A DNA stretch of 57,018 bases from Chiloscyllium plagiosum (lineage: Eukaryota), in assembly GCF_004010195.1 (NCBI RefSeq), contig NC_057753.1:8972806-9029823 (forward strand), given 5' to 3'. Of the stretch, positions 1-57,018 are shown piece after piece. Numbering within the stretch: the first letter of the stretch is position 1; every line of letters starts with the position of its first letter. Below the pieces are notes generated by a model. That model ran no database searches. It had not been told where the DNA came from and saw only the letters and a list, made by a program, of their open reading frames with translations. Both the position numbers and the translations under genes were made by a program.

Positions 1-1763
1 CAATATTCCGAACGTGGCCTGACCAATGTTCTGTACAATGGCAACATGAGCTCCCAACATCTATCCTCAATGCTCTGACCAACAAAGGAAAGCACACCAA
101 ACGCCTTCTTTACTATCCAATCTGCCTGCGTCTCTACTTTTAAGGAACTATCAACCTGAACTCCAAGGTCTCTTTGCTCAGCAACACTTCCAATGAACTT
201 ACCATTAAGTATAAAAGTCCTGCTCTGATTTGTTTTTTCCTAAATGCAGCACCTCATATTTATCTACATTAACATCCATCCGCCACTTCTCAGCCCATTG
301 GCCCATCTGCTCAAGGTCCCGTTGTAATCTGAGGTAACCTTCTTTGCTGTCCACTACACCTCCAATTTTGGTGTCATCTACAAACGTACTAACGATACCT
401 CCTCCGTTTACATACAAATCATTTATATAAATGACAAAAAGTAGCGGACCCGGCATTGATCCTTGTGATACACCATTGGTCACAGGCCTTCAGTCTGAAA
501 AGTAACCCTCCATCACCACCCTCTGTCTTCTGCCTTCTAGCCAGTTCTGCATCCAAATGGCTAGTTGTCCCTGCATGCCATGAGATTAAACCTTGCTCAC
601 CAGTCTCCCATGAGGAACCTTGATTAACGCCTTCCTGAATTCCATATAGATCACGTCCATCGCTCTGCCCTCATCAATCCACTTTGTACTTCTTCAAAAA
701 ACTCAATCAAATTCGTGAGACATGGTTCCCCAAGCATAAAGCCATGCTGATTATCCCTAATCAATTCTTGCCTTTCCAAATACATGTAAATCCTATCTCT
801 CAGGATTCTCTCCAAAACCTTGCCCATCACAGATGTCACGTTCACCGGTCTATGGTTCCCTAGCTTTTCCTTGCCACCTTTCTTAAATAGTGGCACAACG
901 TTAGCCACCCTCTAGCCTTCCGGCATGTCACCTGTGACTATTGATTATAGAAATATCTCAGTGAAAGGCCCAGCAATCACTTCCCCAGTTTCCCACAGAG
1001 TTCTAGGGTACTCCTGATCAGGTCCTTGGGATTTATCCACTTTTATGCATTTCAAAATATCCAGCAATTTCTCATCTGTAATATGGGCATTTTTTCAACA
1101 TGTCACCATCTACTTTCTCACATTCTATATCTTCCATGCCCTTCTCCACAGTAAACACTGATGCACNNNNNNNNNNNNNNNNNTGCAGCTCCACACAAAG
1201 GCCGCCTTGCTGATCTTTGAGGGGCCCTATTCTCTCTCTTGTTATCCTATTGACCTTAATGTATTTATAAAAACCCTTTGGGTTATCCTTAACTCTATTT
1301 GCCAAAGCTATCTCATGTCCCCTTTTTGTGCTCATGATTTCCCTCTTAAGTATGCTCGTACTGCCTTTATAATCTAAGGATTCACTCGATCTCTCTTTCG
1401 ATACCTGACATATGCATCCTTCTTTATGTTAACCAAAATCTCAACTTCTCTAGTCATCCTGCATTCCCTACACTTACCAGCCTTTCCTTTCACCCTGACT
1501 GGAATATACTGTGTTTGGACTCTTGTTGTCTCATATTTGAAGGCTTTCCATTTTCCAGCAGTCCTTTAACCTGCGAACATTTGCCCCAAATCAGCTTTTG
1601 AAAGATCTTGCCTAATACCTGAGTCTTCCTCAATTTTAGAACTTCACCTTTAAATCTGACATATTATTTTCAATCATGTTAATAGAATTATGGTTGCTGG
1701 CCCTTAGGTTTTGCACCTCGCCAGTATGTACATCTACATTGTGAATTAGAAAATTACCTTGTA
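1..1763 (-). mobile_element. CR1-clade LINE (HER1-like) ORF2 fragment, frameshifted; RT region
   Basis: ORFs 205-483 (GVSQGSMPGPLLFVIYINDL...FVDDTKIGG), 651-908 (ANVVPLFKKGGK...NHRPVNVTS...QHGF) and 1072-1335 (KDNPKGFYKYI) are CR1 ORF2 motifs split by stops and frameshifts. Confidence 0.9.
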
Positions 1764-1859
1764 CACAGGCCTTCAGTCTGAAAAGTAACCCTCCATCACC
1801 AGCCTCTGTCTTCTGCCTTCTAGCCTGTTCTGCATCCAAATGCAAATTCCTCTATTTGG

Positions 1860-2680
1860 CGGATAAGTAAATGGGCAGGAGTACACCTTGGGTCCACTCT
1901 TCCTTCATTCCCATCAACCCTAACCCCATTCCCACCCCAATAGTCCAACGGCACTTTCGCCTGCAACTGCCGAATGTGTGACAGCAGCCCATTTACCTGC
2001 TCCCTCCTCACTATCCAAGGGCCCAAACTTACCTTCCAGGTGAAGCGGCACTTTACCTGCACTTCCCACAACCCAGTCTACTGCATTTGCTGCTCACAAT
2101 GTGGTCTCATCTACATTGGGGAAAACGAAGCGTAATCTGGGTGACTGCTGCACAGAACATCTACGTTCTGCCCGCAAAAAAGACCCTGAGCTTCCAGTTG
2201 CCTGCCAATTCCACACCCCATCCTGTTCCCTGGCCAACATCTCTGTCTCAGGTTTGCTGTAGTGTTCCAGAGAAGCTCAGCACCAGCAGAACGAAGAGCA
2301 CCGAATATTACACTTGGGGACCATACATCTCTCTGGTCCCAATTTCGAATTCAATAATTCTAGGGCCTGAACTCCATAGTATCCTCGTCCCTTCCACACA
2401 CATCAAGCCTTGTTATCACATAGTCTGTCATTACACACTACCTATTCTTAGCCACGAACAGTCTCCATTCACCCTCCCACGCAGATCGTTATCAACTCCC
2501 TTTCCTGTCCAACAGTTCTTCCCTCGCTTTGCGGTCTGTCCTGATCTATCATTTACTGCATCCGCCTTCCTCCCACAATATCTCCTGCATATAAACCAAC
2601 GTTTTCCCAATTACCATCATTTCTATAGAAGGGTCACCGGCAACGACTGTATTTTTTGTTTCTGATATACAGCATCCGCA
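1860..2680 (+). mobile_element. Penelope-like element 3' fragment (GIY-YIG endonuclease region plus 3' end), degenerate
   Basis: Reads CSQCGLIYIG...LGDCCTEHLRS...PVACQFH across frames; paralogous to 47420-48245 and (inverted) 21500-22480. Confidence 0.75.
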
Positions 2681-2852
2681 GTTCTTTCATCTTTTTATTG
2701 AGGTAGAATTGGAAATTGTTTCGAGAGACAGAAGGAGAGGAGGGAGAGACGGAACAGACATGAACTGTTGATCTCCGTTGTTAGTCACAACACAAAATCA
2801 TTGTAGTGCGATCACTTCCCTTAAGCATGAACAGCGGTCACCTGCCATCCGT

Positions 2853-2925
2853 GAGCTTGTGGCGCAACAGTAGCGCGTCTGACTCCAGCATCAGAAAGTT
2901 GCGTGTTCAAATCACGTCAAGCTTA
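2853..2925 (+). tRNA. tRNA-Trp(CCA) gene or pseudogene with 8-nt anticodon loop
   Basis: GAGCTTG TG GCGC AACAGTA GCGC G TCTGA CTCCAGCA TCAGA AAGTT GCGTG TTCAAAT CACGT CAAGCTT A; matches vertebrate tRNA-Trp; all four stems pair; extra C after position 37; G18>A. Confidence 0.85.
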
Positions 2926-4508
2926 ATGAAATCAACTTCTTACATTTCAAATCAAGAAAGGATTCGGTTCACTCCGGGTATCTGTTGAGCCAAGTCTTCT
3001 TTCTGGAAACTTTCAATCACACGTGAAATTGTGCTGTCAGTTTGATTTGTGAACACAGTGTCAGGGAGGTGGTATGCCCATTGTCTGGGTAAATGCTCAG
3101 CTCCCCCAGTTCATCACGGGATTTAAACACAGCCGCCTCCTGCTGGGCAGCCGCTTCGTTCAGTTGGTGACAGTGCGGTGTGAATAACGTCATACCGATA
3201 TTTTGACAACATAATCCAGAGACTCCCAGCTTTATGTTTCAATTTATCAGGAGAGTGACAGCGAGTTCAGATAGAAATGTTTCCCACCAACAGCAAATCC
3301 TTTCCTCTCACTGGACACAGTTATAATTATCTTTATTCAACAGGAGGAGCGGAAACTACACTCTGGCATCCTCTCTCCACATTAACGGTGAGACTGAATT
3401 TTATTAACGGTGTCAGTAAAATCCAATGGCGGACACTGATTTGGTTCAGTCGATTTTTTTGCCAAGTGTAATTCACCGAGAGGATGCTGCTGTGGGAATT
3501 TCTGCAGGGCCTCCTGCACATGAAACACACCGCAACTGATGTGTTTCACCTTCACCAGTTTATTCCTATCTCGAAGAAGTGAGGTTTGATGATTCGGATC
3601 ATAGCAGCCAGACAGAGGACAGGAGAAGAGCACTCAGCCCTTCACAAGCTTGTCACCACAGCTGGGTCATCGGGGCCCGTGTATCAGTATGGGATAGTAA
3701 TCTGCATCTACTGACTGGAAGCACAGCAGATTGGAGTGCTGGTGGGACTATCACACAGGAGAAAACGGCTTCGACCTATCAACTGGAGTGGCTCCCAATG
3801 CGCAACTCCGCTCACCTCAACTGAATAACTGTAAACAAATTACTCCGTGATTCAAAGGAATACTCGGTTTTGAATCTGCATTGTGTCATGTACCTTCGAG
3901 AATGACGTCAAAACACCTTCATTGCTGTGATGGAGTATCCTGTTGGGCAGAATATATCAGTTGTCAAATTTCCTACGTTCTGTTGGTCCAACTCCGATTT
4001 CACTCAGAATCACAAAATGTGTGACAGCGCAGACTGAGGCCATGCAGCCCACCTTAGCTCTGCTGGCTCAACACAATATGTAAATAAGTGTCTCATTCTG
4101 TCGACTTCTCCCTGTAAATCTGCACATTGTTACATTGAACATGCCCACCGAATTCCCTTTTCTGTCCATTGAATCTACCTCTTTGTCACTGTCAGACAGC
4201 GACTTACTGACCCCACTCCCTGTGCGAAAACGGTCTTCCTAATGTCACTTTTACTTATTTTCCTGATGATTTTCAATCTCTGCCAAATAGTTCTCGATCC
4301 TTTCAGGCCTGGGAGCATTTTCACTGCATTATTTCCTCTGCCGAAAACCCTCATGACGTGGAAAACTTCAATCAGGCCAGCTTTCAACCTTCTGTTCACC
4401 TAAGACAACTGCCCCAACTTTCCAATCTACCTTCATGACTGACATTCCTCATACACGGTACCATTCACTTCAACTTGTTCAGCGCTGTCTGCAATCACTT
4501 CACTTCCC

Positions 4509-5090
4509 CGGGTATCGGGTCCTTCGTTCTGGTGAGTTGTTGTCTGAGAGTGGCTGTTGGTTTGTGTGCTGTTATGAGTCCTAGTGATCGCAGTAGTCTG
4601 GCTGTCAGTTCGGAAATGGCCCGATACCCAACATAAGCAAAACAAATGTAGTGTGCAAAATCCCATGCAAGGACCGCACAAAACACTATATAGGACAAAG
4701 AGGAAGACAGCTAACGATCCGCATCCATGAACACCAACTAGCCACGAAACGACACGACCAAATATCCTTAGTAGCCACACACACACAGATGACAAGCAAC
4801 ATGAATTTGACTTGGACAACACTACCATTATCGGGCAAGCCAAACAGAGAACAGCCAGGGAATTCCTAGACGCATGGCACTCATCCACAGACTCTATCAA
4901 CAAACACATCGACTTGGACCCAATATACCGGCCCCTACAGCGGACAGCTGGAACTGACAACCGGCCACTATAAATGCCGGAGGAAACAGCACAGAAGCGC
5001 TTCACAGGAGGCTCCCAAGCACTGAGGATGTCACCTAGAGAGGGGACGAAACGTTTGCAACACAAATGCCCAGCTCGGCAAACAGAACGA
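4509..5090 (+). mobile_element. Penelope-like element 3' end with 5' inversion (GIY-YIG fragment plus hammerhead-bearing terminal repeat)
   Basis: 4651-4869 CKIPCKD..KHYIGQRGRQLTIRIHEH (GIY-YIG); 4509-4620 is the upstream linker (SELTARLLRSLGLITAHKP) on the opposite strand; absent from the paralog at ~49985. Confidence 0.85.
5019..5058 (+). ncRNA. Minimal type I hammerhead ribozyme motif (PLE)
   Basis: GCA CTGAGGA T GTCACCT AGAG AGGGGAC GAAA CG TT TGC: core boxes, stem II, palindromic ACGT stem III, GUU site, stem I GCA/TGC. Confidence 0.75.
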
Positions 5091-5391
5091 CAGCAGTTCT
5101 GCATTCCCCCATCCCAGGGAAAAGACCTTGTCTATTCACTCCATCCACGCCCCTCAAGTTTTTATAAACCTCTTTAAAAAATATCTCTCAGCCTGCGATG
5201 CTCCTGGGAAAACAGCCCCATCCTATTCAGCCTCTCCCTGTGGTTTAAAGCTTTTACCCTGGCAACATCCTTTTGAATCTTTTCTCAATCCTTTCAAGTT
5301 TCACAACATTGAAAGTCCCCTTCTTGTCTCGAACCTGTGCCCTATTTTAGTTGACCTTTCCTCCGTGAAGGGATTAAAAAGCCTCTGACGA

Positions 5392-5792
5392 TCATAGAAT
5401 CCCTCCAGGGTGGAAACAGATGATTCAGCCCAACAAGTCAACACCGACCCTCCAAAGATTAACCCACAGGGACTCATTCCCCTACCCCTATTACTCTATA
5501 TTTACCCCTAACTAATGCACCTGACATACACATCCCTGAACACTCGGGCAATTTACACACAGACAATCCATTTTAACCTGCCTATCCCTGGACACTATGG
5601 GTAATTGAGCATGGCTAATCCACCCTAACCTACACATTTTTGGAATGTAGGAGGAAGCCCTTGCAGACATGAGAGGTGGCATGCAGGAAAAATGTGCAAA
5701 CTCCACACAGACAGTCACCCGAGACTGAAATCGAACTCGGGTCTCCGGCACTGTGTGGCATCAGTGCAAACCACTGAGCTACCCTGCCACCC
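5392..5792 (-). mobile_element. HE1-like V-SINE
   Basis: Minus strand has a tRNA-like head (GGGTGGCAGGGTAGCTCAGTGG...GAGTTCGATT), the V-domain GTGGAGTTTGCACAT and a CR1-like tail. Confidence 0.8.
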
Positions 5793-6272
5793 CTGTCCAA
5801 CCAATCTGTGTCTCATCATATTGTCGAGGTCTCCCCTCAGCCTCTGTCTTCCCAGAGAGAAAACAAAATCAGGTTTATGCCACATCTCCTCATAACTAGA
5901 GCCCTTCAGGCCTGGCAATGTCCTGGTGAACCTTGTCTGTACCCTCTGCCAGAGCACCCACATCCTTCCGGTAGTTTGGCGACCAGAACTGAACGCAGTA
6001 TTCCAAATATGGCCAGAATAAATAGGTGTAACTCGCCAACTCTTACACTCAAGCAAACGTGCTGTGTTTCTTCTTGATCACCGTACCCACCTGCTTTACC
6101 ACTTCCACGGATCTATATGCCCAAACCCTTCTGTATGCCAGTGCTGCTATGAGTTCTGCCAGTTATCATACAATTCTTATATTTCCTTCGTCTCTAGCTT
6201 TGGACTTCCTCTACCGTGGGGAATAGACATGTAAAGTTGAGCAGCCAGACAAATTTCAAAAGGACACAAAAG

Positions 6273-6819
6273 GCGTGTCTGCACATGGGACAATTGAATG
6301 AATCCTTTCCCACAATGGCGGCAGATGAACGTCATCTCCCTGGTGTGAACTCGCTGGTGTATCTGCAGGCTGCACAGCCAACTGAATCCCTTCCCGCATA
6401 CTGAGAAGGAGAATGGCGTCTCCCCAGTGAGAACGCATCTGTGGGTGTCTAGTCCCTTTCCCACAGTCCTCACATTTCCATGGTTTCCCCATGAGGGGAG
6501 CATTCTTTGTGTCACGCTGGGTTTGAAATTAAAAACAGAATGGATACATAGTCTCTCCCCACTGTGAGGGGTGAGATTTTGATCCCCCAAGCTGAGTAAA
6601 TTGTTTGACGCATTTTTCACAGACAGCGGACTGAATCTGCCTCACTCGGGTGTCTCAGTATTATTCCTGCCATACCAGTGTTCAAAATCTCTCACACAGA
6701 CAAAAGCAAACATTTCTTCTCGAATTCAATGGCTGCTGATATTCAAGCCCCATTGATTCAAGTGGCTCTGTCAGATGATGACGTATCATTTGTTTTCAGA
6801 TTTCTTTCTGCATGTCTTC
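6273..6819 (-). pseudogene. C2H2 zinc-finger exon, frameshifted
   Basis: KPWKCEDCGKG and CGKGFSWLCSLQIHQRVHT..FICRHCGKGF lie in different frames; polypyrimidine-CAG acceptor at 6820-6821. Confidence 0.8.
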
Positions 6820-7974
6820 CTGCAAAAAGAATCACAAATTGAGTGATCACTGTCAGTACTGTTAAATGAACATAACATCGGTGGCAATTCCTGTAGATTG
6901 CTAGATGAGTGCTGACCATATGTTATGCAGGACCCAGAAAACCCTCATGCAACAAGATAGCCTGAAGTGTGTGTGGAGGAAAACTTAATTTAGATCGCAA
7001 TAACCTGGAACAAGCTGTCGACAAAGGTGCTGGAAATGGAGCTGAATCAAGAAAATGATAATGAAATGTCAAGGCTGCTTGGGAAAAGAAAGCCAGCGAA
7101 GTTACTGAATGACATCCTGCTGTCCTAGTAATTTAAAAAAAAAACAAAAAATATAGAACGTAACTCTATTACTGCATTAGAAGGTGAAAAATCGTAGCCA
7201 CACAGTTTTTATAACAGCCAACAATATCAGATATACACCATATGAAGCAACATATGTCTTCCTTTGAAATCAATGTGCCAATCCCTTAAATACTGCTCAG
7301 TGCCATGAGAAACTACCCTTATAATTCTGAACATGAGGAAAGAAGTGAACCTTTTCCAGGGTGCAAACTCTATACGTGCCAAACTGAGGGAATACACAAG
7401 GAAAATACCTTTGAGAGGGACAGAGAGCATCTGAGCACCTTTGGAGAGCCTGCTCCCTCCATGGAGTCACTCCAGTTGCTACAAGTGAACAGTCTCCACC
7501 CCACACCCCACCCCCCACGCCTCTCTTTCTCCCCCTCCCAGGTTGAGGAATGGAAAGGGGGAGACATTGCTTTGCTCCCAGATATTGCCCAGAGGGAGGG
7601 AGTTTCATTCTGAAATTGACAGGGCTACCTCCACGTTGAGACGTCCACAATGGGGTGGGGACGCACTGCGCCTGCGCTGCCCTGCAGTTGAGGCACATGG
7701 GGAGGGGAGGACACTTTGCAAACTCCTTTCGATATCTCCCACGTCAATGCAGTTTGAGTTCAAGCAAAGCACAGGGTTTAATTTTAGCTTTACACTCTCA
7801 AAAAAACCCCACCTCTGTGAATCCAACACTTTACTCCCCCCTCCACTCCATGGAAATATCGATTTGAGAGATTCCAGAGTTGGAGTTGCTGCCGTACCTG
7901 CTGTAGGGGGTTTAGTAGAAGCTGTTTATTTTAATGAACCATTTCATTTCAACCTCATCCTTGCCATTCAAATA

Positions 7975-8965
7975 CTAATTTTACACAGAGGGTGGTTGAT
8001 GTGTGGAATGAACCTCCTCAGGAAGCGGTGGATGCGGGTACAATAAAAAGACATTTGTTTTAGTGCATGAATAGGAAAGGTTTGGAGGGATACAGGCCAA
8101 CAGCAGACAGGAGAGCCTGATTTAGTTTGGGATTATGGTTCGGATGGACTGGTTGAAGCAAAGGTCCATGATCATGCTGTATACACTCGATGGTAAGTTC
8201 ATAGTTCCTTGAAAGGGGAGTCGCACATAGACAGAATAGATAAGAAGGTGTTTGATATGCCTGCCTTTATTGGTCAGTACATTGAGTGCAGGAGTCGGGA
8301 GGTCATGTTGCGACTGTAGAAGACATTGGTTAGGCTACACTTGGAGTATTGGAAGCAATTCTGGTACCAGTGATCCCACCCTGACACACCATAAACCAGA
8401 GATAGTGACTGAAATTGACTCTGATACAAAATCAAATCATTAAATCGCTGCAGTGCAGAAACAGGCCATTTGTCTCATTGAATGCATTCGGTACAGGAGT
8501 TGGGAGGTCATGTTGTAGCTGTACAGGACATTGGTTCAGCCACTTTTGGATTATTGCATTCGATTCTCGTCTCCCTACTGTAGGATAGGAACGATGTTGT
8601 GAAACTTGAAAGTGTGCAGAAAAGATTGATAAGGATGTCGCCAGGGTTGGAGGGTTTGTGATATAAGGAGAACCTGAATAGGATGGGGCTGCTTCCCTGG
8701 AGTGTCGGAGACTGAGGGGTGATCTTATGGACATTTATAAAATCATGAGGGGCATGGATAGGGTGAATAGGCTAAAGGAAGTGGTGGAGGCTGGTACAAT
8801 TGCAACATTTAAAAGTCATCTGGATGAATGTGTGAATAGGAAAGGTTTGGAGGGATATGGGCCAAATGCTGGCAAATGGGACACTAGATTTATATAGGAC
8901 ATCTTGTCAGCATGGATGTGTTGGATCAAAAAGTCTATTTCCGTGCTGTAAATCTCTATGTCTAT
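7975..8965 (+). mobile_element. Several CR1 LINE 3'-end fragments
   Basis: TTTTACACAGAGGGTGG, GGGAGGTCATGTTG..CTGTACAGGACATTGG and AGACTGAGGGGTGATCTTAT are shark CR1 3' motifs repeated throughout the window. Confidence 0.7.
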
Positions 8966-9627
8966 TTGATAACAGATGCTTTATTTCTGTTGATGTAAAT
9001 ATTGTTAGGGATAGAGAATTCCTCAAGTAGGGGATGATAATAATCCTGGGAGACCCCTAATTCTGGTTTAATATCTAATTAACACACCTTAAGCGCCAAA
9101 TGTGCATTTATGTATAATTTTGTTTCATTTTTCTTGTTTTACTCCCTGCTCCGATGACTCTCTCACTCTGGATGGTTATCAGGCTGAGAACATTGTGGAT
9201 TGGGCCTTGATCGACTGAATGTTTTATTGCTCTGGAAGGTGTAAAAGGGGCTCAAAAGTTTCAGCAGAAAGCCAGCTGAGCTGAGAACAGACAACATCTT
9301 ACTCTGTGGGAACAGGGAGAAGAGGACAGAGAAATCAGGACCTGAAATCCGAGCTGACACCAGAGTACCATGTTATTAGTGCTTTGATTAGCAGTGCCAA
9401 CCCTCTACCTTTACCTCGCTTCCTCTTCAACTTGAATCCACGTACCCTCTCAATATTCAGATCCAATCCTTGTCATCCTGAAGCCATGTCCCTGTAAGGA
9501 GTCTCAGATCATAATTATTCTCTTCAATGTGTGCAGCCAATTCATTCAGTTTTGTTACATTGCAGCACACATCCAGCCATACAGTCTTCAGTTTCAATTC
9601 TCGTGTTCTGTATAATCCAGTTTTGAT

Positions 9628-9797
9628 TGATTAGATTCGATTCCCTTCAGTGTGGAAACAGGCCCTTCGGCCCAACAAGTCCAGACCGACACCCTGAAGA
9701 GTAGCCCTCCCAGACGCATTTCTTCCTGATTAATGAACCTAACACTATGGACAATTTAGCATGGTCATTTGACCTGACCTGCACATCTTTGGACTGG
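9628..9797 (-). mobile_element. 3' part of HE1-like SINE
   Basis: Similar to the tail of 52632-52940 (GTGGAAACAGGCCCTTCGGCCCAACAAGTCC on +); absent from the inverted paralog near 29120. Confidence 0.6.
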
Positions 9798-10859
9798 GAC
9801 ATTTACATTCCGTGTCCTTTTCTATCATTCTCTGATGTTAAGTTCCACATCACTACATTGCTCACCTGCCTTGATACGGATTGGCCATGAAAAATGCATG
9901 TTTATACATTTGCAGTAACAGAAGCAAGAGTCGGCCATTTGGTCCATCGAGCTACTCCACCATTCATTAAGATAATGCCTCATCTATCTATCGTCTCAGC
10001 TCCTGTTACCTGCATTATCCTGACTATCCTAAATTCACCAACCATACAAATTCCCATCGAACTATGTCTTGAATATGGATGCCTCTACTGCTTCCGTGGG
10101 CAGAGAATTCCATAGATTCACCACTCTCCGCGAAAAGCAGTTCCTTTTTCTCTGTCTTAAACCTACTCCCCTTAATCTTGTGACCTAGTCTCACTCACCA
10201 GCAGCAACAACTAGATAGGGTGGGTCTGGGTGGCATGCTCGTCGGATGGGTCAGTGTGGACTTGATGGGATGAATGGCCTGCTTCCACGCTGCAGTGATT
10301 CTATGATTTACCGCAGTTGCGTTTGCCATGGACCGCAGCACCAGAACCTCCCACCTTCTGCAAATCGAAAGACAAGTCCACCCTGCCCTCTTGTACATGT
10401 GTTATCTAACTGCTTAATCATTTCCAGTGAATCCAGCCCACGCCTCCCGCTGCTGCGAGTAACCTTTACAAAGCTGATGAGACAATGCTATACCTGCAGT
10501 ACTGAAAATCGTAAGGTTTCTAACGATACCAGTTACTGATTCACCACTCCCACTTATGGACTGCATTGGAAATACAATGTTGGAGGCTGAAAGAAATGAG
10601 CAGTTTAAAACAAAAACTCACCTAACCCTTTACTAGGCTCCCTGCTCAGCACACTTTACTTAAATCACTTCAACTCCACATTGCAACAAATTCCCACTTT
10701 CCACCAATATCCTGAATGTCCTCACTCACTCAGTTGCTGTCTCACAAATGAAAGATTTCATTGTAGCTTCTGCTCCCAGAAAGGACAAAACATTTTTGTA
10801 AGCTGCTCTGAAAGTCCAGTCTTCACAATCACTCTTCTGCTTTCCGTCAGTCCAAATTG

Positions 10860-11560
10860 TCCGTGCTGACCAGATATCCCAAATTAGCATAGTCTCATTT
10901 GTCAGCACATAACCCATACCCCTCTCAATTCTCCCTATTACCAGATGCCTTTTGAAATGCTATAATTATACCAGCCTCCACCACTTCCTCTGGCAGTTCA
11001 TTCTATACACACAACACCCTCTGCGTGAGAAAGGTGCCTGCAAAGTTCCTTTTAAATATTTCCCCTCTCACCTCAGACCTATGACCTCTAGTTTTGGACT
11101 CCCCTACTCTGGGGAAAAGATTTTGGCTATTCACCCTATCCATGCTCCTTATGAACTTCTATAAAGTCACCCCTCAGGCCCCAATGATCCAGAGAAAACA
11201 GCCCAGCCTATTCAGCCTCTCCATATAGATCAAACCCTCCAACTCTGGCAATAGCCTTGTAAATCTTTTACAAATCCTTACAAAGGTTCGTAACACTTTT
11301 CCTGTAGCAGGGAAACCAGAACCGAATAAAGTATTCCAAAAGTGGCCTCATCAATGTCCTGTACAGCCGCAACATGACCTCCCAACATCTGTATTGAATT
11401 GCACTGACCTATAAAAGCAAATCTCCCAAACACCTTCTTTGCTATCCTGTCTACCTGCGACTCTACTATGAACCAGCACTCCATGGTATGTTTATTCAAC
11501 AACACTCCCCATTAAATGTGTAGATCCTGCCCTGATCTGCCTTTCCAAAATCCATATTTC
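10860..11560 (-). mobile_element. CR1 LINE 3' fragment
   Basis: ORF 11278-11505 (VESQVDRIAKKVFGRFAFIGQ); inverted paralog at 27630-28340. Confidence 0.75.
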
Positions 11561-11662
11561 AAAATGGGGTCGAGAAACGTATAAGCCGTGATTGAATGTT
11601 GGAGCAGATCTGATGGGCTAAATGGCGTAATTTCTGCACCGATGTCGGATTGTCTCTTGCTG

Positions 11663-12280
11663 TCCTGGACATAGTGAGAGAATTGGAAACAGGAATAGGT
11701 CATTTGTCTTTCCAGCTGGCACCAGTATTGAACAGTTCATAACTGGATATAAATATACCTGCATCTAGATGGATAGGCTAGGACTTTTTTCACTGGAGCA
11801 TCAGAGGTTGAGAGGTGACCTTAGAGAGGATTATAAAATCATGAGAGGTATTGATGAGGTGAACGACAGGTATTCTTTCCCTAGTGTGGGTGGTTCAAGA
11901 TGAGGGAGCAAATTTTGAAGGTGAAGAAATAAATATTTTAAAAAGACATGAGGGGCACCTTTTTTTAAANGTCCTGGACACAGTGAGAGAATTGGAAGCA
12001 GGAATAGGTCATTTGTCTTTCCAGCTGGCACCAGTATTGAACAGTTCATAACTGGATATAAATATACCTGCATCTAGATGGATAGCTGGGACTTTTTTCA
12101 CTGGAGCATCAGAGGTTGAGAGGTGACCTCAGAGAGGATTATAAAATCATGAGAGTTATAGATGAGGTGAACAGCAGGTATTCTTTCCCTAGTGTGGATG
12201 GTTCAAGATTAGGGAGCAAATTTTGAAGGTGAAGAAAGAAATATTTTTAAAAGACATGAGGGGCACCTTTTTTTTAAAGA
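11663..12280 (+). repeat. ~308-bp direct tandem duplication joined at a single N (11970), within a CR1 fragment
   Basis: GTCCTGGACA(T/C)AGTGAGAGAATTGGAA...GAGGGGCACCTTTTTTT appears on both sides of N11970; the paralog at 27240-27540 has one copy. Confidence 0.85.
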
Positions 12281-13179
12281 TAAAGAGTAGTTCGTGTGAG
12301 GAATCAATGTCCAGAGGAGTTGCTGGATGCAGGTACAGTTACAATGTTTAAAAGACATTTGGATAAGTACATGAATAGGAAAGGTTCGGAGGGATATAGG
12401 CCAATCATTGGCAGGTGGGACCAGTTTGGTTCAGAACACCGCCAGCATGGACTAGTTCGACTGAATGGTCTGTTTCTGTGCTGTATGACTCTGTAACTGT
12501 TCTGTACTGGTTTTAAAACCATTTTCTTGCCTTCTCCCATAACTTCTTTGTTCTTCAAAGTCACATGAACTCAGCCTTGAATACATTCAATAACCGACCT
12601 AACTGCAGGAAGACATCCCCACTTCTGAACTCAATTCCTCTTGCTGATATACCACTTGCTTTGCTCATTGCTTGCAGCACTTTCTGACAACTGGCAGTGA
12701 CTGGTGTCGAAGGACACTGAGGCCCCTTTGTCTATCCACACATCACTCCTGATGAAGGGCTTGTGCCCGTTACGTCGGCTCTCCTGCTCCTCAGTTGCTG
12801 CCTGATCGACTGTGGTTTTCCAGCGCCACAATATTCAACTCTGATCTCCAGCATCTCACTTTCGCCACATCTCAACATATCACCATTTAAATAATGCACC
12901 TCCTTTCTGCTATTTTTTTGCACTGCAAAGGCTATAACGTCACATTGTGGTACTGCATTTTCCATGTGTTTGCAAGTTGACACACAGACCTGGATCAACT
13001 TTTCCAGAGTCTGGCCCTCCCTCGGTTCACTCTTGAGCCCCAGAATGAAAACTTGGTGAGAAAAACACTGTTGGACTCACAAATGTTAGACAGAGGAAGG
13101 AAGTTACAGTCTGGGGTGAGGTTTAACCTTATGCAGAGAGAAAAGAGCAGCAACATCTTCAGAGCTCAATGTCCAACCT

Positions 13180-13370
13180 CCGCATTTCCACAATGGCCGG
13201 CTCTGATTGGCAGGGGGACCAGACTCCTTCCGGTCCTCCAAGGTTCTCCATTGCTCCATAGAAAGGAGCTCGCGCGCTTTTCTGCGGACACCCGAGAGTA
13301 TGCGCAGTGCTTTGCTGACACTGGCGGTCATGCTCAGTGCTTGCTGACACCGCGGAGCATGCTCAGTGTG
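13180..13370 (-). promoter_or_regulatory. Putative Pol II promoter or first-exon block (paralog of 34981-35150)
   Basis: Locally CpG-rich; minus-strand GCCAATCAGAGC CCAAT box; GCGCAT/GCATGC NRF1-like repeats. Confidence 0.4.
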
Positions 13371-13392
13371 CAGGAATTTGTTACAAATTTTC

Positions 13393-13628
13393 AAGTTAAA
13401 AATCACAAAGCACCTAGTGATAGTCCAACAGACTTATTTGGAAGCACTAGCTTTCGGAGCCCTGCTCCTTCATCAGTTGATTGTAGAGTATAATATCGTA
13501 AGACACAGAATTTATGATCTTACGATCTTATATTCCACAACCACCTGATGAAGGAGCAGCGCTCCGAAAGCTAGTGCTTCCAAACAAGCCGATTGGACTG
13601 TAAGCTGGTGTTGTGTGATTTTTAACTT
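13393..13628. mobile_element. Short PLE-derived element with ~100-bp terminal inverted repeats, each carrying a hammerhead motif
   Basis: AAGTTAAAAATCAC...GTGATTTTTAACTT; hammerhead at 13445-13479 (-) and 13542-13576 (+). Confidence 0.8.
13542..13576 (+). ncRNA. Minimal type I hammerhead ribozyme motif
   Basis: CAC CTGATGA A GGAGC AGC GCTCC GAAA GC TA GTG: perfect 5-bp stem II, AGCT palindrome, CUA site, CAC/GTG stem I. Confidence 0.75.
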
Positions 13629-13911
13629 CGTACACCTTAGTCCAACATGGGCACCTCCCGATCATGACAAACATTAAGCGTCCAAATGCGAATACAAGAG
13701 AAAAATGCCGAAGCTATTTTATTTTGCCGATTTTTTCCCTGTGCCTCCACATTTTACTTCTTTTGCATTTTGTCTGGCTGCTCAACGCTTCTGCCTTTTC
13801 CCCAGGGTAGAGGTATTCCAAAACTAGATGGTAAAGGTTTAGGGTGTGTGGGAAAGATTTTAAAAGATCTAAAAGACTACGAATAGAACATTCACCCCTT
13901 ACTGGGCGAAA

Positions 13912-14030
13912 GTGAGGACTGCAGATTCTGGAGATTAGGGTCGAGAGTGTGGAGCTGGAAAAGTACAGCAGGTCAGGCAGCATCCGAGGAGCAGGAGAAT
14001 CGACGTTTTGGCAAAACCCTTCGTCAGGAA
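13912..14030 (-). mobile_element. PLE-derived short terminal-repeat element with degenerate hammerhead
   Basis: GTGAGGACTGCAGAT..GGAAAAG.ACAGCAGGTCAGGCAGCATCCGAGGAGCAGGAGAATCGACGTTT on +; same family at 12745-12860, 14738-14850, 24695-24805, 25474-25595, 26640-26760, 33475-33642, 41445-41560, 42890-43011, 56766-56890. Confidence 0.7.
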
Positions 14031-14889
14031 ATAACCATGGGGAACTGCAGGGCTGCAGCGTAATCGAGTGAGTCCAAGTGGGATGCTGTTGGGAAGGTCG
14101 GTGTGAATGGCCTGTAGGGATGATATGGTTCCACTGCCTTGGCCACGCGTAGTTTGAGAAATGTGGGAGGAATGGGTTCCAGTTCGTGGGACATTGACAC
14201 CTGTCCTGGAGAAGGTGGCATTTGTGCTGTCTCTCTCTTCACATTCTGCCCCCCTGTCCATTTTCTCCCCACCCACTGCCCACTGCCCATTCTCTCTCCT
14301 CACACTGCACCCTCTATTCTCTCCTCAACCCTCTGAACCCCAGTCTGTTCTCCTGTCCATTTCCCTCCCTTCTCCACCACCACCAGCGACCCCCTCACCG
14401 CGCCCCCGCCCCCCACCATTGTCCTTTCTCGTGCCTCAGCCCTCTTTGGTCGCTGTATGAAGTCTTTCTCAGGGGAGAGAGAGAATGGATGGTGATGACT
14501 TTATCTGGGAAACACAGCATGTGAGAAATAGCTGATTTTTAAAATTGAGAATAACTAAAACCATATATTCAGAAACTTCGTTAAAGTCGGGAAGAATGTT
14601 ATTTTTTTCAAACAAAAAACTGCAGAAATCTTTCTGAAACTTGCATTGATGTATGTGCAGTTAGGCCACAACAAAGGACAGGCTGTAAGGAGTGAATGAG
14701 TGAATAAAAGACAAGTCCAACCTTGCCCTCGAGGAGAAAGTGAAAAATGCAGATGCTGGAGATCAGAGTCGAGAGTGTGGTGTTGGAAAAGCACAGGAGG
14801 TCCAGCAGCATCCAAGGAGCAGGAGAATCGACGTTTCGTGCATAGGCACTTGGCACTCGATCATCGCTTCTTCAATCCCCCTGTGATGG

Positions 14890-15549
14890 CGCGTGAACTC
14901 AGTGGTGCCTCCGCAGGTGGGAGGAACAGGTGATTCCCTTCCGGCACTTACTGCAGGTGAATGGCCTCTCTCCAGGGTGGAGCCGCTGGTGGGTCAGCAG
15001 TGCAGCTGACTGAGTGAAACCCCTCCCGCACATGGGGCACGTGAATGGCTTCTCCCTTGGGGACTCTTTTGTGCGTCTGCAGATGGCTGATCCGACTGAA
15101 GCCCTTCCTACACACTGAGCAGATGAATGGCCTCTCCCGGTGTGAATGCGTCTGTGGGTTTCCAGCAGGGATGGGGAAAGGAATCCATTCCCACAGACCC
15201 CACATTTCCAAGGTTTCCCCTTTGGAGGGAGCTTTCCTTGTGTTGCTCTGGGATTGAAATTACAAACAGAACGGGTACATAGCCTTTCCCACCTTGAGGG
15301 GTGAGACTTTGATTCCTCCAAGCTGAGTAAATGGTTTGAAGCACTTTTCACAGTCAGCGCACTGAATCTCCCTCACTCGGTGTCTCAGTATTCTTCCTGC
15401 CACAGGACTGTCCAAAATCTCTCAAACAAACAAAAGCAAACATGCCTTCTTGATTGGAATGGCTGCTGATATTCAAGTCCCAATCAATCAAGTGGCTCTG
15501 TCAGAAGTTGATGTATCATTTGCTGTAAGATTTCTTCCTGCACGTCTTC
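14890..15549 (-). pseudogene. C2H2 zinc-finger exon (about 4 fingers), frameshifted, with premature stop
   Basis: KPWKCGVCGNGF...[24 protein letters not shown] in another frame; [28 protein letters not shown]; acceptor AG at 15550-15551. Confidence 0.85.
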
Positions 15550-16338
15550 CTACAAAGAAAAATCACAAAATAAGTGATCACTGTCAGTACAGTTAATGAA
15601 CATAACATAGGTGGCAATTCCTGTAGATTGCGAGATGTCTGCTGATCACATTTTATCCAGGCCACAGAAACCTGAAAACCCTCATGTAGCCAGATAACCT
15701 TAACTGTGCATGGAGGAAAACTTCATTTCAGTGACAATAACATGGAACAAACTGCCTACAAAGATGCTGGAAATGGAGCTGAACCAAGGATATGAAAATG
15801 AAATGTTAAGGCTGCTTGAGAAAAGAAAGGCAGTAAAATTGCTGAATGACTTCCTGCTGACCTATTAAATAAAAAATTATGACATTAGAAGCTGAATAAT
15901 AATTTATTTTTACAGAAACTTTTACAACAGCCAACAATATCAGATATACACCATATAGAAAGAACAAAGAAAGTTTGCAGCCCAGGAACAGGCCCTTCAA
16001 GCCTGAGCAGATCCAAATGTACTGTCGAAACCTGTCGGTCAATTCCTCAGCATCTGTATCTCTCTACTCCCCACCCACTCATGCATTTATCCAGACGCAT
16101 CTTGAATGAATCGACCGTGCCTGCCTCTCCCACCTCTGCTGACAACGCGTTCCAAACGCCCACCACCCTCTGTGTGAAGTAAAACGCGTTTTCGCTTTGA
16201 AAAAGTGCTGCCCTTGCCGCGTTCATTGTAACGGGAGCTCTGCCCCATCCCTCATTCAGGCAGTCGGATCTCGCTCAAAGAAGCTGCTTTTTGAGAATAT
16301 TGACTGGCCGTTTTTGCACAAGGCAGTGTAAGAAACAA

Positions 16339-16420
16339 GGGCTCGTCGGGGATTTGAACCCGGTATCTCTCGCATGCCCACGCACCCGAAGGAAGAATCA
16401 TACCCCTAGACCAACGAGCC
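16339..16420 (-). tRNA. tRNA-Pro(CGG) with 10-nt intron-like insertion at 37/38 (16375-16384); probable pseudogene
   Basis: GGCTCGTTGGTCTAGGGGTATGATTCTTCCTTCGGG [TGCGTGGGCA] TGCGAGAGATACCGGGTTCAAATCCCCGACGAGCCC; one mismatch each in the anticodon stem and T stem. Confidence 0.85.
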
Positions 16421-17019
16421 ACAGGCCATAGGCCCCAGGCGGCCTACATTTTTTGAGCAATGTGCCAATCCCTTAAATGCTGTTCAGTTCCTTGAGAATC
16501 TAACCTTTTCGTTGTGAACATGAGGAAAGGAGCAATCCTTTTCTCGGGTGCAAGCTGTATACGTGCCAAACTGAGGAAAATAGCTTTAAGAGAGATAGAA
16601 AGTATTTGAGCACCTTTGGAGTGTCTGCTCCCTCCCTGGATTCACTCCACTTGCGACAAGTCAACAATGTTTCACCCACCCCTACATCCCCTTCTCCCTC
16701 GCTGCTGGAGGATGTTATATGGAAAGGGGGAGACATTGCTTGGCTCCCAGCTGTTGCCCAGAGGGAGGGAGATTCACTCTGAAACTGACAGGGCTGCATC
16801 CGCATTGTGACGTCAACAATGGAGGGCGGGCCGGGCAGGTGCCCTGCAGTTGAGGCACGTGTGGAGGGGAGGGCACTTTGCAAATCCCACTCTCCTCAAG
16901 TCAATGCAGTTTGAGTTCAAGCAAAGCAAGGGGTTTAAATATACTTTAGAAAACCTCCTTTGTGCCGTGGGAAAACTCCGGCCGCGGGAAATGCAGTATT
17001 ACAGATTCATAGTAACCTT

Positions 17020-17280
17020 CCTACCCTCCAACCTCCAACCCTGGCAACATCCTTGTAAATCTTTTCTGCACCTTTTCTAGTTTCACAACATCTTACCGAT
17101 AGGAAGCAGACCAAAATTACATGCAATATTCCAAACGTGGCCTGACCACTGTTCTGTACAGTGGCAACATGAGCTCCCAACATCTATCCTCGATGCTCTG
17201 ACCAACAAAGGAAAGCACACCAAACGCCTTCTTTACTATCCAATCTGCCTGCGTCTCTACTTTTAAGGAACTATCAACCT
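17020..17280 (-). mobile_element. CR1 LINE fragment
   Basis: Near-identical to 45368-45630 and overlaps the sequence at 1-158. Confidence 0.75.
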
Positions 17281-17944
17281 GATTCTCTTCATCTGGGACA
17301 CTTGGGGCTCAGATGTTAACTGCTGCGCGGTTGCAGCAAAGAAAGCGATGCCCACTTTGCAATAGACTTTCCGTAAGATTGCTGGGTGAAGACGATTTCT
17401 GAACACCAAGAAGACTGCACAACCATGTGAATTTACCTGAGCGAAGAGTCCTCGGTGTGGATTTCTTTCTGTCCTGCCAGCACAGCATCTTTCTATCTCT
17501 CCGATAACAGACCCTTGGAGAAAGTTCACAATCAAAGTTGTTCATGTTCCCCGCATTAATGTAACTGACACCTCTCACCCCAAGGGTTTCAGAGAGAGAC
17601 AGAGAGAGAGAGCAGAAGATCGAATGGACTCTACCCGCCCCCACCCTACACCCCGTCCCACCCCGCAGAACAACGTGCAAGTAGAAATGAAATGGTTTAA
17701 TTATCCACCAGTGGGGGTAGTCCAGTTCCTGGGGATGAGACAAATATCAGCGCCCCGGGGACAGAATGACAAGCAGATGTTCTGGAAACGCTTTGCTGCT
17801 TGCAATTCTTGCAGCAACGTGGTATGTACTTCATACTGAGCAAGTTTCAGCTGGCTCAGTGTCTCCGATGTACATTGCTGTGTTTGCCGCCAGCTCAGAG
17901 TGAGAACAATAGGAAGGACGTGGGAGTGCATAACGATCCGCGTG

Positions 17945-18345
17945 AGAGGGCGAATAACTGTTAATGAAGACTGTTGGCGGCTAACAATACGTAGTGTGTC
18001 ATAGCAGACGAGGTGATAACAAGGAGTCGTTTGTGTGGTAGGGGGTCAAGGGCATGGGGGAGTTCAGGCCCTAAAGTTATGGAACTCGATATTGAAGACC
18101 GGAGGGCTGTAAGGTCTCCAAGTGGAAAATGAGGTGTTGTTCTTTCATCTGGAGCTAGAACACAGCTGCAAGCCTGAGACAGAGATGTTGGCCAGGGAAC
18201 AGGGTGATGTGTTAAAGTGGCAGGCAACCGCAAGGTCAGGGCCTTTTTTCTGCGGGCAGAACTGGGATGTTCTGCGAAGCAGTCACCCAGTTTATGCTTC
18301 ATGCCTCATTGGGGAAACGACACTGTGAGCAGCGAATGCAGTGGA
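17945..18345 (-). mobile_element. PLE GIY-YIG and 3' fragment
   Basis: KHKLGDCFAEHPSSARRKK; inverted paralog of 54190-54610. Confidence 0.7.
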
Positions 18346-18497
18346 ATGAAACAGCAGCAGGGAGACTGGATAAGAAGCATCTGTTCGGGAAACTCTTTGC
18401 CGCTTGCAATTCTTACAGCAATCTCAAATGTATTTTATACTGAGCAAGTCTCAGGTCGCTCAAGAGGCATGGGGAGTTGAGTGAGTGTTTGCTGTCT

Positions 18498-18587
18498 GGC
18501 TTGTTGGTCTCGGCGTATGATTCTCGCTTCGGGTCTTTTCCTGCACCGACTTGCGAGAGGTCCCGTGTTCAAATCCCACATGCGCCC
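18498..18587 (+). tRNA. tRNA-Pro(CGG) pseudogene with 18-nt intron at 37/38 (18534-18551)
   Basis: GGCTTGTTGGTCTCGGCGTATGATTCTCGCTTCGGG [TCTTTTCCTGCACCGACT] TGCGAGAGGTCCCGTGTTCAAATCCCACATGCGCCC; anticodon stem perfect; T stem and acceptor stem damaged. Confidence 0.85.
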
Positions 18588-19042
18588 GCCTATCTTAACT
18601 TGACGTGTACAAAATGCGTGGTTAATTTTCTCAAAAACCACTTTCGTGAAACGAGGTTCGGCTCCCTGGTATACGAATGGGACAGAGATCAGGGAAGTGA
18701 AATGGTTGGAGATAGCGTTGAACAAGTTGACGTGAGTGGTGCGGTGTTTGAGGATTGTCAGCAATGAAGGCAGATTGGAAAATTGGGACAGCTCTCCTCG
18801 GAGGACCGAAGTTTTCCAAGTCATGAGGGACCGAGAAACAGGAAATAATGTTGTGAAAATGCTCCCACACTTGAAAGGATCCACAACGATACGGCAGAGT
18901 TTTCAAGTCACGCGGAAAAGAATTAAATGTGACACGAGGAAGAACGTTTTCGTACAGGGAGTGGTTAGGGTCAGTATGTCCCTGTCTGATATTGACAAAG
19001 AGGAAGGAATTCGGTTTTCGTGTTCGACGTAACAATGTGCAG

Positions 19043-19245
19043 ACTTGCCAGGTTTGGAGGATTTGAGCTACAGGGAGAGGCTGAACAGGCTGGGGCTGTT
19101 TTCCCTGGAGCGTCGGAGGCTGAGGGGTGACCTTATAGAAGTTTACAAAATTTTGAGGGGTGTGGATAGGGTAAATAGGCAAAGTCATGGACAGGTTGGA
19201 CCGAAGGGTCTGTTTCCATGCTGTACATCTCTTATGAGTCTATGT
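19043..19245 (+). mobile_element. CR1 LINE 3' end
   Basis: PGLEDLSYRERLNRLGLFSLERRRLRGDLIEVYKILRG is the CR1 ORF2 C-terminal signature. Confidence 0.85.
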
Positions 19246-20432
19246 CTCTCATCCAAGAGAATGATACGAATGGAGACACTCGTTTACTTCCTATGTGGAA
19301 CCAACAGAGCAAAGGTTCCATGGCTTCCATCTGCGCTGTGATACATGTTGTGATTCAGAGTGAAATCACAGTTCGACCAACAGAAAATGGGAATTTCGAC
19401 AAAGTTTATATTTACACAGCCTCCACACGTGCGCGCAACAGCATATGACACGTGCGCGCAACAACATCTTTGACATCATTCCCGAACATGCATGCCACGC
19501 ACCAGAGGAAAAGCTGAATTCTTCTCTGGATGTGCTTTGGTGCCTTGTCGTAACGTGATGCAGCGGGAGAGTGCTGGGACATAATCCAGCAGTTGATGGA
19601 GCATAACCATCCCCTGCAATTCGCTTAATGTCACCTTTCGCAACTTTCCCGTACGACGGTGCTCTGCTCTTTCCCTTGCCTTTCCCTTACCTTGCTTCCC
19701 AAAACTTCGGGTATCTGAACTAAATATGTCATTTCGATACACGAGTCAAATTTACACAGTTGCGGTGGCACGCTTGTGGAGCTGTGAGTTGTCTTGTCCT
19801 GGTCTCTGTCGGTGTGTTCTGATCTCAAGTGTGAAACCTCTGCTCTGAGATGGCAATGAACTGAAGTTGAAAGACGTGACTTGCTGTTTATGTCTACTTC
19901 CCGCAGTAAAGAAACTAACGCCCGTGTAATAAAAGACTTCCTGCAGGATTGCTGTGTCAAGACAAATTCTGAACACCAAGCAGGCTGCACAAAAATGTAC
20001 TCATACCAATTTACCTGAGGGAAGAGTCTCCGGTGTCCATTTCTCTCTGTCCCGACAGCACAGCGTCTTTCTATCTCTCCGTTAACAGGACCTTTGACAC
20101 AAGTTCAAAGTTGCCCATTTCTTACGCATTACTGTAACTGACGTCTCCTACCCCAAGTGATAGTGAGAGAGAGAGAGCAGAAGAGCGAATGGACTCTGTC
20201 TTCCACCAGCACAACTTGCAAGTAGAAACAAAATGTTTCAATTATCCACCAGTGGAGAGAGCCCGGTCCCTGGGGACGGGACAAACAGCAGCGTCCTGGG
20301 AGCAGGGAGACAGATTGAGAAGCAGATGTTCTTGAAACTCTTTGCTGCTTGCAATTCTGGGAGCAGTGTACAATGCATTCCGCACTGAGCAAGTTTCAGC
20401 TGTTTCAGGAGTTCACTGCACCCTTGGCAGGT

Positions 20433-20524
20433 TGTTCATTGTTCTCGGGGAATGATTCCACCTTTGGGTCTTCTAGCATAAGCAGACGTGGGAGAGTTAC
20501 CGGGTATCAATCCCAGACGAGCCT
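20433..20524 (+). tRNA. tRNA-Pro(TGG) pseudogene with 20-nt intron at 37/38 (20469-20488)
   Basis: TGTTCATTGTTCTCGGGGAATGATTCCACCTTTGGG [TCTTCTAGCATAAGCAGACG] TGGGAGAGTTACCGGGTATCAATCCCAGACGAGCCT; inverted paralog of 50229-50319. Confidence 0.75.
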
Positions 20525-20527
20525 TCA

Positions 20528-20533
20528 TTTTTT
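20528..20533 (+). terminator. Pol III oligo-T terminator
   Basis: T6 three nt after the tRNA-Pro 3' end. Confidence 0.5.
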
Positions 20534-21259
20534 CAATTGACTTGATCAATTTTCTCGAAAAGCCGGTTCATTAAATGGGATCGGACTGTCTGGATTAGTG
20601 ATGGAGCAGAGCTACCATTGCAGCGAACAGGTGAAGGGAAACACTCGCTCAGAATGACAGCAAGTATTGCAGATTGTTCGACCGCGCAGTCCGACTCTGA
20701 ATGAATCCTCCAGCTGCATTTTTGCTCAATTCTGAGGGTGACACTTCAGGAAGCGGGAAAGTGAAGTGATTGCAGACAGCGCTGAACAGGTTGAAGTGAA
20801 TGATACCGTGTACGAGGAATGTCAGCAATGAAGGGAGATTGGAAAGTTGGAACAGTTCTCTTTGGAGAACTGAGGGCTGAAACCTGGCCTAATTGAAGTT
20901 TTCCATGTCATGGGGGGTGCAGACAGAGGAAATAATGCAGTGAAAATGCTCCCAGGCCCGAAAGGATCGAGAACGATTTGGCAGAGATTTAAAGTCATCA
21001 GGAAAAGATTATGTGGTAAAAGCTGTGCTGTCACCAACTGAACGAAGCGGCAGTTTGCGTTTTATTTCTCACATCGGGGGAGCTGAGCATTTACCCAAGC
21101 AATAGGCACACCACCTCTCTGACACAGGGTTCACAAATCAAACTGACAGCAAAGCTTCACGCATGTGATCGAAAGTTTCCAGAAAGAAGACTTGACTCAG
21201 CAGATACCCGGAATGAGCGCACGCTTTTCTTGATTGGGATTAGGCGAAGTTGACTTCAG

Positions 21260-21331
21260 AGAGCCTGATACGATTTGAACGCGCAACCTTCGGATCAGGA
21301 GTCAAACGTGCTTACGTTGCGCCACAAGCTC
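21260..21331 (-). tRNA. tRNA-Trp-derived pseudogene, anticodon CCT
   Basis: GAGCTTGTGGCGCAACGTAAGCACGTTTGA CTCCTGA TCCGAAGGTTGCGCGTTCAAATCGTATCAGGCTCT; D, anticodon and T stems mismatched. Confidence 0.8.
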
Positions 21332-21499
21332 ACAAGGCCCCATGCTTTTCTATTCACAGTGAAGGGAAGCGATCGCACTACAATGATTTTACGTTATGAG
21401 TAACAACGGAGATCAACAGTTCATGTCTGTTCTGTCTCTCCCCCCTCTCCTTGTGTCTCTCGAAACAATTTCCAACTCTACCTCAACAAAAAGCTGAAA

Positions 21500-22480
21500 G
21501 AACTGCGGACGCTGTTTATCAGAAACAAGAAAAACAGGAGTTGCCGGTGACTCTTCCACAGAACTGATAGTGATTGGGAAAATGTCGGTTAATATGCGAA
21601 AAATATTGTGGGAGGAAGGCGGATGCAGTAAATGATAGATCAGGACAGAGCCCAAAGCGAGGGAAGAACTGTTGGACAGGAAAGGGAGTTGATAACAATC
21701 TGCGTGGGAGGGTGAATAACTGTTATTGGGGACTATTCGTGTCTAAGAAAGGCAGTGTGTAATCACAGACTATGTGATAACAAGGTGAAAACAATGACTG
21801 CAGATGCTGGAAACCTGTATTCCTGATGAAGGGCTATTGCCTGAAACGATGATTTTACTGCTCCTTGGATGCTGCCTGAACTGCTGTGCTTTTCCAGCAC
21901 CACTAATCCAGTATGTGATAACAAGGCTTGGTGTGTGTGGTAGGGACGAGGATATTGTGGAGTTCAGGCCCTAGAATTATTGAATTCGATATTGGGACCG
22001 GAGGGATGTATGGTCCCCAAGTGTAATATTCGGTGCTCTTCGTTCTACTGGTGCTGAGTTTCGCTGGAACACGACAGCAAACCTGAGACAGAGATGTTGG
22101 CCAGGAAACAGGGTGGGGTATGGAATTGGCAGGCAATTGGAAATTCAGGGTCTTTTTTGCAGGCAGAACGTAGATGTTCTGTGCAGCAGTCACCCAGTTT
22201 ATGCTTCGGTTTCCCCAATGGAGATGAGACCACATTGTGAGCAGCAAATGCAGTAGACTGGGTTGTGGGAAGTGCAGGTAAAGTGCTGCTTCACCTGGAA
22301 GATAAGTTTGGGCCCTTGGATTGTGAGGAGGGAGCAGATAAATGGGCTGGTGTCACACATTCGGCAGTTGCAGGGGAAAGTGCCGTTGGACTATTGGGGT
22401 AGGAATGGGGGTAGGGTTGATGGGAGTGAAGGAAAAGTGGACCCAAGGTATAACTCCTGCCCATTTACCTATCTGCCAAA
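21500..22480 (-). mobile_element. PLE GIY-YIG and 3' fragment (paralog of 1860-2680)
   Basis: ORF 22045-22233 KLGDCCTEHLRSACKKDPEFPIACQFH. Confidence 0.75.
21786..21911 (+). mobile_element. 126-bp PLE-derived insertion with hammerhead-like motif and 15-bp flanking duplication
   Basis: TATGTGATAACAAGG at 21771-21785 and 21912-21926; internal CCTGATGAAGGGCTATTGCCTGAAAC; absent from paralogs at ~2410 and ~47970. Confidence 0.8.
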
Positions 22481-22484
22481 TAGA

Positions 22485-23818
22485 GGAATTTGTTAAGTGT
22501 GTATAAGGACATTTTCTAATTCACAATGTGGATGTATATACTAGAGATGGTGCAACACCTAAGAGCCAACAACCACAATTTTATGAACATTAGAATAGTG
22601 ATTGAAAATAATATATCAGATCTAAAAGTTGAAGTTCTAAATTGCAGGAAGGTTCAGGTAATAGGCAACATCTTTCAAAAGCTGATGGGAGCAGATGGGA
22701 GCAGGTTAAAGGACTGCTGGAAAATGGGAAGCCTTCAGATATGAGATAACAAGAGTCCAGATACAGTATATTCCTGTTAGGGTGAAAAGAAAGGCTGGTA
22801 GGTTGGGGAATGCTGGATGACTAGAGAAAATGAGATTTTGGTTAAGAAAAACAAGGAAGCATATGTCAGGTATAGACAGAGGGATCGAGTGAATCCTTAG
22901 AGTATAAAGGCAATACGAGCATACTTAAGAGAGAAGTCATGAGGGCAAAAAGGGGACATGAGATAGCTTTGGCAAATAGAATTCAGGAGAATCCAAAGGG
23001 TTTTTATAAATACATTAAGGACAAAGGGGTAGCAAGGGAGAGAATAGGGCCCCTCAAAGATCAGCAAGGCGGATTATGTGTGGAGCTGCAGTAGATGGAG
23101 GAGATGCTGAACGAATATTTTGCGTCAGTTTTTACTATGGAGAAGGGCATGGAAGATATAGACTGTGTGGAAATAGATGGTGACATGTTTGAAAATGTCC
23201 ACATTACAGAGGAGGAGGTGAAGGATGTCTTGAAATGCATAATTAGGTGTACCCTAGAACTCTGTGGAAAGCTACGGAAAGCATTGTTGGGCCTCTTGCT
23301 GAGATATTTGTATCATAGATAGTCACAGGTGAGGTGCCGGAGGACTGGAGGGTAGCTAACGTGATGCCACTATTTAAGAAAGTGGTAAGGAAAAGCCAGG
23401 GAATGAAAGACCAGTAAGCTTAACATCCGCGGTAGACTAGTTGTTGGAGAGAATCTGGGAGATAAGATTTACGTGCATTTGGAAAAGAAAGAATTGGTTA
23501 GCGATAGTCAACATGGCTTTGTGCGTGGGAAATCATGTCTCACGAACTTGATTGAGTTTTCTGAAGAAGGAGTTTGATTCAGATAAATGCGAGGTGCTGC
23601 ATTTTGGGAAAGCAAATCTTAACAGGACCTATACACTTAATGGTAAGGTCCGAGGGAGAGTTGCTGAACAGAGACCTTGGAGTGCAGGTTCATAGCTCCT
23701 TGAAAGTGGAGTCACAGGTAGATAGGAAAATGAAGAAGGCGTTTGGTATGCTTTCGTTTATTGGTCAGAGTATTGATTACAGGAGTTGGGCAGTCATGTT
23801 GCGAAGGTACAGGACAGT
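22485..23818 (+). mobile_element. CR1 LINE ORF2 fragment with internal deletions
   Basis: EMLNEYFASVFT; DLGVQVHSSLKVESQVDR..KKAFGMLSFI; inverted paralog of 46130-47400. Confidence 0.85.
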
Positions 23819-24016
23819 TTTTTTCCATGTTATTGTCGCCGAAATGAAGTTTTCCTCCATACACACTTAAGGCTATCTGGCTACATGAAAGTTTTCAGGT
23901 TTCTGTGTGCTTCGTAATATGTGATCAGCAGGCACCTGGCAATCTACAGGAATTGCCACATTTGTTATGTTCATTTAGCTGTACTGACAGTGATCACTTA
24001 TTTTTTTTTTTTGCAG

Positions 24017-24652
24017 GAATATGTGCAGAAAGAAATCTGAAAGCAAATGATGTATCAACTTCTGACAGAGCCACTTGATTCATTGGGGCTTGAATATCAG
24101 CAGCCATTCAAATCAAGAAGGCATTTTTTCCTTTGTTTGCTTGAAATATTTTGGACACTGGTGCGGCTGGAAGAATACTGAGACACCGAGTGAGGGAGAT
24201 TCAGTGCGCTGACTGTGGAAAGTGCTTCACACCATTTACTCAGCTTGGAGGAATCAAAGTCTCATCCCGTTCTGATTGTAATTTCAAACCCAGACCAACA
24301 CAAGGAAAGCTCTCCCAATGGGGAAACTGTGGAAATGTGGGGACTGAGGTAAAGGATTCCCTTTCCCATCCGTGCTGGAAACCAACAGACGCATTCACAC
24401 CGGGAGAGGTCATTCCCCTGCTCGGTGTGCAGGAAGGGCTTCAGTCCGATCAGCCATCTGGAGACGCACGAGTGAGTCCCCAAGGGAGAGAAGCCATTCA
24501 CGTGCCCCATGTACGGGAGGGGGTTTCACTCAGTCAGCTGCACTGCTGACGCACCAGCGGGTCCACCCTGGAGAGAGGCCGTTCACCTGCTATCAATGCC
24601 GGGAGGGATTCACCTGCTCCTCCCACCTGGGGAGGCACCAGTGCGTTCACGC
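24017..24652 (+). pseudogene. C2H2 zinc-finger exon, frameshifted
   Basis: [33 protein letters not shown]; poly-T GCAG acceptor ending at 24016; inverted paralog of 14890-15549. Confidence 0.85.
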
Positions 24653-25473
24653 GCCATCGCAGGGGCAGGGAAGGAGCGATGGCCGAGTGCCAAGCGCTTA
24701 TGCACGGAACGGCGATTCTCCTGCCCCTTGGATGCTGCCGGACCTGCTGTGCTTTTCCAGCACCACACCCAACTGTGCTCTCCAACATCTGCAGTTCTCA
24801 CTTTCTCCTCGAGGGCAAGGTGGGACTTGACTTTTATTCACTCATTCACTCCTTACAGCCCGTCCTTTATTATGCAAATACATCAATGCAAGTTTCAGAA
24901 AGATTTCTGCAGCTTTTTAAAAATAAATTAACATTCTTCCACACTTTAACGAAGCTTCTGAATATATGATTTGAGTTATTCTCAATTTTAAAAATCAGCT
25001 GTTTCTCACATTCCCTGTTTCCCACGTAGAGTCATCATCAACCATTCTCTCTCTCTCCTTAGAAGGGCTTCATACAGCGATCAAAGAGGGCTGAGGCAGG
25101 AGAAAGGATGGGGGGCGGTCGCTGGTGGTGGTGGAGAAGGGAGAGAAATGGACAGGGGTCAGACTGGGGTTCAGAGGGTTGGGGGATAGAATAGGGGGTG
25201 CAGTGTGAGGAGAGAGAATGGGCAGGGGGCAGTGGGTGGGGAGAAAATGGACAGGGGGGCAGAATGTGAAGAGAGAGACAGCGCTGACAGGGTGTCAGTG
25301 TCCCACGAACGTACTCCTCCCACAGCAGACTTGGGGCAATCATTTCCCAATATACACGTGGCTAAGGCAGTGGAATCATATCATCCCTACAGGCCATTCA
25401 CACCGACCTTCCCAACAGCATCCCATCCAGACCCACTCGTTTACGCTACAGCCCTGCAGTTCCCCATGGTTAT

Positions 25474-25506
25474 TTCCTGATGAAGGGTTTTGCCCGAAAC
25501 GTCGAG
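25474..25506 (+). ncRNA. Minimal type I hammerhead ribozyme motif
   Basis: TTC CTGATGA A GGGT TTT GCCC GAAA CG TC GAG: ACGT palindrome, GUC cleavage triplet, TTC/GAG stem I. Confidence 0.75.
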
Positions 25507-25863
25507 TCTCCTGCTCCTGGATGTTGCCTGGCCTGTTGTGCTTTTCCAGCTCCACACACTCGACCCTAATCTCCAGCATCTGTAGTCCTCACTTTCGCCC
25601 AGTAAGGGGTGAATGTTCTATTCCTAGTCTTTTTGATCTTTTAAAATCTTTCCCCCACATCCTAAACCTTTACCATCTAGTTTTGGAATACCTCTACCCT
25701 GGGGAAAAGTTGAGCAGCCAGACAAAATGCAAATGAAATAAAATATCGAGGCACAGGGGAAAAGAATTTCGGCAAAAAAAGTTGGCTTCGGCATTTTTCT
25801 CTCGTATTCGCATTTGGACGCTTAATGTTTGTCATGATCTGGAGGTGCCCATATTGATGTACG

Positions 25864-26087
25864 AAGTTAAAAATCACACAACACCAGGTTACAGTCGAAT
25901 AGGTTTGTTTGGAAGCACTAGCTTTCGGAGCGCTGCTCCTTCATCAGGTGGTTATGGAATATAAGATCATAAATTCTGTGTTACCATGTTATACTCCACA
26001 ATCATCTGATGAAGGAGCAGTGCACAGAAAGGTCGTGCTTCCAAATAAGCCTGTTGGACTGTAACCAGATGTTTTGTGATTTTTAAC
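25864..26087. mobile_element. PLE-derived inverted-repeat element (paralog of 13393-13628)
   Basis: Same terminal inverted repeats; intact hammerhead at 25916-25950 (-), degenerate one at ~26003-26037 (+). Confidence 0.8.
25916..25950 (-). ncRNA. Minimal type I hammerhead ribozyme motif
   Basis: Minus strand CACCTGATGAAGGAGCAGCGCTCCGAAAGCTAGTG, identical to 13542-13576. Confidence 0.75.
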
Positions 26088-26109
26088 AGTTTGTAACAAA
26101 TTCCTACAG

Positions 26110-26310
26110 ACTGAGCATGCTTTGCGGTGTCAGCAAGCAATGCACATGACCGCCAGTGTCAGCAAAGCACTGCGCATACTCTTGGGTGTCGGCAGAAACG
26201 GCGCGCGAGCTCCTTTCCATGGAGCAGTGGAAAACCTTGGAGGACCGGAAGGAGTCTGGTCCTCCTGCCAATCAGAGCCGGCCATTGTCGAAATGTGGAG
26301 GTTGGACATT
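26110..26310 (+). promoter_or_regulatory. Putative Pol II promoter block
   Basis: ACTGCGCATA, GGCGCGCG and GCCAATCAGAGC; paralog of 13180-13370 and 34981-35150. Confidence 0.4.
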
Positions 26311-27009
26311 GAGCTCTGAAGATGTTGCTGCTCTTTTCTCTCTGCATAAGGTTAAACTTCACCCCAGACTGTAACTTCCTTCCTCTGTCTAACATTTGTG
26401 AGTACAATAGTGTTTTTCTCACCACTTTTTCATTCTGGGGTTAATTGTTGACTTGCAGCAACTGAAAGAGTGAATCAAGGGAGGGGCCAGACTTTGGAAA
26501 AGTTGATCCAGGTCTGTGTCTCAATTTGCAAACACATGGCAAATGCAGTATCACAATGTGAAGTTCTAGTCTTTGGAGTGAAAAAAACGCAGAAAGGAGG
26601 TGCCTTGTTTATGTAGTGATATGTTGAGATGTGGCGAAAGTGAGATGCTGGAGATCAGAGTTGAAAAGTGTGGCGCTGGAAAAGCATAGCAGGGCAAGCA
26701 GCAACTGAGGAGGAGAAGGAGGAGAGTCAACATTTCGGGCATGAGCCTACATCAGGAATGATGTGTGGATGGACAAAGGGGCCTCAGTACACTTCGAAAC
26801 CAGTCAGTGCCAGTTGTCAGACAGGTGCAGCAAGCAATGAGCAAAGCAAGTGGTATACCAGCAAGAGGAATTGAATTCAGAAGTGGGGATGTCTTCCTGC
26901 AGTTAGGTCGGTCATGGAGTGTATTCCAGGCTGAGTTCATTTCACTTTGAAGAACAAAGGAGTTATGGGGAAAGACAAGAAAATGGGTTTAAGACCAGTA
27001 CAGAACAGT

Positions 27010-27432
27010 TACAGAGTCATACAGCACAGAAACAGACCACTCAGTCGAACTAGTCCATGCTGACGGTGTTCTGAAACTAAACTAGTCCCACCTGCCAGTG
27101 ATTGGCCCATATCCCTCCGAACCTTTCCTATTCATGTACTTATCCAAATGTCTTTTAAACATTGTAACTGTACCTGCATCCAGCAACTCCTCTGGACATT
27201 GATTCCTCACACGAACTACTCTTTGTCTTAAAAAAAAAGGTGCCCCTCATGTCTTTATAAAATATTTCTTTTCTCATCTTCAAAATTTGCTCCCTAATCT
27301 TGAAACCCCACCCTAAGGAAAGAATACCTGCCGTTCACCTCATCTATACTCCTCATGATTTTATAATCCTCTCTAAGGTCACCTCTCAACCTCCAATGCT
27401 CCAGTGAAAAAAGTCCCAGCCTATCCACCTAG
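27010..27432 (-). mobile_element. CR1 LINE 3' end
   Basis: Inverted paralog of 12075-12495. Confidence 0.7.
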
Positions 27433-27629
27433 ACGCAGGTATATTCATATCCAGTTATGAATATACTGTTCAATGCTGGTGCCAACTGGAAAGACCAAAT
27501 GACCTATTCCTGCTCCCAATTCTCTCACTCTGTGTCCAGGATAGCAAGAGATCAAATGACACAGGGGCAGAAATTAGGCCATTCAGCTGATCAGATCTGC
27601 TCCACCATTCAACCATGGATCATACATTT

Positions 27630-28340
27630 TGAAATTTGGATTTTGGAAAGGTAGATCAGGGCAGGATCTACACATTTAATGGGGAATGTTGTTGAATAAA
27701 GATACCTTGGAGTGTTGGTTCATAGTTTCTTGAAAGTGGAGTCGCAGGTAGACAGGTTTAGTATACTTGCTTTTATAGGTCAGTGCATTTCAGTACAGAC
27801 GTTGGGAGGTCATGTTGCGGCTGTACAGGACATTGATTAGGCCTCTTTTGGAATACTGCATTCAGTCTGGTTTCCCTGCCACAGGAAAAGTGTTGCGAAC
27901 CTTTGCAAGGATTTGGAAAAGATTTACAAGGCTATTGCCAGAGTTGGAGGGTTTGATCTATATGGAGAGGCTGAATAGGCTGGGGCTGTTTTCTCTGGAT
28001 CATTGGGGCTGAGGTGTGACTTTAGAGAAGTTCATAAGGAGCATGGATAGGGTGAATAACCAAAATCTTTTCCCCAGAGTAGGGGAGTCCAAAACTAGAG
28101 GTCATAGGTCTGAGGTGAGAGGGGAAATATTTAAAAGGAACTTTACAGGCACCTTTCTCACGCAGAGGGTGTTGTGTGTATGGAATGAGCTACCAGAGGA
28201 AGTAGTGGAGGCTGGTATAATTATAGCATTTTAAAAGGCATCTGGTAATAGGGAGAATTGAAAGGGATATGGGCAAATTGCTGGCAAATGGGACTATGTT
28301 AATTTGGGATATCTGGTCAGCATGGACAATTTGGACTGAG
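27630..28340 (+). mobile_element. CR1 LINE 3' fragment
   Basis: LRLYRTLIRPLLEYCIQ...ERLNRLGLFSL; FLTQRVLCVWNELPEEVVEA. Confidence 0.85.
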
Positions 28341-29575
28341 GGAAAACAGAAGTGTTGACATTGTATTTCCAATGCTGTCCATCAGTGGGAGCGGTGAATC
28401 AGTAACTGATATCGTTAGAAACCTTATGATTTTCAGTACTGCAGGTATTGCATTGTCTCATCAGCATTGTAAATGTTACTGGCAGCAGTGGGAGGTGTGG
28501 GCTGTATTCACGAGAAATCATTAAGCAGTTAGATAACACACATACAAGAGAACAGGGCAGGACTTGTCTTTTGATTTGCAGAAGGTGGGAGGTTCTGGGT
28601 GCTGTGGTAAATCTTGGAATCCCTATAGCGTGGAAGCAGACTATTCATCCCATCAAGTCCACACTGACCTATCCAAACAGCAAGCCACCCAGACCCACTC
28701 TGTCTAGTCGTTTCTGCTGGTGGGTGAGACTGGGTAACAAGATTAAGGGTACGTTTAAGACAGAGGAGGAGGAACTCGAGAGTGATGAATCTATGGAATT
28801 CTTTGCCCAAGGAAGCAATAGAAGCAGGCATATTCGAGACACAGTTCGATGGGATTTTGTATGGTAGGTGAATTTAGAGTAGTCAGGATAATGCAGGTAA
28901 ACAGGAGCTGAGATGATGGATAGATCAGACATAATCTTAAAGAATGGCAGAGTAGGCTCGATGGGTCAAGTGGCTTACTCCTGCTTCTATTGCTGTGAAT
29001 GTATAAACCTGCATATTTCATGGGCAATCCGAATCAAGGCAGGTGAGCAATGTAGTGATGTGGAAAATGAACATCAGAGAATAATAGAAAGGGACACGGA
29101 GAGTAAATGTACCAGCAATCAAAACTGGATTCTACAAATCACAAAAATTGAAGACTGTATGGCTGAATGTGTGCTGCATTGTAACAAAAGTGAATGAATT
29201 GACTGCACACGTTAAAGAGAATAATTATGATCTGAGACTCCTTCCAGAGACATGGCTTCAGGAATGACAAGGATTGGATTCTGAATATCGAGGGGGTACA
29301 TGGCATTCAAGTCAAATAGGAAGCGAGGTAAAGGTAGAGAGTGGGCACTGCTAATCAAAGCACTAATATAATCGTACTCTGGTGTCAGCTCGGATTTCAG
29401 GTCCTGTTCTCCGGTTGGTCTCCCTGTTTCCACAGAGTAAGGTGTCATCTGTCCTCAGCTCAGCTGGCTTTCTGCTGAAATTTTGAGCCCCTTTTACACC
29501 TTCCAGAACAATAAAAGTCGATCAAGGCCCAATCTCCCAGCCTGTCAACAATCTCGACCGCGAGAGTCATCATAG

Positions 29576-31079
29576 TGAGAAAGCCTTAAAACTTGTCTTC
29601 AAACAGTTAGGCTAAATGTAATGCTGAATTATAGAACACATTAGAAGCACTGGAAAATAGACTGGCAGCAAGGCTCAGAAAGGGGGGGGGGATCTTAAAG
29701 AATGCAAAAGATAGGGACACCTGGGCTTACCAAGTGATAACAGGATGCTGTAAGACAATTAAGAACGTTTGCCTCAGCATCGGTGAATCTGCGTGAACAG
29801 GACACCAAGTGATAACATTCACAGCCATTCCCTTGTGGAATTAATGACAGTGTTTGATTCTGACCCTCAAACGAAACTTGGTACTATTAAAAACTTTGTA
29901 ATTAACGGTCAGTTGCTGTCAATTATAATGGATTCTTATACCCCTTGCAAGCAGGGCAGTCACAGAAAATAAATCTTTGCTGTTACAAAACCCTGACTTG
30001 AGAGTTCAAAAGGACACTAGAGAGAGACACCATTTTAGTGCTGAAGCCGTTGAATCCAGTAGAAAATTAATTCTTAGTGCTTAGCTGCTATGGATTGAAT
30101 TTAATTGCATTTTGAGACGTTTTGATGATTTTGAGTTGCCAATTCTGGTTATGAAATGCAAACTCTATAAAAGGAAATATTGATAAAGCTTTAACTTGCT
30201 GTTTTACAGACCTTACAGACTGCCCCACTGTCAATTCTAACATTCAGATCTGATGTCTTATTTGAATCACAAACTTGAAAAGAAGGCATGTTTAATTCAA
30301 GACTAATCATTTTAAATACAACCTTGCAGTAACATTTCAGCCTCAGGTACAGAACAATTTTGTGCTTAAGATAAAAAGCAGGAATCTGCTCCCAGCTTAA
30401 AATTATTCTAAACCTAACATTGAAGAGATTCTGACACAATCTGTCAGGAAGCCATTTTATGGTCAAACGTTTGCCCTCCTTGCTAAAAAGCCATTTTGTA
30501 AAACAATTGTATCAGACATGCGAGCTGTGCAAGGTTACCTTATGACATCTCCCACTTAATTTAGACTGGTACTTCTTTATAGGAACTTATCTCGCCACCA
30601 GACGCCGAACTCGGTTGGATTTGTTTTTCCCACCTGAAGGATAGCTCAAGGCCTTTAGGAGCGATCAGTCAAGCACACACAGATCTGTCAATTAACTTCT
30701 CTTCATTGCAAATTATTGTCTTTCACTGTTATCTGTCTAATTAAGAACATGCAATGTTTTTTGTAAACTTTTGTATAAAGGAAGCCACTTTGCATCAGTA
30801 CATTGGAGTAGCCTGTTGGGGCACTTGAAGAGCTGGTACCCTACTCTCCTAGGTTATTAGAACCTAGTTAGTTTAGCGTATAGGTGTCAGTGTTACGTTG
30901 TAACAGTGATGCTACTAGTGAATAAAGGGGATGACTAAAATTAAACTAAATTGTCTGTAAGAGGTTTTTATTCTAGACTTCCAAAGAGTACGATCTTTCA
31001 GACAAACCAAGAAAGAGAGGCTTTACAGGTCTGAGTCCATAAGGACTTCCCTAGGCCATGTCAAATCTGTACTTTAAAA
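29576..31079 (+). mobile_element. Probable solo LTR (~1.5 kb) of an LTR retrotransposon or ERV
   Basis: Unique sequence interrupting a duplicated block (empty sites at ~39568 and ~9150); ATAG repeated at 29572-29575 and 31080-31083; starts TG; TATAAA at ~30775 then AATAAA at ~30921; 3' end lacks a clean CA. Confidence 0.55.
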
Positions 31080-31309
31080 ATAGCAGGGAATAAATCAAGA
31101 AAAATGAAACAAAATTAAACATAAATGCACATTTGGTGCTCGTTCTTAAAGTTTGTTCATTAGATAGTAAACCAGAATTGGGGTCACCCAGGCGTCTTAT
31201 CATGCCCTACTTGTGGAATTCCCACTCCCTTACATCTAAGTATTAGTACCCAGCTATGATTTATAACAATATTTTCAACGACAGAAATAAAACATCTGTT
31301 ATAAAATAG

Positions 31310-31770
31310 ACATAGAGATATACAACACGGAAATAGACTTTTTGATCCAACACATCCATGCTGACAAGATGTCCTATATAAATCTAATGTCCCATTTGCC
31401 AGCATTTGGCCCATATCCCTCCAAACCTTTCCTATTCACACCCATCCAGATGCCTTATAAATGTTGTAATTGTACCGGCCTCCACCACCACTCTGGCCTA
31501 TTTACTCTATCCACCCTTCAGGATTGTATGAACCTCTATCCAGTCACCCTCAGCCTCCGACACTCCAGGGGCAACAGCCTCTCTTTATACCACAAATCCA
31601 CCAACACTGGCGACATCCTTATCAATCTGTCCTGCATCCTTTCAAGTTTTACATCATCCTTCCTGTCCTATAGCAGGGAAACCAGAATCGAATGCAATAT
31701 TTCAAAAGTGGCCTAACCAGTGTCCTACACAGCTGCAGCGTGACCTCACAACTCCTACACCCAATGCATT
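31310..31770 (-). mobile_element. CR1 LINE 3' fragment
   Basis: Inverted paralog of 8490-8965; direct paralog of 39895-40470. Confidence 0.7.
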
Positions 31771-32251
31771 CAATGGGCCAAATGGCCTTTTTTTGCACTG
31801 CAGGGATTTTATGCTTGCTTCATATTGTGTATATCTGATATTCACTGTTGTACAAGCTGCATAGCTATGATTTTTCACCTTCTAATATAATAATGGAATT
31901 ACATCCTGTATTTCTTGTAATCATTTTTATTTAATAGGTCAGCAGGAAGTCATTCAGCAACTTTACTGGCTTCCTTTTCTGAAGCAACCTTGACATTTCA
32001 TTTTCAAAACCTTGACTCAGCTCCATTTCCAGCACCTTTATAGGAAGGTTGTTCCAGGTCATTGTCACCTAAATGAAATTTTCCTCTTAATGTATACTTC
32101 ACGTTACCTGGCTGCGTGAGGGTTTTGGGGATTTTGTGTCATGGATAATATATGATCAGCAGGCATCTGGCAATCTACAGGAATTGTCACCGATGTTATG
32201 ATCATTTGACTGTACTGACCGTGATCACTTATTTTGTGATTTTATTTGCAG

Positions 32252-32912
32252 GAAGACATGGGGAAAGAAATCTGAAACCAAAAGATACATCAACTTCTGA
32301 CAGAGCCACTTGATTCACTGGGACTTTAATATCAGCAGCCATTCACATCGAGAAGAAATGTATCCTTTTGTGTGCTTGAGAGATTTTGGACACTGGTGCG
32401 GCAGGAAGAATACTGAGACACCTGAGTGAGGGAAATCCAGTGCGCTGACTGTGGAAATTGCTTCATACCATTTACTCAGCTTTGAGGATCAAAATCTTAC
32501 CACTCACGGTGGGGAGAGACTGTGTACCCTTGCTGTTTGTAATTTGAAACACAGAGTGACACAAGGAAAGCTTCCCCCCATGTGGAAATGTTGGTACTGT
32601 GGGAGAAGATTCCCTTTCCTATCGATGCTGGAAACCTACAGACGTGTTCACATGGAGGAAAGGGTAGAGGCTGTTCACCCACTCCGTGTGCGGACAGGGA
32701 TTTAGTGAGATGGGCCATCTGCAGAAGCACCAGCGTGTTCATGTGGAAGAGAAGCCGTTCAAGTGCTCCATGTGTGGGAGGGAGTTCACTCGGTCATCTA
32801 CACTGCTGGCCCACCAGCAGGTTCAAACCGGAGAGAGGCCATTCACTTGCTCTCTGTGCGGGAAGGGTTTCACCCGCTCCTCCCACCTGCAGAGACACCA
32901 GTGAGTTCACAT
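32252..32912 (+). pseudogene. C2H2 zinc-finger exon, frameshifted, with premature stop
   Basis: WKCWYCGRRF..YRRVH; CGQGF..HQRVHVEEKPFKCSMCGREF..HQQVQTGERPFTCSLCGKGFTRSSHLQRHQ*; TTTATTTGCAG acceptor ending at 32251. Confidence 0.85.
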
Positions 32913-33474
32913 CCCATCGCAGGGGGATTGAAGGAGCTTCAGCCGAGTGCCATTATCGACTGAATTAATAACCCAGTTCTGGGGACTCCCGGGTTTGAAT
33001 AGCAGATGGTGGAATTGGAATTCAGTCAAAAATCTGGAGTTCAGAACCTCATGATGAGAAAAATATCCCTATCTGATTCACTCATGTTTTAGGGAAGGAA
33101 ACTGCTGTTGTTGGAAAGGATTCACTCAGTCGTCCCAGCAGCATCCTTCACCTGGTCTGGTCTACACGTGACTCCAGATCCACAGCAGTGTGGTTGATGC
33201 TTGACAGCCCCTCGGCAAATGAGCAGGGAGAATCTTACTTGGATACAGGGTATGGGCTGCAATTGCTGGTGAAGCAATACTACCTCCAGGTTAAGGCTGT
33301 TCCAAGGATCCAATTACAAAGGGACAACTCAGTAAACCAACAGTGAAGAAAGTGGGGGTGCAGGGGAGTGTATACGCTTTGACCTTGAGCTGTTAAAAAT
33401 GCAAATAAGCTACTCTTTCTATGCCTTTTTGCTGGGGAGATCTGAAGCTGTAACAAAGTGGGTCACAATAAAAG

Positions 33475-33642
33475 TTAGGCAGCACCTGAGGAGCAGGAAA
33501 ATCGACGTTCCAGGCAAAAGCCATTCATCAGGAATCTGATTCCTGATGAAGGGCTTTTGCCCGAAATGTCGGGCACCTGCTTGCTTTTCTAGCACCACTC
33601 TAATCCAAACTCTGATCTCTAGCATCTGCAGTCCTCACTTTT
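33475..33642. mobile_element. PLE-derived element with back-to-back inverted hammerhead motifs
   Basis: TTCATCAGGAATC T GATTCCTGATGAA perfect palindrome at 33524-33550; + copy CTGATGAAGGGCTTTTGCCCGAAATGTC. Confidence 0.75.
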
Positions 33643-33908
33643 GCCACAATAAAGGTTACCTGAACTTACTGAAGGACTCAGACATGGAAGGCTATGAGAT
33701 CCAACAGGTTTTTTTTTGGAAAGCTGCTCGTTTCTTTCGATCTCCAGTGCGAGGTTTCTAATGCCATATATTAGAAGGAGCAGTCAATGTGTAGCTCGTA
33801 TTATTCGTAATTGTTCATTTTTCAGGACTGCAGGTTCATCATTTCCTCAGCAATGTAAAGTTTACTGGCACCAGTGGGAGGTGTGGGCTGTTTTCATTAG
33901 AAACAAAA

Positions 33909-34948
33909 TTAAAAATCACACAATACCAAGTTATAGTCCAACAGGTTTATTTGGAAGCACTAGCTTTTGGAGCGCTGCTCCTTCATTGGGTAGCTGTGGA
34001 GCAGGATCATAAGACACAGTATTTGTAGCAAAAGGACATTGAATGATATATTGAACGAACCTAGATTGCTTTGAAGTGTTTCATCTTTAGAATGGGTTTC
34101 AGATTTCAGTTCATTAATACAAAAATTCCAGAACTTCTTTTAAGTCAAAGTCTCGAGATAACTGAAGGTTTTATAAAAAGAGGTGACATCTCAGCTCTGT
34201 CAATGCATGAAAGGTGTGAGGTTTGAGCCTATCTTGAGCCAGACTGGTTCTATTTCCAAAGTAGGAATTTATAAAGTATTACATGAAGTGATTGCCTGCA
34301 GATTGTGCATTTTTTGAGCAAAATAAAATGTATCTACAAATATATTTCTGCAAATGCAAATTCACCCCATAGTCTTATGTCTTTCTTTCCTGCACAGGAC
34401 CTCCAACCAACACTATACACCAGATATATTGATGATCTTTCTTCCTCTGGACCCATGGCGAGGAGTCACTGAACTAATGACACTGATATTAACAAGTTTC
34501 ATCCCACCATCACACTCACCATGGACTACTCTTTAGTATCTGTCTCATTTTTGGACACATGCGCCTCGATAGAAATAGAATCAGTCTGACGTAACGTTGG
34601 GACACAGACAGACTTCAACTTAACACCTTCAATGCATTATCTGATTGAGGTGACACCTATTGTTAAAACCTATCTTGAGAACATAACTTTTAAAAAGTTT
34701 TGGGATTTACATACGAAGGAATCGAAACTAACATGGTCATTCTAAAAGATGATAGAGGTAAGCTAAATTTGTTTAATATTACATTCCATGACTCTGCAAT
34801 CCTGTTGCTAAAGAGTCTGTGTATTATGATTCTGCTCCACAACCACCCGATGAAGAAGCAGCGCTTCGAAAGTTAGTGATTCCAAATAAATTGGAAATCA
34901 ATAAATAAATGGTTGGACTATAACTTGGCATTGTGTGATTTTTAACTT
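33909..34948 (+). mobile_element. Truncated Penelope-like element: RT fragment between inverted copies of the hammerhead-bearing terminal repeat
   Basis: ~34395-34562 translates (with frameshifts) to QDLQPTLYTRYIDDL..WTHGEESL..INKFHPTITLTMDYSLVSVSFLD; termini match the 13393-13628 inverted repeats. Confidence 0.8.
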
Positions 34949-34980
34949 TGAAAATCTGTCAGTAATAACCAGCATCTCCA

Positions 34981-35150
34981 TACTGCGCATGCTACTCGGT
35001 GTCAGCAACCACTTCGCGTGTTGGTCATGCGACATGGGGAAACGCCCCACGATCTTGTTTTGGTGAGCCAATGCGACGCTCTGGAGGACCGGATGGGGAC
35101 TGGTCCTCCTGCCAATCACAGCAAACCTATAGATTAGATGCGGAAGTAGG
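34981..35150 (+). promoter_or_regulatory. Putative Pol II promoter: NRF1-like site, two CCAAT boxes, ETS/GABP site
   Basis: TGCGCATGC at 34984, CCAAT at 35068 and 35112, GCGGAAGT at 35140. Confidence 0.45.
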
Positions 35151-35679
35151 ACCATGTGCTTCTGAGGTTGGTGCTGTTTCTCTCTCTCTCTCTCTCTCTG
35201 AATTAAGATTGAGCTTCAGCCCAGACTGCAACTTTCTTCCTCTGTCCAACATCTGTGAGTACAGTGTTCTCTTTTCTCACCCCATTTTCCATTCCGGGGT
35301 TCAGCTGTTGACTTGCAGACATTGAAGCGAAATGGAGTGAATCCAGGGAGGGGACAGATTCTGGAAAAGTTAGTTCAGTTCTATGTCTCAATTGAAAAAC
35401 ACAGGGCAAATGCAGGAACCTTTTATCAGAAATGATGTGTAGATGTACAGATGTAGATATCATTCTACACCAATCAGTGCCAGTTGTCAGACAGATGCAG
35501 CAAGCAAGGCAAGTGGTGTATTAGCAAGAGGAATTGAGCTGAGAGGTGGGGATGCCTTCCTGCAGTTAGGGCGTCATTGAATACGTCCAAGGCTGAGTTC
35601 ATCTGATTTTTGAACAACAAAGAAGTGGATGGTTATGGGGGAAGGCAAAAAAATGGTTTTAAGACCAGTATAGATTGGT

Positions 35680-36730
35680 TACAGAAACAGACCCTTCAGT
35701 CCAACTAGTCCATGATGATCAATTATCATAATCTCGTCCTATTTGCCAGCACTTGATCCATATCCCTTTAAACCCTTCCTATTTATAGACCAATCCAGAC
35801 GCCTTTTAAATGCTGTAATTATACCAGCCTCCTCCACTTCCTCTGGCTGGTCATTCCATACACGCACTACTCTCCTGTGAAAAAGCTCCCCTTCGGTCCC
35901 TATTATGTCTTTCCCCTCTCACCCTAAACTTTTAGTTCTGGACTCCCCACCTCCCAGAGAAGACATTGTCTATTTGCACTATCCATGCCCTTCTGTAAGG
36001 TCACCCCTCAGCCTCTGATACTCCAAGGAAAACACCCTCAGCCTATTTAGCCTCACCCAAGAGCTCAAATCTTTCAAACCTGGTAACATCCTGGTGAATC
36101 TTTTCTGAACCCTTTCAGGTTTCACAACATCCTTATGATGGCAAGAAGACCAGAGTTGCACGCAATATTTCAAATGTGGCCTCACCAATGTCCTGTACAG
36201 ATGCAACATCACCTCCCAACTCCTTACTCAATGCTCTATCCAATAAAGGACAGCATACCAAATACTGCCTTCACTATCCTATCTATCTGCGACTTTACCT
36301 TCAAGGAACTATGAACTGCACTCCAAGGTTTCTTTGTTCAACAACATTCCCCAGGACCTCACCATAAAGTGTATAAGTCCTGCACTGATTTGTTTTTCCA
36401 AAATGCAGCTCCTCGCATTTATCTGAATTCAACTTCATCATTCATGTACTTATCCTAATGTCTTTTAAATGTTCTAACTGTACCTGTGTCCACCCCTTCG
36501 TCTGGACATGCATTTCACACACAAACTACTTTGTGTTTTTAAAAATAAGTGCCCGTTATGCCTTTTTAAAATCTTTCTCCTCTCACCTTCAAATTTGCTG
36601 CCTAATCTTGAAACCCCACCAAGGGAAAAGATATCCGCCATTCACCTTATCTATACCCCTCATGATTTTATAATCCTCGATGAGGTCACCTCTCAACCTC
36701 CTCTGCTCCAGTGGAAATATTTCCAGCCTA
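35680..36730 (-). mobile_element. CR1 LINE 3' fragments
   Basis: ORF 35979-36212 LYRTLVRPHLKYCVQLWS..ERVQKRFTRMLPGL. Confidence 0.85.
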
Positions 36731-37306
36731 TCCACCTATATGTAGGTATCTTCATATCCACTTATGTTGGTGCAGGCTCGACAGACTGAACAGCCTGTTC
36801 CTGCTCCCAATTCTTTCTCTCTGTGTCCAAGAAAGCAAGAGACCATAAAACACTGGAGAATACATTAGATGTCTCAGCCCATCGGGGCTGCTCTGCCATT
36901 AAATCATGGCTGGTAAGTTTCTCAATCCCATTCTTCCACTTCCTCCCCTTAACCCTCGATTTCCCCCTTGATACTCAAGAACCTATCTACCTCCGTCTTT
37001 AATATACTCAGTGACCAGCGTCCACAGCCTTCTGTAGCAGTCACTTCCACATGTTCACCACTCTCTGGCTGAAACGATTTCTCTTTATCTTTGTTCTAAA
37101 AGATCTTCCTTTTATTCTAATGCTGTGCCCTCAGGTGCTAGTCTCTCCTACCAGTGGAAACATCTTCCCCATGTGCACTCTGTCCAGGCCATTCAGTGTT
37201 TTGTCTGTTTCAACTAGATTCCACCCCCNNNNNNNNNNNNNNNNNNNNNNNNNNNNNNNNNNNNNNNNNNNNNNNNNNNNNNNNNNNNNNNNNNNNNNNN
37301 NNNNNN

Positions 37307-37880
37307 GGTCATTGTCATGGCCGCACAGGACATTGGTTAGGCCACTTTTGGAATAGTGTGTGCAATTCTGGGCCCCCTCCTATGGAACAATGTTGTGAAA
37401 CTTGAAAGAGTTCAGGAAAAATTTACAAGGATGTTGGCAGAGCTGGAGGGTTAGAGCTATAGGGAGATGCTGAATAGGCCAGGGATAATTTCTCTGCAGC
37501 ATCGGAGGCTGAGGGGTGACCTTACAGAATTTTATAAGGGGTATGGATAGGGTGAATAGCCAAAATCTTTTCCCCATGGCAGGCGAATCCAAAACTGGAA
37601 GGCATAGGTTTCATGTGAGAGGGGAAAGATTTAAAACAGACCTGAGGGGCAACTTTTTCACACAGAGGGTAGTGCATGTTTGGAATGAGCTGCCAGAGGA
37701 AGTGGTGGAGACTGCTACAATTACAACATTTAAAAGGCATCTGGATGGGTACGTGAATAAGAAGGGTTTAGAGGGATATGGGCCAAATGCTGGCAAATGG
37801 GATTTGATGAGTTTAGGATATCTGGTCAGCATGGATGAGTTGGACTGAGGGCTCAGTTTCTGTGCTGTATGACTCTAATC
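37307..37880 (+). mobile_element. CR1 LINE 3' end
   Basis: RTLVRPLLE; RFKTDLRGNFFTQRVVHVWNELPEEVVE. Confidence 0.85.
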
Positions 37881-39894
37881 ATCTTCCGCGAAAGCAGAAG
37901 TATGATTGTGAAGACTGAACTTTGAGAGCAGCTTTCAAAGATGTTTTGCCTTTACTGGAAGCAAAAGAAGTTACAATGAAATCTTTCAATTGTGAGACAG
38001 CAACTGAGTACGTCTAGGATTTTGGTGGAAAGTGGGAATTCATTGCCCTGTGGGGATGAAGTGGTTTAAGGTTTACCAGCAGTAAGAAAAGTGTGCTGAG
38101 CGGGGAGCTTAGTGAAGGGTGAGGTGGATTTTTGAGTTAAACTGCTCATTTCATTCAGCCTTCAACATTGTATTTCCAATGCTGTGAATCAGTAACTGGT
38201 ATCGTTAGAAGCCTTACGGGTTTCAGTACTGCAGGTATTGCATTGTTTCATCAGCATTGTATTGCTCTTTGGAAGGGTTGGTGTGGACTTGTTGGGCCAA
38301 AGGGCCTGTTTCCACATTGTAAGTAATCTAATCTAATCATTACTGACAGCAGTGAGAGGTGTGGGCTATATTCACTAGAAATGATAAAGCAGTTAGATAA
38401 CACAGATACGAGAGGGCAGAGTGGGACTTGTCTTTTAATTTACAGAAGCTGGGAGGTTCTGGGAGCTGTGATCCAGGACAAAAGTAAGTGCAGTAAATCA
38501 TAGAAGTCCTACAGTGTGGAAGTAGGCTGTTCAGCCCCTCAAGTCCACGTTGGCCCCTCCGAAAAGCTTCCCCTTCACGCCGCCCCCACCCCACCATCAC
38601 CACCACCAACCAATCCAGTAATTTGTGCTGGTGGGTGAGATTAGGACTAGAGGTCATGGCCTCGAGATTAGAGGGAATCGGTTTAAGACACCGATGAGGA
38701 GGAACTGCTTTTCCCGGAAAGTAGTGACTCCATGAAATTCTCTGCCTATGGAACCTGTAGAGACAGCTTCACTAAGAATATTCATGACACAGTTGAGTAG
38801 GTATTTGCATGGTGGGGAATGAAGGGTAGTTGGGAAAATGCAGGTAGGAGGAGCTGAGACGATGGATAGATCAGCTATGATCTTAATGAATAGCACAGCA
38901 GGCTTGACAGGCCAAATGGCCGACTCCTGCTTCAATTACTATGAAACTATAACCCTGCATTTCCCATAGCTAACCTGCACATCCCTGGGCAATTTAGCAT
39001 GGCCAGTCCAAATCAAGGCAGGTGAACAATGTAGTGATGTGAAAATGAACATCAGAGTATGATAGAAAGGGACAAGGAGAGTAAATGTCCCAGCAATCAA
39101 AGTTGGATTCTAAAGATCACAAATATTGAACCTGAAGACTGTATGGCTGAATGTGTGCTGCATCATAACAAAAGTGAATGAATAGACTGCACACATCGAA
39201 CAGAATGATTCTGATCTGAGACTCCTTACAGAGACATGGCTTCAGGGTGCCAAGGATTGGATCCTGAATATTGAAGGGGTACGTGGCATTCTAGTCAAAT
39301 GAGAAACTAGGTAAAGGTAGAGGCACTGCCAATCAAAGCACTGATCACAGGGTAGTCTGGTGTCAGCTCAGATTTCAGGTCCTGAATTCTCTGCCGTCTG
39401 TTGATCTTCCTGTTTCCATAGAGTAAAATGTCAGTCTGTTCTCAGCTCTGCAAGAAGCCGTGACCCCCCCACCTTTTACACCTTCCGGAACAATAAAACA
39501 TTCAGTCAATCAAGGCCCAACTCACAATCTCCCAGCCTGTCAACCATCCAGACAGAGAGAATCATCGTAGCAGGGAATAAAACAAGAAAAATGAAACAAG
39601 ATTGAGAATAAATAGGTGCTTGTACTTAATGTTTGCTCGTTAGTTCGTAAATCAGAAATCGGTGTCTCCCAGGGTTCTTATAGTGTCCTAAATGAGGAAT
39701 TCTCGCTCCCGTACATCTATGCCAGGTGCTGGCAGGTGGGACTAGATTGTGTTGGGATGTCTAGTCGGCATGGACAGGTTGGACCGAAAGGTCTGTTTCC
39801 ATGCTGTACATCTCTATGACTCTAAGTATTACCACCCAGGCATGATTGATAAAAATATTTGCATCAACAGAAATAAAGGATCTGTTATCAAATA

Positions 39895-40470
39895 GACATA
39901 GAAACATACAGCACGGAAATAGACTGCGATCCAACACATCCTTGCAGACAAGATATCCTATTTAAATATAGGTCCATTTGCCAGCATTTGGCCTTTATCC
40001 CTCCAAACCCTTCCGATTCACATACCCATCTGGATGCCTTTTAAATGTAATTGTACTGACCACTTCCTCTGGCAGCTCAGTGCATAAATGCACCACCCTC
40101 TGTGTGAAAACACTTTTAAATCTTTCCCCTCCCACCCTAAACCTATGACCTCTGGTTTTGGACACCCCCACCCTGGGGAAGTATGCTTCCCTATTTATTC
40201 TATTCATGCCCCTCATGATTTTATAAACATTGACAAGGTTATCCCTCGGCCTCTGATGCACCAAGGAAACAGCCTCTCTTTATACCACAAACCCTCCAAC
40301 CTTGGCGACATCCTTATCAATCTATCCTGCATCCTTTCAAGTTTCACAACATCCTTCCTACCCTGTAGCAGGGAGACCAGAATCGAATGCAATACTCCAA
40401 AAGTAGCCTAACCAATGTCCTGTACAGCTGCATCATGACCTCCCAATTCCTAAACCCAATGCATTCAATG
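39895..40470 (-). mobile_element. CR1 LINE 3' fragment
   Basis: VYKIMRG..TRGHRF..FTQRVVHL..LPEEVV. Confidence 0.8.
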
Positions 40471-41654
40471 GACCAAATAGCCTTTTTGTGCACTGCAGGG
40501 GTTTTATGATTTTATTCTGTGACCCAGTCAATTTTAGTCATTATCTCTAGTGCATGGCATGTCAGGGTGGGATTACTGGTACCAGAATTGCATGCAATAC
40601 TACAAAAGTGACCAAACGAATGTTCTGTGAAGTGTACCAAACATCCCCTTTACTATCCTGTCTACCTGTGACTCTACTTTCAAGAACTAAAAGCCTGCCA
40701 TAGAGACATACAGCATGGAAACAGACCTTCAGTCCAACCAGTCCATGCCAACCATAATCCCACATTAAACTAGTCTCTCCTGCCTGCTCTTGGACTGTAT
40801 CCCTCTAAACCTTTCCTATTCATGAACTGAAACAAATGTCTTTTAATTCTACCGGCATNNNNNNNNNNNNNNNNNNNNNNNNNNNNNNNNNNNNNNNNNN
40901 NNNNNNNNNNNNNNNNNNNNNNNNNNNNNNNNNNNNNNNNNNNNNNNNNNNNNNNNNNNNNNNNNNNNNNNNNNNNNNNNNNNNNNNNNNNNNNNNNNNN
41001 NNNNNNNNNNNNNNNNNNNNNNNNNNNNNNNNNNNNNNNNNNNNNNNNNNNNNNNNNNNNNNNNNNNNNNNNNNNNNNNNNNNNNNNNNNNNNNNNNNNN
41101 NNNNNNNNNNNNNNNNNNNNNNNNNNNNNNNNNNNNNNNNNNNNNNNNNNNNNNNNNNNNNNNNNNNNNNNNNNNNNNNNNNNNNNNNNNNNNNNNNNNN
41201 NNNNNNNNNNNNNNNNNNNNNNNNNNNNNNNNNNNNNNNNNNNNNNNNNNNNNNNNNNNNNNNNNNNNNNNNNNNNNNNNNNNNNNNNNNNNNNNNNNNN
41301 NNNNNNNNNNNNNNNNNNNNNNNNNNNNNNNNNNNNNNNNNNNNNNNNNNNNNNNNNNTTTGCTCATTGCTTGCTGCACTTTCTGACAACTGGCAGTGAC
41401 TGGTGTAGAAGGACACTGAGTGCCCTTTGTCTATCCACACATCACTCCTGATGAAGGACTCGTGCCCGAATCGTCGACTCTCCTCCTCCTCAGTTGCTGC
41501 CTGACCGACTGTGGTATTCCAGCGCCACAATATTCAACTCTGATCTCCAGCATCTCACTTTCGCCACATCTCAACACATCACCATTTAAACAATGCACCT
41601 CCTTTCTGCTATTTTTTTTACACTGCAAAGGCTATAACTTCACATTGTGGTACT

Positions 41655-42256
41655 GCATTTTCCATGTGTTTGCAAGTTGACACACAGACCTGGATCAACT
41701 TTTCCAGAGTCTGGCCCCTCCCTCGATTCACTCTTGAACCCCAGAATGAAAGCGTGATGAGAAAAACACTGTTGTCCTCACAAATGTTAGACAGAGGAAG
41801 GAAGTTACAATCTGAGGTGAAGTTTAACCTTATGCAGAGAGAAAAGACCAACAGCACCTTCAGAGCTCATGGTCCAACCTCCGCATTTCCACAATGGCCG
41901 GCTCTGATTGGCAGGAGGACCAGACTCCTTCCGGTTCTCCAAGGTTCTCCACTGCGCATTTTCCATGTGTTTGCAAGTTGACACACAGACCTGGATCAAC
42001 TTTTCCAGAGTCTGGCCGCTCCCTCGGTTCACTCTTGAACCCCAGAATGAAAAAGTGGTGAGAAAAACACTGTTGTACTCACAAATGTTCGACAGAGGAA
42101 GGAAGTTACAATCTGAGGTGAAGTTTAACCTTATGCAGAGAGAAAAGAACAGCAGCAGCTTCAGAGCTCATGGTCCAACCTCCGCATTTCCACAACGGCC
42201 GGCTCTGATTGCCAGGAGTACCAGACTCCTTCCGGTCCTCCAAGGTTCTCCATTGC
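41655..42256. repeat. ~301-bp direct tandem duplication of the promoter-proximal block
   Basis: GCATTTTCCATGTGTTTGCAAGTTGACACACAGACC...CAAGGTTCTCCA occurs twice (from 41655 and from 41956); single copy at 12955-13250. Confidence 0.9.
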
Positions 42257-42395
42257 TCCATGGAAAGGAGTTCGCGCGCCATTTCTGCGGACACCAAAGA
42301 GGATGTGCAATGCTTTGCTGACACTGGCAGTCATGCGCAGTGATAGCTGACACCGCGGAGCATGCTCAGTGTGCAGGAATTTGTTACAAATTTTA

Positions 42396-42608
42396 AAGTT
42401 AAAAATCACAAAGCACCTGGTGATAGTCCAACAGACTTATTTGGAAGCACTAGCTTTCGGAGCCTTGCACTTTCATCAGCTGATTGTGGAGTATAACATC
42501 TTACGATCTTATATTCCACAACCACCTGATGAAGTAGCAGCGCTCCGAAAACTAGTGCTTCCAAACAAGCCTATTGGACTGTAACCTGGTGTTGTGTGAT
42601 TTTAACTT
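42396..42608. mobile_element. PLE-derived inverted-repeat element (paralog of 13393-13628); both hammerheads degenerate
   Basis: Same terminal inverted repeats; CTGATGAAGTAGCAGCGCTCCGAAAACTAGTG. Confidence 0.8.
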
Positions 42609-42978
42609 CGTACACCTTAGTCCAACACGGGCACCTCCCGATCATGACAAATATTAAGGGTCCAAATGCGAATACGAGAGAAAAATGCCGAAGCTATTTT
42701 ATTTTGCCGATTTTTCCTCCCTGTGCCTCGACATTTTATTTCTTTTGCATTTTGTCTAGCTGCTCAACATTTCTGTCTTTTCCCCAGAATAGAGGTATTC
42801 CAAAACTAGAGGGTAAAGTTTTCGGGTGGAGGAAAGATTTTAAAAGATCTAAAAGACTAGGACTAGAACATTCACCCCTTACTGGGCGAAACTGAGGACT
42901 GTAGATGCTGGAGATTAGGGTCGAGAATGTGTAGCTGGAAAAGTACTGCAGGTCAGGCAGCATCCGAGAACCAGGAGA

Positions 42979-43011
42979 ATCGACGTTTCGGGCAAAACCC
43001 TTCATCAGGAA
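42979..43011 (-). ncRNA. Minimal type I hammerhead ribozyme motif
   Basis: Minus strand TTC CTGATGA A GGGT TTT GCCC GAAA CG TC GAT. Confidence 0.7.
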
Positions 43012-44375
43012 ATAGCCATGGGGAACTGCAGGGCTGTAGCGTAATCGTGTGAGTCTAAGTGGGATGCTGTTGGGAAGGTCGGTGTGAATGGCGTGTAGGG
43101 ATAATATGGTTCCACTGCCTTAGCCACGCGTATTTTGAGAAATGTGGGAGGAGTGGGTTCCAGTTCGTGGGACATTGACACCAGTCCTGGAGAAGGTGGC
43201 ATTTGTGCTGTCTCTCTCTTCACATTCTGGCCCCCCTGTCCATTTTCTCCCCANNNNNNNNNNNNNNNNNNNNNNNNNNNNNNNNNNNNNNNNNNNNNNN
43301 NNNNNNNNNNNNNNNNNNNNNNNNNNNNNNNNNNNNNNNNNNNNNNNNNNNNNNNNNNNNNNNNNNNNNNNNNNNNNNNNNNNNNNNNNNNNNNNNNNNN
43401 NNNNNNNNNNNNNNNNNNNNNNNNNNNNNNNNNNNNNNNNNNNNNNNNNNNNNNNNNNNNNNNNNNNNNNNNNNNNNNNNNNNNNNNNNNNNNNNNNNNN
43501 NNNNNNNNNNNNNNNNNNNNNNNNNNNNNNNNNNNNNNNNNNNNNNNNNNNNNNNNNNNNNNNNNNNNNNNNNNNNNNNNNNNNNNNNNNNNNNNNNNNN
43601 NNNNNNNNNNNNNNNNNNNNNNNNNNNNNNNNNNNNNNNNNNNNNNNNNNNNNNNNNNNNNNNNNNNNNNNNNNNNNNNNNNNNNNNNNNNNNNNNNNNN
43701 NNNNNNNNNNNNNNNNCTTAGCTGTGCATGGAGGAAAACTTCATTTCAGTGACAATAACATGGAACAAACTGCCTACAAAGATGCTGGAAATGGAGCTGA
43801 ATCAAGGATATGAAAATGAAATGTTAAGGCTGCTTGAGAAAAGAAAGGCAGTAAAATTGCTGAATGACTTCCTGCTGACCTATTAAATAAAAAATTATGA
43901 CAAAAAAAGGACGTAACTCCATTACTACATTAGAAGGTGAATAATAATTACAACAGAAACTTTTACAACAGCCAACAATATCAGATATACACCATATAGA
44001 ATAAAGAAAGTTTACAGCCCAGGAACAGGCCCTTCAAGCCTGAGGCGATCCAAATGTACTGTCTAAACCTGTCGGTCAATTCCTTAGCATCTGTATCCCT
44101 CTACTCCCCACCCACTCATGCATTTATCCAGACGCATCTTTAATGTATCGACCGTGCCTGCCTCTACAACCTCTGCTGGCAACGCGTTCCAAACGCCCTC
44201 CACCCTCTGTGTGAAGTAAAACGCGTTTTTGCTTTGAATAAGTGCTGCCCTTGCCGCGTTCATTGTAGTGGTAGCTCTGCCCCATCCCTGACTCAGGCAG
44301 TTGGATCTCGTTTAATGAAGCTGCTTTTTGAGAGTATTGACTAACCGTTTTTTCACAAGGCAGTGGAAGAAACAA

Positions 44376-44465
44376 GGGCTCGTCCGGGATTTGTACCCGG
44401 GATCTCTCACAACCCCACGTATCAGAAAACCCGAAGCGAGAATCATACCCCTAGACCAACGAGCC
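44376..44465 (-). tRNA. tRNA-Pro(CGG) with 18-nt intron at 37/38 (44412-44429); best-preserved copy
   Basis: GGCTCGTTGGTCTAGGGGTATGATTCTCGCTTCGGG [TTTTCTGATACGTGGGGT] TGTGAGAGATCCCGGGTACAAATCCCGGACGAGCCC; exons differ from the vertebrate Pro-CGG consensus (recalled) at about 3 positions, including T55>A in the B box. Confidence 0.9.
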
Positions 44466-45244
44466 ACAGGCCGCAGGCGCCCTACATTTTTTGAGCAATG
44501 TGCCAATCCCTTAACTGCTGCTCAGTCCCTTGAGAATCTAACCTTTTAGTTGTGAACATGAGGAAAGGACCAATCCTTTTCTAGGGTGCAACTGTATACG
44601 TGCCAAACTGAGGGAACACACAAGGAAAATAGCTTTAAGAGAGATAGAAAGTATTTGAGCACCTTTGGAGTGTCTGCTCCCTCCCAGGATTCACTCCAGT
44701 TGCTACAAGTGAACAGTGTTTCACCCACCCCGACCTCCCCTTCCCCCTCGCTGCTGGAGGATGGTATATGAAAAGGGGGAGACATTGCTTTGCTCCCAGA
44801 TGTTGCCCAGAGGGAGGGAGTTTCACTCTGAAACTGACAGGGCTGTATCCGCATTGTGATGTCAACAATGGAGGGCGGGCCGGACAGCTGTCCTGCAGTT
44901 GAGGCACGTGTGGAAGGGAGGGCACTTTGCAAATCCCACTCTCCTCCAAGTCAATACAGTTTGAGTTCAAGCAATGCAAGGGGTTTAAATATACTTTAGA
45001 AAACCTCCTTTGTGCCGTGGGAAAACTACTACCGCGGGAAATGCAGTGTTACAGATTCAAAGTAACAGAAGCAGGAGTAGACCATTTGGTCAAGCCTGCT
45101 CCGTCATTCATTAAGATCACAGCTCCAACAACCTGCACAATCCCGACTGCACTTAATTCCCCTACCATGCAAAAACCTATCCAACTGCGTCTTCAATAAA
45201 CTTCATGAAGCTGCTCTCTTGGGCAGAGAATCCCATGGAGACTC

Positions 45245-47400
45245 ACAGAGTGACACAGATGTACAGCACGGAAACAGACCCTTCGGTCCAACTTATCCAT
45301 GCAGCCCAGATATCCTAACCTAATCTAGTCCCATTTGCCAGCATTTGGCTCAAATCCCCATAGAACCTTCCTACCCTCCAACCTCCAACCCTGACAATAT
45401 CCCTGTAAATCATTTCTACACCTTTTCTAGTTTCACAACATCTTTCCGATAGGAAGCAGACCAAAATTACATGCAATATTCCAAACGTGGCCTGACCAAT
45501 GTTCTGCACAGTGGCAACATGAGCTCCCAACATCTATCCTCGATGCTCTGACCAACAAAGGAAAGCACACCAAACGCCTTCTTTACTATGCAATCTGCCT
45601 GCGTCTCTACTTTTAAGGAACTATCAACCTGAACTCCAAGGTCTCTTTGTTCAGCAACACTTCCAATGAACTTACCATTAAGTGTAAAAGTCATGCTCTG
45701 ATTTGATTTTCCAAAATGCAGCACCTCACATTTATCCACATTAACCTCCAACTGCCATTCCTCAGCCCATTGGCCCATCTGATCAAGGTCCCGTTGTGAT
45801 CTGAGGTAACCTTCTTTACTGTCCACTACACCTCCAATTTTGGTGTCATCTACAAACTTGCAAACTATACCTCCTCCGTTTACATGCAAATCATTTAAAT
45901 AATTGACAAAAAGTAGCGGATCCAGCATCAATCCTTGTGACACACCATTGGTCACAGGCCTTCAGTCTAACCCTCCGCCTGCTAGCCAGTTCTGTATCCA
46001 AATGGCTAGTTGTCCCTGCATGCCTTGATTAAATCTTGCTCACCAGTCTCCCATGAGGAACCTTGATGATCGCCTTCCTGAAGTCCATATAGATCACGTC
46101 CATCGCTCTGCCCTCATCAATCCACTTTGTTACTTCTTCAAAAAACCCAATCATGTTCATGAGGCATGATTTCCCAAGCATAAAGCCATGCTGACTATTC
46201 CTAATCAATTCTTGCCTTTCCAAATACATGCAAATCCTGTCTCTTAGGATTCTCTCCAAAAACTTGCCCATCACGGATGTCAGGTTCACTGGTCCATAGT
46301 TCCCTGGCTTTTCCTTACCACCTTTCTTAAATAGTGGCATCACATTAGCCACCCTCTAGCCTTCCGGCACCTCACCTGTGACTTTTGATGATAGAAATAT
46401 CTCAGTAAGAGGCCCAACAATCACTTCCCCAGTTTCCCACAGAGTTCTAGGGTTCTCCTGATCAGGTCCTTGGCATTTATCCACTTTTATGCATATCTCG
46501 ATATCCAGCAATTTCTCATCTGTAAGATGGGCATTTTTTCAACATGTCACCATCTACTTTCTCACATTCTAGATCTTCCATGCCCTTCTCTGCAGTAAAC
46601 ACTGATGCACAATATCCGTTCAGTATCCCGCACCCCCCGCCCCATCTACTGCAGCTCCACACAAAGGCCGCCTTGCTGATCTTTCAGGGGCCCTATTCTC
46701 TCCCTTGTTATCCTTTTGTCCTTAATGTATTTATAAAAACCATTTGGGTTATCCATGACTCTATTTGCCAAAGCTATCTCATGTCCCCTTTTTTGCCCTC
46801 ATGATTTCCCTCTGAAGTATGCTTGTACTGCCTTTATACTCTAAGGATTCACTCGATCTCTCTGCCGATACCTGATATATACCATCCTTCTTTATCTTAA
46901 CCAAAATCTCATTTTCTCTCGTCATCCAGAATTCCCAAACCTACCAGCCTTTCCTTTCACACGAACAGGAATATACTCTACATCAGACAATCTCCTGATG
47001 AAGGAGCGTCGCTCCGAAAGCTAGTGTGCTTCCAAGTAAACCTGTTGGACTATAACCTGGTGTGGTGTGATGTTATAACTTTGTACACCCCAGTCCAACA
47101 CCGGCATCTCCGAATCAGGAATATACTGTGTCTGGACTCTTGTTATCTCATATTTTAAGGCTTCCCATTTTCCAGCAGTCCTTTGACCTGCGAACATCTG
47201 CCCCCAATCAGCTTTTGAAAGATCTTGCCTAATACCTGAGTCTTCCTCCAATTTAGAACTTCAACTTTTAGATTTGATATATTATTTTCAATCACTGTTC
47301 TAAAGTTAATAGAATTATGGTTACTGGCCCTGAGGTTTTGCACCCTCGCCAGTATGTATATCCACATTGTGAATTAGAAAGTTTCCTTGTACACACTTAA
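45245..47400 (-). mobile_element. CR1 LINE ORF2 and 3' end, degenerate
   Basis: 45467-45955 GVSQG..PLLF..LNDL..KFVDDTKIGG..RPRLEYC; 46029-46352 NYGPVNLTS..QHGF..DVIYMDFRKA. Confidence 0.9.
46978..47115 (+). mobile_element. 138-bp PLE terminal-repeat insertion with hammerhead (46992-47026) and 12-bp TSD
   Basis: CAGGAATATACT at 46966-46977 and 47116-47127; CTGATGA A GGAGC GTC GCTCC GAAA GC TA GTG; absent from paralogs at ~1500 and ~22770. Confidence 0.85.
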
Positions 47401-47419
47401 CAAATTCCTCTATTTGGCA

Positions 47420-48245
47420 GATAGGTAAATGGGCAGGAGTTATACCTTGGGTCCACTCTTCCTTCATTCCCACCAAGCCTAATCCCAATCCCACCCCAAT
47501 AGACCAACGGCACTTTCACCTGCAACTGCCGAATGTCTGACACCAGCCCATTTATCTGCTCCCTCCTCTCTATCCAAGGGTCCAAACTTATCTTCCAGGT
47601 GAAGCAGCACTTGACCTGCACTTCCCACAACCCAGTCGACTGCAGTTGCTGCTCATAATGTGGTCTCATCTACATTGGGGAAAACGAAGCATAAACTGGG
47701 TGACTGCTGCACAGAACATCTACGTTCTACCTGCAAAAAAGACCCTGAGCTTCCAGTTGCCTGCCAATTCCACACCCCACCCTGTTCCCTGGCCAACATC
47801 TCTGTCTCAGGTTTGCTGTGTTCCAGCGAAGCTCAGCACCAGCAGAACGAAGAGCACCGAATATTTCACTTGGAGACCTTACATCCCTCTGTTCTCAATA
47901 TCGAATTCAATAATTATCGGGCCTGAAATCCATGGTATCCTCGTCCCTTCCACACACACCAAGCCTTGTTATCACATAGTCTGTCATTACACACTACCTA
48001 TTCTTAGCCACGAACAGTCTCCATTTATCCTCCCACGCAGATCGTTATCAACTCCCTTTCCTGTCCACAGCTCTTCCCTCGATTTGAGCTCTGTCCTGAT
48101 CTATCATGAACTGCATCCGCCTTCCTCCCACAATATCTCCTGCATTTTAACCAACATTTTCCCAATCACCATCAGTTCTGTGGAAGGGTCACCGGCAACT
48201 CCTGTTTTTTGTTTCAGATATGCAGCATCCACAGTTCTTTCACCT
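47420..48245 (+). mobile_element. PLE GIY-YIG and 3' fragment
   Basis: GKTKHKLGDCCTEHLRS...EEHRIFHLETLHPSVLNIEF. Confidence 0.8.
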
Positions 48246-48405
48246 TTTTATTGAGGTCGAGTTGGAAATTACTTCGAGAGACAGAAGGAGTGGGGGCAGA
48301 GACAGAACACCCATGAACTGTTGATCTCCGTTGTTACTCATAACGTAAAATCATTGCAGTGCGATCACTTCCCTTAAGCATGAATAGAGGTTGCCGACTC
48401 TGCGT

Positions 48406-48477
48406 GACATTGTGGCGCAACGGTAGCGCGTCTCACTCCCGATCAGACCGTAACTTGTTCGAATCACGTCAGGCTCA
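48406..48477 (+). tRNA. tRNA-Trp-derived pseudogene, anticodon CCC
   Basis: GACATTGTGGCGCAACGGTAGCGCGTCTCA CTCCCGA TCAGACCGTAACTTGTTCGAATCACGTCAGGCTCA; acceptor, anticodon and T stems mismatched. Confidence 0.8.

Positions 48478-57018: not shown

Follow-up and report, generated by a model that had tools for sequence, protein, structure and literature searches.

The window, by which we mean the whole 57,018-nucleotide stretch of Chiloscyllium plagiosum DNA that we analysed, holds five tRNA-Pro loci, all with an insert directly after G37 (10, 18, 20, 18 and 20 nt in coordinate order) and with the anticodons CGG, CGG, TGG, CGG and TGG in the same order. The loci, their coordinates and the insert lengths are those of the original prediction, and the canonical 37/38 position that it assigned to the inserts is supported by alignment, in that mismatches to an intronless gene are fewest when the insert is placed after G37. 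The tRNA-related features of the window are as follows:

44376..44465, minus strand: tRNA-Pro(CGG) with an 18-nt intron; likely a pseudogene; exon changes C40T, G46A and T55A
44412..44429, minus strand: intron of the 44376 gene, 18 nt, between G37 and T38, read from the sequence
16339..16420, minus strand: tRNA-Pro(CGG) with a 10-nt intron (16375–16384); five exon changes; duplicate of the 44376 segment
18498..18587, plus strand: Pro gene of the AGG-type subfamily that reads CGG, intron 18534–18551; eight exon changes, including A14C and G18C
20433..20524, plus strand: degenerate tRNA-Pro(TGG) with a 20-nt intron (20469–20488); 17 exon changes
50229..50319, minus strand: degenerate tRNA-Pro(TGG) with a 20-nt intron (50265–50284); 1-nt deletion in the D-loop
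43896..52575: colinear copy of a multi-tRNA unit (Pro-CGG, Trp-like, Pro-TGG with 20-nt intron, initiator-Met relic), 84–94% to contig C99637 (L086)
48406..48477 (plus), 2853–2925 (plus) and 21260–21331 (minus): tRNA-Trp-derived genes of the unit, from Rfam and unit comparison
52519..52574 (minus) and 19560–19617 (plus): initiator-Met tRNA relics of the unit, from unit comparison

Exon changes were scored against the genome's own perfect intronless tRNA-Pro gene (L031), a comparison in which the T55A change previously reported for the 44376 gene proved correct. That gene has neither the intact B box nor the nearby terminator expected of a Pol III gene: besides T55A, no T4 follows the gene before +155, and another T4 opens the intron. 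Its sequence suggests that it is probably a pseudogene, and an intact mature tRNA body is absent from all five window copies. At 16339, the insert is identical to what remains of the 18-nt intron typical of CGG copies once its first 8 nt are removed, and the locus lies in a duplicated version of the 44376 segment; we therefore attribute the 10-nt length to an 8-nt deletion rather than to a separate intron. The 18498 locus has the flanks and intron of the AGG subfamily (86.7% over 661 nt to an AGG locus), and the 50229 copy, which did not parse without gaps, belongs to a subfamily with a 1-nt D-loop deletion and other lesions in common.

With introns allowed and the default score, ARAGORN called only 44376–44465 among the five loci, as Pro-CGG i(37,18). 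Rfam detected none of the five in the window, where only the three Trp-like genes reached the gathering score and five weaker matches were dismissed as below the cut-off. The window's list of open reading frames held nothing relevant to the intron-bearing Pro genes. Across loci L001–L070, ARAGORN often set the intron at position 34 and miscalled the family as Ala, Thr, Val, Leu or Ile.

Contig C99637 carries Pro-CGG, Trp, Pro-TGG and initiator-Met genes, and the window is pieced together from segments that have been duplicated. Five independent insertions were accordingly rejected in favour of one intron family present in scrambled copies of the segmental unit, and an assembly artefact was rejected given the many contigs and subfamilies involved. 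We also rejected a tRNA-derived SINE, since the copies are clustered, share kilobase flanks and other tRNA genes, and have no tail. In the unit tRNA-Trp (the three window copies and L086:4138–4210) the acceptor stem still pairs, and presumably it differs from the usual vertebrate tRNA-Trp by two double changes; this gene may represent a distinct group of cluster tRNAs that was once under selection. A Ser relic lies at 55531–55592, and damaged Asn and Ser genes lie near other copies of the unit (L072, L073, L081), indicating that the amplified segments hold more isotypes.

Genome-wide census of tRNA-Pro genes

With the 44376 gene as query, the 3.56-Gb genome gave 233 first-look candidates, 40 of which were scored. 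A 28-nt motif from the 5′ exon had 51 exact genomic matches and its reversed control had none, so the insert family is not a product of chance. All 51 places were fetched: 8 continue without an intron and 43 with intron-type sequence, nine of the latter being read by eye because truncation, a deletion, N or a SINE blocked gap-free parsing. One of the 51 matches is an internal duplication in L051, where at L051:771–890 a 30-nt tandem duplication of the stretch from the D-arm to the anticodon mimics a 48-nt intron. Searches with flanking sequence gave at least 191, at least 241, at least 51 and at least 241 candidates, which overlap, and 30 loci were fetched from each. Over all fetched loci, gap-free parsing yielded 104 distinct copies, namely 8 intronless, 91 with an 18-nt intron and 5 with other lengths; the 96 intron-bearing copies were counted without most of those with 20-nt introns, which the parser lost. 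The genome holds about 100 or more intron-bearing tRNA-Pro genes, most of them apparently broken. They span all three anticodons, AGG, CGG and TGG. The earlier claim of an intron amplified across two isoacceptors therefore stands as to the amplified family and fails as to the number, AGG being a third isoacceptor.

The prediction that the window copies are damaged and that intact genes lie elsewhere was borne out. Five intron-bearing TGG loci in four distinct contexts (L016, L017, L023, L052 and L064) have perfect exons, and two further genes, L019 (TGG) and L014 (CGG, fused to a SINE), have G46A as their sole exon change. L064 has a T4 at +4; in most intact TGG copies the first T4 comes only at +35. 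Many copies sit on small unplaced contigs, and intact arrays may, we infer, be collapsed in the assembly. A search of sequencing runs with a TGG gene and its flanks listed no RNA run; one run of unspecified type contained 0.22 of the 41 query words and 19 others 0.07–0.10, values that bear neither on expression nor on other species.

Intronless tRNA-Pro genes number eight, of which three AGG, one CGG and three TGG genes are perfect and one TGG gene is damaged. None lies within the window, as had been noted, but the genome elsewhere has them. The flanks of the seven perfect genes are unrelated, and a T-run follows at +3 or +4; because these genes cover all three anticodons, the lineage can do without the Pro intron and splicing is not obligatory. 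A46 occurs in both CGG and TGG genes that bear the intron, and none of the eight intronless genes has it. The junction motif designed for CGG or TGG genes without an intron had five genomic matches, none of which was a spliced A46 retrocopy.

Intron anatomy and the anticodon–intron helix

Eukaryotic tRNA introns are described as lying at 37/38, forming a short helix with bases of the anticodon loop and setting a purine at intron position −3 against a pyrimidine at 32 (PMC10275265, PMC8479045, PMC6614914, PMC10485636); the 32:−3 pair is required for 3′ cleavage (PMC8479045). The 18–20-nt length and the position of the Pro introns match this description (PMC10275265, in part). U32 stands opposite a purine at −3 in 85 of the 92 distinct copies, and also in all five window copies. 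Position −3 switches between the purines A and G, G occupies −4 in 89 of 91 copies, and −1 and −2 vary freely. Base 34 and intron −5 are matched as U:A in 32 of the 92 copies, C:G in 29, A:C in 11 and U:G in 5, with other combinations in 15; this covariation amounts to about two deep events, not dozens. In the 44376 gene, using the register of the helix alignment, the pairs are −3 G with U32, −4 G with U33, −5 G with C34 and −6 U with G35.

The helix alignment comprised 30 copies chosen to span the subfamilies (29 distinct rows), and in it the four-pair helix between 32–35 and −3 to −6 was paired in 92.2% of cells, with cloverleaf pairing at 93.7%. Sliding the register by one to three columns reduced helix pairing to 18–66%, and shuffling gave 87%, with 0 of 500 shuffles as high as the real alignment; the rows are related, which inflates the shuffle test, and these values are not to be read as probabilities. 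Minimum-free-energy folds of L016 and L019 contain the anticodon–intron helix and a 3-nt bulge at the 3′ splice site. The full helix appeared in only 2–3 of 11 such folds, and folding was rejected as structural proof because z-scores were weak even for an intronless gene. A search of the genome with the PF01974 profile (the TSEN catalytic domain) matched none of five candidates, a result that is uninformative for a gene split into exons.

By these features the Pro insert looks like a real TSEN-type intron. We weighed the alternative that it was never spliced, having entered a tRNA-derived repeat dead on arrival and been carried along by duplication while gene conversion homogenised the exons. 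Conversion donors do exist among the intronless genes, and because the intron apparently originated once, its position and pairing could be a single lucky event. Such an insertion would leave unexplained why −5 varies in step with the wobble base through three states and why −3 switches between A and G without ceasing to be a purine, and conversion from the intronless genes would erase the A46 that none of them carries. We consider this alternative very unlikely.

The AGG-type subfamily departs from Watson–Crick pairing at the wobble position: −5 is C in 21 of the 23 copies with an 18-nt intron, so that the 34:−5 pair is A:C. C pairs with inosine, not adenosine. Human I34 is formed on tRNA precursors, according to the available part of one study (PMC4446420). 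It is a speculation from one event that A34 in the AGG class would be edited to inosine before splicing. In the same 23 copies (among L119–L148), base 34 is A in 14, C in 6, T in 2 and G in 1, and the flanks are 92–100% alike, which looks like recurrent anticodon switching or conversion.

The human intron-bearing families named in the available text of two papers are Tyr-GUA, Ile-UAU, Arg-UCU and Leu-CAA, with no Pro among them (PMC10275265, PMC8479045). Like the human TSEN introns, the shark introns are short, lie at 37/38, oppose a pyrimidine at 32 with a purine at −3 and vary in sequence, and like human Arg-UCU and Leu-CAA the family mixes intron-bearing and intronless members. Unlike the human families, it concerns Pro, covers three anticodons including one with A34, and has intron-bearing copies that far outnumber the intronless ones, sit in an amplified segment and are mostly pseudogenes; its splicing is a prediction. 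Budding yeast has a eukaryotic tRNA-Pro with an intron, in that all 10 genes for tRNA-Pro(UGG) carry one (PMC4090602, in part); that family is fungal, and we liken the two with no claim of homology. The same source, as far as its text was available, describes lineage-specific intron gains in yeasts, such as that of Lachancea tRNA-Ala(UGC), and the origin of Leu-CAG through an anticodon switch. The shark family resembles these gains in placing an intron on an isotype that is intronless in relatives and in its probable spread through switches of base 34, and differs from them in its vertebrate host and in the intact intronless set with identical exons alongside it.

We found no description of an intron-bearing tRNA-Pro in a vertebrate in the literature, although GtRNAdb or subscription papers may hold one; the available parts of PMC8450103 and PMC4033280 contain nothing further on Pro. 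Abundant intron-containing tRNA loci have been reported in shark genomes (Squalomix preprint, 10.1101/2025.06.08.657570, in part), from bulk tRNAscan-SE counts that likely capture the same phenomenon; its main text, as available, gives no isotype, structure or pseudogene fraction, and its figure 3A or supplements may list Pro. On its sequence features, this TSEN-type intron structure on an isotype outside the human list is a real family.

Decay, retroposition and the role of the intron-bearing genes

When the best cluster-borne copies (L045, L006, L016, L019 and L064) are compared across the AGG, CGG and TGG subfamilies, exons are 94–99% alike, whereas introns are 39–50% identical (up to 61% with other representatives) and 60-nt downstream flanks 60–77% alike; the upstream value for L016 was spoiled by N. 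Exons so much more alike than introns or flanks suggest that exon sequence was preserved in source genes that carried the intron, although conversion by intronless donors could also account for the similarity. Within subfamilies the picture is one of decay. Among 30 TGG copies picked by their flanks, non-CpG divergence from the majority was 70/1620 (4.3%) in exons and 310/9670 (3.2%) in the far flanks. Intact copies numbered 4 of these 30, 0 of the 26 parsed CGG copies and 0 of the 25 parsed AGG-type copies (30 fetched in both cases), and G18C is present in 26 of 27 AGG-type copies. The lesions common to the 20-nt subfamily indicate that it was amplified after it had broken. Because decay within subfamilies proceeds at the rate of the flanks and broken copies were amplified, most of the amplification was passenger duplication of the multi-tRNA segment. 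Four of the 30 TGG copies (L093, L103, L115 and L116) lack the same 13 nt of the variable loop and T-stem, a deletion flanked by two short motifs that resemble each other.

This decay bears on a second alternative, in which the intron was once spliced in an ancestor, all tRNA-Pro now comes from the intronless genes, and the intact intron-bearing copies are young duplicates. The neutral rate in the TGG subfamily, the empty CGG and AGG-type samples, the amplification of an already broken 20-nt subfamily and the distant first T4 of most intact TGG copies all speak for it. Yet the 4 of 30 intact TGG copies, two of them near-identical, compare with about one expected at 5% per site (an estimate), the SINE-fused L014 differs from an intronless gene by G46A alone, and, if intact arrays on the unplaced contigs are collapsed, intact copies would be undercounted. 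We regard such a relic as rather unlikely, though it is the alternative that we take most seriously.

Ten intron-class copies lack the flanks of the unit; all ten keep the whole intron or part of it, and most also retain a trailer or leader. One of them is L036, outside the window, a solitary unspliced gene with an 18-nt trailer between exact 12-nt direct repeats, one at the gene start and the other 18 nt behind the gene; similarity to the unit stops at +21 to +23. With its solitary position, its target-site duplication and the lack of an A-tail, it has the properties of the tailless tRNA retropseudogenes described in the available part of PMC2912911. In L014, L021, L022, L037, L040 and L042, an unspliced Pro gene in sense orientation is followed by a short trailer and then by a complete SINE, with junctions that vary from copy to copy, and L039 and L048 are fused four bases into the intron; because introns and junctions differ, the fusion events are independent. 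The intronless L032 has the same gene–SINE layout. Around the SINE fusions, a search for target-site duplications found only 7–9-nt repeats at chance level. The SINE beside several Pro copies resembles what we take to be the shark HE1 family.

Fusions of tRNA with retroelements also occur in primates, where tRNA–LINE chimeras are mostly antisense halves (bioRxiv 10.1101/2025.02.02.635956, in part); unlike these, the shark copies are unspliced precursors with a trailer, in sense orientation before a SINE. In L039 (G000:C5, about 121742500), a tRNA-Trp with its trailer and a T-run precedes the Pro 5′ exon and 4 nt of intron, followed by a LINE-like 3′ end. In L038 (G000:C4, about 128436300), the 5′ exon and whole intron are joined to the SINE at most 2 nt from the 3′ splice site, and this single case could record a half-spliced intermediate. 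We did not count it as a fossil of TSEN cleavage, since it is one of three internal junctions and would arise by chance in about 16% of cases (an estimate).

From these retroposed Pol III precursors we infer that the family was, in the past, transcribed in the germ line or early embryo. The retrocopies carry 1–9 exon changes and may be old, which leaves room for the relic reading. Retention of the intron in all ten insertions, together with an intronless set that covers the needs of translation, would also suit a third alternative, in which the unspliced Pol III RNA serves as a small-RNA source or chromatin element rather than supplying tRNA-Pro. Retrocopies that mostly have a trailer or leader are primary transcripts, however, and say little about later splicing, and a spliced, charged tRNA would require just such strict conservation of exons and helix as is seen across subfamilies. 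This is the least probable of the explanations considered here.

We favour, with somewhat better than even confidence, the explanation that the insert is a true TSEN-type intron and that the genes form a second, cluster-borne tRNA-Pro class, made up mostly of broken copies, with a few intact members whose transcription and splicing would continue today. That the intron family was functional in its source genes, whether it is still active or is a relic, is highly probable. A single intron origin may have been followed by anticodon switches with a matching change at −5. The retrocopies suggest transcription by Pol III in the germ line or early embryo; TSEN would cut at both sites and RTCB would ligate the exons, and the product would be a tRNA of the intronless type or its A46 version. 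Bulk amplification of the segment would have come later, regardless of the integrity of the genes it carried.

Part of the reported shark excess of intron-containing tRNA loci is likely this Pro family, which consists largely of pseudogenes, and automated counts would be distorted where annotation tools such as ARAGORN miscall it. With an intron on three isoacceptors and identical exons in its intronless counterparts, the family offers a natural paired test of how tRNA introns originate and what they are for, and because A46 marks the spliced product, splicing can be read directly from RNA. The intron-bearing Pro genes reside in clusters with variant neighbouring tRNAs; Xenopus tRNA genes of the oocyte or embryo type likewise lie in tandem clusters and are expressed at restricted stages. 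It is a tentative and rather doubtful extension that sharks may have a second supply of tRNA-Pro for the germ line or embryo, drawn from amplified clusters and dependent on splicing through an intron gained within vertebrates across three anticodons, with a helix that co-evolved with the wobble base and, in the AGG class, I34 editing that would precede splicing and could license it.
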